This document shows positions 1-64,000 of a DNA stretch of 64,000 nucleotides, in pieces. Within the stretch, counting starts at the first letter, position 1. Each line of letters starts with the position of its first letter. Origin of the DNA: Azolla caroliniana (Eukaryota; Plantae; Polypodiophyta). Location of the stretch: NCBI GenBank assembly GCA_043228905.1, contig JBHGNT010000005.1, forward strand, positions 23,932,001 through 23,996,000, given 5' to 3'. The notes beneath the pieces were generated by a model. The model saw only the letters and a list, made by a program, of their open reading frames with translations. It was not told the origin of the DNA and searched no databases. Position numbers and translations under genes: made by a program.

Positions 1-2054
1 GGAATCGAGAAGAAGATGATCGAGGGTACGGAACGAGTCCGGCAGGATCGGCATCGGAGCCAAAACTCCGGACATTGGAGAATCAAGCCCAGGTGAGCTT
101 GATCAATCATAGAGCAGATGCTTTCCACCGACACCACTAAAAGGGTCGGTGGCCCCGGACGAGTTGTCGAGAGTCGTTACGAAATCGGTATCCCCACATC
201 TTGACCGGAAACTTCGGTAGTTCGACCGGCGTGGCAACATGAGACCGAAAGAGATGGAAGATGGAGGCGGGAGCACAGCAAGGAGAGCGACGACGAGTCC
301 GGGAGAAGTACAAGGGAAGAAGCGGAGAACGAAGACCGATCCTATGGGTCACCTCACACCGGGCTAGAGACTTCGGCGGTCGGCATCGGATCCGACGTAA
401 GACCAAGATACTCACGGTGGCGGCAGGAGAACGGGACCCGGCCGAGAACCGGGCGGAGTGGACATCCGGATAACCGATCCAAAAGGGAGGAAGAGGCAAG
501 CCTACGGGGAGGCCGGGAACACGATACGTCGGTACCACAGGAGAGGGTGTGGAGTGAGCCACCCTCTTGATTTGCGGAGAAAGACAACCCAGGATAAGGG
601 TCAAAGATACAACAAACCTGAGGAGGATCCTTCACACTAGTTCTAGAGGCTCTGACGGTCGGCCCGAGAGCCGGCGTGAGACCTAGAGTGACAAACGGTG
701 GCGGCGAGGGGACGAAGGCAAGGCTGCGGATGGGCGGTCTATGGAGATCCTCACACCGATCCAGCGGTCGGCCCGAGTGCCGGCGTGAGTCCTATAGGAG
801 AGAACGGTGGTGGCAAGTGAACATGACCAGCAAAAGAGGCCGACGCGAAGGTCGGGACTACGGCGAGAGGAAAACGGCAAGCGGTGTTGCCGCGACCTTA
901 CACACACCGGTTCTAGACACTCTGGCAACCAGCAACGAGAGCCGGTGTGAGACCTAGAGAGAAGAACAGTGAACCAAAGACGGCAAGGGGGTGGTCCCAT
1001 GAAGACACTCACACCGATCCGGAGACTCCGGCAACCAGCGACGACCGCCGGCATGAGACCTAGAGAGAAGGACGGTGGCGGCAGGAGAACGTGATCAGAC
1101 GACGGAAAGCAGAGCGAAAAGAGGTATGAGGCCGGCGAGGCGGCCACGAACCGGATACAGACCCGACCGGCAAAGTCAGCAAAGACAAAGATCGGACGCA
1201 CTTGGTACACGAGTCGGTGACCCAACAAGACAAAGGCCTGAGAAGGATCCTTCACACCTGCCCGGAGACCCCGGCTTTTCGGCCGATGTTGCAACGTGAG
1301 ACCGAGGGTAATGGAAGGTTGCGGCAAGGGGACGAAGGCGGCAACAACAGAGGCACCAACCAACCAAGGCATTACGTGAACGAAGGAGGCCATGCGGGCT
1401 GGGACGTGGCAAGGGTGATCTTCCAGTAAGCTACCGGGGACACCCGGTTAAGGAGCGGTGTTCCGAGCCAGAAAGGGCACACCCGAAAGCGGGACAAGAG
1501 ACGTGTGAGTGGCCATCGAGGGCCAAAGCAAGCACGAGTACGGGACGGCGTTCAGCACAGGCGGTGCCGAACAAGGAAGGCGGAAGACGCCACACGGCAC
1601 GGCAACCATAGAAGGAACAAGGAGCGCGTATTGGGGTCACCTAAGGACCGAAGAACGAACGCGCATCTCGGGGACAATAATGTCACACGGGAGCGCGGAG
1701 CGGAGAGAGTCAACACGCGGAGGGTTTCGGGACGCGGAGACGATCGAACCAACAGAGGGACATACGCGGCACGCAAGATGCGGAATCCGGCGTACAACCG
1801 AAGTGACCGGGGGTGCGATCAGAGAACATACGTAGCGGATAAAGGAGGGGTGACCGGATCGGCAACGGTGTTCGGGAGGACCGATCGGGGAAGAAGGCGC
1901 GAACGTCGGATGTGGGCGGGGCCGATAAGGAGCCGGCAAGATGGTCGAGTGCCGGTAAGGTGGAGGACCCGGTTAATCACCGTCATCGAAATCTCTCACC
2001 CTTTTCCTTTCTTGGCACATACCGGTGGTGGATGTGCGGTTTGATGGGGGTGGA
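1..2054 (+). mobile_element. GC-rich 3' internal region of an LTR retrotransposon (element A), ending in a polypurine tract; continues beyond the window start
   Basis: GC-rich block with recurring motifs (CGGYGTGAGACCTAGAG near 673, 781, 944, 1050; GGATCCTTCACAC). PPT-like TTGATGGGGGTGGA at 2041-2054 sits immediately before an LTR starting with TG. No recognisable pol ORF in this part. Confidence 0.7.
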
Positions 2055-2807
2055 TGTCGTGAAGATTTCCGACTATAGTGTGAAACCGGGGTGGAATGGG
2101 CAAGTCGGTGGTGTGCAACATGTGCACATGTATAGTAGGAAACGATGTATAGAATAAGGGGGAGTATTTATCCCACATTGTAACGCCCTCCCCTCCTTGG
2201 TCTATAAAAGGAGGAAAGGGTCTCTTGTAAAAGGGTTGCCCATTTTTCAGTCATAAGGGTATTACCATTTTGATCGAGGGTCTCTTCGTTAGGAATTGGT
2301 CTAGGGTTAGAAACTTTCTTTTGTATTCTTCTTCTTCTCCTCCTCCTTCTTGAGAAGTTGGGGCGCCGCAGCCATGGCGGCAAAGCTCTGTTAGGGTTGT
2401 GTTCTTCGTCGTTGTGCGTGTTGAGTCCTTGTGTCTGTTCTGAGTGTAGCCCGACCCGAAGTAGGGTTTGTATCAATCTTTGTGAATATACATATATTTA
2501 TATATAGATAGATAGATATAAGGATGCGAGAGTTCAAATCTCTGCCGGTGTCGCATGTGTTTCCCTTACTCTGTTCTCTGTACAAACGAGGCGTGGTCTG
2601 AATCAGTGTTGCGCGCATATTCTCTCTCTCTCTCTCCTCTCCTCTCTTGTTCTCAACCAATTCCGGTACATGTCCGGAATAGCCCCGGTTTGTACCACGA
2701 CCGGTGTAGTTGCACCGAAGAGGGTCGGCTTACCAGCATCCATCTCTTCCTGGTCTGAGACCCCCATGGTCCCGCCCTTCTACACGCACGCGCGTAATAT
2801 CGCGACA
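2055..2807 (+). mobile_element. 3' LTR (753 bp) of element A, inserted into the gag of element B
   Basis: Starts TGTCGTGAAGATT and ends AATATCGCGACA (imperfect terminal inverted repeat, TG...CA). Preceded by the PPT; TATAAAA at ~2203. The sequence switches to the minus-strand gag at 2808. Confidence 0.8.
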
Positions 2808-3683
2808 ACATGTAGTGTCAATCTCCATCGGAGTCGGAGTATTCACTTGAGACACATTATATGACTCCCTCAGAAAAGGTTTCGCTACCATTGAGGCGTA
2901 TGTGGGCTCTGATCTTGCCCTCGGCATCTGGAATTGTTGTTCCAAACATCGTTCGAAAAGGCGGTTGTCACATCTCACCGCGCAACTGATTGCTTCTGTT
3001 AATGACTTTGGTTCTTCGACGAAGGTCAAGAGTAAATCCTTGACATCATTGAGTAAACCATAACGAAATTGCTCCATCAATGCTTGATCATCCCAAGGGA
3101 TATGGGCGGCGAGTAGGCAGAAATTTGCAGCATATGTGGAGGCTGGACGATCACCTTGGCGTAATCGTCGGATTTTGTTGATTGTTGTCCTTATGTTATC
3201 AGTATCTCCAAAACAAGCTTTAAACTCACTTATAAATTCTTCAAAATTGTTTAGTAATGGAGATTCCTTTTCTAACAACGAAGCAAACCATACCAATGCT
3301 GAGCCACTAAGTAGAGTGCCTACTAGTCCCACTCGTGATGCATCGGTGGGATATCGAGAATGATGCATTTGAATCACTAAACATACCTGATTCAGAAAAC
3401 CTCTAAACTATGATTGGGTCCCATCAAATTTTGCAAGAAGACCGATCTTGGGTTCTTTGTGAATCCCTTGAGTGCTTGATCCTTGTTGTTGTAGTGATAC
3501 AATAGTCGTGTCAAGTTGTTGTACACCTAACGTCAGCTCCCTATGTTGTTGTTTTTCCAGCGCTATTTGTTGAAGATCCCCCAACAAACGGTGATTTTCT
3601 TGTTCTAGTGCTACAAATTTCTCTTTTAAGCATTGGAGCTCCGAGAAAACAGATTGGTATTCCTGAGCGCCAACAGTTTCCAT
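2808..3683 (-). pseudogene. gag: Ty3/gypsy chromovirus (Tcn1/sushi-type) gag of element B, with one premature stop, truncated by insertion of element A
   Basis: ATG at 3683: METVGAQEY...EPKIGLLAKFDGTQS*FRGFLNQVCLVIQMH...LLSGSALVWF...LRQGDRPASTYAANF...FRYGL...AVRCDNRL...PTPMEID. These motifs are typical of sushi/PEG10-like gag. In-frame TAG at 3408-3410 joins ORFs 3408-3833 and 2730-3377. Confidence 0.88.
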
Positions 3684-3821
3684 TTTACTAGGGAGGATAA
3701 GAGGATTAGTATGAAGGGAAAAAAGGGGTAAGAAATGAGGGAAACCGGAAAGAAGACCGGAAAAAAGGGGATATGTAAGAATATAAAAGGAAGAGGAGGA
3801 AAGGAGGAGACAGAAGGAGGG

Positions 3822-3835
3822 AAATCGGTTCAAAC
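3822..3835 (-). other. Primer-binding site of element B (non-tRNA; self-priming type)
   Basis: Minus-strand GTTTGAACCGATTT immediately follows the LTR end and lacks the TGG expected for a tRNA 3'-CCA. 12 nt are the exact complement of minus-strand 4051-4040 (AAATCGGTTCAA) inside the LTR. Confidence 0.72.
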
Positions 3836-4238
3836 TATCAGGAATAGTACTGAGACAAAGAAGAAATTAGTACTAAGAGAGGAATATTGGTACTAAGAGG
3901 AATAGAGGGTGTAGAACACTCGAGAGAATGAGAGAGAGAGAGTGAGTGAGTGAGAGATCGAGGGAGAGAAAATGATGATGACAGCGATATATTATGTGAG
4001 AAGAATATACAATGAAGGCTAGGAGGCTTAAGACTGGCGTTGAACCGATTTGGTTTGAAATAATGCCTTGTGCCTCCTTTTATAGTGTTCTCGGGAGTAA
4101 TCTTGAAGCTTCTAGAATGTTCCAGAGAAATCTGGAATATACATTAATATCCTATGAATTACAATAGATAGTGTAATGGTCAAGAGCTTGACCCATGTAA
4201 CATAAGGTCATGGGTTCGAGTCTTGCCATATCATGACA
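3836..4238 (-). mobile_element. 5' LTR (403 bp) of element B
   Basis: Minus strand begins TGTCATGA (4238) and ends TCCTGATA (3836; TGACA with a C>T change). TATAAAA at 4084-4078, CT-rich R/U5 region, followed by the PBS and gag leader. Confidence 0.8.
4162..4233 (+). other. tRNA-like (Pol III A-box/B-box) cassette embedded in U3 of the element B LTR; not a functional tRNA gene
   Basis: A-box TAGTGTAATGGT at 4169-4180 and B-box GGTTCGAGTC at 4213-4222, with tRNA-like spacing (~45 nt from U8 to G53). T-stem pairs mostly through G-U; acceptor stem does not pair. Confidence 0.6.
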
Positions 4239-4840
4239 AAACCAATGCAGTAGAACGAGGACCCACTCGAACCCCTAGACCAGACTAGAGCATATTGGAC
4301 ATACTCATCGAGGATTGAAGAGGCTAATTGTGGGTTCGACGTACAATGTATTGTCCCACGGGCGTGTCATGTGTTGGTCAGAGGCTGGAGTATGAAAGAC
4401 AAGTGGGGGATGAGTCAGAAGCAGAAAGTATTAGTTATTAATTAGCTAGAATTAAAATAGGAACGAACGGATCTGAAAGAGTTGCAACGATCTGGATCCA
4501 GACCGATTCGTAGCCAGTTGCCGGTATGGCACCGTTTTGTAATCAGAACCGGATTCCTATAAAAGGATCCGAAGAACGATGTATTAAGTATGGTGGAATG
4601 AATATAAGTAGAATTGTCTTTGAGAATATTGTGTACCTTCCTTTCTGTGCTTATGGTTTTATCTTACGAATGACATCAATCTGTGTATGTTGTTAATCCA
4701 GAACCGACCCGAAAATAGTCGGATATAATTATAATCCTACCAAAAGCATAAACCCTGTAACCACCCTTTGGTGAAGTGATCCGAAAGGAGACCCTGTGTT
4801 AGTGGCTAGTCCGGCCCAGGATTAAAAACCTTATTGTGCA
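4239..4840 (+). mobile_element. Probable LTR fragment of a third retroelement (host of element B)
   Basis: Higher GC than the flanking AT-rich DNA, CTATAAAAGG at 4557-4566 and LTR-like U5 composition. Termini are not clearly defined. Confidence 0.35.
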
Positions 4841-5186
4841 TGTTTAATTGGAACCATTTACAAACTTGTCAATTTTCATCACAAACTATTGATTTTTATC
4901 CTTATTGATATAGTTTAAACAATATCCACCCATCCAACAATGAAGATATTTTACATGCCTTGTGTAAGCTCAAACAATATAAACACTTACATTACAAAAT
5001 AAGTGCACTTTGGGTCATATAAAACAATTGGCTTGGCCAAGTTAGCTACAAGGGATACAATCATTGTCCAAATATTCGGTTAATCCAAACAACCTTTCCA
5101 AATATCATGAATCCTCCTTTGGTCAAGGGATCCTTTAGTAGAATTTCTACTACCCGTTGTCTCTGAATGTTAGAAGGGGATGTATG

Positions 5187-5770
5187 TAGCAATGGGCCTA
5201 GTTTAGTTTCGGTTTGGTTTGGTTTCTTTGCCTTGAAACCAAACTGAACTAAACCAAACCATTTATATAAAACAAAAACCAAACCAAACCATTTAAGAAA
5301 AGGTAAACCAAACTATTTAAACCAAAACCATTTAGGGAAATGTTGAAATCAAACCGAGCCATTTAATAAAAAGTTTAAACCTAACAACATTTAAGCCAAA
5401 CTAATTAAAAAATTAAATAAATAGAAATATACTAAATTAAATAAGCACTTATGTTAATTTAAATAAATAAGCATTAATTAAGCCATTAGATTAAATAAAC
5501 ATTTAAGTTAAATGAATTAAATCAATAAAAAACATTAATTAAACATTAAATTACATAAACATTTCAGGGATAAAAAAAGTTAGCCCAAACACCTATAAAC
5601 CTTTAAACCAAACCACTTAAACCGATAAACCCCAGTTTCAAAACCGAACTGAACCATTTGACTAATAATTAAAACTAAACCAAACCATTTAATTATTTTG
5701 GAACTTATAAACCTTTAAACCATGGCTTAACGGTTCAATTTAGTTTGAGTCGAAATTGGGCCCATTGTTA
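5187..5770. mobile_element. hAT-family MITE (584 bp)
   Basis: TIRs TAGCAATGGGCC / GGCCCATTGTTA. Perfect 8-bp TSD GATGTATG at 5179-5186 and 5771-5778. Subterminal AAACC(A/G) repeats in both orientations. Confidence 0.9.
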
Positions 5771-6333
5771 GATGTATGTAGCATATTGGTGAAGAAGAAT
5801 TATTACGTCAACCAAACCCCTAGAATTTCAACTACTCATTGTCTTCTAAATGCGAGAAGGGAATGTTTTAATGTAGCATATTTGTCAAGGTGAATTCTTA
5901 AGTCAACCAAACCCCTAATTCAACCTACACGTGTTGCTTTTTAACATAAAGCCACAAGGATCATACATATATATCTTTTTTTTATTTCAATTACATGGTG
6001 CATATGTATACGTACCATCACCGATTCTCATTCCCCCCTGCCCCTCAAGCCTCTACTTGTTTTATTATGACTGGAGATGGTGCTGACACTTTCTTGACCC
6101 TTGCAACTTGTTTTTCGTAATAGTAATGGTAACCATGGCAAGATTTTGACGGGTTTCATGCTCGTCAAAAACATACACATAGTAAAAATGCTCGTCAAAT
6201 GAGATATAAAGTTTAAATTTTCATTTTCATGTGAAAGGCCCCTACAAATTATGCATGTCAAATAACATACTAAAATTCTATTTTCCATGTCATATATATT
6301 ATATATATACATATGTCACTTATTATAGATAGT

Positions 6334-7791
6334 CAGTAACCATTTGGTTAAGTGTGTGCCCACTTAAGTGTGCTATTCTATTAAGTGCGCATTTTATAGA
6401 GGTCAAAATCTAGATCAAAAAATTTACATTGTTTCATGATGAAATTACATCTAACCAAATTGAAACTATGTTCAAACATTTAAAAAACAATAAAATCATA
6501 TAAAAATCTGATTATTACACATTGAATGGTATGGTATGTGTGCCAATTAGCAAATTTCACATTCAGTGATATAATTTATTCATATTCATCCCCTCCTTCG
6601 TAGTGTTTCCCTACCTGAATACTCTTTCTATTGCTTCTTGTTATTTTTATTTTATTTTTTTCCAAAAAAAGATACTACATTAGTATTAGAAAACCGCCAT
6701 AAGGCTAAACATACAAGCTATACCGATCCCCTATATTTTTCTAAAGTCTAACCATTGGCTTGAATAAACACTTTGGTGTTGAGTAGAACCACTCCACCTT
6801 ACCAAAATACCGTCTATAAAATATACCTATGTCCCAAATGGCATGAAACTCCACCCGCCTAAGCTCCGCTTGATGCGTATTACCTTTTATTGTTATTGAT
6901 GCATCTTCTTAATCTTCTTATAATTCTTATTCTTCTTCCTTCTTTTCCTTATTCTTTCCTAAACCACTTCTTTTTCTTGATTCTTATTGATCCTAATTTG
7001 TTTCATTCTTCTTCTTCCACTGCAGATGCATTTCCTTGATTCTTCTTCTTTTACTCTATGTACTCCCTTTTCATGATGTTTCTTCCTACTAATACCCCTT
7101 CCCTTCTTCTAATGAGTTCTTAATTCTTATTATTCCGTCTACTTCCCCTTCCCCTATTCATCATCATCTACTTCCTTCTGTTTCTTTCTTTGTATTTCCT
7201 TCTCCTTGCTCCCTCTCCTTTCTGGTTCGTCTTCTTCTACTTCATGTAGAGTTCTAGTCCATGAGAGAAAATACAAATTTCATAATATATTTGCGCCTGT
7301 AAAGCTTCATAAACTAGATTGTAGCCCCATAAATAGCTACTTTCAAGATGATAGTTCCAACTACTTAGCATCCATAAGAGAAAAAACTTGCAATTTCAAA
7401 TTAAAGAAAAGGTTTTTCTAGGGTTGAAACAATGAAAATCACTTCCATTGCAACAAATTAGATCAAATTTCTATAAACAAATTAGAACAATCTTCAACAT
7501 ATGAAATGCTCAAGTTTTATTGGAGAATAGAACAACAAATACCTTCTGCCACAATAGGTGAGAACAGTCAGCTTCGACAAACAAAATTTAAATCTGTTTA
7601 GCTTCCTCCTGAGTTAAAGTTCTATTGTAGAAGAAAAAATAGAAGAACAGTTTCTGTGAAACAAGTTTTGCATAAGAAGAAAGAAAAAATTGGGAAAAAA
7701 AAATTGAGTGAAAAGGCCCTAAGTGCACAACTTGGTTAAGTGCGCACTTCTTCCTTGCGTTCAGAGTGCGCACTTAACCGAATGGTTACTG
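6334..7791. mobile_element. Non-autonomous pogo/Tc1-mariner-like element nested in the hAT element
   Basis: 21-bp TIRs CAGTAACCATTTGGTTAAGTG / CACTTAACCGAATGGTTACTG (1 mismatch). TA on the right flank; subterminal TTAAGTGYGC repeats at both ends. Confidence 0.8.
6660..6890 (-). mobile_element. Short 3'-end fragment of a LINE, same family as the 45.8-48 kb LINE
   Basis: AAGATACTACATTAGTATTA...AACCACTCCACCTT...GGCATGAAACTCCA is collinear with 45829-46050; T-rich tail on the left. Confidence 0.65.
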
Positions 7792-10084
7792 TACTATGAA
7801 GTGTGTATAATAATATATTTATTATTATATTGTAATAATGCTATATATTCTCAAATATTTATTCTTTACTAATAATATTAGTTGAAATTTGATTGAAATT
7901 TTAAACAATAACTTTTATTAAATACTTTAAGAGTGTAAACTCTGGGTTTGATTTTAATGATTTAAGTTGTTTTATGTTTAAATCAAATTGTTTACTTACC
8001 TAAAAGTTTAAGTTAATACAAAAAAATTTACTAACCTTTTTTTCATATTTATTAGTAAAAACATTAACACGATATTTATTTTATGTATTTCATTATCATT
8101 GTGAGGTAGTTATGTGTTTATTTGTGCATCTTTGTGTACTTTCTATAGTAATGAAATATATAACAATGAAGCATCATATAGAGCTTTTTATTATTAAAAT
8201 TTTATGTCAAATGACATGTTAGTTTTTGCACTCTCATGTTATATGACATACATCTTTAAAAAATGCCCGTCGAAAAACATTAATACTAACCCATCAAATT
8301 TAGGCCCTGATGGTAAGTTGCCTTTGAATTCTAGATTCTTTATGGTAATGTACAATTCAATATATGTATTGCACCATGGTTTTTTTGTTAAGAGATACAT
8401 TGTTTGCCATAAATTTCACAAATTGACAAAAATTACAATCTTATTGAGCTTTAGTTCATATAGAGTACAATGTACATGCTCATAATATATATATATATAT
8501 ATATATGCATATCCCTTTACTGAGATGTTCATAGAGGTATTATTCTATCTATATAGCTTATAATACAATACTAGCATTGAGCTTAATGAGATATTATTCA
8601 TAATGGCATCATCCAATATATCAAATCTAATACACTTGGTAGCTTTGCCTTTTGTATTGTTGTTGGCTCATGGGTTAGGGAATTCACAACCCTATGGTTG
8701 CATAACAACTACTATACAGTTGCACAAACATATTTATGTTTTATATCATCGATTAAGTGCGCCCATCAATAGAGAATAATCTTCTAGATCTAATTACTCT
8801 ACATTTGGGGATGATGTACAAGCTATACATGTAGTGCTCACACATTTTGTTTTAGTAGGTAACAACTTCTCAAGATTAAACATATGTTAGGTTTTCATGC
8901 CAATTCATGTTACGACGAATTTACAATAAGCTCAAATGTTAAGGAAAACTAACAACATACTAGAGACGACAATGGAAACAAATTTAAATTAAACCCATCC
9001 ACGATAATAGTTGCAGCAAAGAGGTATGCAGGACACTAGCAATCATGTCATATCAACAACTTTGTATGTTCGGCATGGCGTCAATATTTGATTATGTATG
9101 TTTACATTGAAGAGAATTTCTTCGGCCACATGATGAAGGATATGATTTCCACAATCCTCATTGTTTCCACTCGAAACAACGTGCATGTGTACAGGTACGC
9201 ATACACGTAATTTATTGTGAAACACACAAGCTTGATATCTTGATCCCTTGGTTAGGATGAATCCACATGTACCCTCCAAAACGAGACAAACAAAATATGT
9301 GTGGTCAAGGGACATTACAATTTAGCATGATCCATATACTAATAATGGGAGGCATGGTGGGTTAGAGGCAGATTGATCGAGCACGGTAACTTTGAAGAGA
9401 TGCACGTGGTAAAAGAGAGCAACTATGATGTAACTCTAGTGATTCCTTCTGCATCCTACTATTCTCGACAGACAATTTGGATTGTTATGAGTCATGCGGG
9501 ACATGCATTCACACCATTTGCCTTCTTTACAACAGTTATTATAGAGAAGCATGAGTAGCATTACATACAGCACCGGAGAAAGTCGGCCCAAAACTGGGGA
9601 TATGAGTGACTAGATCAAATTATCGAGAGATAATAATAGTAAAAAACAGCTAGAAATGGAGGGTCCACTGACTCAAGAAACAAAAAAAACAAAAAGCAAA
9701 GTATGAGAAGAGACCAAAAGAAAAGAATAGAAAAACAAACTAAAGGAGAAGGAGAAGAGCAGAAAGCAAAGAAGAAGAAGAAGAAGAAGAAGAAGAAGAG
9801 ATGCTTTTCTGCTTTTCTTGCTTTTTGGCGGAAAGGCAAAGGGAAAAGAAAAAGCGGAAAGCACAAAAAACAAAAAATAAAATAAAGAGGAATAATAAGA
9901 GAAAAAAAAAACAAAGGAGAAGAAGAAGGGAAAAAAGATAAAAAGAACAAAGGAAATGAAAATAGGAGGGCAGAAAAGCAAAACGCAAAACGCAAAAAGC
10001 AAAGATGGGAATTTATGAATATTATTCTTTTTATTTTTTATTTTTTATTTAGAATTAAAGGGGGAAAAAAAAAACAAATACGGA

Positions 10085-10216
10085 TATATAAGCGCAGAAG
10101 AATCGAAGCTTCAGTCTATCTTCCATAGCCATAGCCATAGCCATCTTCATCTTCATCATCATCTTCTTCATCTTCTTCTTCATCTTCTGCAGCGGCAGAA
10201 GTAGCAGAAGCAGCAG
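10085..10216 (+). promoter_or_regulatory. PDX1 core promoter (TATA) and non-coding first exon
   Basis: TATATAA at 10085-10091 followed by a (GCCATA)n/(CTT)n leader. Donor CAG|GTCAGT at 10216/10217; acceptor AAGCAG| at 11619, two bases before the ATG, giving a ~1.4-kb 5'UTR intron. Confidence 0.6.
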
Positions 10217-11621
10217 GTCAGTATCTGTCTCTCTCTGTGTGTGTATAATATGATGCCTTTCTCCTGATCTTCTCCTGCTTGTCTGTTTCTCCCTGAATCA
10301 CCTGCCAGAGATCAAGCTCTCTGTTTTGATATACCTCACTCACTATAGTAGGTGAAGAAACTGTTCTTGGTTTCTTCGACGAAGCCTTTTAATGCTGTTC
10401 TTTTCTTTTTTTGTTTTCCCTTTCGTTGATTCTGGATATGGCATGGCTTCCATTCTTTTCCTTTTCATTCTTCCTCTTCTGAGCCATGCCGTATACAGGC
10501 CTCTGTTTTAAGGCTTTCTCCTTCTTCCTCGGGAGACCTGTCTGCCTTATACATATTAGTGTTTCTTTCGGCTTCTTTTCCAAGAATCTATCTTCTGAAT
10601 CCTTTTCAGCTGTATATTTAGGGCTTCTTCAGAGCTCTCGTTCGTGCTCTGAGGTTTGTCTGCTATAGATTTAGGCTTCTTTTGAGTTCCTCTTATTTCC
10701 GAGGCCTATCTGCCACATATTTAGGATTTTCTTTAGAATCTGATTGTCTTAGGTGTAGGAAAAGTTCCATTAATGTCCTATGTCCTATGCTCAGGTTTAT
10801 CCTCTTGATATTCAGTGTTTTGACTTCTTGTAGAGTAGTTATAGAGTTGTCAGCTAACATGACTGACATGTCATGATCTCCTCAGGCTCTACATTTTTGT
10901 TTCCCTGAAAGGCATAAACTGTCTTATCGCATCTAATTTTTCCTGATCTAGTTTTTCTATTTATGTTTCTGCAAATAAAATCTTCATGCTTTGAATCAGG
11001 CAATTTTGAGTTCTTCTGTGTGTTTCACATCAAGTTTGTGAAAATAAATTTTTGTGTTTTGCAGCAAGTAAATTTTCACTTTTGTTTTCTGTAGAATATT
11101 TGTAACATCGTGTATTATGTCTTAAGTATTTTTCTCACCCTTTTAAGAATTCCACTGGTTCATCTTGATGTTCTCGTGAAGGATTAGATGCATTCATCCT
11201 GAAGGTGTTTTTAGTAGCTCTTATTACTTGTGGAAACTCTAAAGATTTGACCGATTTTTTAGAAATGTGTAAAGCTGTGTCGCACTTTCATTGGGGTTTC
11301 TGTTGCTGCATAGGTTTCACTGGGAAATCTTGCATCATAGAGAGTTCTGGTTCATCCCGACGTTTTTAAAGAAGGGTCTAAATTGTGATACACTTTTGGT
11401 TGGGGTTTTCCTGTATTGCACAGTGCTCACCAGTAAAATCTGCATGCTACATTCTCTTACTCATGATATATTACATGAAGTTTATGCTTTTTGAATGTCC
11501 TTAGTGGTAACCTAAAGTTTGCAAGTCTCTCTCTCTCTATATATATTTAACAAATATTATGGATCACACTTCAGTATTTGTTCAACTGGTAGTGGTTACT
11601 GACTTTAAATTTTAAGCAGTG

Positions 11622-12551
11622 ATGGCAAGCGATGGAGTAGTTACGGTCTATGGCAATGGTGCGATTTCGGACCCAAAGAAATCGTCATACGCAGTGAAGG
11701 TTGGATTGGCTCAGATGCTGAGGGGTGGAGTGATCATGGACGTTGTAAATGTTGAACAAGCACGTATTGCAGAAGAAGCAGGAGCTGCAGCTGTTATGGC
11801 TCTTGAGCGTGTTCCGGCAGACATAAGAGCCGAAGGTGGAGTTGCACGCATGAGTGACCCTGGCTTAATCAAAGAAATCAAGAATGCTGTAACTATCCCT
11901 GTTATGGCTAAAGCTAGGATAGGTCACTTTGTTGAAGCCCAGGTTCTCGAAGCCATCGGTGTCGATTATATTGATGAGAGTGAAGTTCTTACTCCCGCCG
12001 ACAACGTGAATCATACCAACAAGCATAACTTCAGGATTCCTTTCGTCTGTGGATGTAGGAACTTAGGCGAAGCTCTACGAAGGATCGCTGAAGGTGCAGC
12101 GATGATTCGAACCAAAGGAGAGGCTGGAACTGGTAACGTGGTCGAAGCAGTGAGGCATGTGAGGTCAGTGCTAGGAGAAATTAGGAAGCTTCAGAGCTTA
12201 GATGACGATGAGGTGTTCACGTTTGCGAAGGAAATCGCAGCTCCTTATGAGCTTGTGAGGCAAACCAAGCAACTTGGCCGCCTCCCGGTAGTGAATTTTG
12301 CTGCTGGGGGTGTTGCCACCCCTGCGGATGCTGCCATGATGATGCAACTTGGCTGTGATGGCGTCTTTGTCGGATCAGGAATCTTTAAGAGTGGGAATCC
12401 TTCTCAACGTGCAAGAGCCATTGTCTCAGCTGTCACTCACTTTAATGATCCTAGTGTTATAGCAGATGTTAGCTGTGGGTTGGGTGAAGCTATGGTCGGC
12501 ATTAACCTCAGCGATAAGAAAGTAGAGCGCTTTGCAGCCAGATCGGAGTAG
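11622..12551 (+). CDS. PDX1: Pyridoxal 5'-phosphate synthase subunit PDX1 (309 aa, intronless CDS)
   Basis: [15 protein letters not shown]...[14 protein letters not shown]...[13 protein letters not shown]...[11 protein letters not shown]...[14 protein letters not shown]...ERFAARSE. The catalytic Asp and Lys residues are retained. Confidence 0.98.
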
Positions 12552-13594
12552 CTCTTTTTCTTCCATTTGTTTGCGCAACAAAACCTCTGTAAACCTCTGT
12601 TTGCGGTGATTTTGGGTTTGAGGAAGTGGGTCTTTTCGTTGAAGTCAAATTTCTGGCTCAACAAGAGGGGACATTGGACATGCTGACAAAACTCTGATTG
12701 TTCAACAATCAAGAGGGACACTGGATTTGTGTACTTTTGTTGCCTCTCAACATTGCATTGCTCTCAAAGTACTAAAGCTTTTCAACAAACTATATTTCCT
12801 ATATTTACTGCATTGCATTGCATTGCGTAACTTCATATCTATTTACTCCAGTTCAAAAAAAAAAGCTCTAACAAGGCGTCTCTTGTATGAATCAAGAAGC
12901 TGTATTTCTTAAATGTATTGCATTGCTTGACCTTTTATTGCTTTCCCTTGAATTAGAAAATTGCTTTAACATGGTGTTATCTCTTGTATTTACAAGCGAT
13001 TTGAGTGTTGTCCAGGTGTTTGTCTTAAAATGTGTTGTTAATTGTGGTAATGACTGTTTAATTGTTAGCACTACCAATGGTATGTGTGTTGAAACTGATG
13101 AAAGTATTTACTTGATATGATTTGTATGGATATGTTTCTACACAAATCTGGTGATAAGGGTTTGGATATGTGGGGTTGGCATTGTTTTAACGGTGCAAAT
13201 AATAGGAGACTTTGTGATCTCTGAGTTTGAGTGAAGCAAAGAATGGTGGAGGGTTTTTACCATTTTCCTTGTGATCTTCATATCTGATCGATCGGAAGTT
13301 ACCCGTTATAGTGGGATTAGTGTGAAGTATATCTCATTAGTGAAAGCAAATTGAGGGAGATAGATTAATGACGTAACGAGTTAGAAATGGTGTACGAGAC
13401 CAAATAAAGAGTGTGCATCTTTAATTGGTGTCTCATCTTTGAGAACAGTGAACTGAAATAATAAATTATAACTCAACTTAGGTACTATATAGTCATCTTA
13501 GCTAAGCAATTGGTTTTCTAAACTTAGATGAAGCGAAAAACTTTTGCATCTGAAATTTCTCCAACTTTTGCACCTCTTTGGAGAGAGTGACACA

Positions 13595-13809
13595 CCTTTG
13601 AGGTAGGGTGATAATGGCTTGGCCTATTGTCAAAATAACTATTGTTACTACATTTCTTTATTGGGGATAAAATTGATAGCTTCAAAATGGATTGTGGGAG
13701 TGCCTTTGAGGTAGGGCGATAATAGCGTGGCCTATTGTCAAAATAACTATTGTTACTACATTTCTTTATTGGGGGTAGAATTGATAGCTTCAAAATGGAT
13801 TGTGGGAGT
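13595..13809. repeat. Tandem duplication, 108-bp unit x2
   Basis: CCTTTGAGGTAGGG...GGATTGTGGGAGT at 13595 and 13703. Confidence 0.9.
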
Positions 13810-14114
13810 TTTGGTAGCACTCTTTAATATTATGTGAGTTTGGTAAACAACCAATGCCCCCACAAATTTGATATTTCTCTAAAATTAGTTGTAATCCAAT
13901 GCATTCAGTGTTTGGAAAGTTTTTTGATAAAAAACTTTGAAGCCAATTGGTCCTAATTTGATTGATGATTCGATGGTTCATACTCAATAATTGGTAATCA
14001 ACAGATTGGGCATGGTCCACACAAGATACAAATTCGAAAACAATGGAATATTTATTTAATCGGTTTCTTTATCAATTTTCTCTTTTAACTTTCAAACAAT
14101 ACAGCCCATAACTA

Positions 14115-14262
14115 TCAATCAATGATACACAAACTTTAATTTGATAAATGATACACAAACCTAAACTTGATCAATGATGTTGCAATCCTTAACTTTCGAT
14201 CAATGATACACAAACCTCAACTATTGATCAATGATACACAAACTTAATTTTTGATCAACAAT
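14115..14262. repeat. Degenerate minisatellite with core GATCAATGATACACAAAC, ~5 copies
   Basis: Motif recurs at ~27-30 bp spacing. Confidence 0.75.
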
Positions 14263-15806
14263 GTCAAAATCAATAAACTGAATCCATACATCATGAATAA
14301 CACATTTATTGAATTTGAAGTGATTGTAACCATGGGATTCTTTGGATGGTAGACATTTGAAACATCATTAGTGCAAAACACTTGACAAATAAACACATTA
14401 TGCTTTAAGCACATCACATGGATAGGAATTTCTATTGATTGTGAGAGGATTAGAATGTGCATCTCCTAGAAATGTAGAGAAAGTATGTTTAATACTAGAA
14501 ACACTCTCAAAGAAGACATTATCTGCTACACGACATACTCAAACATACATGACACCATCAATTTGGACCTTTTAATTTCTATTGTGTGCCTAAAAAATGT
14601 CAAACAATAGATGTTGGGCGTTTGGAAAATAAATATATCTTTTCATTCTCATTCCAATTGGTTTTATGTGGTTAATTTGTCGGGGAGAAAATGCATGAAT
14701 ATTGTGCAAGAAGAGCTATTTGATGTGGCAAAAAGGTGATGTGACATCATTAGCCAACACAACCGAGAAATTTGAGGGAAATGATTGGGAATTGAATTGA
14801 GAGTCTCCCATTGCAACGATATTTGCATACGTATGTATGTATGAGCAAAAACATCATGTGTGTGCATTTACAAATTTAGGTACTGACGTATGTACATGTT
14901 CATGTACTCGTATGTGAATGTGTTCACGTGTGGGACATGAGTATAATAGGTGTATCCCATACTTCAACTTTCTAAATAGAATATTCAATAGTTAAGAAGT
15001 TGCTCAACTCTCAAAGGAATCCATTCGCAATGAATTATTTTCTGCATGCATTCAAGTTTGGGAACTAGACAAAACATTCTTTGAAATTTCGAACCCTCTT
15101 GTATAAAAATAGCGAGTGGTAGATGACTAAAGTTCATACACGAGTTTGGAAACTAAACGAACAATTTTTTTTGATTTTTCAACATCTCAAAGGACTACTT
15201 TTATCTACGACCAGCACACAAACAAAACGTTTGGTTTGATGACAAGAATTCCAAGTCTAACACCTTGATGCGGACATTAGAATAGATGGACATGAGACTT
15301 TGAAGTTTCCAGAAATCCTTAGGAATGAATGGTCAATATAAAGATAATATAACTAACAACTTTTGAATTGTATGATGCCAACCCACATTTATGTTGTCAT
15401 CATAAATTATAGCACCTCGATTGCTCTGTTGAGCATTCAAATTAGGTAAACAAGGCCAAAATATAACAGGTTGTTCATGACATGAAGCAACAACATATTC
15501 CCATCCACACAAAGCAACAACCAACAAACCCCCAAGTTCCAAACCTCCGAGGAAGTGTCAACTCACAATCGGCTATATATACACACAACTATGTATGCCT
15601 TCTTTACCTATTTCACAATCCTCTAATGTTGCCGATTTGCCATTTAGGGAGTTGCACTAACGTGTCTTCCATGATATGCACAAATCACATCCAACGAGTA
15701 ATGCCAAATCGACAAACATACCATCGACCCATGCATGCTTCCATTTAGAGTGGAAGCAGGGTTGTTGGACAATGATGGGACCAAGAGTTCTTCTCATTGA
15801 CACCAT

Positions 15807-15969
15807 CCTTACCGGATGAAATGCGGGTCGACACTAAAGGCCGGTTCTATGTTTGAGCTATATCCTATACAAAAGAGCAAGGGTGTAAGTGTGAATTGAT
15901 CATTCGGAGGCTCGACAAAGGCGTCTATCTGGTCCGATCCGATTCAATCTCTTGTGGAGACTACGGCAA

Positions 15970-16011
<42 letters not shown>

Positions 16012-16184
16012 TCTCTCTCTCCCTTACCGGATGAAATGCGGGTCGACACTAAAGGCCGGTTCTATGTTTGAGCTATATCCTATACAAAAGAGCAAGGGTG
16101 TAAGTGTGAATTGATCATTCGGAGGCTCGACAAAGGCGTCTATCTGGTCCGATCCGATTCAATCTCTTGTGGAGACTACGGCAA

Positions 16185-16238
<54 letters not shown>

Positions 16239-16260
16239 TCTCTCTCTCCCTCTCTCTCTT

Positions 16261-16292
<32 letters not shown>
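15807..16292. repeat. 215-bp exact tandem duplication, each unit ending in a (CT)n microsatellite, followed by (CA)n
   Basis: CCTTACCGGATGAAATGCGG...GGAGACTACGGCAA(CT)n at 15807 and 16022. Confidence 0.92.
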
Positions 16293-16295
<3 letters not shown>

Positions 16296-16518
16296 TGGAA
16301 GAGTGAAGATTATTAAGAAATTGTCAATTGGGTGGTAGTTGTAACTTGTAAAATGTGAGCACTCTAAATATAGAGCAGAAAACAGAGGTAAAAAAAACAG
16401 AGGAAGAAAACAGAGACAAAAAACAGAGGAAAAAAAAAACAGAGGAAGAAAACAGAGACAAAAAAAACAGAGGAAGAAGAAGGACTACAAAGGCTTTTGG
16501 AAAAATTCCTGCAAGTAC

Positions 16519-16563
16519 TCGCCATCGCCATCGCCATCGCCATCGCCATCGCCATCGCCATCG
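16519..16563 (+). repeat. (CGCCAT)7 hexanucleotide microsatellite in the probable PUB 5' leader
   Basis: Direct reading of the sequence. Confidence 0.9.
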
Positions 16564-17509
16564 CTCACAGAAAGGTCGGTCCGCCGCCTGTCTTTCTTCC
16601 TTCCCTTCTATACATTCCATTCTGTGAAACTCCTTTATATATTCTGCCTCCCTTTCTCCTTCTCCTTCTCCGACTCTCTGTCTCCCTTTCTGTGTATGTA
16701 TATCGAGCAATTCATCTGCAGAAAGGTAACCGTCTTGCAAACATGTGCAGAAGAGAAACTATCTTAGCAAACATCTGTAGAGAGTAAGTCTTCTTTGCAA
16801 GAATCTGCAGAGAATAACTCTTCGTTTGCAACCATCCGCAGGAAAGAAACAAGCACCTGAAGAAAAGAAAGCATCTCTGCAAAACCGTGGAGGAAAATTC
16901 AACCACCTTGGGCGAAGCTCTGCTCTGATAGTACCCATCTTGCGAAACTGTGGCGAAAATAATTATGTCGCGAATCTTTGTTCCTTTACGCAGAGAAAGA
17001 AATAACCTTGCAGAATTGTGCAGAAACCCGAAGCAGATCTTAGCCAACTTGAAACAGGTGTATACATTGTAGCAATACTGGTTTCCCATGGAAGTTTTCA
17101 TGTGTATACATGCGTAACGAGAATTTCCGATTTCTTCGGCACACTATATCAAGCCTTTTGGAAAAGCCCAGTTTCAGTTGAGAATCAGAGAGGAATTTCG
17201 AGAAAAAGATTTACAAAGTTAAAGAAGAAGAAGAATACAAGAAGAAGAATCCAAGCAGGAGAACCTTAGAAGAAGAAGAAGAATCTAAGACATCATACAA
17301 GTGTCCATGGGAAGTATCCTTAAGAAGAAGAGGAGGAGTAGGACATACTAAAATGAGTGATTTTGCAAAGACAATCAGTCATAGGCACAGCAGCTTAACC
17401 AAGAAGAAGGTATCACACATCATAGAAGTTGTGATTTCTTCATTAGACTTTTGACGAGAACAGTTTGTCTTCCCTTTTGCTTGGGGGCTATTTCCCTTCT
17501 ATTATCAAT

Positions 17510-19993
17510 ATGGAGGGACAAAATCAAAGTATTTCACTCCTTGAGTCTATATGGCATAATGCCAACCAGATAGTTGGAGCAAAAGGTTTTCCTTCTAGTC
17601 ATAAGAGAGTCTGTGTTGACCTGATTCGCAGAGTTAAGCTCATTCTGCCATTTCTTGAAGAGGTTCGAGAATCTCAAGATTCCTCGTTGCAAGAAGCTTC
17701 CATTTCTGCTTTCTATGCCCTCGAAAAAGCTCTATGCTCTGCCCTTCGTTTACTTCAGTTTTGCAAAGACGGCAGCAAATTATATCTGGTTTGGCTCTTT
17801 CCAACTTTTGAGTTTAATTTTCATCCATATGTGCTAAATTCTCAAACATTTTAATTTGCTTCGTATGCCCACATAAAGTTTGATTTCAATGTCAGTTGAT
17901 TCGCATACACTTGCTTTGTTCCATTTGTACACATGGAATGACTTCCATTATCTGATGTTGATACATATCACAAATATAGAGCATCTGCTCAAAAAGCAAG
18001 TTTTGGTGTTTTTGTTTGGTCTCTTTTCCTTAGGTTTTGGAGAGGGGAGTTATTGCAAACAGACTCTATGAAGTGACTGATGCAATGGATAAAGCTTTAG
18101 ACCAAATGCCAACCAAATGTTTAGAACTCTCATTAGAGGTTCAGGAGCAGGTGAATTTCTTATGCTTGCAACTTTAGTCTGTAAACAGCCTGTAATTTCG
18201 ACGGAAATGGGATTCTTAGCCTATGATTTATGCAAAATGTTACAGATTGAGCTTGTCCATGCCCAACTGAAACGAGCAAAAGGAAGATCAGACACACACG
18301 ACATGGAACTATTTATGGATGCAATGCTAGCCATTTCAGAGAAGGATGACACAAAAGCTCTCTGTCAAGTTGCTGAAAAGCTTCAGCTTAAAAGTCCTTC
18401 ACAACTAAAAACTGAAGCTCATGCTGTACAAAACTTGATTAAGGAGAGGAATGGGGTTGTTGATGAAAGCCTTAAACAGATTTTGGGTTTACTGAGGAGA
18501 CTTACTCTTTTAATTAATGAAGCTGATACTGAATTAGATAGTTTGGAACTTGAGAAGCTTTCATTCTATGATGTAGCTGATGGTGAAAATCCACAATCAC
18601 CTGTTGTACCTAATGATTTCCGGTGCCCAATATCCTTGGAGCTCATGAAAGATCCAGTCATAGTTGCGACGGGGCAGGTTAGCTACTTATGATTATGATT
18701 ATGATTTTCCTGATATCTATAGAAAAGATTATTCTTGTAATATGTTTAACAGTGTTTTACATGCTTATGCCAGAATTTATATGTCAAAATGTGATTTCTG
18801 GGCTTGTGCAAGAGACTTGATATGATTTTCTGTACTTAGAGCCTTTGTTTTGAAATGTGTGTTTAAATGTGCTACTGCTGCTGCTTGCATAAGACTTTTT
18901 TGTATGTCTTCTGGTGCAGACTTATGAGAGATCGAGTATCCAAAAATGGTTAGAAGGACATAAGACTTGTCCTAAGACTGGGGAGGTTCTCCCACATACA
19001 GTGTTAACTCCTAATTTTGCACTGAGAAGTCTCATCATTGAGTGGTGTGAAGCTAATGGAATTGAAGTCCCAAAAAGAGCATGTCTGAATCGAGGTAATA
19101 AGACTTCTTTGGTGCTATCTTCCAAAGATGGCATCTCTTTGGATATGCTTATTGAGCATTTATGCAGTGGTCAATTAGAATTACAGAGGGTTGCAGCTGA
19201 AGAGATAAGATCACTAGCAAAACAAAATGCTGATAATAGAGTGTGTATAGCAGAAGCGGGTGCTATTCCACTTCTAGTGAATCTCCTCTCAACTGAAGAT
19301 TCTCGCACTCAGGAACATGCTGTTACTGCGTTGCTTAACTTGTCAATTTATGAAGGAAATAAAAGAGCTATAGTGAGAGCTGGGGCTATCCCACACATTG
19401 TTGGAGTTTTAAAGTATGGAAACATGGAAGCAAGAGAAAATGCTGCAGCTACTCTCTTCAGTCTATCTGTGATGGATGAAAACAAGATGATGATTGGAGC
19501 GGCTGGAGCTATTCCTCCACTGGTAGACCTATTGAGAGATGGGAACCCTCAAGGAAGGAAAGATGCTGCAACTGCTCTGTTTAACCTAGCAATTTATCAA
19601 GGGAACAAGCGAAGAGCTATTAGAGCTGGAATAATCGATCCTTTAATGAGGCTAATGGTTGATCTCACTGCCGGAATGAGAGATGAAGCATTAGCTATCC
19701 TTGCTATCCTCGTCACCCACCAAGAAGGAAGAGTTGCTATTGGCAATGCTTCAGCAGTGCCAGTATTAGTGGATATAATAAAGAATGGCTCATCACGCAA
19801 TAAGGAGAATGCTGCCTCAGTTCTTTTAGCATTGAGTTCTAGTGATATAAGTCATTTAATGGAAGCTCAAGAGCTTGGAGTAGAAGGCCCTCTCATTGAG
19901 CTTGTTCATTCTGGAACTGCGAGGGCAAGACGGAAGGCATCTAGTCTTCTAGAACGGTTAAACAAGCAAAATGAAGATTTAAGAAGTTCATGA
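17510..19993 (+). CDS. Plant U-box/ARM E3 ubiquitin ligase, PUB13/PUB14-like (UND-U-box-ARM, ~633 aa, 4 exons)
   Basis: Exons 17510-17788, 18034-18150, 18246-18677, 18920-19993, all GT-AG and in frame. UND segment GSKLYL|VLER; U-box [23 protein letters not shown]|[20 protein letters not shown]; ARM repeats ([42 protein letters not shown]). Confidence 0.95.
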
Positions 19994-22576
19994 TGAATTA
20001 AAATTGAGTTAGTTGATTTCAGTTAGCAATTGTAGGAGGAGAAAAGTTTAGTGACATGATAATGGTTTGTGAAAACCATGATGAAAATATAGGCGATATC
20101 AGTTTGTAAAGATGAAACCAGGAAAGTTTAGGGCCAAGATAATGGTTTGAGGAAGCCATGATGATAAGATGTGGAATCAGAACAAATCAGTGGACAGGCA
20201 GGGACGATTTTAGCAGCCATGATTAGTAGAAGATTGATGAAAGCATCACACGTTTGGTCTTTGAGAAGTGTTGTGATGACGTTTTAAGAAGACCATGATG
20301 AAAATACAGTTAATTTTAGTTAGTTCCCGTGGAATAAGATGGGAAAACGTCTAGGAAATTTTTTAGTAGCAAGATGATGTTTGAAGAAGCCCATGATGAA
20401 AATATGGTTCATCTCAGATCGTGCAGGCTGAAATCAGAGCTAGTAAATGCTGGAACTAGTACGTGAAATTGCGCCACCCGTTTGCCTCACAAAGTTATTG
20501 TAACATTTATATAAAGTTTGTTGCATTGTGGGTCCGACTTCACCATAAGCTTCCTAATTCATGCACTAGAGATATTCAAAAGAGAGATTGTTTATTGCAG
20601 AGTAACGATACAACACAGCTGAAATCCATTGCTGGTCTACTAATTTGTATTCGGTCTATGTTCATGAACATCTTGCAGGTTGAATAAAATGTTCTAAGGT
20701 AGACAAAGTCCTCCTTAGTATATTCATAATAAATCCACGAGAAAGAGAAATCAATTGCATATATGCTTCCATTCAATTGTTTATTTCCAAGTTGTTTTTC
20801 ATTATTAATAGCACTTCCTTATAATGGATTACAGCATTTTTCTCATCACTTTTTAGCTCATTGTTTTTTTCTTCCTTTTAATGGGTTTAAACAATGAGGA
20901 ACAACTTGTGAATGTCAAGTTGTTACTCTTTGACTTCTCTCAATCTCTCACGAGACCTATCACTACCATTTTCTTTTCTTTTTTAAGGAATAGAGGAGTC
21001 TATAACAGGTTATTACTAAAAAAGAGAAACAAGGAGAGAGATTTTATGTTTTGCTAACCATAGCCTTTAAATGCTCGAGAGTAAAACTAAACTACACAAC
21101 AGATTCAGTTAACGATTAAACTCCAGTGGTGAATTGTCTTGCTATCTATATTTATCCAATCTATTATGACATTCAACTATCCTGCATACTAATAATTGAC
21201 GTTTCATTTTGTACAAGTACTGCTATTTCTTAATGGTGATTATATTATTCTGAAATTTGTATTATTTTTAGGATAGAAGCTTTCCTTATTTAGGACTTGG
21301 GAGAGTTTTATTATTGATTGCCTATGGTCTTTTAGGTTCCTCTTTAGATTTTACAAGAATCCAGGACATCCACATATAGTTGCTTGTAGTCATTACTTTT
21401 TAACATGTATATCTTTAATCATGACACATGTCATGGTGAGATTCCTCTTTAGATTCTACAAGGATATCTAGCAATGCACACAATCGTTTCTTTGATAGAC
21501 ATTGCAATATATACATATTTGGTCATGATGTCTTTGAGTATTAATTTTAACAGTTTAACGTCTCCTCGGGCCCTCCTTGAAAACTAGGCATTACCTTCAA
21601 ATGAACACAGATAAAGCCATGGGCTTCTCATTAATGATCAATTTAAGAAATAAAAAGAAAACGACCATCAAGGAGCCTTGGTTGGATTCTTTTGTTGGAT
21701 CATATTCCCTAGATTTAGCATTAACATGAGCTTTGAACACTAATTTACTTGTAATAGAACCATGAGGAAAATGAATATTGAAGTTAGTTGCATTACCAAT
21801 TTTGCATTCGTGTCCTTATGATGCTTAAGTTGTCTATTTGGTATGATTTGAGTGCATATGAATTGAAGACATTTAATGGGTTTTTGAGCACATAGAGATG
21901 GTGGAGCATGTGATATAGAATCAAAGAGAAAATGACGCCGTACACACAGAGACTAGGATATAACCTTAACAATGGGGAGGGGGTTTCTCAATTATAGATA
22001 TTAGTACGCAGCAGAATCTTTCATTTGTAAGGTAAGATGACATTTTGTGCTAGCTAATAACAAATCGTTGAATGTGTCTGGGTTAAATCTCTAAATAAAA
22101 AAGGCTATATTTATACGGCAAGTAATAGCTTTGCCAATGGATTATAGGAAGGCCATTTCATCTAGTTAGAACTCAATGATATCATCGTTCAACTTATTTG
22201 AAGACATTTTACATTATACTAGTTCAGTTAAATAAGTATAGACAACAAGATCCACATAATTGGCCATCCGCAGATGGAATGCAAAGACTTGTTACCATGT
22301 TATAAGATCCTTGTTAAGATTCACAGAAAATACTCATGTGCGGGAACTCTATCAATCTATCTTAATGTAATCTCTTAATTAGGACACAAAACAAGATCTT
22401 CAACAAGGATCTCTTTTTATTCTGCTAGAATTTACAGCATTAAGTTTCTTTCCAAAGGTTTTACAAACCAGATTTTGCCCATGAAGGCAAATCATGAAAA
22501 GATTTGGAAGTTAAAGTCGGCTCTGTTTCATGCCACGCTTATGTGCATCTCTGTTGGGACCTCGAAACTGGGTAGC

Positions 22577-22807
22577 TTTTACAAGGGCTTTTATTATGGA
22601 GTTTGGTGAAGCCTTGTCATTGGGGATTAAATTTCCTTGCTCCTCAGATAGCTACAAAGTACGCTTTGCTCAACTTAGTATCTGGATATCTTTTACTAGA
22701 TCTTTTATTAGGGAGTTTGGTGAAGGCCTTGTCATTGGTCATTGGGGATTAAAATTCCTTGCTTCTCAGATAGCTGCAAAGTATTCTTTGCTCAACTTAG
22801 TGTCTGG
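22577..22807. repeat. Tandem duplication (~115-122 bp) spanning the peroxiredoxin stop codon and 3'UTR
   Basis: Second copy of the C-terminal codons (PDTKLSKAYFVAI*) at ~22644-22685. Confidence 0.85.
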
Positions 22808-25571
22808 CTTCATTGTTTTCTCACCAGGCTTCCATCCGGCAGGGCAAACTTCATCAGGATTGTCTTGCACATATTGCACTGCCTGCATGATTATTCATAA
22901 AAACAGCCCACAGTCAAAAAACAATTCTCAACAGCAACATAACCTTAAACAAGGCCGATTGTTATGCACAGACTCCTTCTACATCAGAATGGGTGTACTG
23001 CATATTATGAAGGCCCTTAAAAAGCGATTATACCTCAGGCATGAGAACAATTTCATTAACTTAGTGCCCGTCATATGTGAGATTCATAGTAGGAGATTGG
23101 GCCTCAAGTATCCAAACATACCCATTGGAGGATTTTAAACACACCCTTAGTTGGAGGGGTACCTCCAATCAATGTAGGAAAATGTGCTGTGCATTAAGTA
23201 CTTGGATCTCTGGCATGTGAATTGTGGGCCTCTCACACTAGCTCAGACAATGCAACCACACATCCAGATGACTAAGGACATACTTGGAAGTATGCGAAAT
23301 AAAAGTAGTACAACCAGTCATTTCAGAAGTCTTAGGGAAATGTTTGAAGTGAGGAAAAATAAAATTTATTTACCTGTAGGGTTCTTAAAGTTTCTTCTAC
23401 ACTACGACCAATTGCAAGGTTGTTAATAGTTGCATGTTGAATGACGCCCTCCTTGTCGAGGATAAAGAGGCCTCGAAGAGCAACACCCTAGAAAAGATTA
23501 GATTATCATATTATGATCCATAATAAAATGAAGTAACCAAAATTTACTATCAGCAATCAGAGCAAATGGCAAGAAAAAAAATATGATTCCATTGCCTTTC
23601 TTGCTTTTACCTGTCCCAGGATTAAAACGTTCCCTAATAAAATGAAGTAACCAAAATTTACTATCAGCAATCAGAGCAAATGGCAAGAAATTTTTTTTGA
23701 TTCCATTGCCTTTCTTGCTTTTACCTGTCCCAGGATTAGAACGTTCCATAATAAAATGAAGTAACCAAAATTTACTATCAGCAATCAGAGCAAATGGCAA
23801 GAAAAAAAATATGATTCCATTGCCTTTCTTGCTTTTACCTGTCCCGGGATTAGAACGTTGTAAGACTTTGAGATACTCTTGGTTAAATCAGCTACAAGAG
23901 GATATTTGAGATCACCCAATCCACCAGACTTCCTATCGGTTTGAATCCATGCAAGGTGTGAGAACTATTCCCAACGCACAATACAAGAAATTACATCAAT
24001 GAATCAATGAGTTAATGCAAAATTATTTGTTCTCTCTTACATAGCACAATATCACACTGAATTGAAGTTAAATTATGAGTTCTAAACACATTAAACTGAG
24101 GCTAAATTGTAGGTCCATACACATACCACACTCTCACTAAATGGAGCATACATTACTGGTGCATACCACGCTATCAATGGAAATACCGATAACTTCAGTA
24201 TCCAAGTCCTCAAATTCTGCATATCGATCGCTAAAAGCGGTAATCTCTGTCACATGCATGATATGGAAATATAATTTAGAATTATGGCTTACAGATTGAT
24301 CTCTGAGGTGCATCCTTATAAGGGAATATCATACCAGTGGGGCACACGAAAGTGAAATCCAAAGGGTAAAAGAATAGCACCACATACTTCTTCCCTCTAT
24401 AATCTGAAAGCTTAATCTGAAGGTAAAGGAAACAAATTTGACGAAAAATAAACAAAATGTTAGAATAGTGCTCGGGGGTTCATGTGTCGTTTTAACATTG
24501 AATGAAGCTAATTACTTATGATTTATGCAGCCGAACCCTACTTTTATGCATTTGCCTTAAAAGAATTAACAGTTGTCCTGTCAAAATGAATTGATAAAGC
24601 ATACTTACATTGATAAATTCTTGGTCAAAAACAGCCTCCGCTTGAAAATCTGGAGCTACATTGCCAACCAAAGGAAACTCTCCCTGCCATATTTAGGGAG
24701 CAAACTTCTATTAAAGAGAATAAGCCAGAAATAATATCCATTAACAAAGAACAATTTGAAGACGGTGGACAATGTTTTTATTAATAACATGCATGCTTGG
24801 TAATATAATACCACAACCAGGTTATTCTAATCAGTGGATATCCAGTTTGACAAATCTAGAGAATTTTCCATGTTTGAATTGTACAGTTGGTGGTTGAACA
24901 TTGTGAGGAAAGGGAACTCAACTCATTCATCTATGTGTAAGGGATTAAGAAGCTATGAAACAAGGCGTCATGAAAAACTGGAAAACGTTTCTCGATCGAA
25001 CAGAACACACTTCTTCACGCATACAAAATTCACGAAAAACTCTACACTTTTATGTAGAAAAAAGCATACGAATCAGTTTTTTAATCAGTGCAAAGAAATC
25101 GGAAGGAATTTTTAGCATATTTCTGAGCCGATAAAAAACGCGCGCGCGCGCGCACACACACACACACACACACTATAGACCTTCATTGTTCTTCTATTCT
25201 CCTGCATCTATTGTCTTCATCTGATTCTCCGACATTTCTCTTTCCTTCGTACTAATCCTCAGGGGTTTCCGATTCCATGCATGAAATAGTAGGAAAGTGA
25301 TGGAATCGAAACATACCGCTCGAACAACAAAAGACGGAGACGAAGAAGAAGAGGAATAAGACGAATCCTTGAAACAAAGGGAAGACGAAGGGAGGGGTGA
25401 TTGTCGCAGACCAGGAAGGGGTCGAGAGAAGGAAGAACTCCAAAGGGATCGTACGCGCGGATTATGGCGATGAGGAGCAGATGCAACGATCGAAGGAGGA
25501 GGAGAAGAAGAAGAAGAAGAAGAAGAAGAAGAGGAAGAGATTAAAGGAGAGAAGCAGAAGGTAGCAGCCAT
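22766..25571 (-). CDS. BAS1: Chloroplast 2-Cys peroxiredoxin (BAS1-type, ~282 aa including a Ser-rich transit peptide, 7 exons)
   Basis: Exons 25571-25317, 24683-24609, 24416-24335, 24246-24167, 23964-23839, 23487-23374, 22882-22766. They splice in frame to ...VVRA|[25 protein letters not shown]|[28 protein letters not shown]...[18 protein letters not shown]...GVALRGLFI...[11 protein letters not shown]...EYFAAI*. Both VCP motifs, GGLG and YF are present. Confidence 0.97.
23518..23860. repeat. 114-bp tandem triplication of the peroxiredoxin exon 5 end and 5' splice site
   Basis: Minus-strand GGGACAG|GTAAAAG at 23838, 23724 and 23610. Confidence 0.92.
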
Positions 25572-25654
25572 GGTGGATCTATCGTGGAAGCATAGGAAGG
25601 TGTCGAAGGGACATTTTATGAAGGAATCAGGAGATGGTGAGTAGAAGAATTTAG

Positions 25655-26070
25655 ATGTATGTATGTATATGCATGTATGATGTATGTATATGATATGTAT
25701 GTATGTATGCCATGTATGACATGTATGTATCATGTATGTATTTACATATGTATGTATGTGTTTGTGTGTATGTATGTATGTATGTATGTATGTATGTATG
25801 TATGTATGTAGGTGTGTGTATGTATGTATGTATGCGACATGTCTATTTACATATGTATGTATGTGTTTGTGTGTGCGTATGTATGTATGTATCATGTATG
25901 TATTTACATATGTATGTATGTACTCACGTATGTATGTATGTGTTTGTGTGTGCGTATGTATGTATGTATGTATGTATGTATTTACATATGTATGTATGTA
26001 CTCACGTATGTATGTATGTGTTTGTGTGTGCGTATGTATGTATGTATGAATGAATGTATGCGACATGTCT
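25655..26070. repeat. Compound (TATG)n microsatellite with higher-order units, directly upstream of the peroxiredoxin ATG
   Basis: TATG runs interspersed with repeated TATTTACATATG / TGTGTTTGTGTGTGCG / TACTCACG blocks. Confidence 0.95.
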
Positions 26071-27748
26071 ATTTTCTACCATATCATAATGAGGTCTAGC
26101 GAGGGAATCGTGGCCACGGTTGATGCAAAGGGCAAATTTTCGAGGGCACGCGCGATCTACAGAGTCGAGATCTTTATCTCAAAAGATGTGCGCCATCATA
26201 AAATCTAAATTTTTGGTAGCTCGAGTAGCCCAACCATTCAAATCAGAGTTGCCCAGCTCAACTCTCCAATTACCCGATTCCTTTCCGTAGCCCGACTCTC
26301 TCATTGTAGTAGCCCGACTCGAGGCAATAACCTGACACATGGGGGAGCCCTGAGTCAAAGGAGCCCGACTAGTTGCAATAGCCCAACCTATACTTACATT
26401 CAACTAAAACCTTGATGTCTGTCATTATTCTCACGTTTTTGAAACGATGGCCAGGGTTTTAGGAGGGATGAAGCCATTCACCACCAACACCTGCCAACCA
26501 CCTACATCCAGATCTACATTGCCACCCCTTCAGTTGCCGGGTATGTATTTATTGGTTTCTACTTTTGTTAGATAATTTCGAATGCTTTTGTGAAAGTTTT
26601 GAGTGTTTGGAAATGGATGGTAAAAATGTTCTTCAAAATGGATAAAATGTGGGTATGATGTGGATGGATAAAATGGTATTAGCGTTTAGATTCTTCGAGA
26701 TGCATGTAGACCATGCCCTTATTGGATGACTTTGAAATCTTGCATGTTGGTGAATGAAAGGAAAATGTTGGGTTGGGTAAAATGTTGTTGAAATCTAGTT
26801 TTAGGATTTAGATTCTTGTGAAGGCATGCAAACCATACATGCATTGGATGATTGTTGACACCTGGTATTGATGTTCATGCCAAGGTCATTGGTTTGAATA
26901 AAATTTGGATTTCTGCCTTGCTTTCATAGATGGTTGCCAAGTCCAACGAGTTCCTAGAGTGCGATTCTAATTGGGGTGAAAGCAAACCCAATGAAGGGAG
27001 GTATGACATGATTCATTTTTCAACAATGTATACGAGACTATAATAGTGATGCATGTGTGCTAACTTTGGTTTTGGTTGCAAGGTTTTTGCAAGAAGGGGT
27101 ACCAAAAGCAACGTTTTTACCAAGTTGGAGGCTGAAAACAACATGCATTAGAGGTTCCAAAGGTAGAGACTAATGATGTTGCGGACCCCATACTGGAACA
27201 TGAACCATCAGATGTTGATGCTCCTCCAAAAGTTGAGTTGATGTACATCCTTGTATTCCAACTATAGTCATGTATATATTGGTTTATTCTAATGCATGCA
27301 TATGTCATTAACACTTCAACTATATTTACGCGACCCACTCTTGCACTTCAAGTGTGACTGAGATTCAATGGGGATCAAATCTTGGACATGTATAGTGTCT
27401 GAGTCATGCTGGCAAAACTCAATAGCAGTTTGGGAAGAAAATGGAGATGGACACACATTTGTGGAAGGTATATGGCATTAATGTAGTGCTTGCAAGAGGG
27501 CTAAAGATATAGGAAGAGTAGCAATCGACTCATAGAAAGGAAAGTGGTCCATCATTCTTCCACAACAACGAAAGGGAAAGACTTCTTCTTCTTCTTCTTC
27601 TCTATCCTTTTTTTTTATCGTAATTAGCCTACAAACTCTACATCTTGGGTGTGAAACCCAATTTTCTCATATCTCTATTACTTCATACATAGAACCCATG
27701 ACCTCTTGGTCTCTATTGGGCAGCTTACCAATTGAGTTACATCCATCT

Positions 27749-27786
<38 letters not shown>

Positions 27787-27789
<3 letters not shown>

Positions 27790-29447
27790 CGTAAATAATG
27801 GCTTTCATTACGAAAGAAAAAACACCACCATGACTAACTTACAACAAACTATAGAACCCCTTCTATCTAGGGATCTAAAGAAAACTACGACACCAAACTC
27901 AATGCCACCCTACACACCAATTCAAATGGCGAATATGATGATATGTGACCTTGCAGAGTTCTCTCTCTTCTTGGTTGAGATTTTGTGACTTCTCTAGCAC
28001 TGTCAATTGCCACAAAAGAAGTCCTTTTAACTTAAGAACATATTTTCTCACCCCAACTTGTGAATAAAAAATGAAGGCATTCCGCATATTCCAATTGAAC
28101 CATAGCCCCCAATACCTCAAGAACTCAAAAATAATTTGAAAATGAGGCATCTGTTCATTGTTCTCTATATGTGAAAAACCCAACTGAAGGAAGATAGACT
28201 TACTCCTGTTAGAGACATCCACACTAAACTGATACACCTCCAAACCATCCTTGCCATCGGGCATGAAATAAATCGATGCCTACTATGTTCCAATTCCACC
28301 GAACAAAAGAAACACAATCCTTTAGTAATGTTTCTTCTTTTAAATGCATCCCCTAATGGTAAAGCTCTAACCATAACTCTCCAAATAAATACCTTGGCTC
28401 GTAGCATCAATCGAGAACACCAACCTGCCTTGATCACATGAAACCACCAAGTAATGGGCTTATGAAAACCCCATATCTTTATAACCCTTTCTTCCAACCA
28501 TTTATGTTTGTCAATCAACTTGTGATAAGCAACATTCGTTGAGATCATAGTCAATCTCTTATTTCCAACAAACCTCCAATCAAGCTCTTGAGATCGCCCA
28601 TCTAAATCAGGAATTGGCTCATGCGAAGATAGTATTTGTTGCAACTTATCCCAAATAAAGTTATAACCTTTTGGAATACGAAATGTTGATCTTATTGTTC
28701 GAAAAGCCATTAATCTTCTTTGTGAAACCAACATAGCATCCTTAACTCTTACCAAACCCAATCTAGCCATCCAATTAAATTGAAGGTTAAGAATTTGTTT
28801 ACCTTCCCACCTCAACAACCTTGATGTTGCCAAAACCTCCATTTGTAATGAATTGGCACACCCCCTTTCTTGTGGGGGATGCCATTCCACAAAATCCAAC
28901 ATACTTTGCCAAGATGTCAACAAATGATTAACTATCATAGACCTTGTACATTTGACATCCCTGTTAGAATTAATTACATTCTACCAATTCGCTTCAACCT
29001 TCATGTTTCCAAGCTTTATTCCGTTCTTCTCTATAAAGTATGCCACCATTTCTGTCCAAGGTTGTACACCTTCAAACATGAATCGAATGAAAGTAAATCG
29101 ACAAGCCACCATATGCTCATATAGATTCAATATTGATGCCCCACCAAGACGCTTCGGAGTATAAACATGATCCCATGCCAACCATGACAAGGCACTTTTC
29201 CCTTTTCTTTTCCATAACAACATTCACATCGAGCGTGACAACATTTCAAGAGCTTTCTTTGACCATGGGAGCAAAGGAAGATAATAAGATACCATAGAGA
29301 CCATAATCGATTGGACCACCTTAAGTCGTACATGAAAAGGCCAAAATTGAGACCTCCAATACATAAACTTATCCTCCAACCTTTTGGATACCCACTTAAT
29401 AAGTTTCACATGAGAAACTTCCACCCCAATTGGATATCCAAGATGAC

Positions 29448-29448
<1 letters not shown>
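27787..29448 (-). mobile_element. 5'-truncated, frameshifted L1/Tx1-type LINE (end of RT, zf-RVT, 3'UTR)
   Basis: HLGYPIG (RT C-terminal YLG-like motif), WDHVYTPKRLGGASI, zf-RVT KVFIWR...ALP...CFFC...EHSRHRFISC...W, and WFNWNMRNAFIF. Flanked on both sides by (CT)n. Confidence 0.88.
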
Positions 29449-29486
<38 letters not shown>

Positions 29487-29899
29487 ATGTTCGTATGGAC
29501 CTTGACACATGACTTGTTTGGCGCACCTTGTGTTTTTATGAATACCAACGTTGTGGGGTAAGGCAAGGTGATAAGCATATGATCCAACTCACTTAAGGAT
29601 TTCAAAGGGGCCACAATATCGTGGGGCTAACTTACCACGCTCGCCCGTAGACAATAGCCTAGAGTCAGTAGGTACACGCAAAAAAACTTTTGGACTAATA
29701 GTAAATGTGCAAGGACATCTATTCTGGTAAGCATAAAATCGGGTGTATTCCCACCATATATATATTTGTCACTTTAATGTTTGCTTTAAATATTCAGGTT
29801 CTGCTAGAAGCGTTTCCCTCTTTACAACAACTCAGTATGGAAGTAGTGTGCTCAGTGCTAAACATGTGTGAGCTTTTCACGATGATTTGAGGGGAGCTC

Positions 29900-30380
29900 T
29901 ATAAAAAGACATATGGGGATATCCTACGACGGTACGAACTTCATTGCGATGTAATAGCAATGATTGAACTAGCACACTACTAGAGTGCCAATAGACATCT
30001 TAGTGTTAGTATGGTGGTTGCACTCTTTAAGGCCACCCATGAGTATGCCAAATGTTGTGACAAGTGTTGATGTGATCAATACCCCCTTAAGACAGATTTA
30101 TAACCTCCACCACTTGAAAGCAATCAACCATTCGAGAATAGTGGGCACAATTAAACCAACTTCAAACTGAAAATGCTACATAATCACCACCACTAATTAT
30201 TCGATGAAGTAGGCTTACGCCACGACATACATAAAAAGCAACCTAGAGCTAAAACTTTGTTTCTATAGGAAAGAATGGTCATTCGTTTTGGATGCTCCCT
30301 AGAATTAGTGAGTGATCGGAGGGTCACATTTTCTAAATGAAGTAGTTGCATACATTACATTATATCATTTCAGCCCATAA
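29900..30380 (+). pseudogene. Degenerate Ty3/gypsy integrase fragment
   Basis: With frameshifts: WW..TLFKATHEYAKCCDKC (Zn finger), IVGTIKPTSN.KCYIITTTNYS (cf. DFVGP...YIIVATDY), RFGCSLELVSDR.SHFLNEVV. Confidence 0.7.
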
Positions 30381-31975
30381 CAAGAAGTCCAAATCTTTGT
30401 ACAAAAGATATTATGCCTTGCCCTTATATAAAATATTGTAATTTGTAACATTTAATGTAAGCACCTTACAAAAACATTAAGGTGTATATGAAAATTAAAC
30501 AAAATGACATAAAATTCGAAAATGAACTCAATGAGAGATATAAGGAAATTTTCATGTTTAAAAAATGCTAGTAATCGAATCCTAAAATATGTGGGCATTC
30601 TGTGAATTCATCAATGTAGCGAAGAGTAAAGCTCTTCCACCCTAGCTTACCAAACTACTTTTGAGGAAATAACCACTAGTCTTTGTACCAAATATATTAT
30701 CTTCAATCTTTAGATGTAGTCAAACTACACAAATCCTCACTTTTGCCAACATGGGTATATGATATATCCAAGAGTTTTGCTGAAACAACTATGATGCTAG
30801 TAAACATTTTTCTTAGTTTATGTTTGCTAATGCCATCTTATTCAAATTTAGCAAGGCTAATGATTTGTTATGTTTTTGCTTCTTGTCTAATGAAGACTTG
30901 TGCTGAATGTTTACCTTATGTATCCTAATACAAAATATATGCCTAGAGAAGAATCATCAGCTCCAATAATTTAAGGCATACCTATAAGAAGGAATTATTC
31001 GACAACAAGACATGCTTAGAAATTGGCAATCTTTGCGTCAAGTCCAACAACTATGTGCTTAGTCATAAGGGAATGAGTCCATTATTTGTGCACATCTTTA
31101 CTAACACCTTATAACACTCTTTTATCTACCTTTCTTGTTTTGTTTACAAGAATTTTATACCATTTTACAAAGCGTTGAGCACGTGCCGAGTGCACACATA
31201 ATTTTACATTTGCACAAATAATGACACAATGTTCATATGTTACATTCTTGAGCAAACCATCCAACTAGGAATAACATGGAATGCTAGAATGTATATTCGA
31301 TCCCATCTTGTTTACAAAAAGAGTATATGTTACAATAAAATGTACAATTATAATCAATCAAGTAATGAGTTAAATTATGTTTTTTCTACCCCTTCATCTG
31401 AAGTGAGAAAAGAAGAAAGAATGTGTTGCATGCAAAATGTGTCGCTGTGTACATAAATTACAGGACAAAAATAAACCCATCTCCTAGTGCATGCATACTG
31501 TATAATAATCTAGTTATAGAAAATGCCACCTTTTAGTTGTCCAAGAATCTTTGGGATCGATACAAAAGATAACAATAGGTGACCATTTTTCCATGCTCCC
31601 TTAAAACTGTGGTGTTTCTAGTATTGGATCAACCATCTTGCATGTGTGTTGCTTCATTTATTGAGTATTTGGGATCAATCATCTTCGATTTGGACAAGCT
31701 TTTAAAGTCTCAAATCTATCTTCTCACCAAATCTGATGCTCTTTCGGAGATGTGTTAAAATCCTATTAACAGGTGCAAAATATTTGTAGCATCACCAGGT
31801 ACTAGAAATGATTAAAACATCCAATCACTCAAGCCAAACTTCTCTTAGTCAAGCTTTGGTTGTTCCATTGCTTCTCCATTCATTTCCTTTAGCTTCACAT
31901 GGTGACAAAACCTTCTCCTTTAAATCTTCTTTCTCCCATTTAAGGTTGCATGTAATCCATACCTGGCAAGCATTT

Positions 31976-34900
31976 TCATGAAACGGAACTCCTGGGTGTA
32001 AATTTAACATTCCGTATGAAAGGATGTTGCAATAGTTGATCAGCCACTGGTCTTTTTAAAGGATCTACTTGCAAGCAGCTTCTAATAAAATCCTTGGCAT
32101 CTTCAGGAAGATCGTCAGGGATAGGAGGTAATTCTCCATGGGCAAGTTTCCACAACGCTCGATGCTGTACCATAAATTCGTAACACAATTTCAGGATGCA
32201 TTTGAAAGAACAAAGATTGCATAAATGGAGTGACACATACCCATTCAAGATCACCAAATGGAGGGCGGCATGTCTCCATCTCAAGAACTGTACACCCTAG
32301 ACTCCAAATATCTGCTGGAAAGCTATATGTTTTTCTTGGGTCAATTACCTGTTATTTGAGAATCAAGTCATATACTGTTATTTGAGGTACCACATTGAAC
32401 ATTATGTGTGTGTGTGTCTAGAAAACTAGAAACAATGTGGGAGAACTAACAGAATGCACACTCATTTCATTTATCCATATCCATAGTTTTCAAGCATTTC
32501 CTATTGCTAGCGTATACACCATATTCCACTACAAAGCCAATAAACCTAGATTATTAAGGAGAGATGATACACTTCTAAACATTTGGTAGATGGCTGTTAA
32601 CTTGACGAAGAAAATATCTTGATATCACTTTGCACTAAAGCAAGGCACAGTTTAAAAAAAATTGTCTAGAGGATGCCACTCACTTCTGGAGCCATCCAGA
32701 AAGCACTCCCTTTGCAAGATTTAAGCTCATTTAATCTTGTCACCTGTGTAAACATTTCAAATACATCATATAACAAATGCACACATACGTGAACAAACAA
32801 ATGTCAAATTGTATTTTAACATCTACAATTTCCATCAAATAAATCAACCTGTCTAGCCAGTCCAAAATCTGCAACTTTAACTTTTCCATCGATATCGACC
32901 AATATATTAGCACACTTGATATCTCTGAAAATAAAATTTCCAAAAGTGGACACATTAATCTAAAAGTCAACCAGGTCACTTACAAACAGTGATTCTTATC
33001 TCGACAAATACAAAATTCTACTATAATGACCATCACCTGTGCACTATTCTTTGGTCATGCAAATACTTCAATCCATTCAAAATCTGTCGAGTGTACAGTC
33101 GTATTTGTGGATCATATAATTTGTACTTCCGAATAAGAGAAGCAAGTGAACCTTTTGTAGCAAGTTCAAGGAAAATATACAGCTTATCAGAATCCTGTAA
33201 AACAACCATCCAGATAAAGAAGTTGTAAGTAGCAACAGATGTAAACCTGTAAGTCAGAAAATATCAAAGGACAACACAGGAAAGGAATGCAAGCCCCTAC
33301 AATTTTGATTTTTACAATCAGGTAAAAGGAATCAGAAGATATTTTGTAACTGCATAACAATAACAAAGAGACTTTAAGTGACACTTACCTTTTCACTACC
33401 AAGATATCGGACAATATTATCATGTCGAAATTTGCTTAAGAATTTGATCTCCTGCAAACAGAAACTTTATATTAAAAGCGTAAAAATGAGATAACCCTCA
33501 TTTCAGAAAACAAAACAAAAATGCCATATGCCATAGTTTTTTGCCGTTACATAAAACATAATTGATCATTACATTAACCAAAGGAGGATTCCGTTCATTG
33601 TACGATATCTATTTGGTACCTTTCTTCATGTGTGCATGCATAAAATATCTATAGAAATGCACACATGCATGGCTATATTTTTGAGAATTGAACAAATTGA
33701 GTAATATCTTAAAATATCAATAGTTTTATCCATAGTATAATTTGTTTTTATAAATTGTTGAGGTTGTAACATATCGTCTTTGTCCACTTTATAGATGGAC
33801 ATTAATCAATTTGATAGTCTTCTGGTTATATAAATCTCTAGTCTTTTGGCTATCTGAATTATGTTGCTTCTCCAAATAAGCAGAAATGGCTGCAATTCTA
33901 ATGGTTGTAACATATCATCTTTTTCTACCTTATAGAGGAACATTAACCAATTTGAAAGCATGCTGGTGGAGATCGGTGCTTTCACCTTACAAAGAGGTTT
34001 CGAACCAAGTAAATAATGTAAAATTTCAGTGTATTTTTCAGAGACTTTGTCAGCGGACTACGACATTTCATAGAGGAGATTGGTGTGGAGCATAAGAGAC
34101 TAACAGAGGGCACAAAAAAACGTGGCCAAAGAACGAAATATGTATTGATATCTCTGGAAGGCCAAGATAGCCAATGTGGCCCAAAAAGTAGTCACAACCG
34201 AAAACAAATTCTCGTCCATGAAGAGCAATCAAAGAATAAGCAGCGATTATTAAGTAAGTTGAACTTTGTTTAAAGAAAGATCCAAAAACTCAGAAGTTTG
34301 AAATGTTCAAGTACCTGTCCAAGCTGTTCAACACATTGTTGAGTCTTGGTATCACTTAGTGACAGACAAACTTCTTTCACTGCAAAATATATTCCCTCCC
34401 TGACAAAATGGACTAGAGATTAGGCATGCCACGGTATGAAAGTAAAATATTATAACACACTTTGAGCACTCTTCTATCTCATTAAAGGAATCTCTTCTAT
34501 ATCAATTTTGTGGAAGCCTTGGAATGTATGATGACATATAATTAAATTTCCTTCTCTGAGTGGTTGCCTAAAACTTGCACTCTAGACGTGAATTCTGACT
34601 TTCTGTACTATTTCATTTGTCATATGTATACTGACTTTACTGAAAAGTGAACTGTGAAACGAAAAAGACACCAAAAATAATATCAGCCCAAGTATATTGG
34701 TTTTGCGTTCTTCTTCTCTTGATTAAGGAGATGGTCCTCGATGGTAGCAGTTAACCTCTCTCAATATTCATCCCAAATTCTTGTGAGAATGATACAATAC
34801 ATTATGTAAGAACGTTCTAGATCATAATTGCATCCATCTCTCTGCCCCCTACCAAGGTTCAACAAGCAACACAATTTTATGCAGAATGAATGTAATGGTG

Positions 34901-37863
34901 GTGTTTTTATTTCACAGTTCACAATTTCGGTAGACAGATGACAGATGAAACTGTACATAAAAGTCTGGATTGACGTCTACTGTTCCATAAGCAAAGTAAA
35001 TCACAGAATTTAGCCACACAAGTGGTGCATAGTTTTGAAAAATACGTACTCAGACAACCCCTCATATACTGTTCCGAAGGATCCCCTACCTAACACATCC
35101 AGTTTTCTCCATGAATGGATAATTATATCACTTCTGCTAACTAGCATAGCAGATTCCTTCCTGCTAAGCACCTTTAATGTTGGCGTGGGTTGGTTTTTGA
35201 CAAGATGTTCTGGGTGTTTTATTACCTCTATTTCAGAAACTCTCGGCTTGTGTTGGTTATTTACAAAAACGTCTTGGTGCTTTATTACTTCTATTTCAGA
35301 AACTCTTTTTTTATTTTCCTCAAGCAAAATTTTGTCTTCGTCGTCTTCAGAATCGCCTTCAGTTGATTCATCATCACTATAAATATCAGAAGAGTTAAAA
35401 CCATAATCGGTATGCTTATCTGGTCCAAAGCTCTCGAGAAGTTCAAGCGTTGACATCATAGACAAAGGTTTTTTCTCACGCATCAAAGGTGGAGGATGTA
35501 AGGGCCCTGGCATTATCTGACTACTCCCATTCAAATTCTTAGAAACCCTACAAAGTCCAACACATACGCCAATAAATATATGTGATCTCTAGATATAAAA
35601 ATGTGCATCATAAATAAAAGTTTGAAAAAAGATTCGGCTTGTAAAATCCGCTATACCTTTTCATATCAACTCTTTTGTCCTGTTTTTTTATTACATGGAT
35701 GCCTACACTGGGATCATTGACCTCATCTCTTTCTGTATCACACTCTATGAGATTAATATGCTTGCTTCCATTGGTTATCCAGTCAAGCTCCCCTGATGGC
35801 TGCTTGGCTACTGATGAGGAATGAAAGCCAAATATATCTGCTTCTTTTGAATTCCTACAAGAACCACAAATAAGTTGTAATAAGAGCTCACAGTGTCAGT
35901 TCGAGACTAGAGAAAAAAACTGGTCTATTGTACTCCCAATGTAATGAGACAAGTTAATGAACCAAATAATATTTTGACTATAGTAAGAGAGCCTCGAACA
36001 ATTCCCATAAATTTGTGGTATTTTCTTATAATTTCCTATTGGAAAGGGAACTTGCATTTTGACCACGATATATAACTTTCCCCCTGAAATCATCAAGTTC
36101 CTAAATTCAGCTGATTAGAAAATATTGTTTTTTGCTGTGGAACTTGAGGAAATGATACTTATGAACAGACTTTCAGTCACAGGATCTAAAATCGATCAAT
36201 TGTCTAATTGTTTGCAGTTTTGATGGTCAACTGCATAAAATTTCTCCTAAATTCCTATACAACGTGTTATTTTGTCATAATTTCCTACTCTCTCATGGAT
36301 GAAGACAAAATGCTGCCACTAGTGAAGAAGACTTTCTCAGATGCTGGCGTAGCACTTCAAGAGATTTAATTAATGAACTGATAATTAGAAATGCCATCTC
36401 AGTGACAGGAAAATGATTTTTTTCTATAAGATTATGATATTTTCACAAAGTTTGTTTTCCTGTTTTATCCATGAAACAAAGCTGGTTAGTAGAGAAGATT
36501 TTCGGAAAGAGTTTTACTAACCAGATATTTCAGTGGCATATAATCTAAGTGAGAGGCTCTAAAATTCCTACCTTGTCTGATTATTCCAAGTGTTAATCTG
36601 GAGAATACATTAATTTTTCTTCTAAGTACTATCAATTCATGAAACTTCCTCATAATTTCCCATTATTTCCTGCATCACAAGGTCTGAAATGCATCCATCG
36701 GCGGATCATTCAGAGTTTTGATGCAGAAGTACGTGAACATTTCAATGTAATTGATAATATCATTTCCAGTGAGAGGATGTAAAAGATATACAAAGTCTGA
36801 TTGTTGACCGCTTTGATCAGGAAATATGAAAAATATGGCTAAAATCCTGTGAGATCTCGTTATTTTCGCATAATCTTCTATTGATTGACGAATGACAAGG
36901 TCTAAAAGAAATATCTCATATAGAAACCATTATGCTTATTTTACAACAATATTTCACTGAGAGAATCTAAAAGACACACCCAATGTTCAAGATTTTCATA
37001 GAGAATTATATGTTTAATTCACGACAATATTTCCACGAGCAAATCTAGAAGCATATCTAGTCTGATTGTCCAAGAATTCTAAGATTCCTTCACAACGTGA
37101 GAGAATCTAAAACACATGCCTAGGCTGATTGTTCAGGGTTCCATGATTATTTCACGACTTTATTTCTGTGAGAGAATCTAAAAGACATAATTGGTCTGAT
37201 TGTTCACGGTTTTCTTACGGAAATCCACGATTACTCCACAATAGTAACTCGGTAAGAGAGAAAAAGACAGCCTAGAAGACATAGTTAGTCTGATTGTTCA
37301 CGATTTTGTTATAGAATTTCGTGATTATTTCGCAATATTAACTCATTGCGAGAGAAAGAGAGAGCGTAAAAGAACTACCTTCTCGGATTGTTCAGATTTT
37401 TGTGCATCCTTGAGGTAGGACTTCGATCTAAATCACCAGTTCTATTATCCAAATAGGAAGTAGAATCAGCTTCATATAACCTTCCTCCGGATTCTCTGAG
37501 TCTTCCAGCTCTACTTTTGAGATGAGAGCCAGAGGCAGGGTTTCCATCTCCTCCACCAGAGATGCGAGTGAATAGATTTCGGTCTGAATTATGAAGCTTT
37601 CCTGACTCCCAAGCAGCGACGGATATGGCGAAAGCATCCGGTCCACCAGATATACCAATCTGCTCACAGATCATCTGAAACTCACCAGAATGAAGACCAG
37701 AGACGCGGAAGCTTGTTGGAGAGTCTCCTATCGATGGTAGAGAAGAAGAAGGCGGAGGAGGACGAGATGGAAAGGAATCGTAGTCTGCGATTTTCTTCGC
37801 ATATCTTCTCTCAAGTTTCTTGCCAGAAGAAGATCGTGAAGGCGTGGAAGGAGGAGAAGCCAT
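31976..37863 (-). CDS. MEKK1-like mitogen-activated protein kinase kinase kinase (~639 aa, 10 exons)
   Basis: Exons 37863-37379, 35854-35657, 35547-35050, 34399-34315, 33451-33389, 33194-33037, 32924-32849, 32743-32684, 32348-32241, 32164-31976 splice in frame. N-terminal LERR..K..DYD and TSFRV.G...FAIS..AWE motifs of plant MEKK1. Kinase motifs GRGSFG, FAVKEV, HR|[26 protein letters not shown]. Confidence 0.94.
36950..37345. repeat. Degenerate ~70-90 bp tandem repeats in MAPKKK intron 1
   Basis: Recurring GAGAGAATCTAAAAGACA...GTCTGATTGTTCA motifs, ~5 copies. Confidence 0.7.
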
Positions 37864-37989
37864 GGCACATTCGATCGATCGATGGACGAAAGGCCAAATA
37901 GCAGCAGCTGAAGAAGGAGAAGAAGAAGAAGCAGAAGACGACGACGAAGCAGGAGAAGCAATTTTCTTTTATTTGTATTTTTCGAAAAC

Positions 37990-38190
37990 AATAATAGCTA
38001 TTATTATTATTATTACTACTACTACTACTACTATATACTACTATTACTATTATATATTATCATTATTACTATTATTATTCTCGTTATTGTTATTTTTATT
38101 GTTATTATTACAGATTAGCATTATTTCTTTATTATTATAATTATTGTTATTTTTATTATGATTATAATTTATAATTATTATTATTCTGAT
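37990..38190. repeat. (TAT/TAC/TGT)n trinucleotide low-complexity tract upstream of the MAPKKK
   Basis: Direct reading of the sequence. Confidence 0.85.
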
Positions 38191-38392
38191 TTAAATGTTT
38201 TCCTTTCTTCGGCATTAATAAATAAAAATGGCTTCTTCTTTTTTCTGAGTGATTTTATGAAAGGGTTCATGGATTTGCTTACTATTTGTTTTATATCTTC
38301 GTTGACCATTTCCAAACCTTTTAAAGAAGAAGCCCTCTCTCCTTACACATCATCATCACCCACACACACACCCAAGCATTGTCAAACCCATA

Positions 38393-38433
<41 letters not shown>

Positions 38434-40302
38434 GTACAAAGAGATGGGCGGGGCCATGTCTGGCACATGGGCCCTGGACGCCCCCGTATCGACTTACATG
38501 GTTGCTTCAGAGACCCATCTAGAAGCTAGAGAGACGAAGATTCGCTCGCAAGCTTCCTTTCCGTATGTACCACGGCTACAAAGCCCAACCACAAATGGCA
38601 ACACACACCATGCATGTGTGCACCTCATCTTTTCAGAACCCAAATACGACGACATGGCTTCATTATGCTTGCATTGACCATATATATATATATGTACGTG
38701 AACCATGAATAACATTCTTACCGCCTTATGATTTAACTCGATACGTCAATGTCCTGTCGTAGCTCCCCCTCTGGAATGTCAATGGTGACAATGACAATGC
38801 TGACACTTAGTGCGATCATTTGCAAAGTGACACCAACAACGATGCAAAATGGTCTACCAATGACCCTACCCCCATTGCAACACGCACATGCACATGCATA
38901 ATAAAGTTGTGGAGAGGAGACATTCACCAAATGGGTTTGTTTGTTGTGTTTGGGATTTAGTTTTTGACAATGCAACAAGCAAAGCCCACGTTTGTTTGCC
39001 ATTTGGACTTGCTTTACAGTGGTGAAGTGCGTCATTGTTTTTTCTACAAATTCATCAAGTGACCCGATTTTGCTTCGCTTTTGATATCAATCAATGACTA
39101 TTTTATAATTTTGTTAAGAAAATCATAAATATAAAGATATTTTTACCCTACCTTTTCCCTTTCTGTAAAGGCCTATTTTCAAAGCGGGTGGACATATATG
39201 TGCTTCCGTATACTAAGTAAATCATCCTAGTTCTCAACTCTAAAAAGTCAAAAAGGATTTGTGCAAGGTATTTTTGGATAAAGTTAACTTTTAATAGTAA
39301 AAAAACAATGACAATAGCATCCAAGAAAGAGTCTTTAGCCACAACTTTCACTCTTTCATTGACAATTTCCATGCCCATGACTAGTGAGTGTTTGACGCAA
39401 TCCTCAATTCAGTTGCAACCCAAAATAATAATAACAAGATAACTTAATTCTCTCAATTACCAATCATTTATGTGTAAATTGATTTATGAGGATTGACAAC
39501 ATTAATCACAAATTATATATAGTTATATATGAAATATGCTTCACTATTATAAAGTGCATTCCTTCGATCTCAGGAAAGTTTCTTGAACATGACACTTTTC
39601 AATAAAATTAGCGATTACAAGGGCATTAATCTATGCATACAAGAACTTCACTTGTAATGGAGAACTTACCACCTAACCTTCATTAAAGAAATTTAAATCT
39701 GACACTCTAAGTTGTGCTCTTTATGAATGGACTTTATTATAATCGACATCATTTTTCAGTTACTAGGTGAACTTGCAGAATCTAGGGGTTGAATGCATAT
39801 CTGGGTTCAAATCTTACATTTTTACTGAATGACCATGATGGATGTATGGGTTGAAAATTGAGAGAACCAAAGTTTGATCCTCATCATGTGCTAGGCTTCG
39901 TCTCATAGATCACAATCAGTCTCTTGTGGATGTTAAAAAGACCTCTCCAATGCTCTCTATTCTCAAACATATTTCAGATATTGCACACCAGTGAAGATGC
40001 ATGGTACTCCACATAAATGGACATGTATATTACAATTTTATGTTCGGCATGTTCCCAGCAGATATAGTCAAGGATAAGGGAAACAAAGTATTGAACTATA
40101 ATATATGTAATCAACTGCAGGCAGTACAGCCATTCCAAAATGAAATCAGCCAAGAACCTTCAAAATGAATCTCTATACTCTCGGTGGTTGTTCAATCTCC
40201 CCCACCCCCTCTCCAATTGCTTGGCTAGCTACTTCAGTTTCTTGAATGAAAAACTACAAGCTCTTCAATAGATAGAACTTCTTAGACAGTGGATTTCCAG
40301 TA

Positions 40303-41475
40303 TTATTTTCTAGTTTTCCAATTTTCTGTACCAAAGAATTCTTCCATCAAACCCTTGGTGGAAATGAGCTTGTCAACATCATCTTGATTTGTGAGAGCAG
40401 ATGGAGAATTCCAGACCTCTTTTGCACACCCCTCAGCAACAACATGATTTGTTGTTTGCTCCCATGCTAGCACTTCCAATGACTTAATCATTCGACTTGA
40501 ATCTCCTCCTCCAGAGGACACCTTTGTCATTGTCTTCAATTGTTCATGAATAGAATCATCTTTAGAAGAAGGTTCCACACATATTTTCTCATGTCCAGGT
40601 ATATCCACCATAAATAAACCATCAAAATTATCTCGAATCTTTTTGTTGCTATCCTCTTTCCTAAATGAAGCAATGACACCATTCTCTTCCTCATGCCATT
40701 GGATGGCATCATCGACCTGAGATTCTACTTGAGATTCATTGTCCTCTTCATCAGAGTCCAGCAGATTATTATCACTATCCTTCTCATCATTGTCTAGGAC
40801 CATCTCATCATCATCACTATCAATATTATCTGGGATGACTCTATTTTGAATACCCCTCCTCCGCAGCATAAACACATTGAAGTAATAGCTCACAAGGTCT
40901 GCCATACATTTTGACGGAAAAATATCTTGCAACTTACACCAAAAAGACAAAGGGCTCCTTCGAACAGCATCATGGAAAGCTAGTTCCTCTTCATCAGTCC
41001 AGTGTTCTGTCACAATCTCTCCCATCTCATCAAAACCCCAAAGAAAAAATGCATCACCCAACTCATCTTTTAGAAGCTTCCTTTTCTCTTCAATGTGCAA
41101 TCTTACACATTCAAGTGTACCCTGAATGCTACAAGCACATAACACATGATGATATTTCAGTTCTTCACCAAAGGTATTGACTTCATCTTCTTTTTGTGGT
41201 TGTGGCCATATACACTGCTCAATCCATCTGAGGTCACACGCTTTATCATCAAAGTCCTCCCTTTTTCCATTAGGAATGATTACATTAGGCAGCTCAGCTT
41301 GATAATCTGATCCTACTGGAACTGCTTTCCGGACAGGAACAGAAGAAACCTGTCCATCACTGTTAAACTCCTCAAAGGAGCTTCTTATTATATGATACAG
41401 TGAACCAGGTACATCATACTCAGGTACAATGTGATCCGGTGGACATTGTGGACACAAAAGACCCTGACTGCCCAT
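40303..41475 (-). CDS. ELM2/SANT-like domain protein (ARID1/2 C-terminal-like family), ~390 aa; start codon uncertain
   Basis: VPVGSDYQAELP (ELM2), C.C...GTLECVRLHIEEKR..LK.ELG.AF..WGFDEMGE, WT.EEE..F, LVSYYFNVFMLRRR..QNR..P.NIDSDDDE. First ATG after acceptor TTGCAG| at ~41518 is at 41475; upstream spliced exons are possible. Confidence 0.85.
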   Translation of the reverse strand: MGSQGLLCPQCPPDHIVPEYDVPGSLYHIIRSSFEEFNSDGQVSSVPVRKAVPVGSDYQAELPNVIIPNGKREDFDDKACDLRWIEQCIWPQPQKEDEVNTFGEELKYHHVLCACSIQGTLECVRLHIEEKRKLLKDELGDAFFLWGFDEMGEIVTEHWTDEEELAFHDAVRRSPLSFWCKLQDIFPSKCMADLVSYYFNVFMLRRRGIQNRVIPDNIDSDDDEMVLDNDEKDSDNNLLDSDEEDNESQVESQVDDAIQWHEEENGVIASFRKEDSNKKIRDNFDGLFMVDIPGHEKICVEPSSKDDSIHEQLKTMTKVSSGGGDSSRMIKSLEVLAWEQTTNHVVAEGCAKEVWNSPSALTNQDDVDKLISTKGLMEEFFGTENWKTRK

Positions 41476-43609
41476 TTTAACCACATACCCTAAGAATTTG
41501 TATGTGGAACCTTTTTCCTGCAAAGTTACATCTGATAAATAAGCATATTGAATAATAGTTTACTTCAAAGTTTCACATTTATATGTGGATTTTTCATTTA
41601 TGATGTTATGTTTTTGGTAATTTCTCTTTTGCTTATTGTTGGTTTGCTTTCTTCCATTTCTTTCAAGGAAAATGGATCCATTATGAAAATCAGTGACAGA
41701 ATCTGGTGGATATGTTCTCGTCTAACTCTACAGATTTTCTTCTGTTTTCTGGTATTTCGCTATGCTTCCACGAGTTTTGATAGTTTACATATATCCTATA
41801 GTCAACGGGGAAGATGCAGGATTGAGATACAGAGAACATATAATGACATAAAAACATATCTCCTCATTCAATTAGGGCACAATATTATGAGCATTAGAAG
41901 AAAAATTGTAAATTTACTTCATATTTTGATTAGAGTTCTAATTTCCCTAATGTTCTTGAAACATTCTGAAGGACTTTTCAACATCAAGTCTTTTAAATCT
42001 CCACAAAGACAATTCAAATGGCTGTAATCCTTTTGGTTTTCTTTCAAGTGATGAACTGTAATTTCTCTATTCTCTGCCTCCTTGTTTCCCTGTTTCTCTA
42101 TTGATGGCTTGTGGGGAAAAACTAATAACAAAATGAGTTCTTATATTATTAATTGCACTGAACTCATTTTAATAAAGCTTCTAACAAGACAATGGGGTCA
42201 TAGAATCACATAAAGTTAGACCTTAAAACAGAGCAATATGCTCAAGCAATCATTAATGATTTCCTACATACAACTTGAATGGGAATTTTCTTCTATTTTG
42301 CACACATTGTTCTTCATAATTTTTATTGAAGGAAAATATCTCATTGCAACATGCATATTTGTGTTGGTCCTTTAACCCTAAAGACATTCAAATATGTCTT
42401 CCAAGTCTCACTGCAATATTCTTTCATCCTATAACCAAAATTTGGTATATACTACAACATGTGAATCAACCAATTACTGAAAGCATTCATTCATCTTTAT
42501 GCAAAGAATTTTTATAACATGCCATCCCAATCAGTTCCCTAACTTGAGAAAGCATGTTTGTCTGTTTACAGCACGTTATACTTCATATGCGTTTCAATTT
42601 TCCTATTCTCTCTCTAGAAATACACATAAATTTTACACCCTTAGAATCTCACTAGAAAATGAATTCTATAAGCTTCAATTCAGACACGAATGATAAAAAT
42701 CTGAACTAAGAACAACGAACTCTTACATTCTTTCAGCAAAAGGACTTCTTACAGAGAAGTTAGGTCAATAAATGACCATGCCAGGAAAACTATATTTGGG
42801 ATATTTATCACCAAATGATTATGTTTGTATTTGTTGTTTAATTCAGCTAGTTTTACAATGTAACAGCAAATCCTAGCAATATTCACCCAAACAATGCCAC
42901 ACATTGTTTAGATATCAGTCACTAGCCCAAATTTCTATAAATGCAAGGGTTGCATATAAATTCTTCCAACCCATCTATACTAAAACCCCATTTAATTAAA
43001 TAAAGCCATTACGGTCTATTGTTTTCCTCCCCTTTTATTAACCAATCGATTTGGAGGGGAAAAATAACAAAACAAAAAAAAAGGTCCAAAAAACAAAGAC
43101 CAATTCAACGCAGAGATAACGACAAGAAAGAAACGCTGAGAATCAGAAACCCTAACGCGGGGGGGGGAACAAAAAAACAGAGGCAAACAAGAAAGAAAGA
43201 AAGAAAGAAAAGGAATAGGAAAAGAAAACGCGGGGGAAGACGAAGATCTCACCTTGGCATGGATATAATCAATCAATCACCGATCGAAGACGAAGGCAGA
43301 AAAGAAGGATGGAACGGCAGAGGTTTGCAGAGAGAATCGAAGGACGAAACACCTGGTGATGTGGCTTGTCTGTCTGTCTCTCTCTCTATCTCTCTCTCTC
43401 TCATCAGCCCATGGTGGCCCCACATTAACATGGACAGGAAATGGGCCTCAATCCATGAACTTAATATGTATATATATGTATGTACATACATATGTACATA
43501 TATACATACATGATACATATATCATCAATACAAGTCTTTCTTTCTGTCTTCTTGGAGCATTTCTCCGACTTATCCCTCCTCCTCTGGGCTCTCCTTGTAC
43601 CACTTAACT

Positions 43610-44900
43610 CTCTCTCATATGTTGTCCGTCCACATGCGACACACATATCATATTCGGCATCTTTACCAATCTTCATCGAAGGCAACCACTGCCATCCATC
43701 ATCACCCGTTACCACTATCACCGCTGTCGGCGAGCCTTCATTCTGGACGCGAAATATATATACGGTACGATGCCCTTTGTCTTGTCTCGCTTCACCCGTC
43801 GTCTTTCATATGTTGGGAGCTAAACTTCACTCTCCGATGGTGTCCCACGTGCGATTGACTTATCATTCAGCATCAAAAATGTTGATCGCCATCAAAGACA
43901 CCATCATCACCATCAATGACACTATCATCGTTGCATATGCTTCATATCAGACGCAAAATAGAAGTAAGATGTCCTTTGTCTTGTCTAAATTTGTTCGTCG
44001 TTTTTCGTATGTGAGAGCAAAACTTCGCTCGCAGATGTTGTCCACATGCGACAGACATATCATTCGGCATCAGAAACGTCACCGTCCTCGAAGACATTAT
44101 CATCATCATCGTTGACACTTCATTCTGGATGTGAAATTTATGCATGATCTATTGGTTGGCTTGTCTTGCTTCATCCCTAATCTTTCATATGTGGGAGCTA
44201 AACGTCGCTCACCGAGGTTGTCCACATACGACAATCAATGTATCATTCGGCATCAGAACCATTACCATTGTCATCGAAGACACTTTCATCATTGTTGATG
44301 CTTCATTTTGGATGTGAAATATATGCACGATGTCCTTGGGCGTGTCTCTCTTTGTCCATTGTCTTTTGGCATCAGAACCATTACCATCGTCATCGAAGAC
44401 ACTTTCATCATTGTCGATGCTTCATTTTGGATGTGAAATATATGCATGATGTCCTTGGGCGTGTCTCGCTTTGTCCGTTGTCTTTCGTTTGCAAGAGCTA
44501 AACTTCGCTCACAGATGTTGTCCACATGCAACAAACGTATCATTCAGCATCAGAAACTTTACCACCATCATCATCATTGTTGACACTATCATTGTAACTG
44601 TCGACACTTCATTCTAGGCGCCAAATATAAGTAAGATGTCCTTTGGCTTGTCTCGCTTCTTCCCTCATCTTTCATATGTGGGAGCTAAACTTTGCTCGCA
44701 GATGTTTTCCACATGTGATAGACATATCATTCGCTATCAGAAATGTTACCATCATCATCGAAGACTCTATCATCATCACCGTTGACACTATCACCGCCGC
44801 TAACGCAAGTCATTTTGGACACAAAATATAAGTACAATGTCCTTGAGCTTGTCTCACTTCGTCCGTCGTCTTTCGTATGTGGCCCGAGCTAAACTTCATA
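43610..44900. repeat. Degenerate tandem array of ~7 units of ~170-200 bp
   Basis: GAGCTAAACTTCGCTC..AGATGTTGTCCACATGCGA...TATCATTCGGCATCAGAA...ATCGAAGACA...TTCATTYTGGA recurs near 43817, 44016, 44196, 44495, 44681, 44886. Confidence 0.88.
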
Positions 44901-45799
44901 CAAGTGGTGGAGTAACATTTTTCCTAAATACCCCTTCCTTATTTGCCAACATCCATAAAAAATCATTCAAACACCCGATCACAAATACATGAAAACTAGA
45001 ATCACATATAATTGTAACACATCTTCACAAAGTATAAAAAAATGCTAAAGACATTTTTCTAGCATGTACTCGTAAGTATATATATATAAACATTAATAGA
45101 AACATAATACTCGTGTATATATAAACATATACGTATTTGAACAAATATACACATCAACTTCCACACACACATTTACATTTCTATATGCACACACACACAC
45201 ATTCAAATATATATACACTCTACATTTCAATGTACATTCCTCTTGCACATTAACATACACTCTTACACATAAGCATGTACATGCACATAAATAGGTCATA
45301 TACATAAGTATACTTATATGCTAAGGGATATAGAAACTTGCACATATATACCTATACTCAAACTTGTACCTACACATGCACATAGTCCCATTGTCAAAGT
45401 CTATAAAATCATCCGAAGGAAATTGAGACCAACTTCAACTGACATGGATGAGAGTCTCGAATTCATCAAATCGAGCCAAACATATCTTCCCTAGTTCATG
45501 TTCTTAGTAGTCCCGCTCACATTTCACACGCAAATAACCTTAGCGAAGCAATGGTTTCCACACCCTTATTTGCTCATTGTTCCTACTTGTTAGAACTCAA
45601 TATGTCATACTCGTATCACAATTTTGTGAGAAAACCAATGCCTAGGAGGACATGGCTATGTTCCTCTTCATATGGAATGTTTACTACCTATCACAATACA
45701 TCAACACCACCAATGCTAAAATCTTGAAGAGAACAAAGTTTGGTCTCCACATAGATCATGACCACGTCGCCAATTGATATCACCAAGGACCATTACTTC

Positions 45800-47980
45800 A
45801 TTTTCTTTTTTCTTTTCTTTTACAAGAAAAGATACTACATTAGTATTAAGAACGCCCTGAAGTTGTACATGTAATATGTAGATATAGGTAATTACCCCCG
45901 TGTTAAGATCTAACTATCAACTTAAATAAATAGTTCGGTGTAGAGTAAAACCACTCCACCTTGTCAAAAATCCGCCTATAAATATTCATTTATTCCATAG
46001 GGCATGAAACTCCAATCATGATAGCTCTGCATGTTGTGTATTGCCTTTTATTTTATCTAGAGAACCTCTGAGGTTATGCACAATATCTATCCAAATCCAA
46101 GTAATTATTTGAATAGGTCTTTCTGTCACATTTTGGAATACCTTCAAATATCTAGCCTTCCAAATATACCAAATTGTGATACTTCTTACGAATTGTCATA
46201 TTTATAGCTTACTAGTCCTTATTTGTGGATTCAAGGGTATAATGGTTTTTTGTGTCAAACAATGTGTCATAAAACGAACATCTACAACATCCTCACATAG
46301 GTTGAGCTTGTACAACCGCCCCAATGTATACCCCACTGGAGGATATATTAGTATTAATAATGTTAAGATTTTTTCCCATATTTCCATTGCCAAATCCCAA
46401 CTCCACAAACCATGCTTAGCCATGTCCACTAGATTCATACAATTAGGACACATACTGTTTGCATTCAACCCTTTTCTCCACCCATTAACTAATACAACTT
46501 TGTGAATCAACAATCATCTAAAACTGAATTTTTCCTGCTCATTTTTATGCCCAACAACCATTCTCAAATTTTCTTGAGTTGTGAAGAAAGTTCATTCCAT
46601 CTTCAAAAAACATTTGCATGTGGTTCCCTCCATGACCTAGCACTATTAATAGTTTCCTACCAATCTTCACAGAATACTGGAAAAAAGGCACATGCTTTAC
46701 CTTATCATGAAACAATACTTTCCAATAAAGTTCTTTAGGATCCCAAGTTAACCTAGATATTGGTCTCCTTCATAATCCAAAACCTCCATGAAAGATTCAC
46801 TTTTTGTTGATCCATATCTAAGGACTAGTTTGATCTATCATTTGCTACCACCCTCACTTTTTTTTGTAAACAAAAACAAAAAAAATCAATTTCCATGTGT
46901 GTGTAATGTAACCTACCATTATCATGTTCATCAAACGTCATAAAAGTTTCTTCCCCAATATTATCACCAACGTTCTTTGATATGTTGATGAGGACAATAA
47001 TGTGTCTGAGCACCTATAGATTATGTTGGTCCCCAGTCTAATTATGCCCATGCACATCGTGTATGCCCTCCAAGCATATGTCCCCTATGGTCAATGAAAA
47101 TTGAATTCCAAATCAAGGGTTGTCTACAAAATTCAACTTTTGTTTTTGGAGGTCATTTAACTAAATCGAGAGAGACATCCTTCCATGAATTAATAACAGA
47201 TTGAGCAAATTTATCTTCCCATTTTGTAGAAATAGCAATCTTGATGTATTCCACAATATTCCATCTAATATTGGGCTTCCAATCTCCACTAGTTTTGGGT
47301 CAAAACCTTTGCAATTTCTACATCAACATTTTTTCCCATGGTTCTAGTCCTAGTAACAATCCACTAATCACCAAATTATTCACAAGCAAAGCTTTTGACT
47401 ATTGTAATGGATCAACAATCCCTTGATCCGATGTTTTAACAATTGTGGACCAAGAAACCTCTACCCTTGCATGACTTCCTTCATTGCCAACTCACAAATA
47501 ATTCCTAATCAATCTCTATGTTATCCCATACATGATCTAGAAAAACTCCATCATGACATACTATATCAAAGACTAGATAGAAGAACTTGGTTAAATACTA
47601 CCATTATGATCACAAATGATAGTTTGGCTTTACTCCAAAACAACAATTTTTCCATATTGCCAATAACAAAGGAGCAACTTGAATACTAAAATATTCAAGC
47701 CTATGTCGCACCCCAAATATTTTATTGTGGGTATGAACAAGTACCATATGACCACTCTGCACCTTATACACATCTATGCACATTGTATGACATGTTCCCT
47801 TGGCAACTCTTCATCCAAGAGTTATACAAATACTTCTATACAATATGCTAACTTTCCCAAGAATCCCTTCAATCTAGAGTTTCTATACAACTCAAGCATT
47901 TGTTTCACCACCTCCCAACATGATTGGGAAAAATCGATCTGAAAGTTATCCATAAGTCATATATAGTGAGCTCCTATGCA
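45800..47980 (-). mobile_element. Old, degenerate LINE (ORF2 RT C-terminus, zf-RVT remnant and 3' end)
   Basis: T-rich tail at ~45800-45820. Remnant peptides such as CPNC..LVDMAKH.LW...A..IW, IWYIWKAR, ARVEVSWSTI, IKYLG. The 3' end matches 6660-6890. Confidence 0.7.
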
Positions 47981-48149
47981 CACATATTGGTCTAGTGAAC
48001 TTCACCAACACCACCCTTGACACCATGATGGAACACATCCTAGACCTTGACCATCATCCATAATCCAATATCTTCACTTGTAGGGCCTAGCCCAAATCTC
48101 GCCCACTATCTAGGTCCTCTAGTTTCAACAAGTAGTTTAATGTACCATA

Positions 48150-48806
48150 TGTTGATATATATATATATATATATAGCCGGCCACAACCGGTCAACACACA
48201 CAAATGAGGAACACAAAGATCAAGACAACAAGAAACAAAAAGTGCTGACACACAAGATCTTATAACATGGAAACCCTAAACGGGGAAAACCACGGGAGTC
48301 CCCAAACTCCAAAACAAATCACTATGGTAAGAGGAATACACAAGAAACTCTATGGCAACAACCTTAAGCTCCTCTTCGTCTAGCAACTGTTACAGAGTCA
48401 CAACTCTCACTCTCTCTCTCCTACTCGCTCTCGTTACACACTCTGATACACTAGTTACAAAATGCACACACAACTAATTAAATGATTTGTCGTAGGTGTA
48501 TTTATACTAATACACACTATGGGCTATTTTCAAATATGACCCAATCGGCTTTGGCCGATTCGGCTATTAGTTGAGCCGCTTATTGATCGATTGTCGGTTA
48601 ATCGAATTTTCAGCCTCGGCTTATCTCACCAGTTGGTGCTAAATTGACTCCTGACGATCCGACTCCTTGTGCAATATCTAAATTTCGAATCTGACAAGCT
48701 GACTATCATCTAGCTCTTCAGTCGATTGGTTTCATCCTGATCCAACTAGTTCTCCATCCTATACAACTTGTCTTCTTCCCACCCAGAGGCACTAGTTTTC
48801 CCAACA
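48150..48806 (-). mobile_element. Putative solo LTR (copia-like, 657 bp)
   Basis: TGTTG...CAACA termini. Contains ACATGGAAACCCTAAACGGGGAAAACCACGGG, typical of a reverse-oriented copia U5, and a minus-strand TATAAATA at ~48499-48506. No clean 5-bp TSD. Confidence 0.6.
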
Positions 48807-50086
48807 TATTCTCCTTGGGTGCGGGCCATTCTTCAGTATACCCTTTACCAACAATTGTGTATTATGTGCAGCTCCAATCAACATTTGACCAACTTAGAAC
48901 TATGAATACAACGTGCAAGATTCCACGATGGTCTCCATCCACCATATAGAGGCCAAACCCATGCCACAATATGAACGCGCAACCCACCTCACATAGGATG
49001 GGCACTTCTTGCACCAATGAAATTTGCTTCGGGGTCAATTTTCACAATAGTTACTAAGTTTTATAGGCATCTTGGCTTCCACGGAGTTGCCTTTATCTTA
49101 GCTACTCTTATAGCACTCATGTGAAGATGTGCTTATGAAGAAAAGCACAATAGTGTGAAAATGTGAGTGAGCACACCTTATTGTAATCCATGTGAACTAT
49201 CTCGTTACACAAAGAACTAGATTGTGATATCTAGTTAGTTGATAATTGTAAATGTAAATGTTAGTTATGGTTATTTTCTTTGATTCCTTCTCTTGCTCAC
49301 ACCCCCACTCTCACACATGGACTACGCTTCCGCATACACCAACTCTATGAGAATTAGATTCTTTATAAATGGCATTGGACTTTTTCATTCTTGAATGTCA
49401 TCTTTGGCATGCAAGAGGCAAGATACCAATGTTCCCTTAGTTACTTTGATTATTTGCTGGAAAAACATGAAAAAATTACGCTATGAATTGGCCGAGTTGT
49501 TAAACATTGTGCCCATCCGCTTACTTATGGGCTAGGGAGTAAGAAGATACCGAAAAGAGAGAGCATAACAATTTGGAGGAAGAAGATACAAAAAGGAGAG
49601 AGCCTCTAGTTCTTTGACATGGGATTTGATTGTGATCAATGGGGCAAGGGAGTGTTTGTGAGAGTGAGGTAGATCCATAATGGTTATGAGCTAGGGGAAA
49701 GGTCTTGTTGAGTTAGGTTTCTTGTAGGATCCCTCCTCGAGAAGTGTTATATAAAATAGTTTTGCGATGATTCGTGTCTAGTGTCATAGTTAGGTAGTTC
49801 ATAAACCAGAGCTTTGGATTTCATTGAATCATAATATAGTCATAGAGAGGTCAAGATAAACGAGAACTTAGAATAACGAGTCTCTCGTGACCCAAACTCG
49901 AGTGTGATTGGCGCACAATATTCCAAGCCACCTTCCATATCTTCTCAACGCACAGAGCTAGCGAGATAAGGTTGTGTTTGCACTCAGGGAGGACAACTCT
50001 TATGGGGCAGCATTTTAAGGGGAACTCTAATCAATATGGCACATCATATTGTGAATTTGTGACTAGCATGCTTGGTTTGTTTGCTT

Positions 50087-50204
50087 GTCACGTGACATAT
50101 TAGGGTTTAGGGTTTCTCAACAAACCCTAAAATGTTAACACAAAACGTTAACATGTCACGTGACAAGCCTTAATATGTCTCACGTGACAAGATGACACGT
50201 GGCC
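50087..50204 (+). promoter_or_regulatory. Cluster of four CACGTG (G-box/ABRE) sites plus telo-boxes upstream of the QOR-like gene
   Basis: GTCACGTGAC (~50087, ~50155), CTCACGTGAC (~50179), ACACGTGGC (~50195), and TAGGGTTTAGGGTTT / AAACCCTAA at 50101-50130. Confidence 0.6.
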
Positions 50205-50307
50205 AACATGCGCAGCTACAGGTTGTCGAGAATCTAAGGAGAGAACATGAGCAGCTCCTCCAGGTGTGGAAAAAGAAACTGAGGGATGTGGTGATGATGG
50301 TGCAAGA

Positions 50308-52291
50308 ATGGTGAAGGCTGCAATTGTATGTTGGTCTGTACCAGACCAAGGGATCTCTGCAGTTTCCACTAGTAGCAGGAGAAGAGCCAGAGAAGAAGAA
50401 GAAGAAGAAGATGAAGAAGAAGAAAGTGAGGATCATGTGGTGATCAGGTTGGAGGAGATTAGGTTAGAGCAACCAATAAGCCATGATTCTGTGGAGGTCC
50501 TCCACACCTTCATCCTCTGCACTGACCTAGACCTCTGCTTCTGCACTCCCCTCCATCATCATCATCATCATCATCATCATGTCCCAAGCACCAACATGAG
50601 CCCTGGGTCTGCACCCTCATCACACCATATCCATCCTTTTCATGGACCACACAATCTCCTTCTTCCTCATCATGATGATATCTACACATCCATCCCAGGG
50701 TTTAGTGCAGTCGGAGTCATCACGGAGCTCGGGTCCGGTGTCCTCGCCCATCATGTCGGCCAACGTGTCGCGTACTGCACCTTCCCGATCAATCTCGGTT
50801 CGTCCAGCACTCGCCACATCCATGGGCCCGGCCATGTGGTAGGGCCATCGCATGAAAGATCAAGGGCTAACATTCTATCGGAGATGGGATCCGATGCGGA
50901 GGACATAGCAACACTTCTTCATGACTCAGCCGAGCCGGGGCCATCGGACCCCCTGACATCTGAAGGTGTGGACCTACACAAGCCCGCATCGCTCGGGCCC
51001 AATGATGACCGGGACCTCAGTATAATGGCATTGCGAGAGACACACGATGATGTCTCGTATACCACTTCTGTCAATGTTGACAAGACCCTATACAACCATG
51101 GATATGGCGCGGCGCTTGAGCCGCTCGAGTTGTCGGATATGTATCGTGGTTTCTTACCCCAAGCCATGGAAGGCTATAATGTCTCAGCACTTCCGTTCCC
51201 TCGTGTTGCCCAATATTATTGCTCTGTGCCCCCCTCATCCGCACCCATTGGAGCTCATTGTGAAGCGAGAATTGTCCCCGTAGATCGCCTTATCCCTCTT
51301 CCCGATGATATCGATGACCGTACCGTGGCAACTATCTTGTTTCCGGGATTGATAGCAAGCACACTCGTCTACGAGGGGAAAAAGCGATGGATGCAACAAT
51401 CGTCGTGTCTACACATCGAGCGTGACATTATCATGAAGGTCTTGGTATATCCAGCTGTGGGTGTATTGGGCTCATTAGTATGTCAGTTGGCAGTCCATTT
51501 GGGAGCATTTGTGATAGGGGCAATCCCTAAGGGCGCGGTATCATCGGACCAAGAATGGAGTCATCAAATTGTGTTCACGGATTCTGTCGACTTCTCGAGT
51601 AAGACAAATTTGTGTTCGAGGTTGATCATTTATACTAATTGTCTCCACATCCCATAGCATTTAAATTTGAGTCTAATTCTATAGAGAAAATGTTGGAATT
51701 GTAAATGAGATCATATGTCCCAACTTATTCCGATCCATATAATGGTTATATTCTAGGCAATGTTCAAGCACAATTTGGAGGAAACGTGTCGATTGTTTAT
51801 GATCTTACCGGAAAGGGTCCACTTGAAAGTTGCATAGATTGCCTTGAGCTTGGAGGTATATACATTAGCATGGAGAGGTTGATGGGAACTCTTCACAATG
51901 AAGATCATCATAGTCGAATTACTGACGAGCGACAACTTCCCGGAGAAAAGACATTGATCAAGATCCACCATGCTGATTATGTGAGAAATGAGAAGGATCT
52001 TATTCAAAGTGCATGCGAGCTCATTGAACTTTACAGACAAAAACAACTAAAATGCCCTGTCGTCAATGAGGTAAGCCAGCTTATGTTATGAACTTCTTAT
52101 TGCATGTCATTGAATGAGGTTAATTAAATCTAATTATTTTCTTATCATTTACAATCATTTTGTAGTACTCGTTGGAGTTGGCTATACAAGCTCACAAAGA
52201 TGTACTTTCTCAAGTACAACTTGGTGGCCTTGGGGTTTGTCTTTTGAAGCCACCCGCACAAGATCCGAAAAACATTCCCGACCTCTCTTAA
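50308..52291 (+). CDS. Divergent quinone oxidoreductase / zeta-crystallin-like MDR protein with poly-Glu, poly-His and ~140-aa insertions (~576 aa, 3 exons)
   Basis: Exons 50308-51598, 51757-52070, 52166-52291 splice in frame. Collinear with plant QOR: MVKA; IPGFSAVGVITELGSGV...VGQRVAY; GAHCEARIVPVDRLIPLPDDID; VLVYPAVGVLGSLVCQLAVHLGAFVIG; VSIVYDLTGK; YSLELAIQAHKD. Confidence 0.8.
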
Positions 52292-53092
52292 TATCAAAAT
52301 TCCTTCTAAGGCATTCACATGCAATGATAAATGCAATCCAAGTTATTAAAGTTAAACCATGCATTGTTTTACTAGTTTTAGAACATTTATCAATCCTTTG
52401 TGATTTAAAAATACTCACACATTGGAGCCTTTGTTTGTTGGTGTTTCTATGAACTATTTCAAATTTGATTGACGTTTATAGAAATTGTGTTTCTTAATCA
52501 ATCATGCATCATAACATAAGCATTTACTATTTTCATGTAGGTCATGTAGGAGGTTTACGTCTTTAAATGATGTTTCTCTGATTCAAGCTCCACTTGAACC
52601 CACATGTGATTCAAGGAGCATCATGCTTATACTTCAACAAGATATTGCAATATTGCAAATAGTATTTCCATATTATGATGTTTTTCCTTCCGACTAGTGT
52701 GGCCCAAATATTAGGTGCTGGGAGTTCAATTTTAGAAGTAACCACGTTGAGCATGCTAACAACCTTCATGGCTTTGGAAGTTACCACACTTCTTTTCTCA
52801 CATTTGCGTCATAATAAACATTTTATCATGAGTGGATTCTTTAATAACAATTACTCAACATCAACCATGATAGATTTTAGCATGATTATAAACTACCATT
52901 TCTTTTATGTAATGATAGTGATGCTTAAAACATTGGACAGTCCTCCTGGATGGGTTTTTCTCGCAACAAGAGGAAATCATTCCAATAATTTGAGATCATC
53001 GCAAGTATGTAACACTTTTCACAAGGTGACTTGTCAATCGATCATAATTTATAGGTAAATTTAGATAAGACACCTCAAAAACTTCTCCCAAC

Positions 53093-53512
53093 AATGACAT
53101 TATGATACCTCTTGTAACTGACATCTGATTGCTTTCCATTTTAGCCTAGATTACTACTCCATTGATATACGAACTACTTGATTGAATAACATAAAACTCC
53201 TCTCTCAATCACTTGTGGGTACTTAAAAAAACTGTGGGAACTTTCAGGCTAATAAAGTTAACTACCCCTCTCAACTGCTACATATGGAAAGCTCTCCACA
53301 AAAACAAAACCTTAATGACATTATGATACCTCTTGTAACTGACTTCTGATTGCTTTCCATTTTAGCCTAGATTACTACTCCATTGATATACGAACTACTT
53401 GATTGAATAACATAAAACTCCTCTCTCAATCACTTGTGGGTACTTAAAAAAACTGTGGGAACTTTCAGGCTAATAATTAATGTTAACTACCCCTCTCAAC
53501 TGTTACATATGG
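53093..53512. repeat. Tandem duplication, ~221-bp unit x2
   Basis: AATGACATTATGATACCTCTTG... at 53093 and 53314. Confidence 0.9.
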
Positions 53513-54032
53513 AGTTCCATCACTTTCACCATTCCCCAATGATTGCTTTTATTAGAGTCTGTCAGAAACAAGGCATTACCATATCCACATTTTTTATCTT
53601 GGTCTATAAGATAATGTCATGGGCCAACTTCAATGTATAAAAGACACATAATTACCGATATATAATTTGAAGGCACCAGCAGCCTTGCCTTGTAAATGAA
53701 GCACTCAAAACCTTGAAATGTCCCAGTGAATGAGGTAAAAATCTACAGAAAAACCAGTAAGCATTTGGTAATCTGATACGCTTCCAAGTCTTTCAATTAC
53801 ATCTACTGCCCGCATTTGTCATTGAATCTTTTTATCTAGCCATGCTATATACATCAAAGCTTTTCTATTATCGCCTGATGTTCGGAAACAAGATGTGTAA
53901 TTAAATGTTGACTGCCGGTGGTCCCCTTTGTTTCTTCTCTTTATTAAAAAAAATGGGAGAAAGAAAGGATATGGGCTAAATTTACTTCAACTCTTAATCC
54001 CTGTCCAAATAATCTAAAATTAATTGTTGATC

Positions 54033-57000
54033 TCATTTCCTCTTTGAACCTTTAGTTTTCTTTCTAGCAATGGGCTTTATGGGTCTTGCAACCGATTTCA
54101 AGACTGGTTCTGTGTTTGATTTCAAGACTGGTGCAGTCACCACAGCCGGTTCTGGTCTAGTTGAACTTTCTGGTTTCCCCAAGTGTGATGTCTCTGGGAT
54201 TTGCAAGAAACTTTTCACAGACGGTCTCTTCATAACTGCCACAATAAATAACCATTTTGAATGAACGAACCCCCCATGGATTATATAAAATAATATTTAG
54301 GAAAAAACATATACACAAACCTGTTGACTGAACTAATGACCAGAAATTGGATGTCATCCAATAGAAGAAGAGTGCCTGAAACATACATGAACGAGAAGAA
54401 ATTCATTATTGCCAACTAAGAAAAGTACATGTGAGATGTTTAAAACTTGTTACTTTCACTTCACTTCAAGTTGGCACTAAGTTTTTATCAAATACATGTC
54501 AATACTTTTCTCTGCCATAAATTTGGTATTTCAAAGTTATAAGTGGGCAAAAGTCCAACATTTCTCTAGCTGCTCTCTTTTATCCCTTCATTTTTTCATA
54601 TACTGGGGCTGTAAAAAGGCAATAATCTGGATGCCACAATGCAAAATATACAATGTGCCAACTATGACTTAGAAGACCCCGACATGGCACCCTCAATATG
54701 TTTTAGGACACATGAACTAGCAGGAGCTCAGCAGACTGTATCACAAACATCTATGAAAAATAGTGTTTTGACACCATCTAGTTATCTACAACGAAATGAA
54801 CTTGTCACCTAATTCTAACAGCTTTATGTGCTTTCCATTACGAAATATGGGAACACAAATCATTACATCCTCTGGATATCGTAAAACACCAAAACCAGCA
54901 AAGTCTTCACCATCCAACCCTGCCCTATCAGAGCTGACCAGATTTATATTTCCACAACCATCACTCACAACACTATCAAAATCACCATTAACTCCATCCA
55001 AATCAAAATCACCATTAACTCCATCCAAATCAAAATCACCACTACACACTATCATCCACTTCACCCATGAACCAGCTAAAACTTTTAAGTCAGCACATCC
55101 ACAAGGGACTCTACCATCTATACCCAACCGTAACCCTTGATACCTTCACCTCCCAACTCTCTACTATAATCCATACCTCCACCATCAATAGTTTTCTACA
55201 CCACACTGTCAAGACCCCACCATCTCAGGAACATGACCTGGAACCCATTGATATAAAGAGGACTGTTAACAGATGCACCGACAACTTCATGCAAAGATAA
55301 ACCTTGGGTAAATTACATAATAAACAGCCCACAAGAAAATGGGAACTCTCATGCACCAAAGACAGCACATCTACAAGGAAGCATTACATTGGGCTTTATA
55401 ACCCCTCTTCATTAGCAAAGGCTCAGCCACAGCCTAGTGTCCCTTCAGAGAACCTCAACAAATGATTCTCAAACATAGCACTTATGCAGAGAGCATTTGT
55501 CATGTCCCTCATCAACACTGCTATCTCCACCTTCACCTCATACAAGGTTGAGAAGAAAGCATTACATTGGGCTTTATAACCCCTCTTCATTAGCAAAGGC
55601 TCAGCCCCAGCCTAGTGTCACTTCAGAGAACCTCAACAAATGATTCTCAAACATAGCACTTATGCAGAGAGCATTTGTCATGTCCCTCATCAACACTGCT
55701 ATCTCCACCTTCACCTCATACAAGGTTGAGAAGGCCATCTGATGCCTTCGACATGGACGACTATCTGAGCACACAAGACTACAAGATGGCAATCTTATAT
55801 ATGCTCCTACCCTCTCGCATATTTTCGATAGAGCACTGATGACCAGCTTCCCAACACATGGACTATGCACATGATCATACCTCTTCATAACTTAAAAAAC
55901 CTCTACAACCAAAGAGCTATTGGAATATCATCAGTGGCCACCCACTTGCAACACTTTATGGGTTGTTGTTTAACGCAGAACTCTACAAAATGTCAAGGTG
56001 GAAAAGGTACGAGTCCCAAACCAAGCAAGATGTAGGCGTGCCTCCTCCACCATCAATCACATCCTTATAGTATGTTGCTTTGTAGACCAAGCAAAACCAA
56101 AAAGAAATTATTTAAGTACATGGACGTCTACATGTTCCTAGTGCTCAGAGATCAATAGGCCAACTCAGCATTTCCTCCCACCATCTAGAGATTCAAGCAG
56201 GACAAGCACTTCACAAACATACCTACAGACTTTGCAAGCTATGTGAAAAAAATACCAAAAGCAAGCAACATTTACATGCAAGTACCCAGCGTCAAGCACA
56301 TTAAAAGAATTATGTCAAACTCTTTGTAGGCTTCACCACCATTCAAAAGCATAGAGAATCACCTCTATAGTACCCTATGGAATGCATTAGCAATCGCACA
56401 TCACTGATTTCTTCCAAAGGCCTGCACCTCTACAAACAATGTGCCAAGCCACCATAGAGCGCACAAAGGAATGTAAATGACAACAGAGACCATGAGTACC
56501 AAGAAACGAAGCACGCGGTGTCGTGTGGTTTTTCACACACGATATGAAAAGTATGTAAAAAAATAATGAAATAATTATTTTAGATTAGATTAGTGGCTTG
56601 ATATAGAAAGATGGATGTACTCACGAGCTTCAAAACGCATTTTACTACATATAAAATGGACAACTACATATCAAGTTAGGTGGACATGAAGTTTAAGAAG
56701 ATAAGGAAAATAGAAATTTGAAGTATCCCACATAGATAGGAAACTTTAGGAGCCCGCTATATAAGCAGATTGAGAACCATCATTTTTCATTTATGTGTTA
56801 AGAGCACAAAAGAAATAGTTGGGCTTGGGCCACTTTTGTATAGAAGGACAGATGTGGCTAAGTCGCCGGATGTGGCTAAGTTGCTCGAACCGGCCGGTGA
56901 TGGAACTCAAACTGGTCGGTGATAGTACCGAAAACCAGATGGAACCGGTGTACAACCGGTGACCGAGCAAAGCTGGCAACCGGAAACCGGACGGAGCCGG

Positions 57001-60000
57001 CGACCGGACGTATCTGGCAACCGGAGATGGGGCGGAGCCGGCAACCGGATGGAATCGGTGATCGAACCGAAACCGAACCGGACAGAGCCGACGACCGAAC
57101 AGATCCGGCAACCGGTGACCGGATAGAGCCAACGACCAGTTGCCGAATCCATCCGGTTGTCGACTCCGTCTGGTCGCCGATCGCTGGCTCCATCAGGTTT
57201 CCGGTTGCCAAATCCATCCGATCACTAGTCACCGGATCCGTCCGGTCGCCGATCGCCGAATCCGTCCGGTTGCCAGTTGCCAAATCCGCTCGGTCGTTGG
57301 TTGCCGGATCCATCCTGTCGTCGGTTGCCGGATCCGTCAGGTTTCCGGTTGCCAGCTTTGCCCTGTCACCAATGGAGTAGCCGGCTCCATACGGTTTTCG
57401 GTACTATCACCAACCAGTTTGAGTTCCATCACCGACCGGTTCGAGCAACTTAGCCACATCCGGCGACTTAGCCACATCTGTCCTTCTATACAAAAGTGGC
57501 CCAAGCCCAACTATTTCTTTTGTGCTCTTAACACATAAATGAAAAATGATGGTTCTCAATCTGCTTATATAGCGGGCTCCTAAAGTTTCCTATCTATGTG
57601 GGATACTTCAAATTTCTATTTTCCTTATCTTCTTAAACTTCATGTCCACCTAACTTGATATGTAGTCGTTCATTTTATATGTAGTAAAATGCGTTTTGAA
57701 GCTCTTGAGTACATCCATCTTTCTATATCAAGCCACTAATCTAATCTAAAATAATTATTTCATTATCTTTTTACATACTTTTCATATCGTGTGTGAAAAA
57801 CCACGCAACGGACCATACGAGCATCAGATGATGGAGATCACTACTCACCATGTCTGATCCACCAGAGGACACTCAAATGCAATCGGTGAACTTCGTCATA
57901 GCCTCCCTCCACCACAGTCATTGATATTAAATAATATGTCCCCTCACCACCATTCATTCTGCATGTAGTAGTTGAGCATTTCATGGTTATAACACCATAT
58001 CAAGCCTCATTTAGCAATCATGATTCATCTCATAGGCTGATTTTGGGCTCCAGTAGACATTAATATATCGTTCTTGTTCTTTGTTTCTCTAACCACCATT
58101 CTTCCCAAAACATTGTAGTTTTTTTGCACTTTATCCTTGCAAAACTATCTCAAGAATTAATACCCATTGTAAAGCCACCTCATGCATTATGAGTGATCCT
58201 TCCATTCTTCCCAAAACATTGTCGTTTTGCACTTTATTCTTGCAAAACTATGTCAAGAATTAATACCCATTGTAAAGCCACCTCATGCATTACGATTGGT
58301 CCTTCCATTCTTCCCAAAACATTGTAGTTTTGCACTTAATTCTTGCAAAACTATCTCAAGAATTAATACCCATTGTAAAGCCGCCTCATGCATTACTATT
58401 GGTCCTTCCATTCTTCCCAAAACATTGTATTTTTGCACTTTATTCTTGCAAAACTATCTCAAGAATTAATACCCATTGTAAAGCCACCTGGTCCTTGGGA
58501 AACAGCATTTTTCAAGTTTCAATATTGATAGCCTGAAGCTACTGATATTTGTAATCAGGACTTGTCTCATATCTCCATTTTTCTATCTCTAGGTGACTTT
58601 AATATTTTTTTCTTTCTATCATTCGTTACATACTTTATCATCTGCAGTATATTTCTTTGATGAGGCTACTCTCTGGCCATTTCAGAAATTCAAACATAGG
58701 CATTCAGAAGTTTCATCTTTTAAAAATACAAAGAGATCTGAAAAAAACAAGGTTAACAAGGAACGCTTAAAAGTTCTACCTTTTCAAAATTCATAGAAAT
58801 GGGAAACAGAACTATGGCAAAGATTCTCATGAATTTCTTCATCTTGTCAGCCAAAGGATTCCCTTCCATGCCTTCAGCAGCATTTAACTGAAAAATGAAA
58901 TGTCTCTTCAAGTTAAATTGCCTGCATAAAAACGTGATACTTCAAATAGAAAATTAATACCAAGAATCCCACCTCCACAGTCAGCAGAACACCCAGGCAT
59001 GTTGCTAGTGGCAATATATACGTGGTATCTGGAGTCGTGAGATCTGTAAACCATAGAAAACCTCCTCCTTTAAAGGATTCAACTCTCGCTGCCATATTTC
59101 TTATCTACAAGACCAAAGCCCACCTGGGATTAGTCAACGGTTTAATTAGACATGTTACTGAAACTCCTAGAATTAAGTAGCAACAGCATTTAATGAAAAA
59201 AATTAGAATGAACTTGAAAATCACAGGATGTACATTTATGAGTTGATGGAACTTGCCCAAGCAAAGAACTTACCGCAAAAAAGAAACACATGAAGATGGG
59301 AGCTTGTAAAAGTGCACCAACAAATGGAGAAAATGGAGTTGTGTTATATCTGAAAAAAATGTATGCACACCTTAATCAACTTTTATCTAGGAAACACTCT
59401 GCATAGAAGACGCCTGAATTAAGCAAGTACTGAAATATTCGTTGAACATTCACAGACCAACATTTCCAATCTTAATAAGAAAGCACAGAGCTTTCCCATG
59501 TTTTCTTCTATATCAAATTATCAAACACTTCAAACTGTAATCAATAAATAGAATATACCAACTTTGTAAAAAGTGCCATTATTCGTTCCCGAGCTTCAGC
59601 AGATACTCTTGGATCATAGCCCTACACACATGAAATACACTTGAAAAAAAATGAAAAACTAATATCAAAATGAAATTCAGCAAGGTAATGATTTGAGAAT
59701 TACACTATCTTTAATTTCAGCATTGATTCTCTCCATTTCTGGTCTCATCAACTGCAAAAAAAAAGAGCATCAATTGCAGAGATTCCTACAGAAACATCAA
59801 TTGCAGTAATCATTAAGTCCACATAACTTTGGATGCATACCGAGAGTTTAGCTGCAGATCTAAGCTGGAACACAACCACAGGAACACAGAATATTCGAAT
59901 CGCAAGAGTTGTGGCAGCAATTGCAGCCCACCTAATAAGTAATGTTCATTTGTATTAGCATAGAGAAGTCTCGAGAGATATGCACCTTCAGAAGGTAGTT

Positions 60001-61749
60001 AGGCATGAGGTTTGTTCACATAGCAACCTCAGGAATAGAGAAGTAACTATTTTTAAATCTCTGAAGAGTACTGCCAAACATTTTTTACCAATCACTTTGC
60101 TGTACTGCATATAGATTTAAAAATATATACATACATCACCTATACATATATATACAAATAAACCTACACGTGCATACATACATACCTATACACACAAAAT
60201 GCACATACATACATAAATACATTACTTGCATTTTGTCATTACAGTCTTTTATGTTATTTGAGAAGTTTATGAGAATTTTTTCCAGCATTCACACATAGAA
60301 GTACAATGTTTTGGTTCTAATAATTCCAAAATTCTGTGTCAAATGATGACAGATCAAAACTAGTATAAGAAACAGATCGCAACCTAATCTCAATCTTGTC
60401 TCTTTCCACCATTGGATAGATAAGTATCTCTCTATTTATCTATATACAGGGGAGTGTGTGTGTGTGTTGTGTGTATATTTGCAACCTGGTTTTCATTTTG
60501 TAACATTTCAATATGGGTACTAGTACACTTAACTATATAACTCTATGCATCACCATCTATCCATCTACCTGTATACATATATATGCCTATACTTCTAATA
60601 CATATAATACATTAGCATCTATCTATGTATACAGTATTTGCCACCTGAACTTAATTCAGTTCACTAAAGGTCATACAACACTACAAGCATGTAATGGCAT
60701 ACATCAGCATCCCCCCTTATCCATCTATTTCCCCATAAGCTATCACTATGGCCATTAGTAGACAAAAAACGTATAATTCAATCAAACAGCATTTATATAT
60801 CTACCTATATAACATCAATATATACGTACATACACACATCAATATATAACATCAATGTATCATTCTTATCTATATTTATACTTATAACATGTATATAAAT
60901 AGGTATACATATATAGCATATGTATATGTAGATTTCATCAGGTTTCCTTCCAATATCTACCACCATACAGTACAAATATAACCTTATAAAACAGCATCTA
61001 TGAATCTACTTAGATAGCATATAAAGCTACGCATAACACAAACACGTGTATGTATGAATGTATCCATGTATATTTGCGTACCATGGAAGCCCAGCATGGA
61101 GATGCACACCCTCAATGAGCAACTGCAAGAAAGCTGTTGGATAGGAACAATCTCCTATGACAGCACTCACTTCACTGATGGCTTGAGCTTGGGGTGTCAC
61201 CAATCCTGTTACAGTCTCTGTATCCACAAAACCTTCACTATTTCCTCCAGCCGTTACAGTCTCAGAGCTGTTTTTTCCATTCATAATCCCAAGCTCATCT
61301 TCCAACCTATTATCAGATGCTGATGTTGATGCTGATGCTGATGTAGCAACAGTACTACAAAACCTAACCCCAAAACTAGCGTCAGAAACCTTAAAAACGC
61401 ATTTTGATTGTGCATTAAAGCACTGCCCATTTAGCAGAGAAGCTTTTCTGATGCGAAAGGAATTCGTGGGTTGCTGTATTTCTGCTTGTGAAACAAGATG
61501 GGAAAGCCTAACACTAGAGGGGCTAAATTTATTAGATTTTCCTTCTTCTTCTTCTTCGTCACCATTATGGCCCAAGAGAGATCTGGCGTGAACAGAGAAG
61601 GTAGAATCGACGGGTTTCGGTCTTGGGTGGTGTTTGTCTGAGCTGTAGGAGGAGGCCAAATGGCGAGAGAGGTAAGATGATGACGATGAGGGGTTGAGAG
61701 ATTTGTGAGCTAACTGAGATGCTCTGCGCAGCAGTTGTCTCCCTCCCAT
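54033..61749 (-). CDS. OXA1: Mitochondrial inner-membrane insertase OXA1 (YidC/Oxa1 family, ~479 aa, 9 exons)
   Basis: Exons 61749-61082, 59931-59841, 59751-59704, 59621-59563, 59349-59274, 59104-58973, 58887-58780, 54375-54321, 54235-54033 splice in frame. Motifs GLPW|WAAIAATTLAIR, LQAPIFMCFFFA, GGFLWFTDLTTPD, ALFFYWMTSN; Arg/Ser-rich presequence and basic C-terminal tail. Confidence 0.95.
55379..55732. repeat. Tandem duplication, 178-bp unit x2 (OXA1 intron 7)
   Basis: AAGCATTACATTGGGC...AGGTTGAGAAG at 55379 and 55557. Confidence 0.9.
56525..57804. mobile_element. Foldback/long-TIR non-autonomous transposon (1.28-kb palindrome) in OXA1 intron 7
   Basis: Arms 56525-56936 and 57393-57804 are reverse complements with only a handful of mismatches. 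The GC-rich core consists of ~24-bp CCGG-rich repeats that are themselves arranged in inverted orientation. TSD not evident. Confidence 0.88.
58096..58488. repeat. Tandem repeat, ~103-bp unit x ~3.8
   Basis: CCATTCTTCCCAAAACATTGT at 58096, 58202, 58304 and 58407. Confidence 0.9.
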
Positions 61750-63049
61750 CTCTCCTACCTGCGAGCTCCCTCGCTCGCTCTTACAGCATTTCTCTCTCTC
61801 TCTCTCTCGAAGAATCAATGAGAGAAAGAAACAGAGAAACAGAGAGAGGCAAACGCAGAGGATCTGTCTGTCGTGGTGCTGTTTTTAGGAGGGTTTTCTG
61901 ACACTACAATGATGTATGTATGTATTGTAGATCATTTCCTGTGGGCACAACACAGTCTGTAGTCTGTTCTTTTTTTAGGGTTTTCTCCCATTTTAGAGTT
62001 CCATGATCCATCATCCCATACATAGGTTATATATACATACATCAATTGTTAGGTCATCCATGTGTTTATTTGCACCTAAATCATACCTAGGGTTAGCTGG
62101 CGAGGGAATTGCGACCACAGACGGTGCAAGTCAATCGCTCAGCTGAGGGCAAATGCGATATGCATCGTCTGATTTGTAGATAATAATAAACGCGCGCCAA
62201 ATACAAAGTTGTCAGTACTTGCCCCCAACTCTGACACCCTTATTCGCCCAACTATCACCAGCTCGGTTGCCCAACCAAATATGGTCGCCCAGCTATCACC
62301 AGCTCAGTCACCCAACCAAATATGGTCGCCCAACTAATGCAGCAAGTATAAAACCCTGAAACCTATCATTTTGTCACACTTTTTAAACGAGACTATTAGG
62401 GTTATGTGGCGGGAAAACAAAATTAGCCAACCAACCAACAATCGACGCGCATTTGGAACACCATCTTCATCGCTGCTTGCTTACTTCACTGGTTACTATT
62501 TTATTTGTTTCTATTTGTTCTACAATTTCTTTATACCTGCAAATCATATATTTCATGAAAATGTTTCAAAACTGGACAACGTTGTTGGATATGCTCTGGT
62601 TGGTGAGATTCTTGCTCTTGAAGAGAGATTGATTTACAATAGCCTAAAGAATACAAGGATTGTGTTATCACTCTCACGAAGTCTGTCTTTCAGATTAGAC
62701 CATTGCTCCCAAGCAAAGTTTCTTCAATATATGGATGAACCTATGGAAGCAAAGAAGAAGAAGGCAAAGATGAAGATTTCAATGATGAAGAGGAAGAAGA
62801 AAAGGATTCTATGTGGTATATTTTTTTTTTAAAGAAAGATACACCTTAGTATATTATGTGAGAAATGTACATATAGCAAACAGAAGGAGACATTTCATCT
62901 CACCTCTATTGTAATACAAAGGCCAATACCAACCTCTAATCAAACAAACGATATCATATAAGAAACAAGTGGAGCACAAACTACAAGTCATGCAATAAAA
63001 AAGAAGGTATGGCATAATCCCAGCTCATACTAGAAGTTGTATCTAAAAA

Positions 63050-63400
63050 TAAGTGAAGCCCTCGCCACCGTTTCTTAAAGTCCTCTATCTCACTTCATTT
63101 CCATCTTTTATTCCACGGTTTAGAATTGAAATTTTGGTTATTTGGCGTACTATTATGTCATTAGCTCTTTGGACAATATGGAAAGTGAGATGTGATGTTG
63201 TTTTTAACAATGCTCACATACATCTCCATACCATGCTTATTGAATTCTAGCTGTTATTTGTCCATACCCTACGTGAGCAATATGATGATCTACAAGGTTC
63301 AACTGATTCTATGTGGTATATTGATATTGTCATAGATGGATTAAAGCTTAGCAAAGATGGAGACGATTCTTCTGCAAAAATATGTGCCAAAAGCTTCAAA
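63050..63400 (+). mobile_element. LINE ORF2 C-terminal remnant
   Basis: IWRTIMSLALWTIWKVRCDVVFNN matches the W..W..RN..(V/I)F motif of plant L1 ORF2 C-termini. Confidence 0.55.
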
Positions 63401-63639
63401 TGCTTTGAAGGCGGTGAACCACAATCATCTACACCACCCATTAAATGACATAATTCACCTCTTTACGTCCACAAAAAGACATAGAAATATGACAAAGAAC
63501 GAAGATCCTTGTCAAAGAGGGGGGGGGGGATGATGGAGAAATTATTTTTCATGTGTTTTCTATGTATGTATGTATGTTTGTATGCATGCATGTATACATG
63601 TATGTATATGTATGCACAGAAAACTCCACCAATCTGTAT

Positions 63640-63878
63640 TCATGAAAATGGTTCCGAAATTGGACAACATTGCTCAACCTGGTGAGATTGAAAGGGCTTT
63701 GGACTTATTCAATGACGTAGTATTTGAGGCCAATATCCCTGATGTGGTTACCTTCCTTGTTTTGTTGAGTTCATGCAATCATGTAGGCCACGTGGAGGAG
63801 GGACAATGCGTTTTGATGATATGGAGAATGTTTATTGACGCGAACCTACCCAATGACATTTCAAGAAAGCAATGGTAG
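63640..63878 (+). pseudogene. PLS-class pentatricopeptide-repeat gene fragment
   Basis: GEIERALDLFNDV..E...PDVVTFLVLLSSCNHVGHVEEG is a typical PLS-PPR repeat; no intact upstream or downstream frame. Confidence 0.65.
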
Positions 63879-64000
63879 CTATTGAGAAGGTGCCACCATA
63901 TATATACTGATGTTGATATTACTTCATAATAATGTTGATATTGCTTCATAATAATGTTGACATTGCTTCATACATTTCTGTGAGATAATTTGATGCAAGA

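What the first reader, a model, noticed from the sequence alone, without database searches (positions are those of the whole stretch)
3822..4084. Plant chromovirus-type LTR element with the hallmarks of tRNA-independent self-priming
Seen: the sequence right after the 5' LTR (minus strand GT-TTGAACCGATTT, 3835-3822) has no TGG to pair with a tRNA CCA end. Instead it is the exact 12-nt complement of AAATCGGTTCAA at 4051-4040, which starts 33 nt downstream of the first base of the LTR's TATAAAA (4084-4078), i.e. where the transcript should begin. Established: fission-yeast Tf1 and related Tf1/sushi-group elements prime reverse transcription by folding the first ~11 nt of their mRNA onto the PBS, whereas most plant LTR elements use tRNA. 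The gag (EPK...FDG...FRGFLNQ, PTPMEID) is sushi/Tcn1-type, a lineage of fungi that is also reported in non-seed plants. Inference: this is a self-priming retrotransposon family in a plant genome.
Basis: partly seen in the sequence, partly recalled or inferred. Interest (0 to 1): 0.8.

Follow-up and report, generated by a model that had tools for sequence, protein, structure and literature searches.

The report
Self-priming Tcn1 retrotransposon in a fern
This is a broken copy of a jumping gene, in what is likely a fern, whose primer site pairs exactly with a 12-base stretch of its own terminal repeat and changes in step with it across related families, so it likely starts copying itself with its own RNA rather than a tRNA, a trick proven in fission yeast and already predicted for this lineage in mosses and clubmosses.

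Summary
Observation confirmed. The 12 nt after LTR end + GT (3833-3822) are the exact complement of 4051-4040, 33 nt after the TATA box; 1 of 20,000 LTR shuffles matched this. The LTR is 4238-3836. The copy is dead: gag has a stop and is cut at 2807 by other DNA. The host is likely a fern (PDX1 97% to Adiantum). In 34 sequences where both arms were located without using complementarity, 399 of 408 positions are Watson-Crick pairs, pairing stops at both edges, and at least 18 of 22 changes per arm are matched on a gag tree. Relatives encode PR-RT-RH-IN-chromodomain and resemble Selaginella SM-Tcn1, whose published sequence shows the same pairing, though its authors reported none. The mechanism is not new: Tf1 self-priming is proven, and REXdb predicted it for 83% of 1,500 moss and clubmoss Tcn1 elements. 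What this adds is a fern host (not found in my searches) and covariation evidence. Start site and cleavage are untested. The scan noted similar arms before in Copia and BEL elements on other DNA.

The parts
3836..4238 (-). 5' LTR, 403 bp, TGTCA...TGATA (family majority TGACA)
   Evidence: Similarity to relatives ends at 4238-4239; contig depth drops at 4239; same start follows the PPT in L005 and L006, and the 3' LTR of L006 ends TGACA
4078..4084 (-). TATA box (TATAAAA), likely the LTR promoter
   Evidence: Sequence; a TATA 31-33 nt before the arm in the 34 paired sequences (this spacing was a search criterion there, but the unconstrained search gave the same spacing)
4040..4051 (-). Predicted self-primer AAATCGGTTCAA, inferred first 12 nt of the transcript (start of R)
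   Evidence: Exact complement of the PBS; first base A in 34 of 34, preceded by a pyrimidine in 33 of 34; pairing stops at its 5' edge
4031..4039 (-). Conserved C(A/G)CCAGTC(T) after the primer; predicted to extend the stem towards the LTR end (bulged C13, R14:U, C15:G, GTC:GAC)
   Evidence: Folding and pair counts; mostly invariant columns, used as a search motif, so weak evidence
3834..3835 (-). GT spacer between LTR end and PBS
   Evidence: Sequence; GT in 33 of 34, GC in L076
3822..3833 (-). Primer-binding site TTGAACCGATTT, no TGG
3684..3821 (-). Pyrimidine-rich leader between PBS and gag
   Evidence: Sequence
2811..3683 (-). gag, decayed: in-frame stop at codon 92 (3410-3408), cut before the zinc knuckle
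   Evidence: 82-83% identity to unnamed gag proteins, 45-47% to Ceratopteris proteins
1..2807 (.). Unrelated G+C-rich DNA that interrupts gag; likely the end of a nested LTR element (ends ...CGCGACA on +), not identified
   Evidence: Similarity to relatives stops here; 0 of 12 ORFs hit Pfam

Best explanation
This is the 5' end of a dead, interrupted copy of a high-copy Ty3/gypsy chromovirus, likely of the Tcn1 clade (Tf1/sushi group) and likely in a fern, whose family likely primes reverse transcription with its own RNA. Shown: the PBS is the exact complement of a 12-mer 33 nt after the LTR TATA box, and the two co-vary across related families. Inferred: transcription starts at 4051; the first 12 nt fold onto the PBS; the element's RNase H cuts after base 12 (by analogy with the 11/12 cut in Tf1) to free a primer; minus-strand synthesis copies the GT spacer and then U5-R. 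Because the PBS of progeny would be copied from the primer (established for tRNA primers, recalled for Tf1), matched changes are what priming predicts. This copy cannot move itself.
For: Perfect 12/12 match, 1 of 20,000 shuffles. In 34 sequences (33 loci plus the window) with both arms located by flanking motifs, 399 of 408 positions are Watson-Crick and 4 more G-U; 26 of 34 are 12/12; positions -1 and -2 pair in 1 of 34 each and +13 to +16 in 0 of 34. Among 13 distinct arm/PBS types, own pairs average 11.5 of 12 against 8.5 for swapped pairs; 0 of 100,000 permutations reached the observed sum (ignores relatedness). On a FastTree gag tree, 22 parsimony changes in the arm, 22 in the PBS and 26 jointly, so at least 18 are matched; sliding the PBS 1-3 nt lowers pairing from 98% to 5-47%. 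The 34 fall into 20 clusters at 90% and 12 at 80% gag DNA identity. Mean pair probability of the helix is 0.91 in the window copy. The published SM-Tcn1 sequence, read by eye, has TATA at 362, AATCTGAATCAA at 395-406 followed by CACCAGTC, LTR end at 496, GT, then TTGATTCAGATT: 12/12 with 5 matched differences from this element. REXdb predicts self-priming for 83% of 1,500 Tcn1 elements.
Against: No RNA evidence: start site, cleavage and priming are untested. 8 of 34 have 1-2 non-Watson-Crick positions. 18 of the 52 sequences with an LTR-end+PBS motif were dropped because no arm passed the motif filter; 6 of these have a 10-12/12 partner (L009, L032, L071, L074, L079, L080), the other 12 have none, mostly where the contig is short or breaks inside the LTR, which I did not verify one by one. 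The loci are collapsed metagenome contigs, nearly all from one series of assemblies, so arms may come from different copies and hosts are unnamed. The third duplex of the Tf1 'pretzel' was not found (1 of 27 with z below -2, mean z -0.27). Novikova 2010 reported no evidence of self-priming for SM-Tcn1, though its sequence shows the pairing. No tree with reference Tcn1, Tf1 or sushi sequences was built.
Confidence: 0.9

Rival explanations
1. The PBS binds a host tRNA fragment. The PBS TTGAACC is complementary to a T-loop-like GGTTCAA, so a cleaved tRNA could prime, and the LTR match would be a relic.
For: Several arm types resemble the tRNA T-loop motif (GGTTCAA, GTTCGAATC, GTTCGAGTC; the motif is recalled). 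Half-tRNA priming exists in plant Ty1/copia. No host tRNA set could be scanned: no genome is held and the window has 0 tRNA genes.
Against: The PBS changes in step with the LTR arm at 7 of 12 positions; a tRNA-copied PBS should stay fixed to a tRNA and has no reason to track the LTR. Types such as L076 and L080 lose the T-loop look and still pair. REXdb found half-tRNA primers only in Ty1/copia.
Confidence: 0.03
2. The pairing is real and selected but serves RNA structure (packaging, dimerisation, translation control), with priming done some other way.
For: Covariation shows a helix, not its use. The flanking structure differs from Tf1: no third duplex found.
Against: The 3' arm sits exactly at the PBS position, 2 nt after the LTR end; no TGG site stands in this copy or in the aligned loci shown; the 5' edge of pairing is fixed 31-33 nt after TATA; the same layout is the proven primer in Tf1 (PMC7175516).
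Confidence: 0.05
3. The match is chance or an assembly artefact.
For: The relatives are collapsed contigs of repeats.
Against: 1 of 20,000 shuffles; same layout with different letters in 12 clusters at 80% gag identity and in the genomic SM-Tcn1 record.
Confidence: 0.01

Closest known systems
Plant Tcn1 clade of chromoviruses (REXdb; SM-Tcn1 of Selaginella moellendorffii, PpatensLTR elements of Physcomitrium)
   Same: Overlapping gag and pol frames, PR-RT-RH-IN-chromodomain with the aromatic cage in relatives; RT core of L006 about 80% identical to SM-Tcn1 (124 of 156 by hand count); same TATA/12-mer/CACCAGTC and TGACA-GT-PBS layout; self-priming predicted for 83% of 1,500 elements.
   Different: Host is likely a fern; the clade was reported only from mosses and clubmosses, and a PCR survey of 26 ferns and horsetails did not report it (passages). 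Different 12-mer. This copy is dead.
Tf1/Tf2 of Schizosaccharomyces pombe (also Tj1, Tosmo1-3, Tcry1)
   Same: 5' end of R complementary to a PBS just after the 5' LTR, no tRNA.
   Different: Tf1 primer is 11 nt with a proven RNase H cut between bases 11 and 12; here 12 nt and unproven. Tf1 needs a three-duplex structure; here I find the central helix and a weak inner extension, but no duplex 3' of the PBS. S. pombe Tf elements have a single ORF; this family has two overlapping ORFs.
Tcn1 of Cryptococcus neoformans and vertebrate sushi
   Same: Same group; self-priming proposed. ESM Atlas neighbours of the RT-IN region are mostly chordate and basidiomycete clusters (a lead only).
   Different: Sequences not compared here; different kingdoms.
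TAR lineage of plant Ty1/copia
   Same: Self-priming predicted for 89% of 203 elements, so plant self-priming is not confined to one lineage.
   Different: Other superfamily, other domain order.

Membership tests
Ty3/gypsy chromovirus | LTR with TG...CA ends and PPT | tested here: met
   TGTCA start, TGATA end in this copy (TGACA in the family); PPT before 3' LTRs of L005 and L006
Ty3/gypsy chromovirus | pol order PR-RT-RH-IN with C-terminal chromodomain | tested here: met
   Met in close relatives L006 and L007 (Pfam); the window copy holds no pol
Tcn1 clade | Group I chromodomain with aromatic cage | tested here: met
   L006 and L007 carry YEV...WLGY, read against the Y/W/Y description in PMC3350952. 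Not exclusive: also in Chlamyvir and Galadriel/Galahad
Tcn1 clade | Placement with Tcn1 references in an RT/RH/IN tree | not testable with these tools
   No tool supplied named reference sequences. Substitute: about 80% RT-core identity to SM-Tcn1 by hand count and shared gag motifs
Tcn1 clade | gag and pol in separate overlapping frames (60% of REXdb Tcn1) | tested here: met
   L006 gag ORF ends 1476, pol ORF starts 1449; L007 1080 and 1053
Tcn1 clade | 5-bp target site duplication | not testable with these tools
   The 3' end of this copy is not in the window and no genome is held
Tf1/sushi self-priming elements | LTR segment complementary to at least 10 nt starting 0-5 nt after the 5' LTR, no tRNA PBS (REXdb criterion) | tested here: met
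   12 nt, starting 2 nt after the LTR end
Tf1/sushi self-priming elements | The complementary segment is the 5' end of the transcript | tested here: inconclusive
   Indirect only: fixed TATA spacing, pyrimidine-A start, sharp edge of pairing. Only contigs were available
Tf1/sushi self-priming elements | Three-duplex 'pretzel' structure | tested here: inconclusive
   Central duplex met; inner extension weak and nearly invariant; duplex 3' of the PBS not detected by a simple energy test (1 of 27). I did not see the published structure figures, so the test may miss a short helix
Tf1/sushi self-priming elements | RNase H cleavage releases the primer | not testable with these tools
   Needs biochemistry; an RNase H domain is present in relatives

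The most novel reading that the evidence does not exclude
Tcn1 is an abundant, diversified lineage in ferns, closing the gap between mosses, lycophytes and seed plants and favouring one early acquisition followed by loss in seed plants; and land-plant Tcn1 uses its own form of self-priming, a 12-nt primer ending at a bulged C with a GT spacer and no third duplex, conserved from Selaginella to ferns, which implies cleavage rules unlike those of Tf1.
Probability: 0.3. Interest if true: 0.5.

Novelty: new member of a known kind. Interest (0 to 1): 0.3.

Why it matters
Self-priming is proven only in fission-yeast Tf1; for plant Tcn1 it rested on single-sequence complementarity, and one paper saw no evidence for it in SM-Tcn1. 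The matched changes found here make the plant case much stronger and give exact predictions (start site, 12-nt primer, cut position). A fern host extends the known range of a clade thought to have come from fungi. It does not add a new mechanism, and this copy is dead.

Tried and rejected
No own genome is held, so genomic copies, target site duplication and host tRNAs could not be examined. Viral-contig scan: 0 relatives among 57 pattern matches. Sequencing runs: no RNA holder listed, which is no evidence on expression; all laid runs were contigs, so no start site. One search listed no variants inside either arm, but it also omitted variants at 3837 and 4056 that one search listed, so I do not use it as evidence of conservation. 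My first LTR start (4163) was wrong; corrected to 4238. The count '0 of 52 with TGG' is partly circular because the PBS search required TT, so it is not used. The careful IQ-TREE search did not finish; one search shows the quick tree and one search uses FastTree. A third 'pretzel' duplex was not found. A U3/R palindrome was considered as part of the mechanism and set aside because it is absent in the TTCGAATC clade. The DNA at 1-2807 gave no Pfam hit (0 of 12 ORFs). Literature searches for Tcn1 in ferns or for plant covariation evidence found none in the listings; two searches listed only 25 of 213 and 30 of 442 papers, and subscription journals are mostly missing. REXdb Additional files 1 and 3 (per-element PBS data, sequences) were too large to read and may bear on the host range and on SM-Tcn1.

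Full report
Observation. On the minus strand the LTR ends at 3836, followed by GT and TTGAACCGATTT (3833-3822). This is the exact reverse complement of AAATCGGTTCAA (4051-4040), which begins 33 nt after the first base of TATAAAA at 4084. Each 12-mer occurs once in the window. In 20,000 dinucleotide shuffles of 4163-3836, one gave a match of 12 nt or more to the 20 nt after the LTR end.

Anatomy. Relatives align up to 4238-4239, contig depth falls at 4239, and the 3' LTRs of L005 and L006 begin with the same TGTCATGATATGG after a purine tract, so the LTR is 4238-3836, 403 bp. This copy ends TGATA; most family contigs have TGACA (position 3837), and the 3' LTR of L006 ends TGACA followed by unrelated flank. 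Gag runs from 3683 to about 2811, matches Retrotrans_gag and Ty3_capsid, has a stop at codon 92 and is cut before the zinc knuckle by unrelated G+C-rich DNA ending at 2807. That DNA gave no Pfam hit in 12 ORFs; a nested LTR element is my inference. No pol or second LTR lies in the window; the rest of the element may lie beyond the window's left end. Thousands of contigs per run lie on 2700-4400 in four runs of four studies (4,019-10,922), so the family is high-copy.

Host. The intronless PDX1 gene at 11625-12551 is 97% identical to Adiantum nelumboides and 91% to Hymenophyllum, against 87% to Selaginella and 85-89% to mosses. The only named eukaryotic gag relatives seen are from Ceratopteris richardii, 45-47%. 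The host is likely a leptosporangiate fern; this rests on one gene.

Covariation. A gag alignment fetched 79 metagenome loci (the best 80 of 374 confirmed) and 3 from prokaryote assemblies. Of these 82 loci, 63 with DNA before gag, plus the window, were examined. An unconstrained search for inverted repeats found the same layout repeatedly, with TATA 31-33 nt before the 5' arm. I then located each arm by its flanks alone: 52 of 64 had the LTR-end motif followed by TT, and 34 of those also had an arm (3 taken from the 3' LTR of the same contig). In the 34, 399 of 408 positions are Watson-Crick, 4 G-U and 5 mismatched; 26 are 12/12. Pairing stops sharply: positions -1 and -2 pair in 1 of 34 each, +13 to +16 in none. 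The arm begins with A in all 34. Positions 2-8 vary, and the PBS follows. Among 13 distinct types own pairs average 11.5 of 12 and swapped pairs 8.5; no permutation of 100,000 reached the observed sum, a test that ignores relatedness. On a FastTree gag tree the arm needs 22 changes, the PBS 22 and the pair 26, so at least 18 are matched; sliding the PBS by 1-3 nt lowers pairing to 5-47%. The 34 form 26, 20 and 12 clusters at 95, 90 and 80% gag DNA identity. Dropped rows: 18 of 52. Six have a 10-12/12 partner that failed the motif filter (L009, L032, L071, L074, L079, L080), including further sequence types; 12 show no partner, mostly short contigs or contigs broken in the LTR microsatellite, not checked one by one. 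The loci are collapsed contigs, nearly all from one assembly series with unnamed hosts.

Structure. Folding from arm start to PBS+45 gives the 12-bp helix a mean pair probability of 0.91 in the window copy and 0.78 or more in most relatives, lower in five with mismatches or a shifted register. Many folds extend inwards: C13 bulged, base 14 (A in 19, G in 14, both pair with U of the spacer; 1 mismatch), C15:G in 34 of 34, then GTC:GAC. These columns hardly vary and were used as search motifs, so this is weak. A duplex between the 30 nt after the PBS and R-U5 was not better than shuffles (1 of 27 with z below -2). Tf1 needs three duplexes (bioRxiv 10.1101/2022.12.06.519325, passages).

Classification. 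Close relatives L006 and L007 have gag and pol in overlapping frames and PR-RT-RH-IN-chromodomain, with the aromatic residues of a group I chromodomain (PMC3350952, passages). The RT core of L006 matches SM-Tcn1 at 124 of 156 residues by hand count. No tree with named references could be built, so Tcn1 membership is likely, not shown by phylogeny. The SM-Tcn1 record (PMC2864245, supplement S3), read by eye, has TATA at 362, AATCTGAATCAA at 395-406 followed by CACCAGTC, the LTR end at 496, GT, and TTGATTCAGATT at 499-510: a perfect 12-bp match with five paired differences from the window element. That paper reported evidence for neither tRNA nor self-priming in SM-Tcn1 (section 6).

Mechanism. 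Shown: position, complementarity, covariation, sharp edges. Inferred: transcription starts at 4051; the 5' 12 nt anneal to the PBS; RNase H cuts after base 12; the freed primer starts minus-strand DNA through GT into U5. In Tf1 the first 11 bases pair with the PBS and RNase H cuts between bases 11 and 12 (PMC7175516, passages; the primary papers were seen only as citations). Since plus-strand synthesis rebuilds the PBS from the primer (established knowledge, recalled), covariation is what priming predicts. I put this at 0.9. A tRNA-fragment primer (0.03) is suggested by the T-loop look of some arms but does not explain tracking of the LTR; host tRNAs could not be scanned. A purely structural role (0.05) is not excluded without RNA data.

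Novelty. Neumann et al. 2019 (PMC6317226; passages, Additional file 5) state that most plant Tcn1 elements lack tRNA PBSs and are predicted to self-prime (83% of 1,500), as are TAR copia elements (89% of 203), and that Tcn1 occurred only in mosses and clubmosses. Novikova et al. 2010 surveyed 26 ferns and horsetails by PCR and reported Tcn1 only from mosses and Selaginella (passages). PMC8282616 (passages) adds nothing on ferns. Searches for Tcn1 in ferns found no report in the listings, within the limits given under Tried and rejected. Earlier notes of this scan describe similar arms in Copia and BEL elements of other genomes, none for this clade; they did not change my reading. Verdict: a real, well-supported new member of a known kind. 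The added value is the likely fern host, the covariation evidence and the SM-Tcn1 match. Interest 0.3.

Noticed in passing
SM-Tcn1 record, PMC2864245 supplement S3, 362-510: The published Selaginella element has a perfect 12-nt self-primer/PBS pair in the same layout, although the paper reported no evidence of self-priming (read by eye).
   Followed up: yes
window 4063-4034 and L004, L008, L012, L037: An inverted repeat spans the U3/R junction (U3 end TTGAACC against GGTTCAA in the primer): 4 bp here, up to 12 bp in L012, but 0-2 bp in the TTCGAATC clade and in L013, L044, L065, L066, L076. It could hide the 3' LTR copy of the primer sequence; it does not co-vary; unexplained.
   Followed up: partly
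L004, L005, L006 versus L008 and L003: A G-U intermediate at primer position 5 (arm changed, PBS not) sits beside fully compensated forms in the same clade; may also reflect collapsed copies.
   Followed up: partly
L080, L081, L082: Contigs in prokaryote assemblies (an uncultured cyanobacterium, a Streptomyces) carry this eukaryotic gag; L080 has a full LTR, 12/12 arms and pol. Likely contamination.
   Followed up: no
L071, L074: Distant relatives with a 10-nt perfect arm and TATA 38-40 nt upstream, different from the 31-33 nt of the rest; host unknown.
   Followed up: no
L013, L016, L012, L010: Contigs with pol, one LTR, then gag again: tandem elements sharing an LTR or collapsed assemblies.
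   Followed up: no
window 1-2807: G+C-rich DNA with dispersed 58-nt repeats that interrupts gag and ends ...CGCGACA on the + strand; likely a nested LTR element, unidentified.
   Followed up: partly
window 56520-57809: 429-bp inverted repeat, 97% complementary, around a 24-nt tandem array; MITE- or foldback-like.
   Followed up: no
window 11625-12551: Intronless PDX1 (vitamin B6 synthase subunit), used to place the host among ferns.
   Followed up: yes
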